This document shows, piece by piece, positions 1 through 64,000 of a DNA stretch of 64,000 bases. The notes below the pieces were generated by a model, which made no database searches, had not been told where the DNA came from, and saw only the letters and a program-made list of their open reading frames with translations. The stretch spans positions 21,452,001-21,516,000 of the forward strand of contig OZ004615.1 of the NCBI GenBank assembly GCA_963924565.1. The letters run 5' to 3'. This stretch comes from Ascidiella aspersa. Its lineage: Eukaryota. Each line of letters begins with the position of its first letter. Position 1 is the stretch's first letter. The translations under genes and the position numbers were made by a program.

Positions 1-249
1 GGTCAGACTCTTTTTAAGGATCTACATAAATTGCTAGCTTTGATAGAGCATTCTGCCCCTCCAAAGAACTACAAAAAGCCTGCTTCGCTAGAGACGTAGG
101 CCGAAATTTAAAAAATTGCGTTTAATTGCATATGAAAGTTAAAGCGGTCATCGTTAGACCGTGCGACTTCCGAAGAGGCTCATTAAACAATTAAACATAT
201 TATACTTCATGTTCATTTAAATTGCATACAACAACCTTTCGTATCTTAC

Positions 250-411
250 CTGTGCGACGGCCACCTGACTTTGCTGCTCGGCTTGTTGAAGCTGCTGTTG
301 CAAAAGTTGGATCTGGTGGTGGGTGCTCAGGGGGGCGTGGCCCGCAGTGAGGGGCGGCACCGAGCTGGTGAGGGCGGATCCGTTTACCCGGTTGGTTGGA
401 GGGGAGGCGGA
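250..411 (-). CDS. NOS1AP: NOS1AP coding exon 8 (SASPP...PLSTHHQIQLLQQQLQQAEQQSQVAVAQ); gene continues beyond the left edge
   Basis: 162 nt, CAG acceptor and GTAAGA donor, phase 0/0. Matches CAPON PLSTHHQMQLLQQLLQQQQQQTQVAVAQ. Confidence 0.93.
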
Positions 412-473
412 CTGTGGAAATGTAAAATACACAGTTTAAAAAGTTGTTTGTAAATGAGTAATTCTAAATAGGG

Positions 474-773
474 CAGTGGTTCTCAAGCGGGGTGCCGCGG
501 CGTTTTAATGCTGGTGCCGATAGGTATTTAAGATTTTTTTAAGAATCTGATTTTTGCTCAATTGGTAAGCTTCTTGACACAACTATTTGCGCACGATAAG
601 AGACCATTATATCAAATGACTTTTTCCTTCATGTTTCAAGTTGATTGTGTTGTACCAGTTCCATTTATAGTGACATTTCAGTAAAATACTCCACGAAAAT
701 TCCAGTCGGGGTGCCGCAAATCTATTTATTATTTTGAGGGGAGCCGTAAGCCATAAAAGGTTGAGAATCACTG
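474..773 (+). mobile_element. hAT MITE (GGTGCCGC family)
   Basis: TIR CAGTG(G/A)TTCTCAA. AAATAGGG is duplicated on both flanks, offset by 1 nt. Related copies at 44148-44434 and 58770-59054. Confidence 0.85.
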
Positions 774-1028
774 GAAATAGGGTGATACGCCTCATAGCAC
801 GCTTTTCTACGCCCAGCGTACTTAGAAGCGCAGTCCTCCAGTTATTATTGTTTTTGTGTCTGTCACACACGTCTTTGCGAGCATGTGCCTGCGGATATGT
901 TAGACTTCATATTTCTTATTGCATTTTTATTAATGTTTTTTTAGTGCCCTTTTCTACTTTATCATTTTTATCCCCGTTTTCTCGCGCTTGTGCTTCTACT
1001 TCGTGCGTTTTAATTGCTTTTGTTTCTA

Positions 1029-1070
1029 CTTTGACCTGATGGAAGCACCGTTGTGCGAAAGCTTGTCGAG
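1029..1070 (+). ncRNA. Hammerhead copy of the same family with a one-nt insertion in the core
   Basis: CUUUGAC CUGAUGGA A GCAC CGUU GUGC GAAA GCUU GUCGAG. The downstream 45 nt are homologous to the array unit. Confidence 0.6.
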
Positions 1071-3359
1071 AATTCAATACAATTCGTCTTTATATTGCGC
1101 CACCTTATTACCTATTTTATAAAACGGGCTTTTTATAAATAAAAAGCAGAAATTTTGGAACAACGTCGCCTTAAACTGTGGGTGGTGTTTGAAATAGTGT
1201 TATTTATCGTCAGAGAAGCCTTTACGCCTGTTCGTATATATATATATATATTTTTTTTTTTTTGCATACTACTTAATCTGTCGAACTACTTTTATATTAT
1301 AAAAGAAAAATAATGATAATATTTTATATTATATTTTACAAATATGTGGAAGCAAGATAGTTGTCCATTTACGTCGCTATGAACCATATATAACTGCTGC
1401 TGGCAATCGTTTAAAGGCAATTTTAGTTCAAGTTTGAGCAAACAACGTGATGACTGGTCTTGATTGTTATGTATATGGTACAATCAGTTATGGCATAAAT
1501 GAGAGAAACCAGGCTTAGCGCTAAAAGTCGTCATTTAATAACGTCACAAAAGCGCAGTGCAGTGCGCACACAGCCCACAGAATTACTTCGAAATAAACGA
1601 CGTTTCTGTGGTTATACTATTTTAGCGTTATGGCTCGAAGCGTTGCATAGGGTCTGACTGACGTCGTAAACAGTCAGTTCTGACGTAGGAACGTAAAGAC
1701 GCACACGGAACGCTGGAATTTGCAGACGCGGATGCCGGGGCCAATCGACAGGGCCAATATAACGCCTGGCTAAATTTTTGAGGGTTGGTTATGCCTTTTT
1801 GCAACAATGAAGTCGAATGTTAAATTGAAAGGGAGCAACTAGACTTGGACAACTAGATTTATTTTGGCTATTTAAAATTAAATTAGAATTAAAATTAGAT
1901 CATTTTATTTTTTCCAAATTAGATTATAACAAGAATTTGAATTGCTGAAATCTCAAAAACCAAAATAAAAACTAGAAATTGAACTAGAATTTCATCTATA
2001 ATCACAATAGATTTAAGTCTCAAATCATTCTCATAATATTGGGAATGGAAAATATTCCTGTGCCAATTTTTATATGTTTAAAAATATTTAAAAAAATAAG
2101 TTTTAGCAACGGTGTAAAAATGATGTACCATATTAACGACCAAAGTGTTTTAATTTAAATAAATTGTTTCGACTGAGAGACTAACAATGCCGTTTGACAA
2201 AGTAGCATTTTGGTAAAATCGGAATTAGATTAGAACTAGAATTCGGCCGCGCAAACATCTCCAACCAAAAATATCCAACCCCTTCAAAATAGCAATGTAA
2301 CACTGAATATGTGATAATAGAAATCACCTTGACCCTTGCAAGATAAATGTCCACAATAATTCCTGATCAATAACAGCAGAATACTCTAGCAAAGATAGCA
2401 AATCAGACCAGACGTTATATTTTAATAGTGACTGAATTGAATTGCCAGCTTTGCCAGAGTATGCTGCCCTTCCAAAAGAGCTAAACAAAGCCTGCTGCGC
2501 GGCAGAGACGCAGGCCGAAATTTGCGGAATTCGCTTAATCGTGCGGTTTCGCGAAAAGGCAAAACAGCGTCTGGCGTAAAACGAGAGTAAAATGATCGGC
2601 TGATGCTAGCCGCGCCAGGTGCTGGAAGCATTGCTAGCACTAGACCCGCCGCTCTCGTTTGTTTTGATGTCGGCCAAATCAGCGCTTTCCACGCAGGGAA
2701 TGTGATAAATGGCATCGTCAGCTAGAGGCAAATTGCCCGTACACTCTTTTACGGTGACTTTTTGGAGGAAAATGTGTTAAGTCTTTACCTTTGACAAGCG
2801 CATATTGAGTCTCGAAATGGTGCCGTAAAAAAAAAAACATATTGTTTTGTAGTTTAAAAAATACGCACAATTTTTGTTGACAAGCCTTGACCACCATATC
2901 GTTATGCCGAAAACTGGCAATAAATTACGTAGGCTAATAGTCATAGTTTTGGTGTACAACCTCTGTTTTTATTATGCTCTCATTAAACTTTTCCTCAAAA
3001 ACTGGGCGTGTTTCCTTCTTATAAAAAATAGGTTTCCAGTTAACGGTGACAATACTGATGGTAAAATCGTTAAGAAGTTAATTCGTATCTTATGATATTC
3101 AGTTGAAACTTGAAAATAAACAGTTTTCTCAAGTGTTTACAATATCACGTTTGGGGTATTAAAGAGATTACCCAAAAAACAATTTATAACTGGCTGTACT
3201 TTCAACAATTATTAAAACAGATTAAAAAAATTAAAAAAAAAACGCTTTACACTGGCATTCTCTTACGATATATATTTATATAACATAAAATATCAAAAAT
3301 TTTACGGTAAAAACGGGAAATCAGGTGGAACTACATAAAGACAAGTTGTTTTGAAATCT

Positions 3360-3397
3360 CCAGAAGCTTCGCACACCAGCGCTTCATCAGGTCAAAG
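3360..3397 (-). ncRNA. Degenerate hammerhead copy of the same family
   Basis: CUUUGAC CUGAUGA A GCGC UGGU GUGC GAA GCUU; one A is missing and the 3' strand of stem I is lost. Confidence 0.5.
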
Positions 3398-3435
3398 TAC
3401 GGTAAAAAAAACAGGTAAAACGGTAAAAAAATCAC

Positions 3436-3587
3436 CTTTGCAGTCACAGAGTCGAGGTCAGTGACACCGGTTCTTGCGCTTTCGGCGAGATTGGCAGGCT
3501 GCACAACATCCACCGCGTCTATGTCAGTTTCCTCGATCTCGCCGTTCAAACCCATTCGTTCGTTGCCACCGAGGGTAACTTGCCGTT
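3436..3587 (-). CDS. NOS1AP: NOS1AP coding exon 7 (ERQVTLGG...EETDIDAV...GVTDLDSVTAK)
   Basis: 152 nt, TAG acceptor and GTGATT donor, phase 1/0. EETDIDAV and GVTDLD motifs match CAPON. Confidence 0.92.
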
Positions 3588-4145
3588 CTATTTGGAGAAA
3601 AAAAAATATGATAACACTCGTTATTGTCTGGAGCATAATGGTTTGAGGTTGTAGTAAGATTTAGTAAGAATATCAAAGCCTTTCTGCTGCAAATTTTTTT
3701 TTTATTTATGTCCACTTTTTATATACTGGGATTTCAGCAAAAATCAAGGCTTTTATGGAATCCTGCACTACAATCGGTTGAAAATCAAGATTCAGAATAA
3801 AAGCGTAGTAAGAATATCAAAGCCCATACCGAAGTAGGTATCATTTTGAACATTGAGTATAGCTATTATTTTAGAGAGGTATTCTAAACATTCAAAATAA
3901 TTAAAACAAAGCATTTGCTTCTCAACACTTTTTTTTTTTATAGTAAAAGAATTATTTGGGCAGCACAGCAAAAAAATATTATTAATTCCTTGTTGTTAAT
4001 ATGCTAGCAATATTGACCATTGGATAAAGCATTGCAGCAAATTTGAGCTTTGCATGAAACCTTGTAACAATTGATATTATACTTCACAGGCTATAGGAAA
4101 GCCTAAATCATCATTTTAAAACTCCTGGTAATACATAATATAGAG

Positions 4146-4858
4146 AAGTGGTCCCCAACCTGTGGGTCACGCCCTCGAGTGGGTTCGCTCAAAATTTTTC
4201 TGGGGTCGCCATACCTTCCAAATTTCTGCTGTTTTAGTGCTATTTATTTATTTTGTTTTCTTTGCAATGCTGTCACACTTATAAACGTGACTGAGTACAT
4301 AGCAAAAATAGGCTTGTGCTTATTCTACAAAGAAATAGGTGTTTTAACTCTTAAGATCTGGTAGGTTACAAAGATTTCAGAGTATCTACTTTTGGACTAC
4401 AACTCTGTCCAATTTTGTGAGTTAACTACTCTTTCGTAATGTGGCTTTGTGCACCAAAAATCCGTGCAATGAGAATATTAAGAACAAAACATCGTAAATC
4501 GCTTGCAAGTAGTAGAGCTTGGCGATTATGCTGATTTAAAGTGGAGCCGCGTCCTATGCAGGCACAACCACCACACTAAATGTAATTTACTATTAAAACA
4601 AACTAAAATTTTTGTGTTCGTTCGTGTGCTAAATTCAAAATCAATTTAAAGAAAACTTTCTAAAATAAATCATTTTGGTGCACATATAGCAACAGTTATC
4701 TGCAATTTGTATAGATTACGCATATTTCTTAGTGTTACTTAGTTTCAGCATTATTTAAAATATTTGTGTACCTATCTGAAAAAATGGGGTCGCAAAGTAA
4801 TTTCTAATTTCATTTTATTTAAATTGGGGTCGCTTATTAAAAAGGTTGGAGACCACTG
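4146..4858 (+). mobile_element. Internally deleted hAT (Buster/Charlie-type) element with a C-terminal transposase remnant
   Basis: TIR (C/A)AGTGGTC(C/T)CCAACCT and perfect 8-bp TSD ATATAGAG. Decayed RTKHR...RLC*FKVEPRPMQAQPPH* at about 4480-4579. Confidence 0.9.
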
Positions 4859-5021
4859 ATATAGAGTATGGGAAATTTCTGGTTCGCAACTAAAAAGTTG
4901 CTCAAGCGTTACTGACAATCTATGGCACTTCAACTGAGCACTTGAACAAAAGTAACTAGGACCACAAACAAAGCACAGGAAGGTAGACACTCGGAATTTC
5001 CCATGCTTTAAAAAACTCATA

Positions 5022-5304
5022 ATGAAGCTTTAAAGAACTTTATAAATGTCATAAATCATAGTTAAGCATGAATGAACTTTTCTGTCAACAACAGTGATTG
5101 TCAAAAAAACCTTGGGTTAAAGTGTGTTTGGTTTAGTATTGGCATTGCTTTAAATCAGCACTGGTCATTATGAAGCTTTAAACAACTTTATAAATTTCAT
5201 TAAAATACCTGTCAACAACAGAAACAGTGATTGTCAAAAAAATTTGGAATAAAGTGTGTTCGGTTCAGTATTGGCATTGCTTTAAATCAGCATTGGTCAT
5301 TATG
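5022..5304. repeat. Tandem duplication, about 140 bp x2
   Basis: ATGAAGCTTTAAA...AGTATTGGCATTGCTTTAAATCAGCA.TGGTCATTATG occurs twice. Confidence 0.85.
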
Positions 5305-5909
5305 TAACTATCATTCATAGGCCTGTAAGGTGTAACTAGCAAATGTAGTTTGAACGAGTTTAAGGTGTGGTGTTAATTATTAATGTACCACATTGTCACA
5401 AGGACGAATCTGCTATTAAAATAACAGCAAAAGTGTAGGTGAATTACTTTTAAACTATTCTATTAACTTTTTTTGGGTCTGCTTAACATCATTTTAGTTA
5501 AATATTTAAAAAAAAATATTTGCTGAACCAATTTCCTTTCTTTGATTTATACCTAGATCAACTATTGTACACTGATTTATTTAATTTTTCTTGGTTTGGG
5601 AAAAACATGATATGAGGTCTCAGTTACATCAAAGAAGCAAAAGTTAATGTCGGGTAAAAGTTTGGAGAAGTGCTGCTTTAAAATATTTAAAACATCTTTT
5701 TAAACAAAAGGTTTTCAGTTGAAGTATTATCACTACAGATAAAAGGATAAGACAATTTGAAAATAAATTATAAAATTTTTCTTCAGCAAATTTTTACAAT
5801 TGATACAATGCCAGGCAGCAACAGCTAATTCAATTTACAAAATGCTTTATTAATTCACAAACATATTAATTTGCAAATACAGACTAAAAATATAAAAAGA
5901 TCAGCTTGC

Positions 5910-6042
5910 CTTCGTTCTTTTTGTCCTGCTCTTTGTCACTGGCGCCCTCTGCTGTCCGTCCATCAGCAGAAGAGAGGGCATTAAATTTGTGGCAGACCTC
6001 GAACGCTTGACCGATGGTGCGTACTATCCGCATTGCTTGACT
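5910..6042 (-). CDS. NOS1AP: NOS1AP coding exon 6 ([44 protein letters not shown]), ending at a GC donor
   Basis: 133 nt, CAG acceptor. The AAG|GCAAGC donor gives phase 1, matching exon 7. [18 protein letters not shown] is conserved in CAPON. Confidence 0.92.
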
Positions 6043-6220
6043 CTGGTTCAACAAGGGCAAGGTTACTGAAGCTGCTGCTCAGCCAGGTTGGCATTTAAAA
6101 ACATTTTTTTAGCACTGCTTTTAGTGTAGGGTTAAACAGTGACATTACAAACAAACAAACAAACACACACAATCTATCATGTTTATTGATCTTTGTAAAT
6201 GGCCGCATGTTGTATTGAAT

Positions 6221-6262
6221 TCTTGACAAGCTTTAACACAACCGTGCTTCATCAGGTCAAAG
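6221..6262 (-). ncRNA. Degenerate hammerhead copy (GAAA changed to UAAA)
   Basis: CUUUGAC CUGAUGA A GCAC GGUU GUGU UAAA GCUU GUCAAGA. Confidence 0.6.
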
Positions 6263-6411
6263 AATCTATTTTTTTATTTAAATACATTTTTAAGTACAGC
6301 TTTTAGTGTTCAGTTACAGTGACACATCAAACACACTTTATCATATTTATTAGTCTTTGTAAATGGCCGTTTTAGTCTAATTTTAAACATGGTAATCAGG
6401 TGGCTCTATAC

Positions 6412-7236
6412 CAGTGTTTCCCAAACTTTTTTTCTCGCGTACCATTTTGAGCTTTTGTACAGTGTTCATGTACCACCTAAGTTACATCTGACTAGAATAT
6501 CTCAAACTATAGCTATTTAAGCATATAGATAAGAAAATGAGCATGTAGCTGTATTAGAGTTTAACAACTTCATTCCAGGAAGACTTAAAAGCCATAAATT
6601 AAGCAAAACACAGCAAATAGTTTTAATGCGATGGATGTAGTTGTTTTTTTCTCCACCAGCTGGTTGAGATGTCGTCGGGAGTATGCTTGGTTTCATAGCT
6701 GAATTAGCAAGCGCCTTCATACAAAAAACATATTGCGGAACAGCTTCTCTATTGTGTTCAATAGCTATAAACCCGTAGTTTATGTAGCCTAAGTCTGGCT
6801 GTACTTTCGTTTAGACATGTTCCTAGTATGGTTAAATTAAACAAAATTAAATTCTCACACTATTCCTCTATTTTAAAAGAAATTACAGTAGTTCAATATG
6901 ACTGAAATATCATTATACATATGGCAATACTACACTGCTGCTCTTCAGTTTATTACTACTTACATATTAAACCAGCTAACAATTAACGTTTTATTATCTT
7001 CAACAAGTTAAGTGTTACGTCATAAACGTGCGAAACCTCAAATTAAAGGTAATTAAAACGCAACATTGCAAATACCCAATCTGAAAGTTTTAAAAGTTGA
7101 AAGTTTTCGCAAGTTTATACATATGCTTCAAAAATTTTTTTTTTTAAGTTTTCGCAGATTTATACGTAGTCGCGTACCACCTGAAAGACTCTCGCGTACC
7201 ACCGGTGGTACGCGTACCACAGTTTGGGAACCACTG
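6412..7236 (-). mobile_element. Internally deleted hAT (Buster/Charlie-type) element with an N-terminal transposase remnant
   Basis: TIR CAGTG(T/G)TTCCCAAACT matches 15/16, with a perfect 8-bp TSD CTCTATAC. A frameshifted MSKRKYS/YINYGFIAIEHNREAVPQYVFCMKALANSAMKPSIL starts at 6818 on the minus strand. Confidence 0.92.
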
Positions 7237-7262
7237 CTCTATACAGACAAATTGCATTGAAT

Positions 7263-7304
7263 TCTTGACAAGCTTTCGCACGACCGTGCTTCATCAGGTC
7301 AAAG
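7263..7304 (-). ncRNA. Minimal type I hammerhead ribozyme, intact core
   Basis: Minus strand reads CUUUGAC CUGAUGA A GCAC GGUC GUGC GAAA GCUU GUCAAGA. It has both core boxes, stem II GCAC/GUGC, stem I UUGAC/GUCAA, and palindromic AAGCUU in place of stem III. Confidence 0.8.
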
Positions 7305-7485
7305 AATCTATTTTTTTATTTAAATACATTTTTAGCACAGCTTTCAGTGTAAGGTTAAACAGTGGCACTACAAACAAACACACACACACAATGTATCATG
7401 TTTATTAGTCTTTGAAAAATGGATGTATTTGTCTATTATAAACAGGGTAATCAGGTGACACTATTAAAGACAAATTGTATTGAAT

Positions 7486-7527
7486 TCTTGACAAGCTTTC
7501 ACACAACCATGCTTCATCAGGTCACAG
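7486..7527 (-). ncRNA. Minimal hammerhead ribozyme, core intact, stem II weakened by G-U pairs
   Basis: CUGUGAC CUGAUGA A GCAU GGUU GUGU GAAA GCUU GUCAAGA; 223 nt from the 7263 copy. Confidence 0.7.
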
Positions 7528-7716
7528 TAGCTATTTTTTTTTTTTTTTAGAATTTAATACAATTTGTCTTTATATAGGGCCATCTGATTACCATATTTAT
7601 TGGTGTAAGTGACTTAGCGTAATATTGAAAATTTGGGTCACTGTAGATTGTAGAATTTAGGCTTTCTGTGAAAACGCACTTAAACTAATAAGTGACAAAT
7701 CAACAAAACGTGTCAC

Positions 7717-7825
7717 CTTTTTGGTTGACTTGAAGACATTGCATCTGAAAACGTTGCTTGCCCCATCTCTAGCTATGTAGCTCCAGATTTTTAAGTCATG
7801 GGAGTCGTGGGATACATAGAATATC
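7717..7825 (-). CDS. NOS1AP: NOS1AP coding exon 5 ([36 protein letters not shown])
   Basis: 109 nt, CAG acceptor and GTGACA donor, phase 2/0. Near-identical to the CAPON PTB core. Confidence 0.96.
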
Positions 7826-7899
7826 CTGCACAGCAGTTAAGATATTATATGTGGAGACAACAGATACTAAATTACCATGAAAACAATACATAGTTTATA

Positions 7900-7952
7900 T
7901 GCCCTGATGAATATTACCTGGATAGGTTATCGAAATGTCGGTACAGAATAAA
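7900..7952 (+). ncRNA. Second-family, Penelope-type hammerhead-like motif followed by AATAAA
   Basis: UGCC CUGAUGA AU AUUACCU GGAU AGGUUAU C GAAA UG UC GGUA, then AAUAAA. A decayed homologue lies at about 56445-56500. Confidence 0.5.
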
Positions 7953-8376
7953 TAATTGTCGGAAGAACCCTTTTTACAATTAATATAATGCCTGGCAGCA
8001 ACAGTATATTCAATACATAAACATTATTCAGCAACATTAAAAAGGCAAATACAATGGATCAGAAGGTGTAGGGTAATATCCAAAATATATGTGTAACACA
8101 CAGTGAGGCATAAACTTGCGAAATGTTTTGAAGAGTTAGCATTTAAAGGTTTTAGCTCAACTTGTTGAGAGTCAGACAATAGGTTGGAATCACAAACCAG
8201 TAAATATTATTATTATTACACTAGCCAGTCTGCACCCAGGTAAATTTCTGACCTCTTAAGCAGCATAAGTTGAATAAACTCTTAAAATATGCCATGTTTA
8301 GATTTTGTTTAAAATTCAAAATCTAGTAACAGCATTTTAAAGCACAAAAGTTTCTGTGTAATTAGTTTATGCTTAC

Positions 8377-8435
8377 CTATAAACAGGATCATGCATCACC
8401 AGCAATTTCCGTTCATCCCAGTTCCAGTCTTTTTT
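8377..8435 (-). CDS. NOS1AP: NOS1AP coding exon 4 (KKDWNWDERKLLVMHDPVYR)
   Basis: 59 nt, TAG acceptor and GTAAGC donor, phase 0/2. Matches [20 protein letters not shown]. Confidence 0.95.
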
Positions 8436-8861
8436 CTACAATAAAATAACTTTTAATTTTTTATAACAAAAAACGTGTTGATACATTATACAAGCATTGT
8501 ACAAACAACTAAACAAATTATATAAACATTTTCAAAGATTAAATAAACACCTATATTTCCAGTTTTGCAAATTAAGATAGACTCAGTCTTGTCAAAAAAC
8601 GAAAACATTATGTTGTTTTGCGAAGTTACTGAACTCATTTAGTAACTAAAACATAGTTTTGCAAAAAATATTGTGCATAAGTTTAGGTAGCCAATGTAAT
8701 TTTATTCAATTGGATCTGTTTTAAGACCTATTTAATTTTACATAAATATAAAAAAAATTAAAGCAAAGAGATGCATATAATTAAGCTTGTTTTTTTAAAT
8801 AACAACAGAGAATTTCTCTTATCAAATAGTGGCAGTTATTTAAATTAGGTTCTTTACAAAC

Positions 8862-8954
8862 CCTCTTTTTCTTTCTTAGCGTAACTTTAACCCCTTCCAC
8901 AGAAACAGTCACATTGACTTTTCGCTTTTTGATCTGCTTTGCCTTGAATTCATA
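8862..8954 (-). CDS. NOS1AP: NOS1AP coding exon 3 ([31 protein letters not shown])
   Basis: 93 nt, TAG acceptor and GTTTGT donor, phase 0/0. Matches CAPON [24 protein letters not shown]. Confidence 0.95.
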
Positions 8955-11900
8955 CTAGATAGAAAAAATAATTTTGTAAAAAGGTGTGTAAACAAAATAG
9001 GCATCTTTATATGAAAGGAAAAATTGCCCATTTTATTTTATTTTAATTGGTCAAATAGACTAGTTCAAAGTGTTAAAACTTATATAAAATCGTGTTGGAA
9101 AAAAAATGTTAAGTTACACCAAATTAAACTAATTAGCAGTTGTTTATTAAAATGGGTAGTTAACTAGTTGGTCAATCGAATTGGTTAATTAAAACGTAGC
9201 AACCAAGTTAAGAAAAACAGTGGTATGTTCAGGGTTCAATTTACTAGTGGCTTAGCATAGTATTCCACCCCAGACTTTTAATCAACAAAAATGTGTACTT
9301 TGACACAAAAATATTGCAGCATGAAACAATGTTTGCTTCGGAACCCCCAAAAAATCTTTAAAATAACATATCCCGCTAAAAGAAGACTTGTTGGCAATTG
9401 GCATGGCGTCAGCCAAGGGCACTCAGTAGTGCTTTCACACAACAAAATAGGCACGACATTGAAGTTACTGGAGGACAATGAAAAGCCGGCGAAAGTTTCG
9501 TTTTGGCGACTTGGTCGTGCCTAATGCCCCAAACAAACACATGAAAGTTAGCTTTGCCGAGCGAACGGCAAACACTTTTGCGCTTGAGTTCGCCTTAAAA
9601 GACGCGTATAACGCATATGTAAACGACTAAGGCCTGTCGCGACGTTTCTGCGCATCAGTTCAGCATTTAGGCTAGCAATGGTTTCCCTTGAAAAGGTCGC
9701 AAAACTACACGGGCCGTGTCGTGTCTTCGTTACGGGTGAGCTGAATTCAAGCCTCGGGCTAGCGGGAACAAACCAATCGTGACGTAACAGAAGGCGGCAG
9801 TGTGACGTTGCTGCCGGGTCACCTACGTCATTGCGAGGTTTCCAGGCCGCGGTTAAAAAAGCAATGCATATATCGCCCAACCGTACATGCAGGTAAAAGT
9901 TTTGCGTGTAAGACAACCAGTTTGCATATTAACTGCAGCTAATTTTGCATAGGCATCGTGTTACCTCCTAATATTTAAAGAACATGTTTATACAAATGTT
10001 TAAAGTAAAATAAATTGCAAAGCCAAAAAGGTCGAGTAGATCGACATCATCTTATTAACTGAAGGCGATACAAGTTCGTATCAAATCGTCTTGACTAACA
10101 TGACCTTTTTGGTTTTGCAATTAATTATCAAGCTATATAACAGATCCGTGCATAGAGTGCCCATTTAAATTAAAGCATCAACATTTTTTTCATTTTACGC
10201 CTATTTAGGCATAACTTTTAGTATCGATTTTCACAGGATCATTTTTACAAAAGCGTAGGCTTCAATGTACGTTGGACACGACCTTATAGTAGTATTGCGA
10301 ACACAAATTCGAACGACAAAGTAGGAGAAACGTAGGTTTCGGAGACGCAGTGACGTTTCCGTTCATTACCAAGAAAAACACTTACGCTCAGCGCAACGGG
10401 TATGGCCGCTTATAAAAAGCCTTTTTTAATTCAAACAGCAGCGGGAAATGAAGAGGTGGAAAAAAGGACGACGGTAATGTCGAAGGTGGTCAAAAGGCTT
10501 GCACTTAATAATTCCCGGTAAAATTCGAAAGGCGTTCAAGGCAACCAATATATCGCCTTCGTCGTGACGCCTATGTCCATATTGTTTCCCACGGGAAAGC
10601 GTGGCATCATTAGATCGATAGGCATAAATCCGCAAGGCATTAGAGCTGACACCTTAAAAACGGCATCGAAAGCATTACGAATCGATGCTTTTCAATATAT
10701 GACCATTTTTTGACACATGGAGAATTTTAACGATTAAGAATTGTGATAAATAACGTTTAATCTAAGACTACCAAAAAGTAAAAAAATGTGTTTTTTATGC
10801 TTTAACTTTTTTAGAGTTTTGCACATATTAAATTTTAACGATCAATAATTGTGATATTCTTATTGCGTCTTACTACAACCTCCAACCATTATGCTCCAAA
10901 GAATTGTGATAAATAACGTTTAAATTGATAGTACAAAAAAACTTTTAAAAAATTGTGTTTTTTCAGCTTTAAATCTTTCAGCGTTTTTTTCGTCATAGTG
11001 GCCTTTAGTGTACCTAACAGATGCTTTGTTTACCTAAACAACTATGGCGGGGTGATATCTTACCGCTAACGATGAATAAGAATGTCTTGAACGTGATTTT
11101 TATATTTTTACAGAGACTTTAACAACAAGGTGTGACGGCCATATAAAAACTAGGAGAGTCAACGACCAAGTTCAGCAAACAGTTCGAAGTCTGGACGAAT
11201 TTTATTGTCACGTTAGAGCAATAAGGCGGGTTGTTTTCGGTTGTTCAATCGCGATTAATTGCTGAGGGGCGTAACGGTTGATCCTTCGCGACTATTTACT
11301 TAACGAGCCGCCAAAGCCAAGACTGGCTGGCAAAGTCGAATTAAACGTTGCTTCGTTTTGTGTGTGTGTGTGTGGGGTATGACAGCGTGTTTGGAATTTT
11401 CGGTGATTAGAAGATATAAGTGTAAAACGATCAACACAGAACTGAAATCGCAAAAACGCCAACCCCAAATTGGAAAAAGCAAAACTCTAGTCTAAAACTG
11501 ATATGTTTTTTGTGGAACATACGGCAAACTTTGAAACACAGTACACAGATTTTCGTCACAATTTTTATATAAACATATCATTGTAAGACAGAACATTTGC
11601 TAACGACGGATTGGCAAAATGTATGAATTAATGACAATATGTCGATTTAATCGAATGTCTTTTTTTAAATGTTGGTATCAAAAATGATAAATAATCTTGC
11701 TCAAAATCCACAAACATTAATAAAAACCAAAAATAGTCTCGATTATTTATTGGAAAACAACATTTACGAAACCAGATACTTTTTTACTAGGTAGAAGGCA
11801 GTAACTTAACGAGCGCTGCGACCCAACAGTACAAGAACCGCCCAAAAAATTGACACTAGCAAGACACTAAACAGAAGCTGGACTGCGCAAGACGACACCG

Positions 11901-14900
11901 AAGTGCCTTATAATAAGATTTAAAGCGCCATTGTTCACTTCGCGGCAAGGAATTGGTGGCAGTTGATCTGCGATTCAGTCCGACGACTGTGTAACCTTAT
12001 TGGAGCAGCCAGAACAAATATAACACGGACTGACGCACTGCGCTTGCCAAATAAACGGAAACTTCAAGTGGGCTTTGAGAATCACAGGGCAGACGGGCGG
12101 GCTAGGACTTTTCAGGGCGACACATAATTGGAAACAAAATAAATGTACTGAGTGTTGTTGTTTAAGAACAAAACTACAACTCGGTGTTACTAGTATTTGA
12201 AAATAAAATTTCCACGATTTTTGAGAATTTTAACTATAAAATAATTAAAAAAATTGTTAACTTCGACTTAAAATATTCAAAAAATAGAAAAAAAAAATTA
12301 TGTAGCTAAAATGTCAAGGCCTCGGATTGAAAAGAACAAATCTTGAGTGGAAAAGCTTAAGTCGCAAAAACGCGGTTGTAATGTGGATTCGGCCGTTTCT
12401 TTTTACCTCCCGCGAATAGTTACAAGCGTAAATTGAACGGTGAACACTTCAATCATCATACGATAACAGCATTTGTTTCATCGTGCCAAATGGCCGGATG
12501 TGTTTGACCCGTATTGGCTTGTTAGGATTTAATTACTTCCGTTATGTGGGCCCGAATCGCACCATATTGCCCCACAGACAGCTGCTTGCGCTTACTTCTG
12601 TTAAGCGGCCAAAAGGTGTGACATTGCAGTTTGCCAGTTGTTGACACTAGGCGCGATTTTTAAAGCAGTCAACAGCTTTATTACATGGTTAGAAATGGGA
12701 ACAAAATGCAAGCAATTCGGGTGACAAAATTCGCTCCTTTTCGAGTTCGACTTGCTTGGGAATAACATTATCAAATCTGTGTATGTACAGCGATATTTTA
12801 TTGCAGTCAACAGTGTCTTTATTATTATTTTTATGCTACATCGTAAAACTCGAATAAAATGCCAGCAATTTAGGTGTCAAAAGTCACTTCTTTTATCGGT
12901 TCTGATTCTGTTGGAATAACAACATCTTTTAATATATGAAAAGGACATCAACAACATTTTTTTAATTTAATAGGGGATCACGTAAAGTCATCTTTTGATT
13001 AGGTTTGTCACCCAGAAATCGTTCGTACAGCCATATAAGGTAAAACACAAATGTCAATAAGAAGTGTATGCATTTATATTGTGCAACGATGGATCACACT
13101 CGCGAATCGTAACTTTTCTTAACAATTGACGACATAGGGCACACTTAATTAACAGGAATAAGACATTTTTCACGTAGCAATAAAACGGTCTAAAACAACT
13201 TAACCTTGGTCACTCAACAATCTCATAGTAAGACACCGACATCACATGTAAATTCTTGTCAAGCGCGTATATTTTGGCTAAAAGCTTTTTGTTGACATTT
13301 GAGTAGTTTGGTGTAAACTTGTTTATACAGGATTTGACCCTTGCGAATCCAGGGATGTTCCCTACACATATTTTTTGTAAAAACGTTGTAACATACTTCA
13401 ACGTTTAAAATACCAAATGTTTTTGGTTTTATATTTTGCCGAATTTAACAAACACCAAAATTGAACCGAATTTATAAAAGACTATACGTACATCAGTCAC
13501 CGGCGTATTAAACTGTGGGTTCTGGGTTGTAATCACTTTTATTAATATATTTTCTTAAACCGTGTATTGTGCAAGGCGGATTGAAAATGTAAAGTATCCT
13601 TAAAAATGTAAAGTATCCAAATGTAAAGTATTCAAGACTAATTCGTTGTCACAGTTTTACTTTTCCGCAAAAATGCAAATATCAGGCAACTTTACATGGT
13701 AAAATATTTCCTACCATGAGCAAAATACAAATACAACTTTTTTGGAACCTGTGTGCAAGGTTAAACAAGGTTTTATGGGGTATAATAGCACACTTACTCG
13801 AGCGTAACTCATGTAAACGACGATTGTTTTGCTTTCAGCAGTATACGTTTTACAAACAGGTCGTCTAAGCCGGAGACCCAAAGCTACGCAACGCGAGCCT
13901 TAATACGCGCAACATGAAAATACTGGATTTTTTTCTAACACCAGTCCGACATGTCGTGATTGAGTAATTGGATCGGGTCCGGATCGCCGCGAAAATGTTC
14001 AAATTAATAATTAATGGCGGAGACAAGCGGCCAAAAACCTGAGAGGGTAGGGTTTTTTTCGCACAGCGCTAAAATTACGCGCCGGTGGCCGACGGGGCGT
14101 TTCAGCACCTTGCCAAACGCAAACGCATAAGTCGGATGTGTCGTTGCTTAAATATTTATGACGCCGCGGCTTGGCGATAGGCTCCTTGGTACGCGGCTAC
14201 GCTCTTACATAAATTGATGAAAGGTTTTACCGCCGCGCAAATGTCCATTTGGTTCGTTTGCAATTGCGCGTTGGCCGTAATGGAAAATCGCCTTGCAAAC
14301 TCGGGTTTGGGCGCTGTCCGATCAATTAAAGACGGCAAAAGCCTAAAGACACACGATTCACCCGAAACTAATTATACGTAAGCAGCAATCGTTGGTCAAA
14401 AAGCAGCTACAGAATGGCTGTGTCACAGTTATTGAACACAAATGTATGTGTATCTTTTATTAAAAGCCAACGGCTGGCATTTTGAGAAAAATACTGGAAA
14501 GATCGGTGGAAAGTTACAGAAAAAGTCGCACTCTTAAAACACCGCTAACGGCCGCAGATTTCATCAGAATAGTTTCTGAACAACTGCATACACACGTTTC
14601 CGTGAAATATTTTCGGCAATAGGTCCAAATGCCTCCCACAAAACTCGCAATAAACCGATTTCGCAGTTTGCCGCCGAACAAAAGCGCAAACGTTGATAAG
14701 CAAAAATGTAGGAGGGACTAAACATCCGATTCTGAACAAACAAAAAAAACAGCAGAGCGAACAAAAACGCTTTAATAGGCGACGGCGGGAAATCGTCATG
14801 AGGCCTGTAATTATGAGTCGGGGCGGAAATACGGCTTATCATTGGGATTAGGATTTGACAAGTTGGCGAAGCACAGCGGCGGCCCATTGACTGGAATGAG

Positions 14901-16020
14901 CTCAAATCACGGACAAGGGGAAAAGACCTGCTGTGCTTGTTTGTGTGTTCCACTATGGGAGGAAATAAGTATCAAGGACTGGTCCTGAACCACTTGAATT
15001 TTTGGAAACATGAAGAGAATAGGTAGTAAGAATAATAAAGCCCATAGAGAAGTAGGTATCATTTTGAATGTTTCGAATAAGTCCTATTCATTTTGTTTAA
15101 CATTGTTTTATTTTATTTTCAACATTTTATTTGAAATGATTGATATGCTACCTCCTTATGAAACGGCTTTGATATCTTACTACAACATCAAACCATTATG
15201 TTTCAATGAACAGAATAACATCACAAATAAATATCCACTAAAGAAATTGTTTTTCACACAATTATGTACCCAAAGAATTTGAAGTAACTACTTTGAATTG
15301 TAACTTCTGTCTGTTATACCTTTACAATTGTTGAATCAAAGACACTACGTACAACTTTGTATTTATTTTGTATATGGTAATATGTTATGTCTCTAGATTA
15401 TATATGTTTTTTTTATTATAAATGTCATTATGTCACCTGTTTCAACAGTGTGTCATCATTTTATTTGATAATTTTAAGTACAAGGAAATTAAATTAATTT
15501 TGTGTTTGCAAATATTGTCATTATGTCATAGTCATTGTTTATAGTTTTAGTAACAGTAAATTAAAATTAGCCCTGCACTTAGTTCGGATTTCCATACATG
15601 TTGACAGACAATTTGTATTTACATTGCAGATGTAGATTCATTTAAATCCAGTTTAAATAGAACACAATGGACATTTAACTTGAGGGTCATTCCTAAGACT
15701 AAAACGGAAAACAATGAGTTGCATATCTTTGAGAACAACGATGCACACCTTTAAAACACTTAAAATTATGAGAAATCAATCATACAACAAAATACTGCCC
15801 GTAAAAATTTTTTGGAAAAATTTTCACAGCTTTATTCAACTTTAGGTCCCAGTTCCAGGGCATGCAAAACTGCTGGGTGCCATTTATAAAAAAGGATTTT
15901 TGTCTGCTTGGCATTTTCAATTCCCAAAGTGCAGGAAATCAATAATGTCATTTGCCTTCCACTTTAAACACCAAACAAAGTCATCCCATGGGGATGTGTT
16001 TTAGTGATCTAAGCTATTTA

Positions 16021-16430
16021 GCCTGGGTAGTGTCCAAAGACAAGTATTTATCATTATTGCCTTAACCTTAGTCAGGAATCAGGATACACAAAATAAAAAA
16101 AAGTACCAAATCAATTATCACATTAAATACACCATGGTAAGTAATTTTGGTAACACTTCTGCAAAATAAAAATTGTGATAGCAAACGTTGTCACTGCTAG
16201 CACAACTTGTTTCAAATAACAGAAATATTTGCCTGGGTAGTGTCCAGAAGACAAGTATTTATCATTATGGCCTTTTCAAAATAAAAAAAATATTTACCAA
16301 AGCAAAATTATCACATTAAATACACTATAATATGTAATTTTGCATTATTTGGGTAATACTTTTTTTAAATAAACTTGTGTTAGCGTTGTCACTGCTAGCA
16401 CGGCTTGTTTTAAATAACAGAAACATTTGT
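16021..16430. repeat. Tandem duplication, about 210 bp x2
   Basis: GCCTGGGTAGTGTCCA at 16021 and 16231 with co-linear downstream sequence. Confidence 0.85.
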
Positions 16431-16452
16431 TATTTGAGTTGAGCAAACTTAC

Positions 16453-16524
16453 CCGAATTCTTCTCATAGCAACGACAATTTCCATCCTTCCCGTTGGGCG
16501 AGGTACATCCAATGTGCCAATATA
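16453..16524 (-). CDS. NOS1AP: NOS1AP coding exon 2, PTB domain ([24 protein letters not shown])
   Basis: 72 nt, CAG acceptor and GTAAGT donor. Matches CAPON [24 protein letters not shown]. Confidence 0.95.
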
Positions 16525-16882
16525 CTGACAAAACATAAACAAAAGTTACAGCTAACAGTATACAAAGAATAATTTCATTTATTACAAAAAATTGTATTAA
16601 ATCATTTGGATTAACTATCATCTTGGTCATTAACACTGAACAACACTATAGTGCCTCGGCCAAATGGCTTATATTTTATCAGTCATTTAAACCAAACTTC
16701 TTATTTAAATCAATATTAACAGACACAATTTATTTATTGCCACAACATGGATGAGCTTGGGTAATTGGACAACTTTTGCACACTTTCCTAGTACCACAAT
16801 GGAAAGAACAAATTTGTGTATGAGTTTATGAATGATAGCTCTAAAACTTAAATTACCTGCGCATTATTAAAACTCAGTTTAC

Positions 16883-16999
16883 CTTCGACTTGAATTGTAT
16901 TCCGTGTTGAAAAGCCTCCTCATTGTGCAAAGGAAGTCTTGTGTCGTAAGTATCATCGACAAGGTTATAATCCTTCCGGCGTGTTAAGCGTGTAGGCAT
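16883..16999 (-). CDS. NOS1AP: NOS1AP/CAPON orthologue, coding exon 1 ([39 protein letters not shown])
   Basis: Translation matches the N-terminus of vertebrate CAPON (YNLVDD..D.R.PLHNE.AFQHGI.F..K). 117 nt, GTAAAC donor, phase 0. A polypyrimidine/AG acceptor puts the exon start (5' UTR) at 17054. Confidence 0.95.
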
Positions 17000-19989
17000 G
17001 ATTAGGATACACTTACTATTAAAAACGGCAACAAATGTGTTGCTGGTGTTCAAACTAGCACGGAAAGGGAAAACATACAACTTTAAAATGTACCCAAAAA
17101 GTTTTATTTGGCAACATTCCGAAATAAGTCAGTTAAGAAAGCTGTTGGTTTCTCAAAATGATAACATTAGACTAAGATTGTGCCTTGATTTAAGCATTCA
17201 TATAAGTAAAATTTAAACTCCTTTATTTCAAACATAATAACCAAGAAACGATAACATGGAAATGCTTGATATTTTATGTTAGGTTCTTGATTAAAACATC
17301 ATACTTCACTACAACTATAAAACAGAAGCTTGGCATTTATCAGTCATTGTATAACTTATGTACAAAACCACCAGTTTACTAAGAATAATATTATTTTTAA
17401 AAATAGATTAACATAGTTTCTAAAAGTTGAACTGCAAATTTCTTTGAAAGTCTAACACAATTCAGAAAATTTAAACAGTTTTATTAAGTAATGAAAATAC
17501 ATTTATTGGTATTTCAAAATATTGGGGCCCTTATTTGGTACGTAAAATAAATCAAAAGTTTAAATGCATAAAAACTGACATATACAAGGCTAAACAACCT
17601 GACAAACTAAAATAGAATTGATTTAACTGTTTCGGATATGCCCCAGGCTAAACAACAACAATTCTACGTTGATTATAGGTTCTTGCGGACTCCGACAAAC
17701 TAGCTATGATTTAGGACTTAGTTTATCATCATTTAATCAAGTAGAAAAATAACATTTTCATTCACTCGTTGAACGAACAAGATATGTAATGAACCGTTTG
17801 TTGCTACGTCCTATTGCTTTACTGTATTTCCACATTACGTAAAGCAAAAGAAAAAAGGTTTCGCCTTTCTTCAAGTAAAGTGATCTCTAGCGCCTCTACA
17901 CGCAGCATTCTTTATAACAAATATGCGCTAGGGCCGTGCAAACAGGTTATATAAGAGCAATGTAAATAAGGTCTGCGGCCAGAGTCCGACTCCCAAATAT
18001 TTTCTTGCCCGCAACGCCAATCAGTCCATTTAACCAATATGTTTTATTTTGTTGTTATTTTTAAAACGTTCAATAGCCTTTTTGCCCTTTTATCACACCA
18101 AGGTTATTGAAATAGCTTAATGTTAACTAGGGCTAACACGTTTTAGAAAGATATTATTTAATTCAGAACCTCAAAAACTAAGAGACGAAATCATTAAGTG
18201 AAATGAATATGTATTTTGTCTTTAGGCCTAGGCTGTAAGATATCGCCTGGTTTATGCATTAGGATTAATTCGAACTTCGTTTTTGGTTCAGAACGTTGTG
18301 TACCGGTATCTCTGATATAAACAAATATATTGGTCAGTATTTGGTGTATCTATTTCAGTGTTCAGTGGAGATTTGATATTATTCCACTTCCTATTGCCAT
18401 ATTATAAAACACATCTGTTTGTCTTATTTCAAGAGTTATATATAAACCCGAAAAAAAAAACCTAAACCCATATAAGGTAACGCAAAAGTAATATTTCAAA
18501 AATATTTTTTTAACAAAGTGAAAGACACCGGGCGTGTGGCGCGTCCTAAATATACTACAATGGTTTTCAACTATTACACTGAAGCGAAAGACGGAGTATC
18601 CTCACGTTCAGAACCTATAAAATACGATTGCAAAATGATTGGAATTTTTTGTCCTTAATTGACCATCGCATCGTCAAATAACTTTGGCTGCTCTTCCAAA
18701 AAAGGCCAAATGTGGTAAAGCAGAATTATCAGTGGGGATGGATATTGGATTGGAGCCGATACCAAGTGGTTATACTTTTATTCATCCGATAAGCGGGGGG
18801 GGGGGGGGGTGTCGTATACCTAATTTATAGGAATTTCAACCATGACCATGCAGCGACTCTATACATTTGAAGGTAGTTTATTTTCATCTTTGTCGTAAAA
18901 ATGAAACGTTAAAGTATTAAAATTGGTGAACTCGTTTTTATGAGCAAAAACTTCTTTAAAACTCAACAAACATGCAACGTATAGCAAACTTGTCGTTTAA
19001 CAATAACATACTTTTGATAAGCTGTTGTAGGTAGAACGTGTTGTCCCGGTCGTAAAACAGAAGCCTGCTAATTGCCCATGACTTAGTTGTTCATTGCTGG
19101 GAGCATATGCATCGCCTTTACGTTGTTTGCCACTCTATACGCGGCTTCAGGTTAATGAATTGTTCAAATTTTACCCGAAACCTTGTTACAATAAAAACTT
19201 GAGCACCTGGATATAAATACGACCTAAAACTTTAATGTTTTGACTTAATTGAGCATAATTTTTAGTCCCCGCAATTAGTACTTTTTTGTGTTTTCATATT
19301 TCTGAATTTCTATGAAACATTGTTAAAACAGAAAGATTGTTTCCAAAGCTTACCGATACTAGGGCTATTTTTGACTTTTTGTCAAGTAATCGGTATAGGT
19401 ATCGGAAACTTGTCGTTTAACATACAAAAATCGAGATAAACGACCTAATTTTAAAAACAATGCTTAATCGAAGAACAAGTCAAGTCTTTTTTCCGAAAGA
19501 CTTAAGTTAATCATTTCAAAACAGTGACTTAAATGCAAGTCACTGACTTAAGCCACTACAACACTGGAACTACAGTCGAAAGGAGTGTTATCAGAAAAAA
19601 TGCGAGGAATGCGCAAAAAAATAACTTATTACATTCCTTCCTCTTTTAATTTTACAGTTTTGAGGACCTCCGATGTAATTTTTTAGCTGTTCAAAGTCCT
19701 AAAAGTTGTACTTCCCAACAATAGCGGACTAGACGAAATTGATGGCTTTTGAATAGGCTATAGCATTCGGAAAAAAGGAGGCCTAATAATCAGAGATGTC
19801 CAAAACTGGACATTTTATTCCGATAAAAATATTTGATAATTTGGACAATGTTGTTTTGCGATCTAAACCAATAGCAAATGACCTCATTACAATGTTACAA
19901 GCAGAATAGATAAAATTGATACGCTTAAAGGCACTTTTTCAAGATTACTAGTTAGAATTTGCTTCAGCTTTAAGAAGTTGTTAACCCGT

Positions 19990-20425
19990 CCAAGGCAAGT
20001 CATTTGTGAAATAACTTATTTTTAAGTCAAGTTTTAATAAATAAATAAAAAGTCAAGTCCCAGAAGAGTCAATATTACAACAAGTCAATTCCACGTTAAG
20101 TTCTTATCGTAAAAATGAATTGGTATACATTTAAAATTGGTATCCTCGTCCGATTATTTATATTAATTGCAATAACTCAACTAAAAATAACAAACACCCA
20201 CAACATAAGAAATACAATTATTTCAAGTGCAAAAATTAAAATAAACAACTCAAGTTTATAAAAAATATGCCTAATGAAAACACTTTATCTCAACCCAAGT
20301 CATTTGCCCAAAAGACCTACCCAAGAACCCAAGTCAAGTAATTTGAGTAAATGACTAAGTCTAAGTCAAGTCATTAGTTTAAAAGAGTAAGTCAAGTCAA
20401 GCCATTGACTTAAGTCATAACGCTG
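19990..20425 (+). mobile_element. AAGTC-rich MITE (further fragments at 19476-19566 and 26403-26570)
   Basis: Same AAGTCAAGTC motifs and internal AAAATTGGT...CTCGTCCGATTAT block. Confidence 0.75.
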
Positions 20426-21257
20426 TGTGATATATATTGTATGTACATATACGATACGTATCACAAAACAGACGATATAAATAGGTTTCCTTGATCTTTT
20501 AGAGAGACGAATTATCAGCATCTTCGGGGAATTGTTTCGTCCGATTTGACTTTTTGGGTCGTTCTTGATTTTAGGCCAATGCCAGACGTTATTTGATACG
20601 TACGGTTACGACCAGAAAACCCTAAGGGTCGTAGGCAATAAAGGACAGTGACTTGATTAAATTACAAACGATTTATTTCGTCTAACTAACGATCCTTCGT
20701 CTGAGCTCATATGCGTAGGGTTAGCATTATCACTTAAACGGCAAATTAGAAAGTTTTCCTTAATGGTATTTTGGTCAATTTTTTAATAGTTTTAAGCCGT
20801 CATATTTCATTGCAGTAACAAGTTCTACAAATGAAAACGCCAGACACGAATCTGATCAGTTTGAAACAGTTTCGCAGAAAACATGGAAAAGTTAAATGTA
20901 ACAAAACGCCGTGATAACGACTAGCCATCACGTTTAGGTTTGTTGCGCAGGACCATTTTACTTTTAAGGTATAGGACCATTATATAAGGCCGTGGTTCAG
21001 GTAGCAGTAAGCCTTTTGTGTGTGTTTTTTCAGGCGAACTATAATAGAAATGAACCCCGATGAAGTAGGATCAGTGGACAGTTTTTACATACAAATTACT
21101 TTAGAAAAGGGAAATAGATTGACAAAAAAGCATTTCGTCAGAAGCGTATGCAAGAAATGTTGTCTCGAGGAATTAGTTTTCAGTTGACCAGTATTGCCGT
21201 TTATCTAAAAATAGCCGTGCATTTGTCATACTGAATTAAACACGGCATATTTCTTAC

Positions 21258-21880
21258 CTATAATTGTTTCACAAGCACTCTGGCATAAAATTAAACTCGA
21301 AAAAATTTCAACCCGGTTGTTTTCAGGAAATGTGGAAACTGAAAATTAGCTTCGAGCGGAAATAAATTGAAACCAAGCGTTACGGAAACGAGTTTCCTAA
21401 CAATCCGACGATCTCGTGGGCCTGGCAGTTCATTTTTTTTACAAGTCCAGCAACTTCGTCTTGATAACTGCAGAGGAAACCTATCGGAATCGAACATCGC
21501 AGTTTCATTGAGCGCCATAAAACTGCACTGAAGGTGCGAGTAAGCAACAGATTAAACATAATCTTAGTGGGTTAGTCACAAGAACATGGATTCAGCATCC
21601 CGAAATCGGTGGATTTTTTTAAAGAAGCTCGCAAGCCCGTACTGCTGCATCTTCTGTTCTGGTGAGTGATGTTGTAATATTTATTTGGAAGTGCTGTATT
21701 TCTGATATTTTTTATATTAATTTTGAGTACTGTATTTCTGATGGCAGTAGGGCTAGTGTAAGTCATATCGTTTTAAACTACGTATTTTGTCGGAAGTTAA
21801 GAATACGAATAATGTAATCCAAAACAATTAACAAAATATACCGAAACGGCGCGCGTTCAGCACAGAATACAACACTACTG
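21258..21880 (-). other. Candidate non-coding first exon / 5' UTR of NOS1AP (upstream boundary approximate)
   Basis: Strong TAG|GTAAGAA donor at 21257 upstream of the 17054 acceptor, in non-repetitive and locally CpG-richer sequence. Confidence 0.35.
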
Positions 21881-22351
21881 GTAACATTAGGCAAAACAGC
21901 ATTCTGAGAGAATTAGGAAGTTTTTTGTGCTTAAACGAAAACGAAATAGGCTACACCAAAAACCAAACACAAAACGTGCAATAAGTTGACCATTGATAGA
22001 AACAAATCGTTATAATATTAAATCTTGTTTTAGAAGGCTTGTTATTTCTTGCTACTTTAATTTTACGGCGCTGATCTACGTAAGCCGGAAACAAAGAGTG
22101 AGCTCCATACCGACGTATTATAATATTTCGATTTAAAAGCAAAGTTAATTTTCAGGGAACTCTGCCTTTTGTTACTGAGGCAAAATGACGCTTTTCTTAG
22201 ATTGAACCAATATACATGATGTAATTTTAGTTTTCAAAGTTTTTTTTTTATTTTGAAAATTAGTTTTATTAAACAGTGTAAAAAATGAAACAATAGTTAG
22301 CGGCAATTATTAGTCAGTGCTAATACGGTGAAAAATATTATGAATATATAC

Positions 22352-22416
22352 CAGACCTGGGCAAACTAGAGCTCGCGAGCCAAATCCGGCCCGCCAAGAA
22401 TTTGAATCCGGCCCGC
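22352..22416 (+). mobile_element. Truncated Charlie-type hAT end
   Basis: CAGACCTGGGCAAACT followed by two AATCCGGCCCGC motifs; no partner TIR seen. Confidence 0.55.
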
Positions 22417-23179
22417 AGCTTACTTTTTTTAAAACGTTTTTAAGTAAAAGTAAGCTTATATTTTTTAATTTTATTTTATCGATTAAATTTAACTTTGTAA
22501 GACATCCTCATCTATTCCTATTCACCAGCTTCAAAACTAAAATATGTATAGCTTCCTTTACAAAAAACACACATTATGCTTCGTAATCCGAACCGCCAAG
22601 ACATTTTCTGGTTCTAATGCGGTTCCCTGTCAAAATACGAAAATCATAAAAATGTATACCGCCGAGCGGCCGTTTGCCCTCTGGATAGGAACTTTTATTT
22701 TACTTTTTACAACTTTAATCGCAAATATTTTGTAAAGACAAAGTAGTGGAGATATAGGGTCATCAATCACACACCTTCTTAAATGCTTTAGTGCTATATC
22801 GACCCACGCTCCACATCAGGGCAAAGTGTAAAAGAAGTTGTTTCAAGCCGCCGAATTGTCTGTTGCGCGGCGGCATCCCGACCAAATACTTTTGGGCTCG
22901 CAATTCGATCCAGGGCATTCATTGCCTATTTACACACGAAGTTTCGAGTTACGTGTTGGACTAAACGCCTTTCGCCTGTCCACCTTCTTGACTTCAGTGT
23001 TTAGTCGCGAAGGCAGAGCGTCCAAGTCAAACGACTGCTGTCTTGTAAGCTACGAAGTTTCGCAGAAAGTTTGAAGACCGAAAATCTACAAAGCAGACTA
23101 CTTGACTTGCCTTTGGATGAGCGAAACATGTGTTTTTTAGTTATTTGAAGTTGAGTGATTTTTTGCCGAATTTCCAGCT

Positions 23180-23186
23180 ATGCAAG
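23180..23186 (+). CDS. Candidate most-upstream first exon, coding part MQ, preceded by a CpG-rich UTR-like segment from about 22840
   Basis: ATGCAAG|GTAAAA, phase 1. Confidence 0.3.
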
Positions 23187-25382
23187 GTAAAAACACCGAC
23201 GTGTGTTTTCTAAAAGTGTATAACTGTAAATGTTGCACCCAGTTTAACATTTCACAGCAGACACTATAAGATTTATTCACACTTGTATTAACAGGTCGTT
23301 GCCTTTAGACTTTAAGCAGTGAAACTGGCAATGAGCACTATTTAAGTGCTAAAATACAGGTTAAATACATGCATTTACTTTTAAGCCATGTGGAGTGTAA
23401 TGATGATGCAATTTAATCACGCGTGTGCATTGACTGTACTCTTAAACATTTGAACAAAATAATTTAGTTTTTTCCCTCTGTTGGCTGATGTCTAGTTGTA
23501 GAATGGAAATTGTTTAATTCCCGCGAAATGGTTGGTAGACGGTCACATGCAAAAGCATACAGACGGGTTGTCTGAACCACTTTAATACAGGAAAGGGCAA
23601 CGTCATATAGGAAAAATCCCGGGTAAAGTAAACATCACGTCCTTGTTACGATAAAATTGTCATCAATTGAGTATGCAAATATAAGACAAAAAATAACAGG
23701 AGACCTTTTCTATTAGCGGGTGTGACCTGTACAACTAAAAAACTAACATTATTTTTACTTACGCCAAACATCACCCTCAAGAATAGTTGACCCACTAGCT
23801 TTATATGAAAACAAAGCCGAAAAAAAAATGACAAAGAATTGAATGTACTTAAAATCTAGGTCTTGCCTCTTGGCAAAGGGTAACCGTGTACTGGTATGAA
23901 GGCAGTCCCACAGCGTTTACCAAAAAACGTTTATTTTAACACTAGTGTTTTTTGTCTACTTTATTTGTTAACTCTTATTTGGACGTATTCTTTTCTAATT
24001 CATAGTCAAGTTTGCTTTTCCCTCTGCTTATGACTTACCCTCTTCGTTTCTGGCGTAGTCTTTCTTTGTCTATCCTGCACTACTACGGGTTACGATATAT
24101 TTAGGTTCTCTTATTTGGTTTACAAAAAACGGCTTTTCCATTTCCTATGATTCAGACTGCGGTTTAGACTGAGAAGCCTGTAATGTACTTCGTCTGTTGC
24201 ACAACAATCAAATACCGTGACGCAACAATCCCGTAAAAAAGCGCGCGTGTAGTCTGGCCTTTTGAAGTCGTTTGCTATATTGTGTAGTTTTAAACAAAAG
24301 CTCAGAGCATAGTTCGCCAACACTTGGACATGAACTGAAAACTTATAAGTTATAGCCTGTTGGAATTCAGTATTGACAGTTAATGAATAACTACATCGAG
24401 TTCAGTTATGGTGATTTAACGCAGCTGGAATTTATTACTCGTTAAAGTGAATTAGTTTCAGGGTTAGTTCCTTAATGTGAGCTATATGGAATTAAAGCTT
24501 CTAATTCAGTTATGCACATAACGCACTGCTTCATTTGCGATGTCTGTCAATATTTTAGGCACGATAGGCTTCTTTAGGAACGTTTTACTAGCACTTTAAT
24601 GCAAAACCAATGGCATAAATTTAGAGGCTCTAAGTAGGCAAAGTCGTATGGAAATAATTGTCTGTACTTGATGTATTTTTATAGGCGGAATCGCTGTGTG
24701 ACCTAAGGGGCACTAATTGTTGTCCGCCTAACTTTCTCACCTCATTGCTACTGGCTACGGTGTTTTAAGTTTAGAAAGTTTAGCTTTGTTATTTATGTTT
24801 AGCTTATCTCACGAAAGCTTTGTTTGCTGTTAAGCATTTAGAGTCGTTCTTGATTTGAACCTGAATATGTAGCCTAGTGGAACCAAACACATTATACTTT
24901 TTGTTTTGATCATTTTAATCTTCTTCAGCATTATACCAACGTTGTGAATTTAGGTAAGATGGAAGGTTTTAGGCTAGCTGGTTGACTTACCGGTAGTTTT
25001 TAAAACTGTTAAAGTGCTTTCAAACAGAGTCCCATACGCGTCAATCGATTTAAATTGGCTCTCATGGTGGGAACGATTACGCCACAAGCGCTGGTTTTAT
25101 GTACTTCACTGTCGTTAACCCTGTTACAAGCAAAATGTAGGTTCTGTACACTCGCGCAATTGACAGTTTTGAATGCTTAGCAAGTAAGGGAACACAGAAG
25201 AACGTAATAAGTAAAGCGATGCTTCCAGGCATAATATCAATCAAGTTTGTTGAGCTCTTCTGGCAAATGTAATTTAATATCAAATCGGGACTTTAGCAAT
25301 TATATTTGTGTCCGAAAGACAAGCACAGAAGAGCATAATCACTAAAAAGAGTCGAACTGGTAGCTGTTATAACAAGGGAATT

Positions 25383-25452
25383 ATGCGCAAGCGGTCTTAC
25401 AGATCGCCCAATAAACCCCCGACAGAAAAAATGGGCGACTTTCGAACGCAAG
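25383..25452 (+). CDS. Candidate alternative first exon (MRKRSYRSPNKPPTEKMGDFRTQ)
   Basis: ATG to AAG|GTAAGG donor, 70 nt, phase 1, compatible with 50867. Confidence 0.45.
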
Positions 25453-28400
25453 GTAAGGCGCGCTGTTTAAAAACCACGCTGATTGCCTGTTTATGTTCAG
25501 CAGAGCGTGAATTTTGGCTGGGCCGCTACTCGCACACGCACAACATAGATGATGAGTCTTTTGACAAGGTCGGGGTTTTGAATAGCTGCTGTAGTTTACA
25601 GAAACTTGAATTATGTTTCTAAAGGCGAGTCCGTTGATATATATTTTAGACGGTTATAATGGCAGTATTGCAGTTAAGAAACAGCTCAGTGGTTAAAGAG
25701 CCTCTCATTGTGTCTTGACCTACCTGGAGTATTGTAAATGCAGTGAGTTTTGTGAGAGCTCTTTGGTAGGTCGGTGCAGTCACTGCAATGCTGCAAACTT
25801 AGTATTATGGCAGCAGAAACTTCTTTTAAGTTTGTGAGGGTGCTTCGTGTTATGTTGTAAAGCTAATATTGTGGTAACGTCGTTTCCTCGCGTACCCGCA
25901 GCAAAACTCAGTAGGACATGTAATAAATAACAAAACAGTGGTGTGAGCGGGATTATCGCTCAAATATAGATGAAACACGAAGTCAGAATGCAGGCGTTGG
26001 AGTTAACAGGAAGTATATTTACCATTGTCAAACCCACCCACCGCCGAAATCTGTAATTAGCCAGGCGCTTTTTCCTGCTTCACTTAACTCACGTGCCAGA
26101 TTTACGGTAAATTGCCCGCGCGGTAATTTTTTCGAAAACCTATTTGCAGTTCCGTTATACGCTGTGTACCGCCAATGTGCCGACCAATTCGCAGGGCTTG
26201 CCACAAGTTAGAATCACACACTTTAATACTGAGACGGTTGACCTCTCCTATGGCCCGCAGCTATCTTGCAGTTGAACCTGTCTTGTGCTGTGACAGATTC
26301 TCTTGATTGATCAATTACGCGCGCCGACACAGCACCACTTGCATTAGGTTCGTTCAACTGAGGCTTACATCAGAGATTTAATGATTAAGTGAGAGTGTAT
26401 AGCAGTGTTGTAAACAAGTCATTTAAAAATTATAGAAGTCCCAGGCAAGTCATTTTTAAAATAACTTAAGTCCAGGTCAAGTCTCAGTCAAGTCATTATT
26501 AGAGAAAGGCAATTCCAAGTCAAGTCCTTTTTATGAAAAATTAAGCGTTAAACTATTAAGATTGGCATTATGAGCGATAACCTTTCAAACAAGCAGCTTG
26601 ATTAATAATTATTAAATAATACATTATCAAGCGGCTTAATTAATAAGAGTTATAGGGTCGATGGTATAATATGTTGCGGGGAAGAATATTAGCTTTTATT
26701 TTGACGAAGGCTACCTCGCTTTTTTTGTACCATGTTCGCGTTTCTGATACTTGATAATGTAAACTTATTTTCGGAAAGACGCTCATCCCAGATTCGTGGA
26801 ATTAAAACAAGACTTTATTCCGTTGAAAGCAGCTAAATATCAAATTCCAACGTTGTCCGACAGGTGCAGAATTACAAACCGGAAAAAATGCTCCTTTTGT
26901 AATTTTACCATCGCTTTGCCTAAGGCGTGTTTACAATATTTTCCTTGACCGGCATTTGAAGTTATAGACGTGCTTTCAAGTACAAGTGGTTTCACTGAAA
27001 TATGAAATTTAGATTTTGATCATAACTGCGAGACAGTCGAAGACGAAATTTGCACATTTATTGCAAAAGTCAGTTTGCAAATATGCGAATAAGATAGTTG
27101 GATTTGGGGTCCGAATCTTCATTTAGTTTGCGTTTAGAATCAAAGTATTGCATTTGTTACTGTCTATAGTGACAGTTTTAAATCCTTCACCAGAAAGGCA
27201 AAACAGGAGAACATAATATGTGAACTGATTCTTCCAGGCGTAGGCTATCAAATCAGGACTTTTAAAGTTGTAAAAAAAATCGCAAAGTTAGGCCGACATT
27301 TGTTTTATTTTAAGCATGTCAAGAAATTAGAATAAATGTAAAACTTATTTTCTTTAGGAAAAATCATTTCGACAGGACCCCACAGGTACAATCCACCGTG
27401 TTTTTTTGCCGAGACACAGGAGAAAAGTGGTGACACGTGTTACAACAAAACTACAATATATACATTATACACCTTTACAATGTATACACCTTCATTACGG
27501 CAGCGCCAGTCGAGTAAGGGATTGTCTTATGAAAAGGTTATTTCCGTCGATTTTGTTGTGGTTAGTCTTGATCTTTAGGTGTGTTTTGAGGCTTGTACCT
27601 TGGCATAGGAGTGTGTGTTTGTAATGTATCGTGTTGTTCAGTTAGAATCCTGTGTTGTTTACCGGTTTGTGGTCCTCCGCAGTCGTGGGAAAGTAATTTC
27701 TGTTAAAAGAAACCTTTAACAGCACCGATGTAATTTGTGCTTTCACCCCCTTTTCAAACACGATTAAGGACGAATCGAGAGTTTATTATGGACAAAACTT
27801 TAAAATGGCTTCGTTGCGTTGCCTTTGCAATTCGTTATGCTGCTTTAGTTTTAAAGTTTTATGTTTTTAACTGGAATAACTTAAGTATAACGTTCAACTT
27901 GAAAACCAATACTTTTGTATAACATTCAACTTTCGTATAACGTTCAGCTTCAAATACAATACTGCATAAAGAGGTATGAAATGCAATTGCAACTTACGCA
28001 AAAATGCTTGACCCTATTTCGTGTTATTAAGAATTCGCGTTACTATATAAAAACTTACTAACTTACTATAGACTCGCATCAGCCTTGCCGAACCTCCGGT
28101 ATCGCCATTTGTAGGGAGACATTTATCCCAAAACCCGATACTTTGAACTAAAAATATCGCGGTGCGCTTTGATACCAAATTTCGTCATTAATGTGCCCAG
28201 ACAAGCAAAATAAATGAACAAAAACGTCCATAGGGAGCATTTTACTAAGTAATTAAACCAAATTTTGCTTTGGCGTTAATGCATATAGATACCTCCAGTT
28301 GTTAACCTACTATATGTTCTTCATAAATTTACATCAAAGTAGAATTCGCCGCGTTGGATCGCAAGCCATGACTAAAAAGCTTGTATTATTACCCAAAAAA

Positions 28401-28589
28401 ATATTTTTCTTCAATTGGGTGGGTAGCATGTTTTTTTACCCAACAAAAAAAGGAAATTTCTTATGAAATACACGCTACCCAATTCTACTTGGGTAGGTTT
28501 GAAGGGTACCCAATTTTTTTGGCCCTGTTTCGGGGTAAAACGTTGCACTACCCAAAACTTTCTGAATGAAGTACCCAATATTATTAACA

Positions 28590-28706
28590 GTGTGGGATCG
28601 GATTGTTTCCGATACGAGACGAGTAGCGAATAAGTAGTATTACTTGGCATCGCGGACCACTTGGCGTCGGGTATCGGCTTCGATCCGATATTATCGGACA
28701 TCCCTA
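28590..28706 (-). mobile_element. hAT-Ac-like MITE end
   Basis: Terminal CATCCCTA (reverse complement TAGGGATG) with clustered CCGATA/TATCGG subterminal motifs. Confidence 0.55.
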
Positions 28707-29818
28707 TAGTTTTTTTCTATAAATTAAACGTGTTTGCCTTTTTATAGTGGGATCTTTTAAATAACAAAGTGAATAAAGTCATATAAGACGCGCCAAAAAA
28801 TGTAATATAACGATAAAGCGTTAATATTACCAAATTTAAACGATTCGATCAAAATCGTAATGTTAGAACGCACATTAGTTTCGCGATGCAATGGTCATAC
28901 GCAGAAGTTGCACAAAATCCCCCCCCCCCCCATTCAGTTGCCGAAAATCGATAATTGTCTACTCTGCCTTTGAATAGTTTTTATCATCCCTATAGCTTGT
29001 TTATGTGAGTATTGGATATATTATAGGTTAACGCCGAAATCGCCCGGTTAACGCAGTTATCGGTAAAACGTAAGTTCAAGAATTGCAAATGCGTCAGTCA
29101 ATTAAACAGTTTCAATAAAAAATTAACCTGCTTAGCATAATCGAGTGCGTTGTTTCGTTCAAAGTGGAATCTTGCCCCAGTACCAATCAGGACATCGTAA
29201 ATGCGCATTTGAGAGTCAATAGCATGCCAACGAAATGGGCGAACTGCCGCTGGGTTTTGCTGTAAGCGGGGAATTACGGACCTGCGGGAGTTCCTTTTGT
29301 CCCCGGCTCACCTCTGCACTTTTGGATTTGTGGCTATGGCAGTAAATCATTCGTTGAAAGTGTAGTCACATACAGGAAGATGTAAACAATAATAACGAAA
29401 ACTGTTTAATTTCCGTTTAGATTCATATGATGTTTTATCTCGCTGCAAAAGAACAGGGAAAAACAGTTTGCGCGTATTTCCATTTTAAGTATATTTCCTT
29501 TATAAAATGTAATTAGAGATAAGTGATATTCGCTGTGGATCTTGTAAAGTTAGTAAGGTGGTTTGAAAAGGTTGAGAACATTAACTTTTGCAACGTGGAT
29601 ATTTAAATCACAATTAATAGGCCGTTTCTGGATTGAAGCTATGCGTAACGACTTAATATACGCGTTGTACCTTTTAGCTGGTCAAAATTTCTGTCATTTA
29701 GCCTTAAAACTTATAAAAAAAATACGATATATTACTACTTTTGTTAATTGGGCAACAACCATTATTCGATTTAATTAATTTAGCAACAACAAATATCCGA
29801 TTTAAGGTAAATTATAAA

Positions 29819-30171
29819 ACACAAGGTATCAAAAAATTACATACAAAAATTGTTCTGTTGACTGTTTTATAACTGGAATCAGAATGTTATTTCTGGTTTC
29901 GGTTTTATATTATCGGCTTTGGCAGGAATGTTGTAAAAAGTGCGGTGTGCGACTTTCGGCGTAATTCGTCCAAGCGTCAATGATTTAAGATAAATGAGAA
30001 ACACGAGGTATTAAAAAAATACATACTAAAATTGTTCTGATGAACTCAAAACTGTTTTATAACTGGAATCAAAATGTTATTTCTGGTTGTGGTCTTATCT
30101 TATCGGCTTTAGCAGGAATGTTTTGAAAAGTGCGGTGTGCGACTTTCGGCGTAATTTTCCCAAGCGTCAAT
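29819..30171. repeat. Tandem duplication, about 185 bp x2
   Basis: ACTGTTTTATAACTGGAATCA...AAAGTGCGGTGTGCGACTTTCGGCGTAATT...CCAAGCGTCAAT occurs twice. Confidence 0.9.
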
Positions 30172-32473
30172 AATGCAGCACAGCTTAACATGCTTTGCAG
30201 TCTTGTAACGACTATGGTTAACCACTTATAAAACTGCCACTGTTTTTAAATGACCTTGGATTGTACTCCTTTCGTATGTTGACTGACTTTTTTTTTGGGA
30301 TGTCCATGTCAGGAAAAATTTTTTTCCACAAATTGTTTCCATAATACCTTAGCAAAAAGTTCGCTATTCGTAGTGAGTTAGCTATTTTTTCATTCCGAGA
30401 GAATTGTTACTTATTACTATAAAGGTCTTAGAAACTTCACAGCAATTTAACTAATACCGAACTAGTATTTTTTTTTTTTTAACTCTATCTCCGTTATTTG
30501 TATTTTGCGAACATTTGGTTAGGAGTTTTTACAAAAATTACCTACTTGCAAATTTTATGGCAAGACTTGGTGTTTAAAACGGAGTGTAAAGTTAACTCTT
30601 TGTTCATCTGTAAGACGTTTGCACGGCAAACTATTGAAATCTCGGGGAGAACAACGTTGAGCTGCGTACATAAATTGTCAGCACGATCCTGTATTGCGTT
30701 ACTTGTTGAAACGATCTTGTTTTGCTTTACTTGTTAGAACAATGTTGTGTAGCTTTATAGTGCAAAATCAATATTGCGATATAAGAGGTGTTACGCAATG
30801 TTAATAACACAGCGAATTGCCGGCAAAAGTCCCTGATTTTTACCCACCCTTAATTCTCAGCTGTCTAAATTTTTGCCATTTCGTTGCTTCACATGACGCG
30901 ACAAACAAGACCGCCTTTCGAACTCGGTTAACCTGCAAAGTCGGCCCATCTCAGTTTTGACGCGTGCAAACTTTTTGGCATTTCGTGAAGTTCGTTGCCG
31001 CGACACCAAAATCGCAAGCCAATCTCTCGCGAACCGCGCTCGTCATTATTCGATGACGTCACATTTCCCCTGCCCGAAAAAGTCGTGATAAGTCGAAAGT
31101 TGAGAGGTGCGTCTTTTGACGTTGTGCCAAAACCCGAAGCAAACACGTTCGAAAACAACAGCTGACAAACGAATGTCTTTTTTACTGCTGTTATTTCCTG
31201 TAAGATCTCGTTGTGCGTTGACTGCCAATCAAGAGACTTTGAGTAATTAATGTATGTATTATCACTCGCACTTTACTTTAATGCCGAAAGTCATTGGTTG
31301 TCTTTATTGTGTCGCAAAAGCAAAATGATCTGACCAAACGGAATCATATTTGCTTTAATGTTTTATTTAAAGTCTAAAATTCCGCGCGGATGCATATCCT
31401 TATGTGTGTGTTGTACGTGCTATGAGTCAGCTATAGGCAACGACAAAGCCCATTGCGCAAACAGCTTTCGGTCTATTGCGAGACAACCCTAAAATATGTT
31501 TGGGTTTAGCTGCGTTTTTATTATACTCGATATCCAACTAGGGAAATTGCAGCGTGTCGGAAAAACTTAATGCAGGTAAGGCTAGAGAAAAAAAACTCAA
31601 GTTGGAGTTGCCAGCAACTTAAGTTTTGTGCGACTAGTACGATTCTGGGTGTGTGCTTGTGCTTCAGCGTTTCGCGAAATTAATCCATTTATGTCTTGCC
31701 TATCGATTCCTAAGCTGGCGTATGGCAAGAATATATCGCGTACAGCTGAGCATTATGTTGTAACAACGATCAACCAGTCTTTAGTGAAGCGTAGTTTGAA
31801 AATGCATCTAAAGGTAGAGCTGTATGTTGTGTGGTCAGCCGAACACAGGATGCCGGGTTTGACGGATGGTTGCTGGATAATTTGTCGCGCATTAAAAATT
31901 ACATACTAAGAATTGCTGTGCTTTCCTCACGGTATTAATGTCCAATATATTATATATAAACAACCAACAGTGGGTCGGTTGTAAAGCGGATTCGTTAAGG
32001 CCCATGTTATCAATATTATTGGTATGTTGGCTTGTTTGCTTTTTTCTTTTGATGTGTGCGCGTTTCTGTAATTTAAAACAATGTCTAGACAGGGGTTGCG
32101 GTGTTAATATTAACTGTTAGTGGTATTCTAGCTTTGCTTTATTTGCGGTTATTCGGTTCATTGTCCTAGATTTGGTTGGTTACATTCGGCAGTATGCAGT
32201 GCAAGAAATATTGAGAATAAAAGTTTGCAAAACAAAGGCTTGCATAAAAACCCTTTGTGTTGTGTTAATAGGGATAAAACGTTAGCAGAGAAAACTGAAA
32301 AATAATCTGTGCTTGCCTGGTGTCTTGTTTCTATAGAAATCTGATATTTCACCCTGTTTCTCGACAGTTCTGCACGTTTAGGCAAATTTTGTACCGCAAA
32401 AAGGCGCAGAATAAACTATAGTCCACCTAATTAAGCCTGGCATTATAAACAATACGCACCGGTTTATGGAGGA

Positions 32474-33071
32474 ATGAAGAGCCACGCAGCCAGAAAAGAA
32501 CGCCCACTGTCTTTTCCGTCATCGTTCGATTCCCTGCCAAACGACGACCCATCATCGCCCATTGAAACCACCTGCTGTCGCTGTCGGCGCGCAAAAAGCG
32601 TCCAGACCATTTACTCGCCCGCGAATAACCGCCAGACGGCGCCGCGGAGCTCCTCTCGTCTACCGAAGCTCACCTGGTCGGTTTTCAAAGGCCGTGGCCA
32701 GTCAGAGAACGCGAACCAGCAGGCCGTGCGTGTAGGCTCATCGCAGAACCTGCACAAAAAGGACTCAAAACCCACCTCGTGGACCTTTATACCGTGGACC
32801 GGGACCGCCGGACCTCAAGAATCACTGAAAACGCCCAACTTGCTGACCAAGCCTAGGAGTAACTGGGAACCAAGCCGCTCGACCGAGTTTCGCCTTTTGC
32901 CGGCCAAGCAGGTCTTTATGATGTCGCGTGTCGCGTCGCCAGCTCCTTCTGCTGCGTCTTCGAAATCCGCTTCTTGCTCAATGCACACCTCTTCGACCGG
33001 AAGAACTGCAAGCCTGAGGAAACAAGTTCTCAGTAAGGACTCCACGCAACCCGGGAGCTTAAAAGCGAACC
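32474..33071 (+). CDS. Probable alternative first coding exon of the tensin-like gene (199 aa, Ser/Pro/Arg-rich)
   Basis: Longest ORF in the window and GC-rich. Composition drops to intron-like at the GTAAGT donor at 33072. 598 nt is phase 1, in frame with the acceptor at 50867. Confidence 0.7.
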
Positions 33072-34209
33072 GTAAGTTGGCCTACAGCAGATTAGGGTTT
33101 AGGTGTGTATTTTTATTAATAAGAATTGCGGCAAATGGATGGGCTTGTTCGGTTATGGCGCCTGCCCTCGTAACAATTCGATATAAATAAAGTGGAGCTT
33201 CAAAACGCTGCCTTCAGATAGTCAGTCACATAACGCAAATAGAAGGTGATTGTTTTTAAACCTATGACTGATCAACATTTTGGCTAAAATGGCAGTCAAA
33301 ACACACATGACTTTTTAATTTATAAATATCTGTTTTGCCAACTTAGTTTGTTGTTTTGGGCTAACAGTGTTTCCAAAACAATTAGAGAAATTATGTTTAA
33401 GGGTTTTAAAAGACCCCATCAGTATGGTACTACTTACCTCGACGCGCTGTAAATAGGTAACAGTGTGTAGCGATGTACCGTTGTATTTAGTGCGCCGACA
33501 GTTGTGTGTATTACACGTGGGGCGGAATATGTAAACTATGCAAACGTCGCTTTCGCTTGGTACTTCACCATTACCGAAAACTTTAGGTGTTTAAACCTAA
33601 GACTGTTCCGTTGGCAAGTATAGACTGGCCCAAATACGTCATAGCGTTGTTCTCATTTAATTGTTTACAATTTCGATGTTGATGTTAGAAAAAGCCCTTT
33701 AAGCAACTCTTAAGCAATCAATATTTTTGTTTAACGTAAGCGTTGCTTTAGTTTAAAATGACGGACAATTAAATGCTTTTTAAGAAGTCTTTATGTCTAA
33801 TTTGAAAGTACTTTAATGGATTAAACCATCAAAATATCTTGGATGTGATTCGTAACTTATGTATATCTTACAATAGTTTTATTCCAAACTCGTCGCTCTT
33901 AAAGACACGAGTCATTTCTCTGCGAAAAGCGTTGATGTACATTCTTCGCAACGCGCAAATTTCCCAAAGAACCGCCGCAAAAACTCGCAAAAATTCACGT
34001 TGCCCTGTTTGGCCTGGTCGATGTATTACAATGTGGAAGTGTGCGCGGCACTCGAGTCCAGCCCGCCGCCACTCACGCCACTTTGCTGCTTAGTTGTTTG
34101 TCTTACGCCGAGCACCATTAGGTTTCGGTCGAGGACTCCCGCAGTCTCGCAGCGGCGCTAAGCATTTGGATGTGGTATCGCTAAGTACATAATCCCGGGC
34201 CAAAATGTT

Positions 34210-34620
34210 GCTTTGTTTGTGTGAATACCGCACTGGACGCTTTGTCGGATCTGCCCATTTGACAAAGTCAAACTGACCTTATAAAAGTCGCTATCATGCC
34301 ATACACAAATTCGTACATGGTAGCGAATGTAACTGATTACATGTAAATTTTGTTTTGTTTGTTATTGCCGCACTGGACGCTTTGTTGGATCTGCCAATTT
34401 AAAAACGTCGAACTGACCCTAGTAAAGTCGTCCCCAGTCGCTACACAGATTTAAAACCGTTACATATGTAAATTTATTTTGTTTGATTACCGCATTTGGC
34501 CTTTGTTAAATATGCCATTTTGACAAAGCCAAACCGATCCTGGAAAATTCGCCAACAGTCGATAGTCTATACACAGATTAAAGCGTTAATTTCATTGTAC
34601 ATGGTAGCTAATGTAACTAG
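34210..34620. repeat. Diverged tandem repeat, about 130 bp x3
   Basis: CCGCACTGGACGCTTTGT.GGATCTGCC at 34228 and 34368, degenerate at 34490. Confidence 0.8.
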
Positions 34621-36929
34621 TCTCGTGTAAAAGCTGTTTCGTTTGTGTTTTTTGGTTTGTACCGACATTGCTTCGACGGTTTTTGGTTTTAATGTCACAT
34701 TTTTGCACCATTAGCCATGGTTTCAAAACTTAACCGGAACCGATCAAACATCGGTTCAATTTCACCTAAATGTTTAACACACCAATTGCAGAAAGAACCA
34801 AGGGTCATTTATTTACAAAACATTTGTTTGCCGCCAAATTTCGTAGGCTTTAGAATGCATAACCACATACCTCAATGTGGCTGTATGAAACCACCGCTTA
34901 TATAGCTCGGTGAGCAATTTACTGCTGCAATACTTGGCCTAAAAAGAAATGATCTTATGGTTTATGCCTGTTTCACAAACAGTCTTAACATCATCTGATA
35001 CAAAAGCAAGAATTTTTCTTTGACATTTGTTATCTGCAGGAGATTTCTTCTGCATACGAAAGTGCTTGTATTAAAATAGCTTGGAAAACTGTGCATTGTG
35101 CTCTATTGATTCACCTTTTTGTTCATATCTTTATAAATACTTAGTGGCAAGTTCAAGTGTTCTAATTGCGCCTCCTGTACATACACGATATTTCTATGTC
35201 TTCGAGGGATCACCGTTATTTAATTCGGGGGGAAATACTTAAAATGCTATTCCATGGGCGAAAGAATACATAAACGGCTTCCGGCGGGTGTCGCCAAAGA
35301 TCGCTTGGCACAAGAGCCAATCTATAAATACTCCATTACGCACGTTGTTTGTAGGTCGCTTTGGCGATTTTTTTCGTGCAGGTCGCAGCTGAATGTTTTG
35401 TCCGTACGCACTGACCTCAGCCATTGTAACAAAAGCTAATTTTGTTGTTGCTGTTGACCTGGAACCTGTTTTGGCCCCACGCGTATGTAAAGTATCTAGT
35501 TTATTAAGTACTGTTGACAAAAATGCGAACCTATGCCTTTTGCAAATTTTAAGGGTTACATGCTTTATTTTGCGATAACGTTAGCAAAAGTTCTGCTTTC
35601 TTGGTTTGTTCATAAAAATATAAACGTTTCGTTGGATTGATTTGTGTAGCTATGTCGTTTAAACAATATTGTTTTTTATGTAACAAACAAAAGTGATTTC
35701 AATAAAAATATCAAAGCTATACTTGATTTTTACACTGATAATGGCATGAGTTATTGCTAAAACGTCTGTAAATTGCGAAATGTCGATTTTATCGAATATT
35801 TTGGCTTTGATATTTTTATTGAATTTACTAAAAAAACGTGTATTTTGTTCCAAAACAAAAGTGTTTTTACTTTTCATAAACGCTTTAGCGCCAATTAACG
35901 CAATAATATACCGTAGTAAAGAAAATTTCAGGTACACTTCGTAAGTTGTTTTATTCATGCTTAATGTTGTACTAAAGCACCAATGCTTTATTCTTGTTTT
36001 TAAGTCACGCAAAGCACATTTACGAGTTGCCAATCACCGCGTTAATCGGTTAAATTTCTCGCTGGTAATATTTGTTTATTTTGTTTTAGCTGTACCGCGT
36101 ATAGTGCCTAAAAACGAAAGGCGTGTTTTCGGTCAATCTTGTTTTGATGCAGTCACGTGGCACAGCCAGCCCACCAGAGAAACCCAATGTTGACTTTGCA
36201 TTGTAAGACTTGGCAAACAAACTTTCACTATCAGCAGAACGGCGAACTCTCGACGGGTCAACGCAAATGTACTTTCAAACTTAGTTTGGTATAATTCCTG
36301 GTAATCCATTGTTTACCGAATTCCACAAATACTACAGAGCGTAGCACACTTGTTATTTATTTGTTAAGTCTCGAAGAAAGGGTTTATGACAAGTTTGACA
36401 GCCGGTACCGAAGCGGGGTCTACGGGGCCGATGTGGGTTCGTAATCAGTTTTCGAAAGTCCGCTAATCTAAAGCCCTCAGTCCCAACCCAATGACAAAAA
36501 TAGATAAACTAAAAAATACGAAAATAAATAAAATATCAATAAAACAAAAATGTGTAGTGACGTTTTCCCATGTAAAGTTGTGTTTATAACCAGTGACCGC
36601 AAATTAAAAAAAACGCAAGTGGTCCTCTACTTTTTTTTTTAGACTTTGAGCATTGCTATAGGCGGAAAATCAACCCGTACCGGTCGGCCTATCTTTAAAG
36701 ATAAACGTGGCGTTGCCTTATCCTCATACGTCGTTTCCAGTTGCTTTTTTGCTGGTAAATGTAAGGCACGCGGCAATCTTTGCACGAGAGGAAATTGCCA
36801 CTTCTGCTTGGCCCTGCACTGCCTGTTTACATGTACACTTTTCAGGGCCCAAGTTGAACGCTTAAAAAGTGAGAACGCGGTGCATTAGACGACAAGTTAC
36901 ACACCACCAACATGGTTTAAGCACCGTCT

Positions 36930-37492
36930 CTGCAGTAACCTGAGCTAAATGAACGAGCCGAGATCTTTATAGAGCAATATCTCCGAAAGTTGTGACGTTA
37001 CAGAGTTGTTTTACCCGGTCCTTGTATTGGTTAAAGCTTTTCAGCAAACACACTTTTAGCAAAAAACTATTACAACAAGCTATGTGCATAAATATTTACC
37101 CTTAATTGTCGAACTAACAAGTTCGAACTTTAACATTTTAAACTAGGAGGCACCATCTTCAAAATTAGCGATAGATGATGTTGAATTACATTCGAAAGGG
37201 GTGTTTAATTTTTCTTCGAAATTTCATAACCGCTGAAGTTCAAAAAATGCTCTTCGTTAAAGTTTAAAACTTGTTTGCTCGATAGTTAAGGGTGAATATT
37301 GATGAATATTAATATTCATATTTTCCCATACTTTTTAATATTTTTTAAAATATCCTTTGCTAAAAGGGTGTTTTCTGGAAAGCTTAAGACAATACAAAGG
37401 CTGTGCAAAAATCTCAACTCTGTAACGTCACAACTTTCGGAGAAATTGCTCTATAAAAGTATCGGCGCGCTTAGTTCGCTGAGGTATTGCAG
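36930..37492. mobile_element. About 560 bp foldback element with long imperfect inverted arms
   Basis: TTTATAGAGCAATATCTCCGAAAGTTGTGACGTTACAGAGTTG is mirrored at about 37415-37457, with further inverted blocks toward the centre. Confidence 0.85.
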
Positions 37493-40399
37493 TAGCCTTG
37501 CATATGGCGTGGTCGACGCCTGGCTAAAGCAACACAAACCGTCGCGCCTCGCATGTAGCTTCAAGTTTGCTCCAAGTAAACAACCTTCCGCATTCCGAAC
37601 ACGCGATAAAAAAATGCGTACACTCGTACAGCCGTGGAGACATGGTTAATGGCGGACACCTTTGGCCTACTCATGTTAAAGCTGACATCGATCGCAATTA
37701 GAAGTTGTCAACAAGTGTTGATCAGCAAGTGTTGTCAACAAGATAGCTGTTGTCAACAAGTAAAGTTTGTAATCTGTGGAGGTTTTTTGTAGACGTGAGC
37801 CGATTAGTGTTACCTTTTTTTAAAATAGGGTATTTTAACTCGATTTCAGTAATCGTTTTAAAATACTTGACTCGATCTAATAAGTCAGTGTTATTCAATA
37901 GGCTTTGAAATGTTTCAACCCGGTGAGTCATTTAGTCGTCTGGCCAGATGTGCTATTCGGAACCTTAACAAGTCTTGTTCGTTACATTATTAAGGTATTT
38001 GACCCGTTAATTTAAAAAAAGCGATCATAAAAAAAAAATTGATCATTTTGTAGGTTTAAATTACCGTCTTTTAGAAACCTACATGTTCGTTTCGATATTT
38101 TCTTAGTGCACCAACATATTATTTATACATGCCTTACTAGAATTCCACTCCGGGCTAAGCATATTAGTGGTGGGCCGTCATAGGTCGTAAATAATTTATC
38201 GCCAAAACCAATTGCGTGTTGTGTTTTCGGGCCGTTTAATGGCAAAATTTGTTTAAGGTTTCAACTGGATGGTTCGTTGGTAGTAACTTAGTGGCAGCTT
38301 GTTAACACGGTATTGTCACTTTGAGTTATCGAATTGTGCATGGACGACGTCCTAATTAAATGGCAAGGGTCAAATACCTGTTTTTGGCAGTATTTTAACA
38401 GCTTGGGCCGGTATTATAAATATGCGAAGCTGTTGCTTTTAAATGCCGCCTTTGGAGTTATCGAATCATTTTGAACTGAAGTTAAAGTGACAATGGGTGT
38501 ACTTAGGTTAAATTCAGTTGCGTGACAATGCAAATATCGCAACGTCAACACTCACTACGTCGAGTGAACCCAGCTAATGGACGGTGCTTGTTGGTTTAGA
38601 AGATCTCGTAGTACCAAGCAGCAATAATATTTTTCTTGCTCCTAACCCGGCATATTGACCGAAACCCGGCGCCTCACGAAAGGGCAGTTACCGTACTGAG
38701 CTTAAAAACAGTCGAGTCTACGTCATTACACGTTACCTCCTAGCGTAGTGCATTGTCCTAGAAGTTATAGTATCATGTTTTGGATCGTAGCTTGTCTTAT
38801 CGCGTGGGTGGGAAACGCGTATTTTTCGCGTACGTTTTGCTGAGCCTCCGCTTTCTTAGCGCTGCGTGATCTCTTTGTGTGTGATTTCTTTTCGCATTGC
38901 GTCGCCATTCGTCGGGTGGATGACGAGAAGGTTGGACGTATTGCAAGGGCAGTTTGCAGTCTCCTGGTTAAGAGGCAAGCTGTAGCCTAATGCGAGCACT
39001 TGATGTGCATATGGTTTGCCTTATACAGATTGTCGTACTGTCCAATAAACGTCTTGCTCGAGAACGTAAGGTCAAACCTTGTCCTTAGCAGCAACTATAT
39101 GGGGATTGTATCCCTAACTAGTCTGTGAGTGCGACACATGTATTAGATCCCGTCGCATTGCCCACTGAGCACCGAGGTCTTGAAATGTGTGTCGTCTGTT
39201 TGAATTTTGGCCTGTAGTACCTGACTCGACAAAATATCGACATGGAAGAAGATTGCATGACCATTGCCTAGCGACCACCTGCAGTCTGCAGTCCTCCATG
39301 GTGGGGCAGGCATAGAGGAATTTGTATAAAGAGGGATACACACCAGCGTGCTTTATAGAGGGACAGGCGCTTGCTTTAGCCAAAAGGCAATGTGTTCAAT
39401 CACAGAGTGCAAAAAGTGCTTGACTCTTGGAGTCATTATTTTTTCCCCTTTCTTCAATGTCGAAAACCGAAAGTGACTTGACAATGTTAAAAATAAATAA
39501 AGGTTTTGTTCGAAGAGTTCAAAAGGATACCTACTTCTGTATGGGCTTTGATGTTTTTTTACGTCTTACTACAATCACCAACCATTATGCCCGGAAAGTG
39601 TCTCTTTTTATGATTCGGGCCACTGTTCTTCACGAAAAGGTTTATTTTATTATTCGTCATTAAACAAGGCCACGGTGCTAATTTAGTATTTGTCATCCAC
39701 TTGATTCGACCATTTCAACGAATTAAAACACTTCTTTAAATCCACCTTCTTTAAATCCCAAATATTAAGCAAGGTTATTTAAGTGTTGGCTTGTTTGGTG
39801 GGTTTATACTTCAAAAAACCTTAAGAAATTGTTTTCGGCACTGTGGTGTACGTGACTAGGATCGCGCACAGTCCTACACGGCTCTGTTTAACTCACCGCG
39901 GTTGAAGGCAGCAATGCATCCCGTCCGACTCTCTCGCTTTCACCAAAAAAACAACACGAGCATTCGCCCGCATTCGTTAACCGACCGAGCGCAGAAAACT
40001 TCCACATTCCAGAGACGCTACGTAAGCTGGACTGGAGACTGCGGTCGCGCATGGACGGGCTTGACATGAACGCTTCAAGGCGCCCCGGGCCTACTCAGCG
40101 CTTAAGTTTGACTTAGCCGCCGCTGCCTCCGTCGACAATCAAACTCGGCCGAAAATATCATTGCAGTTAAGGACGCCGAGCGGTTAATAAGCGCTGGTTG
40201 CAGCCGCCTATTAATGCTGCTGCTATAGGCTGAGGCGATTGCTGGCCGCTGCAAAAGCGTCGCGTGAGAACTTCCCATACGGAGGTTTGGCGTTTGTAAG
40301 AACGGTCCGTTGTATGTTTTACCTGAGGTAGGAGATTTTTATAATTACACAAGAAAAAAAAACAATTGTGTGTGTGTGTGTGTGTCCAGGTGTTAGAGA

Positions 40400-40780
40400 A
40401 AATGTTGTGTGTTTAGTTAGTTATTCGCAGAAACGAAATCTTCACACCTAAGTATTTTAGGAAAAGAAACAATTTATGTGTGTGTGTCGGCATTAGAGCG
40501 AGTGTGTTTAGTTCGTTATTGGAAGAAACGAAATCTTCCCACCCAAGTATTTTAACAAGATGGCGGTGAAATCTTATGGCGAGGAATACAGCGGAATAAT
40601 TGCTGATCCGCGTTCTTTGGTTTCCACGGAATACATAAAGAGTATGTCAATTTAGTTCGTTATTCGTAGAAACGAAATCTTCACACCTAAAGATCTCATG
40701 AAGATGGCGGTGAATCCTACGAAGAAGAATACAGTGATAACCGCGTTCTTTTGTTTCCACGGAAATACAGAAGAGTATGA
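40400..40780. repeat. Compound tandem duplication
   Basis: AGAAACGAAATCTTC.CACC x3; AAGATGGCGGTGAA...CCGCGTTCTTT.GTTTCCACGGAAATACA x2. Confidence 0.85.
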
Positions 40781-42110
40781 CAAGCGCACACCCCACACCT
40801 GTAGCCTATATATGCGCCGAAACGAGGTAGCACGGCAAGGAAGGAAAACTATATAACGTTACAATACTTTCGATTCTTGGACGACGAATCTTGTTGTGTG
40901 CGACGACGATCGAATTTGTGTCGCTACATTGTTACCTTTCAAGACAGGGGCGTCGGGTTTCTAATCTGTTTGTTGTGTACCGCAGCCGACAGGCTTGGCA
41001 AAGTCCGGCTGCGTTTGTGATCGGGGAAACCGGGCCTCCCTAATCTTTCGAAAGCGAAACGACAGGAGTTTGACACCTCGCATATGTGGTTTGATACCTC
41101 ACATTATGTAGCAACCAAATGTGAATGTAAAGTGTCGACTGGAGTTCGGAATATAAAAATTACCGTCGATTGATTTACTTAATCAGGCTAAGCATACTTT
41201 TTAAACAAGGTAGTATTAAACAACGTAAACAGGCCAGATTGAGAGGAAGTTTGGCCTTGTTACTAGTTTGAAATGAGTAACGCTAAATTTGTGAGCAAAA
41301 ACTGTATTTTTATAATGAAAAAGTTTCTGCGTTGCAATATTTTTCCAATGAGTTTAATTTGTAACATGAGAAGAGTTACCATGGCAGAATTACCATCGTA
41401 CTACTTTGTCTCTCTTCTAGTTTTTAAGGAAATCCCTGTTTCTACAGTTTAGCAATTAAGAGATCCTGCGAAAGGTGTTATATATAAACCTTTTTAGGAG
41501 TATATGATACACAACGAAACTGGTATGGACAGGTCCCTAATATATTTAGGAATAGGAAGTTATAAATGTTGACGACGTTGAGAATGTGTTGACAGTCGCC
41601 ATTTGGACATAAATAACGACAATGACTTTGAATTGAAGTAACTTATTCTTAAAACCGAACTAAAACCAAATCAAAGTCAGTAATTTAAGAGTTGTTTCCA
41701 AGAGAACAATATTCTGCAATAAAAATGGCATCGTCAGTTTCTTAATTCGTTCAAGCAATTTTTGAAAACTTTTTGAAATTAAGTTTGGTAATAAGGTTAA
41801 GCTAAACACATTCGGCTTGAAAGACAGACTTGATATTTTGCTCGATAGCGACACAAATGTTCCACCTAACAATGATCATTTTTTTTTATTTTTTCCGTAA
41901 TTAACAATGTTCTTTCGCGTTTCTAATTGCTTCGACGACTGACAGTTCGCTGGGTAAGCAGGTCGCTGAGCGGAATAACGTGCAGCGAGAGTCTCAAACT
42001 GTATTGATTGCAGCCTTAGATCAATCGTGCATCTGGGCGTTGGCTGCCTGTCTGCTGGTGCTTGCTTAAACTTGACCGAACCAATTACCCTCGTGAGATC
42101 GATGGATGCG

Positions 42111-42454
42111 AACCTTTCGAGGCTGATGGGGTTAAGCAATGCTACGCTTGCAGATAATGCAGACAATTTTGAAGTTTTCATTTTTTACGTTCATAAGTGT
42201 CTGTCTTTATATTTTGCACGGGTTTAAATTTTAGCTTTTAGAGTTTGTTTTTAGGTGTGTAATTGTATGGATGTTGTTCGTTTTGCCAACCTTTCGAGGC
42301 TGATGCGGTAAAACAATACAGCACTTGCAGATAATGCAGACAATTTAGAAGTTTTCATTTTGTACGTTCTTAAGTGTCTGTCTTTAGGTTTTGCACCTGT
42401 TTAAATTTTGCTCTTGGAGTTTTTTTTTAGGTGTGTATGGATGTTGTTCGTTTT
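42111..42454. repeat. Tandem duplication, about 177 bp x2
   Basis: AACCTTTCGAGGCTGATG...CTTGCAGATAATGCAGACAATTT...GTATGGATGTTGTTCGTTTT occurs twice. Confidence 0.9.
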
Positions 42455-44147
42455 CAGTTATCGTTTACAAGCCGTTTACAGGTGTTACATTTTGATTGCG
42501 ACACAGAGCTGTCCATAACGCTTGAGCAATTGAAAGCCGTATGACAGCAAGCTTTGTTTGAGTTGTTGTCAATATCGCATGTCAGAGAAAACCTCGGCGA
42601 TAGAACTTCCTCCTCTGTTATGCCGGATGTCTGATCTCGCTTGTCAGTGTAACTCCCCTGCTTGACGTGTTTCGAAGGGTCAGCAGCGGCCCATATAAAA
42701 ACTTGTGGCCACGGCACCTGTTAGTAAACTTTTTGGAAGTGTGTCGCTTTAGCGTAGCGTAGGTATTATGATGTTAAAAAGCACAGTTTAAATATAAAAA
42801 TTGGAGGTTGTGGTAAGACGCAGTAAGAATATCGAAGCCCGTGTAGAAGAAGGTAGCATTTTCATGTTGAAAACGAATAAAGAGTCAATGGAAACGTTAA
42901 AAATGAAACCTACTTCTAAATGGGCTTTGCTATTTTTACTACAGCTTGAAAACTTTTTTTAATTTTTTCGATCGCGTACCAATATACTCACTTTACGTAA
43001 TACGACAAATCGACGTACAGTCATACGAGGGGATAACTTTAAAAACCAGCATTCAGACTATTACCTACACAAAATTTTGTCATTGTACTCTTGTGATTCT
43101 GTATAGTATCATGTCCACTTAACATGCTAACATTTTCTGTATTTTACTTTCCGATACTCGTTTGAAAGTTTAATCGATTAATTTTCTGTTATGTAGCCTA
43201 CAGTACTCTCGTATTCGGGTGCCCTGAGATTTGTTCAGTGCCAGACTTTCTCTCAGGCAATCCAGGAAATACTTTGATAGTTGATTGTTTACCAATGTGT
43301 CCAATAGTTCGGCGTAACCCCAACCTTATTCGGGTTCACATTCCAATTCGGGTCACGGTAGTATCTCTATATATATACACACCCTTTGTTTAATAAACCC
43401 AGTGAAATAGGGACAAGGGCTGTACACGGAAGCCTATTCATTTTAAGCGTGGTCAGTTTTAGTTTTCTAGGACGATGGTGGACAATTCTGCTGTAACTGG
43501 TAACTTTGAATGGACGCTTTAAATAAATTCCATCAATATTTGAGTTATTTTGGGATCCGCTATTCACATTGTGTTGCTTGTTTCTAGAATATGTAAAATC
43601 AGCGATTTTTAGTTTTCGATCATTTTAGTTATTTTGGGATCCGCATCCAGCATTTGGCTCCAGTTTTAAGATAAGTTACATCGGCAGTTTGTAGATTTAG
43701 TTTAGTTCCGTAGTTCTTTGACGCTGTTGTCCGACAGGTTAACTATAACAGCGCAGTTTTCAGATTCAGCTTTTGATGCTTGCTTTAAACCGCAGTGCTT
43801 AAACTTGGGTCGCCAGTAGACCGGTAATAATTTTACACAAACCTGCATCTCTCTCTATATATACAAGTATTAATACATCTTGTAGTTTTCTGAATTGCTA
43901 AAACTAATCCAACACCGTCACAAAGGTGGTTGCACATTACTTGCAACGAGAAAAGTTGTGTTTAACTGTCAAACGCAGTAAGGTCGCGAGTTTTAATAGA
44001 TTAAAAAGGGTCGCAGACTCGATAGTTTTGGCGGCCCTGCTTTGAAGGGCTGTTCGTCGAGCTCGATAAGGTTCTGGCAAGGTATGACCGAAGATTTTGC
44101 GCCGCCTGCTCTACCATTACGTCAGTGCTTCGCAACCATTTTAGACT

Positions 44148-44434
44148 TGCGGCACCCTATGTAAATTATAAGGAGTTCGCAGCACCCTTCGTATTTTTGC
44201 TGGGTGGTTAAGTGCACCGTTACAATAAACGAGATTGAAACAGCACATTAACTGTGCAACAAGGTTTGATAAACCTTTTTTAATTATTGGCACTATCGTA
44301 CACAAAAGATTGTCAAGAAGCTTACCAACAGAGCAAACATTGGAATCCCAAAGAATTCTCAAATATCTCTCGGCACCCTTGAGCGTTAAAAAAGGCACCC
44401 TAGAGTGCCGCGGCACCCCGGTTGAGAACCACTG
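44148..44434 (-). mobile_element. hAT MITE fragment, same family as 474-773
   Basis: Ends GTGCCGCGGCACCCCGGTTGAGAACCACTG; internal AAGAAGCTTACCAA is homologous. Confidence 0.75.
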
Positions 44435-46719
44435 CATTACGTAATCGCCGTTCGAAAGGCATTTGCTGGGCATCTCGAGATGCAAGCAAGCCTGGCCGTG
44501 AGGCACTTAGCCCTGCAGCGTGGCGAACTGGACTGAGCCGCGGAAAATCTTAGCCAGGAAACCTAAACACTGTAGATAGACTGGTGCGAAGGCTTAAGTG
44601 ACGCCCAGGGCCACTAATTATGCCTTGCTGTGTATTGTGCAAATGCCAGTGCGGCCGCGTTGTAGTCCGTAAGACACTGTGGTTCTTTTGGCCAATCCGA
44701 AAGTAGCCAGAACGCCTTTTTATCTTGTTTATTTATTTTATCTATCCCTCAATCTGTTGACTTGGACTTCTCGAAAGCGCTCGGCTTCCTTTAGCCATTC
44801 GTGTTTTCGCTCATACCTATACCTCACGATATAGGGGAGGCTTGTTTTGCTGTCCTGCCTATAACCGCACACAGCAGGAGTAGTACGCACTTGTTTTTGC
44901 CGCATGCGCCGTCGCTCAAATTAGCTTACTGGGAATCTACTCTCGTCTTGTGTGAGTGTGTTGCGATGTTGTCGCTAAAAGTGAACGCAAAAATGGATGG
45001 AAAAAAGACACGACTCTAGCTCGGACTTTAAGGATTTTGTTGTTTTCTACTACTCGACCGAGTTTAGCAATTTATAAAGCTATATACGCTCGAATATTTG
45101 AAGATGTATTGTTTTTAGGTTTTGATCAAAAGTATGCCAATTATTTTCGTAGGGTTTTGTGTAAAGTCAGAAAGTTGTGCCATACGGATCGCAGTTGTTG
45201 TCCGAGTAAGTCTTACCTATAAAATCCTAAAAATGTACTATTGGCAACTCTCATGACTTTAAGCGAAATATATTAACAACGTGTCATCATACCCAAGCGC
45301 TCAACGCGATAGATTGTTATTATCCAAACAGGAGACCGGATAAACTAGTCACTTCTTTGGAGCATAGTGGTTGGAGGTTGTCGTAACTCGTAAGACGTAG
45401 TAAGAATATCAAAGAAAATAGGTATCGTTTTGAACGTTTCGAATATATCTTCGTTCATTTTCACCGTAGTGAGAAGGCACTGATTCTAAAATATATTCAA
45501 AACGTTCAGAATGTTACCTACTTCTGTATGGGCTTATTTTTACGACGTCTTACTAATTTCTTTTTTAAAACAACAAAGAATACGATTTCGTAATGTCTAT
45601 AATTTCCCCAGCACCTGGCTGCATCGGTATTAATTCAACTAGCAGATCAAAAAGGTTGTATTACCGCGTAGAGACCGACGGATACCCATAGGGTTCCCGA
45701 CCTGGGGTAAACTTGATACTTTTAGAACAAGCTTTCATAAGTCTATTTTAGTAAATTAAGTAGTTATCCTTTTTTACTTACAACAATTGGCAAACCTAAC
45801 CAGCACCGAGTTGATTTTTTTGTCATAAGAGTATTACACGGGAATTGTATTGGGTTTCAAAGGATTGTCCTAAAATTATCTGGAATTGTTGATGTAAAGC
45901 TAGATTATACATATAGCTTCTGCCTTTGTACAGCCAATGTATAATAACTAAGCAAAAACACCACGGTGAACCTCAAAGAACTTCAAAAAACCGGTCTATC
46001 AAATATTTAGAGCCGGTTACGCATTGAGCAACTACGTATTTCGCCCCCTGTGCTCCTGGCCGCAGTGCTCGAGTTTGCAATTAAAGGCAGAACCGCGGCC
46101 ACTTTACTGATTACAAGTAGAACATAATCGCTCGAGTTTGGTCGGCGGTTAGTTGCGCTCGAGATAGGACGAGTGGCTTGTCTTCTACACTCTTGTGGCG
46201 TTATTTGAAGTGGGCTGCTGCTGTGCAGAGATGATGGCTTAGCAAGCAAGCCAACCACGTTAACTTGCAAAAAACGTAAACTTCATATATACTGCAGATC
46301 GATTTAGATTTCCGGGTTGAGGAATCGCCTTGCGTTGCAGTAATTAAAGAAGTCTCTATTTTTTGAAGTTTTGTCAGTTCGAAAGTTTTATCAGATTTTG
46401 AAGTCTTTTTCAGTTACTCGTATTTATTTATTGTATCAGAAGTGTGGTTGCAATGCATTCCAAAGGCTGAGTGTCATCAGAGAAATCGTTAAACCGTTTG
46501 AAACTGTTTGAATTTCTAATTCTCCATTATGAAAACTATATTTGCCCTGCGTTTAATGCATTTATACGCAGTCCGAACGATTGAGTTCATCGAAAGACCA
46601 TTTTACCTAATGACGTAATTCTGTAATGCGTAGAATAGTAAAATGACGGCTACACACCGTTCTATCGCTGATACTGTTTTAATGACGTCAATGACAAATG
46701 ACTGCCTTTAGTGATCACA

Positions 46720-47054
46720 AGTCACTGTTTTCATATGGCTTAACTTGACTGAGTCGTTTGGGTAAAATAAGTTGAATTGACTTGGGTCTTTTAGACACAT
46801 GACTTGACTTGGATTTCAGTCATTGAGTCAAGTGACCTTGGTTGAAATTAAGGGTTTTCATTTTACGATTTATCATAAAATTGGGCTTTTTATCTTAAGT
46901 TCTACACGTAAAACGATTAGATTCCATCGTTTTGTCTTTTTTTTGCTACATTAAACTGGACTATTTTTTAAAAATACTTGACTTAGACTTGGGTTATTTG
47001 ACAAATAACTTGATTGGGCTTAAGTCATTTTAAAACGACTTGTTTACCCAACTG
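46720..47054 (-). mobile_element. AAGTC-rich MITE, inverted copy
   Basis: Repeated TGACTT motifs; reverse complement is co-linear with the other copies. Confidence 0.7.
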
Positions 47055-47662
47055 CTGATACTAAACCAAACTTTGTTTGTCGACAACCATCACAGGGTTG
47101 TTAACAGACGCGCCTTCCTGCAGCTACTGATTTATTTACCCTGGCGCCGACTTTGATTACTCGAGGCTTATACTGACCATATGCATCATTTGGCTAGCAT
47201 TGTGTGGTCTTCTGTTGCGCTGTTATGAGGAATAATCGCTTGATCCTCATAACTTCTACTACAAGTTGGGACCTTTTAATGCTAACAAAGTCGTTAAAGG
47301 TTTGACAAAGAACTTACGAATTTTGCATTTAGACGGACGATTGAGTAGGTAAATTCCCCGTTACAAGATCACCTGGCATTTTTGAACTAAGCAGTTATGA
47401 ATTTTGAACGAACTTTACTCACCTACTCCGAATGAAATTAAACGTGACTTATGTCTTGTTTTGTGGAGTGTGACCTTTTGATTTGTTAAAAAGTGTACTT
47501 GTTAGCTCGGCAGTTAAAGCTGTTAAGATTTATTTCTAAGAATATTAATGTTTCGCGAAAAGTGTGTGCTCTGAATAGCTAAAGCAGACACAAGGATTGT
47601 GTAAAAATGTTATCAGACAATCAAGAGATAATTTACCGAGATGGGGGGGTTGTTTTCATAAT

Positions 47663-48130
47663 CAGTGTTGTAAACTAATTATTTTGAAATGTCTTAAGTT
47701 CCAGTGACGTCTTTCAAAAAATACCTTAAGTGCAAGTCTTTTGAATAAATAGCAAGTCAAGTCCCAGTCCAAGTCATCTCATAGTAATTAGAGAAGTTCA
47801 ACTTCATGTTAAGTTCTTGTCGTAAAAATAAATGTTCAAATTATTAAAACTGTCAAACTCGTCCGATTATGAGCAATGACTCAAGTAAAATATAACATAA
47901 ATGCAACATGTAGCAATAAAATGGTTTTATGTGCAAAAACGAAGATACTAAATAACCCAATTTAGTGAAAAATTGCTAAATAAAAACAATAAATGATAAC
48001 CTAACTGTCCAAAAGACTTAAGTTAAGTAAAGTCGTTTTGGCCAAAAACCTTCAGTCAAGTCAATTCATTTAAAAACAGTGACTTAAGTGCACTTAATTT
48101 AATTCACCGACTTAAATCATTGCAACACTG
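47663..48130 (+). mobile_element. AAGTC-rich MITE, full length
   Basis: TIR CAGTGTTG(T/C)AA at both ends; co-linear with 60959-61393. Confidence 0.85.
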
Positions 48131-48320
48131 TCATTTATGTTGTGACACCTGGAGAGAATTTCGATACGTGCAGTTGCTGCGAGTAAGCTCATTTCCCGAT
48201 ACAGCTGCGGCAAATTACAAACCAGGTGGTAATTTCGCACAAATCGTGTGTGCAATATTCGCTGCCGGAAAGCCAAAGAGAATGATCCAAAGATGTTTAC
48301 AGAAGTGAGGTCTTATTGGT

Positions 48321-48495
48321 TTTGAAGCATAATGGTTGGAGGTTGTAGTTAGACGCAGTAAGAACATCAAAGCCCATATAGAAGTAGGTATAATTTCGAA
48401 CATTTTGAATAACTCTTTATTGATTTTCAACATGAATAAAGAGTTATTTGAATCGTTCAAAATGATATCTACTTATGTATGGGCTTTAATATTCT
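48321..48495. mobile_element. Palindromic (foldback) MITE family, best-preserved copy
   Basis: GCATAATGGTTGGAGGTTGTAGT...AAAGCCCATATAGAAGTAGGTAT...AATAACTCTTTATT-loop-AATAAAGAGTTATT...ATGGGCTTT. Other copies at about 3629-3680, 3804-3900, 10852-10900, 15020-15200, 39505-39590, 42801-42943, 45355-45555 and 55660-55765. Confidence 0.8.
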
Positions 48496-49229
48496 CCACA
48501 TGAATTCCGAATTTTTTTTTTTTTTTAAGAATTATGTTACACAGAAATACTGAGATGCCTTTACGAAAAGTTACTATGTTCATCTTCAAAGGTTCAAACA
48601 GGAATACTTATCACCCATGTTTACGCTCATCTAATCCCAGCGAAAGGTGTACCCTGTAGTGCGTTGTGTAAGTTGTGTTAGCATCAAAAATATACAGAAT
48701 CACTAGAACGTTCGCCGTTCGGTCTATCCGGAGCAGCCTGCATACCTGGTGCTTACATCAAGATTAGTCTGCGGTCTTTACCGCAGCCCACTCGGTAGAT
48801 TATATTCCTAGTGTTTTCAATATATTACGCATGGCATTGATATTAAAATTGGGGCTTTAATAGAATTAACTTTCTATTATAGCCCAACTTCTTTTCAATT
48901 TAATTTTTCTTTTTCAATTTTAATCAATTAATAATTCTTCCTAATATTATCCGACGCGCATAGCTCATAGCGATAGTGACAGATACATGGCGATATTCTA
49001 AAGCACTAGATTACGTTTGTAACAACATTTAGTCACTTCAAGTTTTTTGTGATACATTTATCATTATTCTCTTTTTGCGATTTAACTATTTTTGGAACAT
49101 TCGTTCCAGCCTGGTGTTGTACAGAGTAAACATATTTACCCCATAGTGTTCTAGTTGTGTTGTGCCTGTCGTCGTATAGCACGCTGTGGATTTAATTCTC
49201 GGATGTGAAAAGCGCTACTAAAAGGATTA

Positions 49230-49260
49230 ATGACTGACGAATCGTCCCTCAGTGACTCGG
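49230..49260 (+). CDS. Candidate alternative first exon (MTDESSLSDS)
   Basis: ATG to CGG|GTAAGA donor, 31 nt, phase 1. Confidence 0.4.
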
Positions 49261-49436
49261 GTAAGATGTACAACTTGTATGACACACGAACGGAGGTTAT
49301 ACTTTCTACGTATTTTTGTACTTTCTACGATTTTTCTGCGATCACGTGTCATCTAACACAATGTCAATATTTTACATACTAAAATGGAGCAACGGTCCTT
49401 GAACAAGTGTTACTTTGAGTAAGAGTACCGTTTATT

Positions 49437-49797
49437 GCGGTGGTGGTATAAACAAGTAAAGTTGAAATGACATAAGTCCAAGACAAGGTATTTACAAATA
49501 ATTAAGTCCAAATTTAGTCAGTTGCCAAACATAGCAGATCAAGTGCCAATCCAAGTATTTGGTAAACTTGTTCGATTATATGAGCAATATCTCAACTAAA
49601 AACAACCAGAACGTGACCTATGGCAAGCAAATTGTTTTATGCGAAAAAATTGAAATAAATGACTCAATTTTATTTTTATTTAAATGCTTCATGAAAGCGC
49701 TATATTTCAACCCAAGTTAATTGTTTAAAATACTTAAGTCAAGTCAAGTCATTTATAAATAGTGACTTTTTAATTGACTTGAGTCATTGCAACACTG
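49437..49797 (+). mobile_element. AAGTC-rich MITE, left end decayed
   Basis: Ends GACTTGAGTCATTGCAACACTG; internal homology to the other copies. Confidence 0.75.
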
Positions 49798-50866
49798 TAT
49801 TTTACCCCTAAAACTGTGTTTTCCGAGACTTATAATGAAGCTTGCGCTATTCTAAATGACTTTATTCGGCATCAACGTCATTTCTGAATCAACATGTTGC
49901 ATATTAAACGTCCTCGGCACACCGACTTTTTTTGTTTTAACTTTTGTACACCAAACCTAGTGTTAAATTGCCACTTCAAAAGCACTATAGTAATCAATTT
50001 TCGTTCGTTGTTTTTTTAACATTTTCACACCTGTAACATGCAAATGCGCAAGGGTAAGAAAAACTGAAGATTCGGTTAAAATAAACATAAACAGGATTGG
50101 GAAAAGCTTCGTCTTCAAAAGATCAATAGATTCGTCTAGACCCGGTTCGTGACACACAGTGTTGACCTGCTGAGCTTTTATCCGCCCGAAATCAATCGAA
50201 ACAAAGTTTAGTTCCCGAGCCTTGCCTCCGCTGCTACTGCTGGCAGCTGGAGTTACTGTGTTTCAGCAAAATCTTGGCTTTAGCTCGCGTGTTAATAAAC
50301 TTTGTCGATAGTGACAACTGGGAAAGCTATATTGATTTTCGTATGTCCAACAGGGTACGAAAATTGTAAAAATTGTGAAAATAACGCAAGTGTGTTCATC
50401 GCCTTTACAGCCGACCAGCTTCGCTGTGTTGAATGCTAATTTAGATTAGAGTACAGACAGTTAGTCCAGTACTTGGTTGTTGGAAACTCAGTTTATTATA
50501 TTGCCTAAAATAGTTTTCGTGCTAATTAATCGTTGCTCCCATAGTTTGCTGCACTAAAAACGATTTAGGTATCCTGTATTTAATTTGTTATATAATTGCG
50601 GTTTGGCGATGATAATCCAAAGTTAAACCCATTCAAGTTTGTTCTCTTTTGCCCGTAACGGACAATTTGGCTCTTTTTGAGTAAAATTTGAATTTTACTT
50701 AAGGAGGTTTGTCAGGCAAATTCGTTTATCAATTTAGTGGCAATGTTTTGCCGAAAATAACATGAAACCTCAGGTTCTGTAGTTCTTGGTGAAACCTAGA
50801 TCGTTTGAAACATAGCAATTATAACTTTGAGCTTAAATTGACTGGAAATGCTATATATTTTTTTAG

Positions 50867-50981
50867 ACGTACCTCGTTCGCCCGGCCCACTGGACGGTAG
50901 TCTTTACACACAAGTTAAAAAATCTAAACGAACATTGACCGACGATTCTGATGATAGCCAGGGAAAAATCAATCTTTACAG
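50867..50981 (+). CDS. TNS: Tensin-like gene, common exon (xVPRSPGPLDGSLYTQVKKSKRTLTDDSDDSQGKINLY)
   Basis: T-rich AG acceptor and AG|GTTTGT donor, phase 1/2. GPLDGSLYxxVKK is the conserved motif just C-terminal to the C2 domain of vertebrate tensins (GPLDGSLYAKVKK). Confidence 0.8.
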
Positions 50982-51559
50982 GTTTGTGGTCTTCTTACTA
51001 ACTGGTGCACACCCGACGTACAATTTAAATATATTAACTGTTGTTGTCCGGTATAATATTAATCAAAATCAAATAACAGATACTCTGGTAATTATATTAT
51101 TTTCCAACGTTTTGGCAACATATTTGAGTTGCCCTTTTCAGGGTAAATGATGTCTATCGCTCATGGGTCGTTTTGGAGAAGAATTATTTTAATTACCAGA
51201 GGGGCTGTTGTTTAATTAGAACAACTTTTCTATATTGCGATTGTGGATAAATTACAACATGCTTAAAATGTCAAGTCGTGCTGTCAATGTAGAGTTTAGT
51301 CCACGTTCTTGGCTATAAATACAGTTATTATTTGTACTCATTTTGTTCAATATGCGGAATCTTGCTATTTTAAAGGATTTGTTTTTCGTTTCCTAATCCC
51401 GATTTGGGAACATACTTCGTATTAAACCGCAAACAGGGCACAGTCGACTCGATGTACCTTACGGTGTTCTTTGTAAACTTTGTACTGCGTTCTGGTTGTT
51501 GCGCATCTATCTTTTCCAAGAAAGTAGTCTCTAGCACACATCTTGTAGTCTCTATAGAA

Positions 51560-51928
51560 CAGTGCTTGTCAACCTTTTTGGAACTGTACACACTTTAACG
51601 TTTACTGAAGGACCTGTACAGTGTACACCCCAGAGTACACAATGCACTAAAGTACCACACAAAAACGTATCAAGAGAAATATTTGGTTATGATGTTGCAA
51701 CTAGAGTATAGTATCCTAAACGCTACGTACACCTAAATACATGTTGTGCCATCTATTGTACACTTAAGTCAGTCTGGTATAAAACCTGTTTATTTATTAT
51801 GATACCTGATCATAGGCTTATTGTAATGCGGTATGTTGTACAGCCCAGTACACCCCATCAATGTGCTACAACCTTTAACAATTCTTGTACACCCTGGGGT
51901 GTACAAAGCACCCGGTTGAAAAGCACTG
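51560..51928. mobile_element. hAT-like MITE with TGTACA subterminal repeats
   Basis: TIR CAGTGCTT(G/T)TCAACC; TSD imperfect. Confidence 0.8.
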
Positions 51929-52047
51929 TTCTAGCACACCAACTTGTATTTTCTTGACACAAACGAAATGGACATTTCATGCGATGGTCAACTTGGTCAT
52001 CGCCCACTTTAGTTCTCTATTTTTTAATCTACTCTCCGGTCATCCAG

Positions 52048-52142
52048 GAACTATCATTCAGCAGATGAGTTAAGCGACGTTTCTACCCTTCCAATGCAAA
52101 AATCTATCCAAAGGAAAAGTCTATCCGGATCCAACATAAAAG
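52048..52142 (+). CDS. TNS: Tensin-like gene, internal exon (RNYHSADELSDVSTLPMQKSIQRKSLSGSNIK)
   Basis: 95 nt, CAG acceptor and AAG|GTAATT donor. Phase 2/1 bridges the flanking exons with an open frame. Confidence 0.75.
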
Positions 52143-52406
52143 GTAATTTGAAGTCGTTATGTGCGGTGTGATCCCTGATTTTCATATGTATTCCTGGTTT
52201 AAAGAATCACGTATATATAAGGTTAACTTTGTAGTTCATACGTTTCAGTTACATTTTCACAATCCCATCTGCTTTTGTAAACATGCAATAAAAGTGCTGT
52301 AGTATTTTCTAACTTTTTACAAATGAGATTGGCAACAGTTTAAGTCGAATTATTTTCAATGTGATGTTTTTGTCGAAAGTTGGGGCTCTACGTTGAAAGT
52401 ATAGTG

Positions 52407-52808
52407 CAGGGGTGGGCAAATGTATTCAATGGAAGAGCCATTTGCAGAAAATACAAGCACCAAAGAGCCTAAAAACTATTTCAATACAATAACGGTAAAT
52501 AATGCAAGGTCAGCCGCAATATTAACAGAATTGTAATATAACAAAATGGTAATAATCAACACAATAATAACGGTAATAGCAAAATAACACGCACAATTTG
52601 TTAATATTAGTATTTTGTTAACTAACTCTTCGGACTCTATGTCTAGTGTTGCGTCATAAACGAAATGCTGGCCTAAATAAAGAAAAGGAAAAGATAGAAA
52701 CATTTATAAACGGTACTCTTGGTAGCCTTTACAATTTTTGGGAATTTTACGATTCAACCAGAAGAGCCGCAAAAAACATGCCGGAGAGCCGCAGTTTGCC
52801 CACCCCTG
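52407..52808. mobile_element. hAT MITE
   Basis: Perfect 14-bp TIR CAGGGGTGGGCAAA and perfect 8-bp TSD GTATAGTG. Confidence 0.93.
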
Positions 52809-53948
52809 GTATAGTGCACTAGCAGCTATTGAGCCCGGAATTCACAAAACATTCAAAAACCACGCTAAAATTACCCTATAGTCATATATTCCGTAGTATA
52901 GCGACTGAAGGGTAAAGGTTCAAAGTTTTCTCGCCATCCAGTTAAGTCAGACAAAGCCGGAACAAGGTGATTCGCCACGCTTCGAACTCAATGGCACCTA
53001 AGGGCCACTGACGGTTGCCGAGTGCTTCGCTGAGGTGGCAATTATAACCGGGCCGTGGCCATAAGTCACAACATTAAATATTTCAGGCGTCCAACCGAGT
53101 TGTAGTTATGCAGCTATATAAGGAGAAAACGTTTTTGAGGACTTTTTGTCCCTCTGCCTTTTTAGCTACGCGCTGACATTTAGGACCCAAACAACTTGCC
53201 CTTTTTGCTTTGCAGGGTTTAATACCGATTCTCGAGGGAATACATCAGGAACGAATTGATATTAAAGGCGAAATTTTAGTTGGGTAGAAACTTTTTCCCA
53301 GCTACTCGACATAAAAAATGATAAAATTTAAACTTATTTTATGATATACTTGCCTAAAACAGAAAAAAGAAAAAATCGACATGGCTGAGTAACGAGTTTG
53401 GCAAAACCACTTGTCGAGTACTCGATTAGAAAAACTGCGAACGAAAAAAAATATAAAAATGCATCGTGAAACAACCTTTCGTTCATTCGCCAATTTAGGA
53501 ATGAAATAAATCATAGGTTTACAGCAGGGTATGCCGAATAATTTGTTCAACCATATGTATTTACAAAATTCAGTGGCAAGTATTTTAATTGTTGTACTAT
53601 TTGTGAAAGTTCAAGTACAACTCAATGTTCGAGTGAAACGCTTATTCAATGAACTGAAGGTGCCTGTATCGGCGAAACATATAATCTCTTTGACAAAATG
53701 TCTGATCCTGTATTTCACTCTAGTTTTTAAACTTGTTTTTTTACTTGTTTTCTTTACTTGTTTCAACACGCGTCAGCGGAACAGTGATCGACAAGCTGAA
53801 ACCTGCTGCCAATAGTTCACACTCAATAAAAATATACCCTTTTATTTGTAAATAATGTTGAAAGATACACAAAGACACACACATATGTGCTCAATAAATG
53901 TGATCTAGCCCTTCTAAAGCTGCTTTTCGACCAACGATTACGGCTAAA

Positions 53949-54050
53949 CCATCAAGGACTAACCGAATCTGTCGATCAATGATGCAAGCAAACTTTTCTA
54001 GCCTACCTTGCTTGCATCATTGATCGACAGACTCGGTTAGTCTGTGATGG
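53949..54050. repeat. Near-perfect hairpin with 43-bp arms and a 16-nt loop
   Basis: Arms 53949-53991 and 54008-54050 are reverse complements at 40/43 positions. Confidence 0.95.
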
Positions 54051-54120
54051 CGTTCGGTGTTCTAATGTTCCCGTGTTCAGTTTTATGCCAATTGCCTATA
54101 CTATCACTATGTGTTGCCAG

Positions 54121-54427
54121 AGAGCGACCTCAGAAGCGGCGACTTCAACGACTCGAACTTTGGCGACTCGAATCACAACAACCTCGATGAAGCGCCGCTG
54201 ATTCCACTAGGGGCGCCGCGGAGCAACGACGGCGAGGCCGACGCAGTTTGTGACGTCACAGTCGAAATTCAAAGCGTCACGGCGGACGCGCAGCGCTCGG
54301 GCATTATTCCGTCATTGCACAAGGAGTATGCGGTCACGGAGCCAAGGAATATGACCAAGGAAGATCAAGGGACGTCGATAAAGATAGAGGTTGTGAAGCA
54401 GCAGAACGTCGTTACAGTTGACAACGG
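54121..54427 (+). CDS. TNS: Tensin-like gene, internal exon (ESDLRSGDFND...VVTVDNG)
   Basis: 307 nt GC-rich open frame, CAG acceptor and GG|GTGAGC donor, phase 1/2. Low-complexity linker-like protein. Confidence 0.75.
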
Positions 54428-54962
54428 GTGAGCGTTTTGCCGCTTTTTTGTCATTTTGGTAGGTGTATTTTTTTGTTTTAAAAGCATTCGCTTAAATTAA
54501 ACCTCCTTTAATTTTTATAGAAAAGTTTTACTTTTGTGCGTATAAAGCAGTTATCAAGTGCCTTGATTCAATTTTTTGTATTTTGTTTTAAACATCTACT
54601 TGAATTGAAAAACTTCGTTCCTAATTTATAGAAAAGTGTCATAAATGTGTATATATGCAGTTATCTAGTACCTTGATTCCAATTCTATCTCAAAGCTTAG
54701 TTAATAGTTTAAACTAAAAAAAAACGTGTCTATATTTAAAAAACAAACGCTAAATAGGGTTCCAATAGAAGTGTCGGCTATCTATTGTATTATTCTTGTC
54801 TAAATTATTACGCTGGTGGCTTTTTGACAAGAAACTGTTGTAGAAAACGATGCTGCTCACTTTTCAACGTCTGTCAGCAACTCTGTTACACGGTGTATGT
54901 AAAATGCTTTATGTTGGTGCTTCTTAACAAAACAAATGATTCAGAAAAAAATAAGTTTTTGA

Positions 54963-57900
54963 CGGCGAGGGATATGCGCCAAGTCATTTTAAGACGAAGC
55001 GTTTTTTGATGGAAAGGTTCAGTTTTGTTTTTGGCGAGATTAACAGATTGTAATTGAAACAACAGCAAGCCTTGGGCAGCTATGATACTTGGTTTATGTA
55101 GAAATGCAGTTGTCTTTCACTGCAGTTTGGTGTTCAGTGAACAAACAAAAATATTAGCAAATTGGACGATACGCAGTACGCTTGTTGAACAAGATGCAAT
55201 TTCAATGTCACATACTTGCATGAGAATTCCATTCCTCGGTAAAATGACAACTTGCAAAAACAGCAGAAGAATCTGTATGATGTAGAGCGTGGATTATTTA
55301 ACGTGTCGTATGCTAGTCGTGCAAGTATGTGACATTGAAATTGCACCTTGTTCAACAAGCGTGCTGTGTATCGCCCAACTTGCGAAATTTATTTGACACG
55401 GCCAAAGCAGTCTCTCCCAACATTCCTTTCTAGCACGCCGTAAACAAGTCCAAATTTGAACTTGGATAAACTCGCATTTGCAATAACGCTTCCTCTGTCT
55501 CTATACCCGAGTTCTATACATTGTTTCACACAGTGGCGCCATTCATATTTACAGCTTACGACTTGGGATGTGATCTCACCCGGCAAAGTAGTTCAAGAAT
55601 TGTTATTGTTTTTTGGCTCAGCACGCCTAGCTATGTTATAAAAAGACTATGTGGAAAATAAATAAAGAGTTATTCGAAACCTTCAAAATGATACCTATAT
55701 AATGCCGTATGAGCTTTGATATTTTCACTACGTCTTATTACAACTTCCAACCATTATTCTCCAAAGTTAACGCCCAATATAGCGTTTCATGACAAGCCTG
55801 CAGCGTTTACCTTTTTTGCTATAGCTTTTGCGTCCGCGATTTCCCCATTAATTAAGTTGTTTTGCCCCTAAGAAACCGTTTGGAGATTATAATAGCGCCC
55901 GCATTAGTAGCATCAAGGTCCGAGCCTTCGATAGTATGCTGCTTTAAGTCGCTAGCTCAGTTCTCACGTAAGATATATAGCATCACTAGCGCACACTGTG
56001 TAAGACCCATAAGCCCAGGTGAGTTCATTGGGCGCGCAATTACAAGCCAAATTGCACGTTTTCGCACTCCTACCAACGCTTTCAGTCCCGCCCTTCTGTC
56101 GGTCTTGACTCGTTAAGGCGACGTCGGCAATTAAGCTGATTTGAAACGCTTTCCCAAAGCCGATATCTGCCGCGAAAGCCGGACGCCGGCCATTTGGGGG
56201 TTTCGCCGCCCGGCACCAAAGCTATAACGTGCGTTGGCTGCGGTCGGGGAAAACGTTTGATGAAAACAAAACGCTGGTTTCTTTGCCATTAGATTTGTTG
56301 GAAATAGAGTCGGGTCTGTGTGAAGGCGATTTTGATCAAATTGAGAGGTTTTGCCGGTTGAAAGTACTACGAGGATTTTGAAGAAAATAGTATCAATGTT
56401 TGTCTGGAATATATATTTGTTTTCGCCTTGAGTTGCAGTTATATTGCCATGAATAATATTGCCCGAATAGGTGGTCGAAATGTTGGCACTTGAATAAAGT
56501 TTTGCCAGAAGAACAACTGTACTATTCAAACAATGCCTGGCAGCAACTGCATATTCAATAATATCAATTTGTGCGCAGTTGGCCTGAATTGGGATTTACG
56601 TTTCACACGATAGCAGTTTGAAATTTATGTTGTCTCTATGACTGGTGTTATTAACCCCCACACTAGTAGCGGAATCAGTTTCCTATTGACTTGTGTGCCT
56701 CGAGGTATTCAACAGAACTAGAGTTTAAGGCATTTTGTTTATATAACTTGTACATAGTGGTCTGGGACGAATAATTTTTACTAAATGTTTTACGAGCGCA
56801 TGTTTATCATTGTTTGCGTGTCTCGGGTTTAAATTGACTGGGTCCGCAGTTGTTTTGGCCCAGCATTGCGTAAAATAGTATTTAGAAAGAGATTAGATTG
56901 GCGATATACTTGGATTTGACTTTGCTTTACTTGATGGTCAAAATAATATTCGAACTGAGTTAATGCTTGTTTTAATAAGCATAAATACTCCAAGGCTGAG
57001 TTAGCAGCGTCATATGTGAATTTTTAATTTTGTAATTAAGTAGAATTGGTAAACAACTTAACTAAAAACAAAGTAGACATTAAACTACCTTCTCCTTGTA
57101 TATGTTTTTTTTTAGTTTTAAACACTTCTCCTCTTATTGTCGAGCTTAGATAGAAAGGCAATTGTACAAGTAAACGAAGGCAACTATTACTTCGCAAATA
57201 GTATAGTGGTGCTGCGCAACATGAAGGTAAATGTGAGACTATAGTAGAGTCTATAACCCTTTCCAATCACCGAGCATATCTCTGCTTTGTTTAAAAGGCT
57301 GACAGAAGTCCGTAGATCGACAATTTGCAGATTTTAACGGTTTAAAATAAACTTCAGAAGAAAGAAAAACGACTAAACAATGGGAAAATTAGCAGAACTA
57401 CAGGATAAGGATATGCATTAAGGTTGCGAGAGACCGAACTAAGTGAAGGCGCGAACTTACCCAGGCGTGCGAAATCCGCAGCTTCTGCATTTCCGCGTCA
57501 TTTTCAAAACCCTGGCTTTCATTATCGTCTACTTTTCCGCAGCCGCTTTAGCGTGGTGCGAGGTCCAAGGCTAAGTGTGTAACGCCTCACTTACTCTTTA
57601 CCTTGTACGGCGCGAAATCTCGGGTTTCCTTGCTATGTGCCGCCCCTATGACAAGGGCGCACACAGAAAGTTCAACGCTCCCCTTTTTTAAACGCATTTT
57701 TTAACCGCGTTGCCCGGCCACCGTAAATGCGCCACCTAATTCCTATCATTTTTGCGGCATTTTCGCACTCAAGGGTTCAAATGGCCATTTCAGCTGGCCC
57801 ACTGGTATATATAGCATAAAAATGTGGCCCGTTTGCTTTTTAACTTTTCGGCGAGGAAGGTGCGCCAAGTATTTTTAAGGAGACGCGTTTTTTTGATGGA

Positions 57901-58023
57901 AAGGTTCAGTTTCGTTGAGATTAACAGATTATAGCTGAAACAACAGCAAGGCGGGGCAGCTAGAGAATTGGTTTGGTTTCAAATGCAGTTGTCTTCTCTG
58001 TAGTTAGTTGTTCTGTGAACAAA
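54963..58023 (+). repeat. Pair of about 180-bp direct repeats (about 54963-55145 and 57850-58023)
   Basis: Shared TTTTTTGATGGAAAGGTTCAGTTT, GAGATTAACAGATT, TGAAACAACAGCAAG and AAATGCAGTTGTCTT in the same order. Confidence 0.85.
55157..55383. repeat. Inverted repeat with about 67-bp arms and a 93-nt spacer (MITE-like)
   Basis: ACGCTTGTTGAACAAG.TGCAATTTCAATGTCACATACTTGCA is mirrored at about 55320-55362. Confidence 0.9.
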
Positions 58024-58769
58024 CCAACTGTTTATGTTTTAGTTTCAGCTCACAGTCAATGCTATATTTAACAGATTTCGAACGTGTGCTTTGTTTGTAT
58101 TGTTTGAAAATACTTTTACCGGAAATCGACGGTTCGATTGTTTACGACAGGTTTTGTACTAACCCATAAATGCCGTTGTTCGCCGAAATGTTTCGCTTGA
58201 TATGCCGCGTAACTCAAATAAATCCGATTTTGTAAGGGATTTAAAGTCCTAGACAAAAGCTAGTCTCTTCTTTTGGGTTAGGTGTTGCTTAAAACCCAGC
58301 TGTTCTCAAACCATAAGGTAACGTTTGTCTAGTGTGCATAATGTTACATTAGGTCTATCAATGTACCGGTTGACAATAAAAGAAGTAGACTGTTTTATGT
58401 GTCGCAAGTGACACATATTTGTTTCTAAATGTCTCTTTAAAGTCTTAGCTAACAGCGACTATTATACATCGAATTTTAGTTCGCTCTATAGGCATAAAAC
58501 CAGTATATTGGACGTGAAAACAGCGTAGGCGAACACGCGAACACTTCGTAACCCATACAATCAGTGTTTTGGTCCAAAACTTCCGTAGCATCCTTTTGGC
58601 GAAAATGCTTTCCTGCGCCACGCTTTACGCCTAAGGTTGGACGTAACTTGATAGAACTCTAAACAACTCGCTAATGGTTTGGTCCGTACAAACGGAAAAC
58701 AAACTAAATGTAAAGAAAAGATTCAAATAGAATGATATTACTGGTCTTAGGCCTTACGGCAATGGGTCT

Positions 58770-59054
58770 TACCGGGGTGGTGTGTGCCATTTCTAATCTT
58801 CAAGGGTTCTGCGATATAATTGAGAATCTTTAAGGATCTGATTTGTGCTCAAATCTTACAACTTTTTGTGGAAGATTAGAGTAGAATAAATCCAATTATA
58901 ACTTCCTACGTTGTGTAGAGTTGATGTGTGTTGTTCCAGTTAGTTTTATTGTGACATTCTAGTGAATTACCTACCGGTAAATATAGTAGGGATGTCGCAA
59001 TCTATTCATTATTTCGGAGGAGTGCCGCTAGCCATTAAAGGCTGAGAAACACTG
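58770..59054 (+). mobile_element. hAT MITE fragment, same family as 474-773
   Basis: Co-linear similarity to 640-773, ending AGGCTGAGAAACACTG. Confidence 0.7.
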
Positions 59055-60958
59055 CTTAAGGATCCGACGATTCTCGGAAAGATGGATTGCAAAAAGTAAA
59101 CGTTGACAACTTTTTCTTCTAATGCGCCAGCACTTGGTAGTGAATTTAAACAAAGTGGAGTGCTTTGTGATCACAAAGTCCCTGGTAAAAGGTGTGACAA
59201 GACAAGCCTTCGTCTTGAGGATAAATCTTAACCAATTATAATTGGCAGCGTAAAAATGCCAGTTTCAGGTGTCTGGTTAAACCCACGTAGTCGCACAAGC
59301 GAGGCTGTTTCTGCTTAGTCAGGCTTTCACACAGGTAAGCAAGTTGGCGAGAGAAGTATTTAAAACTGCAACAATAAGTTTTGCTCAGAAGCATTGCGTT
59401 AAGCGACCCCGTCTCACATAATGCCAACGGTTTTCTAGTTGCCTCAATAGACGTGCTTTTAAACGTGCAAAGGTTCGTTTTGGCGCTGGAAACCAGAAAA
59501 TATTTCTATTGGGCCTCTCCCTGTTTCCTATGTTTCTTTTTGGGGATAAAAGTTGCTAATTAGGCTTAATACGTAATATTACACAGTGTGTTTGGTTTTG
59601 CTCTGTCCTCGTAGGCTCGTATAAGTCTCCACGCGTATTTGGTCATTTACTTGCATTATTTTAGCCCGTATCGATCGCCCACTAAGCCCTTGGGATAAGA
59701 GATGGCCTTGCTGTTGCTTGTAGTGCACTGTTTGCTTATGATCCGCCTCTTGGAGTGACGGCTGTGCATTTTGATGCGGCAACGGGAGTTTGCAGAATTT
59801 AATCGTTGTAATATTTGTTTTCGGGCATCTAGCCCATTTTAAAAGAGTGATCGAAATCCCAGCGACGAAGACGAACGTTTTAAATGAAATTGCATGACAG
59901 CTAACCGCCCGCGAAAGTTATTGCAGATGTTTAGCAATGAAATTTACATCACTCTTGTGTAATCAGTAGACGCCTTAAAAAGACCAGAGTGGTTTAGATT
60001 GACTTACTTGCCTGTTGAGGTTGGTGATAAACACAGCTTTGTTTCTTTTACAAGCTGTGTGAGATATATTGTGAAATGTTGTTGTTTTGTTGTCTATGCC
60101 TGTCCCAAACTGCGGATTGTCGATAATTTTCCATATTGCGTAAACCGATTTTGATCATAAATGCTTTATTTTTTACCGCCCTGCACTTTTACTCGGGTTG
60201 GTAATTAAGTAAGTAAATTTTATTTGCCAATGATAAGTACCAATAAGCAACTTTGGAACGAAAAAAATAAACTGCTTATTTAACATTAAGATAAAGCAAG
60301 TGACTTAAAAATACTTTCAAGCCGTTAGGATTTTAGGCATAATTATGACAGAAATAAAACCGAAAACAACCAATATTGAGTATAGTATTGAAAGATATAT
60401 AACAGATTTTACCAATAAACAATCTTTTTAAATGTGAATAAAAGCCAGAATTATCTTTTAAAACGCGAAAATATTACTTTTAAACATAAAATACGAATCG
60501 CAGTGAAAATAGTGAAAAAATACAAGGCATTATTAGAAATGATTGCTATAAAGACAGAAGGGCTACAGTTGTGAACACACATATGTGTGATTGTGTGTGT
60601 ATCTTTCATTCTATAAAGACGATTGGTTTCTACTAGCAGAGAAGATGACATTTCACAACATTGTGAGGCGTGTTGCAGAGTTTGCTGTGCGGACAACGGG
60701 TGTTTGTGGCACAACCACGGCCAACCCTAAAAGCGAACATTCGCCTTAAACCGCCAGCACGACCTCGCATAACCGCCTGTGTATAGTTCATTGTAACAGA
60801 CCGCCATTCAACCAAAGGTCGCGTGAATAATATGTGATTGAAATCGCGGCGTAATGATGGAATCGCCGTAAAACAACTCGCACCGTGGTGCTGAAACCGC
60901 TGCCATAGTATTGGTGAAAACGCTATCCCTATAAGGGCTTATAGCATAAGCACTGTAC

Positions 60959-61393
60959 CAGTGTTGTAAATAAGTCATTTTCAATTGGCTTAAGTCAGAG
61001 ACAAGTCATTTGTAAAATAACTTAGGGCCAAGTGTTTTGAAATAAATAAGTCAAGTCCCAGTCGAGTCATAACATTGTCAAGTCAATGCAATTCAAGTCC
61101 TTTCAAAAATTAAACCTTAAACTGTTAAAATTGGTAAACTCGTTTTGTGTGCAAACAGCAAGATAAATAACCCCATTTTGCAAAAATAAATGCTTAATTA
61201 AAACACCTCATTTAATCGAAATCATTTGTCCGAAAGACTTGAGTCAAATCAAGTCATTAATCTGAAAGACTTAAGTCAAGTGAAATCATTTAAAAAAAGT
61301 TAAGTCATTTGAAAAGAGCTCTTAAGTCAGTGTATTCAAATGACTTGACTCGACTTCAGTATTTTTTTAATTGACTTAGTCATTACAACATTG
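60959..61393 (+). mobile_element. AAGTC-rich MITE, full length
   Basis: TIR CA(G/A)TGTTGTAA, many AAGTCA/TGACTT motifs, flanks CACTGTAC/TACTGAAC (6/8, decayed TSD). Confidence 0.85.
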
Positions 61394-64000
61394 TACTGAA
61401 CATTTAATGTCGAGATGCCGCTTCGCGTGGGTTACGGGTCAATTTGGTTCGCTCCGCCTTGTTGTAATGCGACAAGGTATGCGGGTGATTACACTTGAAT
61501 GGAATGCTTGATTATTACCCGAACGACAACGTTACGACCACGTGGCCCAGTCGACGCTTACGACCTGTTATATTCGCTGAAAGAAGTGTTGGTTGCTTGA
61601 GTTCAGCAGTTTCAGTGGCGATTTTTTGAAAGTGAGCAAAAAGTTGCCTTAGATTTTAGGATTCATATAGGTGTTGTACATTGATATCACACAAGTGACA
61701 AGTGACTATGTTAGTAGGCGATCAACAAAAGTTTGAGAAGCTTTATGTTTCGTTTGTTTGGCTGTAGAATTTTAAATTAGATGCTGAATTGAAAATCTTC
61801 CCTTGGGAAGGCGTTCTGAACGTATAGGATCTGAAACAGACTCCAAAACATTAGGTTTCGGAAACTTCGAAATCAGCGTAAAAGAGTGAACATTTACTTG
61901 TAAAACTAACTAACCCGACAAGCAGAAAGTTTTTATGTCGCCGTGAACAGATCCCTCGGTTATTTTGAAAAACAATGGCGAAACATTAAAATAAAATAAT
62001 ACAGAAAACATGGCAAACAGTCACCTACAAAATGCAAAAGCGAGCGCTAAATGAAAGCTAGACTTTCGTCGGACGAAACAGGTCATTTGGGCAACTCACA
62101 CGTAATTTATCCTGGTGAGGACGCTAGACCGAAAAGTACACAATGGAATGGCACACAACATTCACAAGCTACTGCTATGCTGCAAAATTGAACATAAAAT
62201 CGCAATTTATGCAGTGACTGAGTGAAATTGCGGTTTAGCTTTATACTACATGTTCGGCGCGACAAATACTATGGTTGCATATTTAAACTAATTAGATCCA
62301 GGACTGTTAAGTTGACTGGTGCTCCGAACAAAGGCTTCGTCTTGTTACTTTCCAAACGGATTTTAGATTGCAGCAATTTTTAAGCTTTGATTAAAATCTG
62401 GATCCCCTACCGGACAGATTCATTACAGCATCACGCACCTGGTTAATTCATTATGTATCGATTTTGTTATACCGAGGGTCTGTTATACGCTTTGTTTTGC
62501 ACAGTCTCCTGGCGTGTGGCGTGCTTTGTTGACTATGGCATTGCGTTGTTTGTTGACTATGGCATTGAGTTTGGTTACCACGTGCATAGGGCCATTACAT
62601 GCTACGTGGTTCAGGTGGTGTACGAAATGGGAAAAATGTGGTAAAACTGGCTCGACTTGACAACCTAAATAGTTGGTTTGATGTCGTAATGCTTTTTTCT
62701 TACGTTTTCTAGTATTTTGTCGACCTGGGAGAAGAAGTTGTAGAGGGATGAAATTCTTTGCCAAGGCCGTGTTCGTAACGTGACACATTTTATATAGTTT
62801 ATCATTGACTAGATTACTAGAAAGTCATTGGTGCGGTTTTACTACGTTTGAGCGACCTGAGGTTTCACAGGATTTTTTTATTCTCGCTGTTTAAGCCGTT
62901 TAAGCAAACCAGAAGCTACACCAAAGTTGGAATTTACTTTAACAAGTGTCCGTGTTTTTTTAATGGTTAGCCGCATTGGTATCCCAAAGCTATTAATATC
63001 GTATTTTTGTATAGTTTGAGACTTTTCAGTTTTACCACCTATTGTTGGAAATACTTTAGTTATTGAAAATGCTTTATTTTAGCAGCAAATATTGAAACGT
63101 GTGCGTCGATATATCCCTTTTTTTTCAAAACCGCTATTTTTTTTCAAATGTTGATTTTTCTGGCTTAATCGGTGGTGCTACTCGCGTTAGAATTGTTATT
63201 CTTTCACAGCAGGTAACATCCCCACGCTGTCCCGTTTCGTGTGTGGTACCGGTAGGTTTGCATAGCGCCAAATGCGTTAAAGCATTCCAAGTTAAACTGC
63301 CTTTGTTCGGCCTACGGTGCTGGTAAAAGTCAAAACCAGATGCGAGTCACACCCCAGAGCACACACAAACTTAAATTGTTAACGAATCCTACATAATGCG
63401 GTTGTTGATTTAACTTTAGCGATCGCTTACGAGATAACATAACAGCTGGATAAACTTTGGCGTTAATTTTTTCGTCGATTTGTCAAACTTTTGTATAAAG
63501 CAGTTAGACCAGCTAGAACTCGCTATGAATTGTGCACTCAATCATGTCAGCTGTACGTATTTGCAAAGCTATTATACGCTTTTTGTGTTTTATATATGGC
63601 AGCAGAAAATAGCGATTAACCAAGAGGTTTACAAACTGTGAGTAGTTACCCCAAATGGACAAATTTGACGTTTCTGCGGGTAAAACTGCAACATCGTTTC
63701 AAGCTATTTTTGTTCTGTTGCAAAGTAGTATCAGCCTCACACTTGTATTATTGAAATGAGGCAAAATGTGTTGTTTTACACTTTATCGATTGGGGAATAA
63801 AACATGTTATAAATGGGCGCCGAACTTTTTTTAAATTCCAGGGCGTTTTTTCCAACCAGTGCAAACATGAATACTAATTATCTAATAACGTTACAGCTAT
63901 TAGATAACATATTTTGCGCTGTTATTTAGCATCGCGTAACTTTCATGCAGCGCCGTTAGGCTAAAATTTAAAACGGCAAAACTTAAAAGTTGGATTTACG

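What the first reader, a model, noticed from the sequence alone, without database searches (positions are those of the whole stretch)
6100..7530. Sense-strand tandem array of minimal hammerhead ribozymes inside a NOS1AP intron (retrozyme-like; predicted 223-nt excisable RNA)
Seen: intron 5 holds three tandem units, each with a type I hammerhead on the NOS1AP-transcribed strand (6221-6262 with a mutated GAAA box; 7263-7304 intact; 7486-7527 core intact). Each has CUGAUGA plus an extra A, a 4-bp stem II, GAAA, and the palindrome AAGCUU instead of stem III. Known: stem III-less palindromic hammerheads occur in Penelope-like element pLTRs and are thought to cleave as dimers. Tandem hammerhead repeats of a few hundred bp (non-LTR retrozymes) give circular RNAs in animals, and an extra A between A9 and G10.1 is a tolerated natural variant. 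Inference: the two adjacent core-intact copies could pair through AAGCUU in the pre-mRNA and cut at 7493/7492 and 7270/7269. This would release a 223-nt monomer that may circularise, linking NOS1AP transcription to retrozyme RNA production or intron cleavage.
Basis: partly seen in the sequence, partly recalled or inferred. Interest (0 to 1): 0.85.

Follow-up and report, generated by a model that had tools for sequence, protein, structure and literature searches.

The report
Decayed Penelope-element hammerhead repeats in intron
The three hammerhead-ribozyme motifs are real, but they are worn copies of the end piece of a common Penelope-like jumping gene that landed in this intron and was then triplicated locally, and nothing shows that they cut the host RNA or make RNA circles.

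Summary
Three minimal type I hammerhead motifs lie on the minus strand at 7520-7493, 7297-7270 and 6255-6228, the last with GAAA changed to UAAA. They sit in a 1.67-kb intron of a PTB/PID-domain gene transcribed from that strand. The motif matches the helix-III-less "min-HHR" described for Penelope-like elements (PLEs) in 2014.

The family is abundant in this genome: 574 exact cores against 0 in the control. Each copy is the last ~130 nt of a PLE whose longer copies carry a GIY-YIG endonuclease reading frame just upstream. The locus has the usual two-armed PLE insertion form, with a short inverted arm at 7600-7549.

The 223-nt period is local. The ~90 nt that complete each unit occur nowhere else in the genome, the array is exactly three units in one phase, and it ends ~90 nt beyond where PLE copies end. 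This favours a DNA-level triplication of insert plus flank.

The copies are decaying: a dead core in unit 3, a weak stem I and a competing hairpin in unit 1, a 49-nt deletion, and a young 825-bp transposon in unit 2. The family shows no covariation.

The scan has reported the same kind of relic elsewhere in this genome.

The parts
7549..7600 (+). Short inverted arm of the original two-armed PLE insertion. It corresponds to family positions ~45-95 and lacks the hammerhead.
   Evidence: It is complementary to 7438-7488 (96% and 81%, pairs I3 and I4). A plus-strand match to query positions 43-93 appears. The same (-,+) two-armed layout occurs in most other loci.
7534..7548 (-). A15 run between the two arms. 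Its last 7 A are the first bases of repeat unit 1.
   Evidence: Seen. Units 2 and 3 are also preceded by A7 plus TAG (alignment).
7318..7540 (-). Unit 1 (223 nt). The PLE 3'-end piece runs 7533-7408, with the hammerhead core at 7520-7493. The locus-private part is 7407-7318.
   Evidence: Stem II has two G-U wobbles. Stem I is about 4 bp, and its 3' strand overlaps the long hairpin formed with the inverted arm.
6276..7317 (-). Unit 2, interrupted by a transposon. The hammerhead core is at 7297-7270, with the best stem I (10 bp with one bulge) and an intact GAAA.
   Evidence: The monomer minimum-free-energy fold gives stems I and II as expected (-14.2 kcal/mol).
6412..7236 (.). An 825-bp non-autonomous DNA transposon inserted in unit 2. 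It has terminal inverted repeats and an 8-bp target duplication, GTATAGAG, at 7244-7237 and 6411-6404.
   Evidence: pair I6. At least 20 full-length copies at 96-99% identity lie elsewhere in the genome, so the insertion is much younger than the array.
6093..6275 (-). Unit 3 (183 nt). The hammerhead at 6255-6228 has G12 changed to U (UAAA), and there is a 49-nt internal deletion. The unit ends in the private part, 50 nt before the 3' splice site.
7717..7827 (-). Upstream exon of the host gene (PTB/PID domain).
   Evidence: Pfam PF00640, E = 1.3e-6, profile positions 81-117. A GT donor follows at 7716.
5905..6042 (-). Downstream exon of the host gene (continuation of the PID domain).
   Evidence: Pfam PF00640, profile positions 118-135, E = 0.016. 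An AG acceptor precedes at 6044-6043.

Best explanation
This is a transposon relic. A 5'-truncated copy of a Penelope-like element (PLE) inserted into this intron in the usual two-armed way, leaving a short inverted arm, a filler A-run and a ~126-nt sense arm that carries the element's minimal hammerhead. Later, a 223-nt stretch of DNA made of that sense arm plus ~90 nt of adjacent intron was triplicated in tandem at the DNA level, by unequal exchange or replication slippage. The copies have since decayed neutrally. In the parent element the hammerhead probably processes multimeric PLE transcripts as a dimer, possibly helped by the element's protein. That step is taken from the literature, not shown here. 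At this locus it most likely does nothing, or at most cleaves rarely at 7270/7269.
For: [quoted passage not shown] (2) The family is abundant: 574 exact cores against 0 in the control, 678 copies of a downstream 18-mer and 1776 BLAST candidates. (3) Longer copies continue upstream into a reading frame with a GIY-YIG domain (PF01541, E = 4.7e-8). That frame occurs as a 5'-truncation series across the genome. (4) Divergent (-,+) pairs dominate. One arm ends at family position ~86-97 and the other at ~122-135. This fits the two reverse-transcription start sites, the optional 30-40-bp 'tail' and the cleavage and extension of both DNA strands reported for a PLE in vitro (PMC11167929). The window shows the same layout. 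(5) The other ~90 nt of the unit are found only at this locus and do not resemble the PLE 3' region. (6) The array is exactly 3.0 units in one phase, and it ends ~90 nt beyond the position where all other copies end. (7) Head-to-tail hammerhead pairs with a 191-251-nt period number only 4 in the genome, including this one. (8) Signs of decay: G12 to U and a 49-nt deletion in unit 3, a young transposon in unit 2, and 3 differences in 28 nt between the local hammerheads against 12-20% for whole units. (9) There is no covariation in stems I and II among 71 copies: 94.4% paired against 94.3% in shuffles. By my hand count, core positions diverge as much (6.4%) as the whole 28-nt motif (6.1%).
Against: No RNA data could be examined, so rare cleavage in the pre-mRNA is not excluded. 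Units 1 and 2 formally satisfy an operational definition of an 'active' non-LTR retrozyme, namely two consecutive units with complete hammerheads (bioRxiv 10.64898/2026.07.22.740005). By my hand count, the hammerhead region is somewhat better conserved across the family (6.1%) than 25 nt downstream (10.0%). This points to constraint on source elements, so the motif is probably functional in the parent. Another locus in this genome with tandem hammerhead units and an upstream inverted copy was noted earlier (s1-787251), so an element-driven origin of such arrays cannot be dismissed. No clear target-site duplication was found; only a possible AATAAA.
Confidence: 0.7

Rival explanations
1. The array was made at the RNA level. 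A 223-nt RNA bounded by two hammerheads was cut out, circularised or kept as a multimer, copied by a PLE reverse transcriptase in more-than-unit fashion, and inserted here. On this view it is a one-off retrozyme-type insertion that is now decayed.
For: Head-to-tail arrays are typical of PLEs and of animal retrozymes (PMC4209133, PMC7229834). An inverted arm sits directly upstream of the array, as at fresh PLE insertions. A similar locus was noted earlier in this genome. Independent same-strand copies ~210 nt apart exist, for example L014, and could serve as sources of such RNAs.
Against: No source or sister copy of the private 90 nt exists in the assembly. The array's 3' end lies in the private part, not at either of the two 3' ends used by every other copy. 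The start and end of the array are in the same phase, which DNA duplication predicts and rolling-circle copying predicts only by chance.
Confidence: 0.15
2. One reading: units 1 and 2 pair through AAGCUU in the host pre-mRNA, both cleave, and a 223-nt RNA is released and perhaps circularised, coupling host transcription to retrozyme RNA production.
For: Both catalytic cores are intact and 223 nt apart on the sense strand. Unit 2 folds into stems I and II as its minimum-free-energy structure. Dimeric min-HHR constructs show some cleavage in vitro (PMC4209133).
Against: That cleavage was low and mostly needed non-physiological Mg2+. In a lizard PLE the hammerhead was protein-assisted, and no RNA-seq reads began or ended at the cut site (PMC11167929). 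Unit 1 has a ~4-bp stem I, and its 3' strand is sequestered by a ~50-bp hairpin with the inverted arm. The predicted best dimer pairs through stem II, not stem III. The 223-nt RNA has no excess structure (z = 0.03). The local hammerheads show no conservation above the rest of the unit. By inference, an efficient self-cleaver in the sense strand of an intron of a conserved gene should be selected against, and one preprint reports fewer retrozymes in introns than in intergenic DNA.
Confidence: 0.07
3. The motifs are chance matches to a loose hammerhead descriptor.
For: No Rfam hammerhead model reports them, and there is no covariation within the family.
Against: Three copies are found where 0 are expected. 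There are 574 genome copies against 0 for the reversed control. The consensus pairs at 94% against 28-50% when partners are slid. All four features that the 2014 paper found beyond its own descriptor are present. The motif resides in a GIY-YIG retroelement.
Confidence: 0.01

Closest known systems
Minimal hammerhead (min-HHR) of Penelope-like element terminal repeats (Cervera & De la Pena 2014, PMC4209133)
   Same: It has CUGAUGA and GAAA boxes, an unpaired base between positions 9 and 10.1, G10.1-C11.1, no helix III and a palindromic 15.2-16.2, so a dimer is needed. It lies in the non-coding end of an element with a GIY-YIG frame. There are hundreds to thousands of mostly single or opposite-strand copies per genome.
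   Different: Stem II is only 4 bp here, against 6-8 bp in several described families. The family is very uniform rather than highly variable. The host is, per earlier scan notes, an ascidian, a group I did not find discussed in the papers read. The reverse-transcriptase part of the parent was not seen.
Animal non-LTR retrozymes (Cervera & De la Pena 2020, PMC7229834; Li et al. 2026 preprint)
   Same: Head-to-tail AT-rich units of a few hundred bp, each with a type I hammerhead. They derive from PLE ends. Two consecutive complete motifs are present.
   Different: Retrozymes carry canonical type I hammerheads with loop-loop contacts and a short helix III, form dispersed multi-copy families and are abundantly expressed as circles. 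Here the ribozyme is the minimal type, the unit exists at one locus only, and expression is unknown.
PLE insertion signature: both strands primed, optional 30-40-bp 'tail' (Frangieh et al. 2024, PMC11167929)
   Same: Divergent two-armed insertions. The 3' ends are bimodal, ~35 nt apart. An 11-bp target duplication was seen at one fresh copy (L064).
   Different: Shown here only by genome copies, not biochemically. The window's copy is old, and its target duplication is uncertain.

Membership tests
PLE minimal hammerhead (min-HHR) | Catalytic boxes CUGAUGA and GAAA in type I order | tested here: met
   Units 1 and 2 are intact. Unit 3 has UAAA.
PLE minimal hammerhead (min-HHR) | [quoted passage not shown] | tested here: met
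   The extra A is present in all three units and in the family consensus. The pair is G-C in unit 2 and G-U in units 1 and 3.
PLE minimal hammerhead (min-HHR) | No helix III; palindromic 15.2-16.2 that allows a shared helix III in a dimer | tested here: met
   GAA-AGCU-U: AGCU is self-complementary. It is invariant or nearly so in 71 copies.
PLE minimal hammerhead (min-HHR) | Located in the terminal non-coding region of an element encoding RT plus a GIY-YIG endonuclease | tested here: inconclusive
   GIY-YIG was found ~200 nt upstream in long copies, with a 5'-truncation series.
PLE minimal hammerhead (min-HHR) | Self-cleavage as a dimer | not testable with these tools
   Needs in vitro transcription. 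Literature reports low activity.
Animal non-LTR retrozyme | Head-to-tail repeats of ~150-450 bp with at least two consecutive complete hammerheads | tested here: met
   Units 1 and 2 are 223 nt apart. Tandem Repeats Finder misses the array because of the transposon.
Animal non-LTR retrozyme | Canonical type I hammerhead with helix I-II loop contacts and a short capped helix III | tested here: not met
   There is no helix III, and stem I is open with no loop 1.
Animal non-LTR retrozyme | The whole unit is a dispersed, multi-copy mobile family | tested here: not met
   The private 90 nt occur only at this locus. Only 4 head-to-tail pairs of similar period exist in the genome.
Animal non-LTR retrozyme | Expressed as linear and circular monomer RNA | not testable with these tools

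The most novel reading that the evidence does not exclude
A retrozyme in the making: a local DNA duplication of a PLE end piece plus host-intron flank has created a dimeric minimal-hammerhead cassette. This cassette occasionally cuts the host pre-mRNA at 7270/7269 and 7493/7492 and releases a 223-nt RNA that could circularise and be copied by PLE reverse transcriptase.
Probability: 0.05. Interest if true: 0.6.

Novelty: new member of a known kind. Interest (0 to 1): 0.15.

Why it matters
As it stands, this is an ordinary transposon relic and matters little. It is a clean worked example of three things: how PLE end pieces with minimal hammerheads litter introns, how the two-armed and tail signatures look in this genome, and how a local duplication can mimic a retrozyme. 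If the minority reading were true, it would show a step by which retrozymes arise from PLE ends and a case of ribozyme cleavage inside a conserved host gene's pre-mRNA.

Tried and rejected
Searches that gave nothing:
- Rfam at E<=10 on 5000-9000 gave no hammerhead family.
- Tandem Repeats Finder gave no rows.
- A PDB sequence search and the ESM Atlas on the exon gave only generic PTB/PID relatives, so the NOS1AP name stays unverified.
- A literature search for tunicate PLE hammerheads found nothing specific.

Steps that failed or were blocked:
There is therefore no read evidence.
- Statements about unit 1's stem I and the A-run rest on what searches had already shown.
The divergence comparison therefore used letters printed by pattern searches and was counted by hand, so it is approximate.
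- A fuzzy-regex scan timed out and was replaced by BLAST.

Ideas considered and rejected:
- The private 90 nt as a degenerate PLE piece. One 20-nt resemblance to family positions 71-91 scored p ~0.02 before correction for 12 tests, which I judged not significant.
- A spliced-leader origin for the 5' ends of short copies. Several copies with the same 5' bases continue upstream into the PLE 3' untranslated region.
- Homodimer cofolding, which did not recover the helix III dimer.

Full report
**What is there**

Reading the minus strand of 5900-7800 shows three copies of one motif. It consists of CUGAUGA, one extra A, a 4-bp stem II with a 4-nt loop, GAAA, and then GCUU followed by GUC. A degenerate pattern finds exactly these three in the 64-kb window, at 7520-7493, 7297-7270 and 6255-6228. 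None is expected in 100 shuffles. The third copy has UAAA instead of GAAA.

No Rfam hammerhead model reports the motifs even at E<=10. I attribute this to the missing helix III, but did not test that.

**Host gene**

The flanking minus-strand exons, 7827-7717 and 6042-5905, match consecutive parts of the Pfam PID profile (positions 81-117 and 118-135). The intron is therefore 7716-6043, and the motifs are on the sense strand. From memory, the peptide closely resembles NOS1AP. The PDB search and the ESM Atlas returned only generic PTB/PID relatives, so the gene name and the label 'intron 5' remain unverified.

**What family it belongs to**

The first ~130 nt of the unit, hammerhead included, is a high-copy repeat:
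- 1776 BLAST candidates.
- 574 exact matches to the core pattern against 0 for the reversed control.
- 678 copies of a downstream 18-mer.

In longer copies the repeat continues upstream through ~200 nt of non-coding sequence into a reading frame with a GIY-YIG endonuclease domain (PF01541, E = 4.7e-8). That frame occurs across the genome as a graded 5'-truncation series, and the longest open frame seen is 488 aa. The repeat is therefore the 3' end of a Penelope-like element (PLE).

The motif has all the features that Cervera and De la Pena (2014, PMC4209133) list for PLE 'min-HHRs': a base between positions 9 and 10.1, G10.1-C11.1, no helix III and a palindromic 15.2-16.2. They reported low cleavage in vitro, and only from dimeric or trimeric constructs or a monomer given a dimer-like helix III.

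**Insertion architecture**

In the ~65 other loci I could read, the dominant layout is a divergent (-,+) pair. One arm ends at family position ~86-97 and the other at ~122-135. The coordinate lists show 8 and 19 such pairs and no close head-to-tail pair. One fresh copy has an 11-bp target duplication (L064).

This matches the biochemistry of a lizard PLE (Frangieh et al. 2024, PMC11167929). That element shows cleavage and extension of both DNA strands, two internal reverse-transcription start sites, and an optional 30-40-bp 'tail'.

The window has the same layout. A tail-less inverted arm at 7600-7549 is complementary to 7438-7488 and matches family positions 43-93 on the plus strand. It is followed by an A15 filler and then by the tailed sense arm.

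**Why the 223-nt period is local**

Each unit is ~126 nt of PLE end plus ~90 nt of other sequence. That other sequence matches only this locus, whether unit 1's copy or unit 3's copy is used as the query. It shows no significant similarity to the PLE end or to the region upstream of it.

Aligning the units shows that the array runs from seven A plus TAG to TTTAAAT exactly three times. It starts inside the A-run and stops 50 nt before the splice acceptor. It therefore ends ~90 nt beyond the point where every other copy of the family ends.

Both facts are what a DNA-level tandem triplication of insert plus flank predicts. Reverse transcription of a multimeric or circular RNA would predict them only by coincidence. 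Genome-wide, head-to-tail hammerhead pairs with a period of 191-251 nt number four, this one included. In the one I could read (L014), the spacers are unrelated.

**State of the copies**

- Units are 79-88% identical to each other and ~83% identical to the family consensus.
- The hammerheads differ at 3 of 28 positions between units, no better than the rest of the unit.
- Unit 3 has lost G12 and 49 nt.
- Unit 2 carries an 825-bp DNA transposon with an 8-bp target duplication. At least 20 other copies of it are 96-99% identical, so that insertion is recent.
- Unit 1 has two G-U wobbles in stem II and a stem I of about 4 bp. The 3' strand of that stem is also part of the ~50-bp hairpin with the inverted arm.
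- Unit 2 alone folds into the expected stems I and II. The best predicted homodimer pairs through the near-palindromic stem II, not through AGCU.
- The predicted 223-nt RNA folds no better than shuffles (z = 0.03).

On 71 copies, the named stems I and II are 94.4% paired, against 94.3% in column shuffles and 28-50% when partners are slid. Only one cell has a double change. The consensus can form the helices, but there is no covariation.

I also used copies picked by their flanks only and counted differences from the consensus by hand:
- The 28-nt core plus stem II differs at 6.1% of sites. Within it, the catalytic boxes differ at 6.4% and stem II at 9.2%.
- A 25-nt stretch downstream differs at 10.0%.

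The inserted copies decay without regard to catalytic positions. The hammerhead region as a whole is somewhat more uniform, which fits constraint on the source elements only.

**Limits**

After that I sent nothing from those places to any search or fold tool and worked beside them. Cleavage and circles are therefore untested. Further genome loci could not be fetched.

**Verdict**

The 'retrozyme with an excisable 223-nt RNA' reading is unsupported: a DNA-level triplication of an old PLE end piece explains it better.

Earlier notes of this scan reached similar conclusions for other hammerhead loci in this genome. I treated them as leads and re-derived the architecture here.

Noticed in passing
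window 6412-7236: An 825-bp non-autonomous DNA transposon with terminal inverted repeats (CAGTGGTTCCCAAACT...) and an 8-bp target duplication, which suggests the hAT type. At least 20 genome copies are 96-99% identical, so the family was active recently.
   Followed up: partly
L003-L071; L064:700-1900: The 3' ends of the PLE copies are bimodal (family position ~86-97 or ~122-135), and paired arms usually have one of each. L064 shows an 11-bp target duplication. This is the 'tail' signature reported for a lizard PLE.
   Followed up: partly
L003-L071: Most short copies begin within a few bases of one point, ~13 nt upstream of CUGAUGA, although the parent continues upstream. This looks like a hot spot for 5' truncation just before the hammerhead. 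The cause is unknown.
   Followed up: no
window 7350-7370, 6305-6325, 6135-6155: The locus-private part of each unit holds a ~20-nt stretch resembling family positions 71-91 of the PLE end (score 23 against 15.7 +/- 2.4 in shuffles, uncorrected p ~0.02). It may be chance or a trace of an older insertion.
   Followed up: partly
genome G000, e.g. C1:15311673-15312254: The GIY-YIG frame of this PLE family shows a graded 5'-truncation series. The longest open frame among scored copies is 488 aa, and no clearly full-length copy was seen.
   Followed up: no
window 7270-7297 and family consensus: Stem II plus its loop is nearly self-complementary. Cofolding therefore predicts a dimer through an extended stem II rather than through the AGCU helix III, which could compete with the active dimer.
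   Followed up: no
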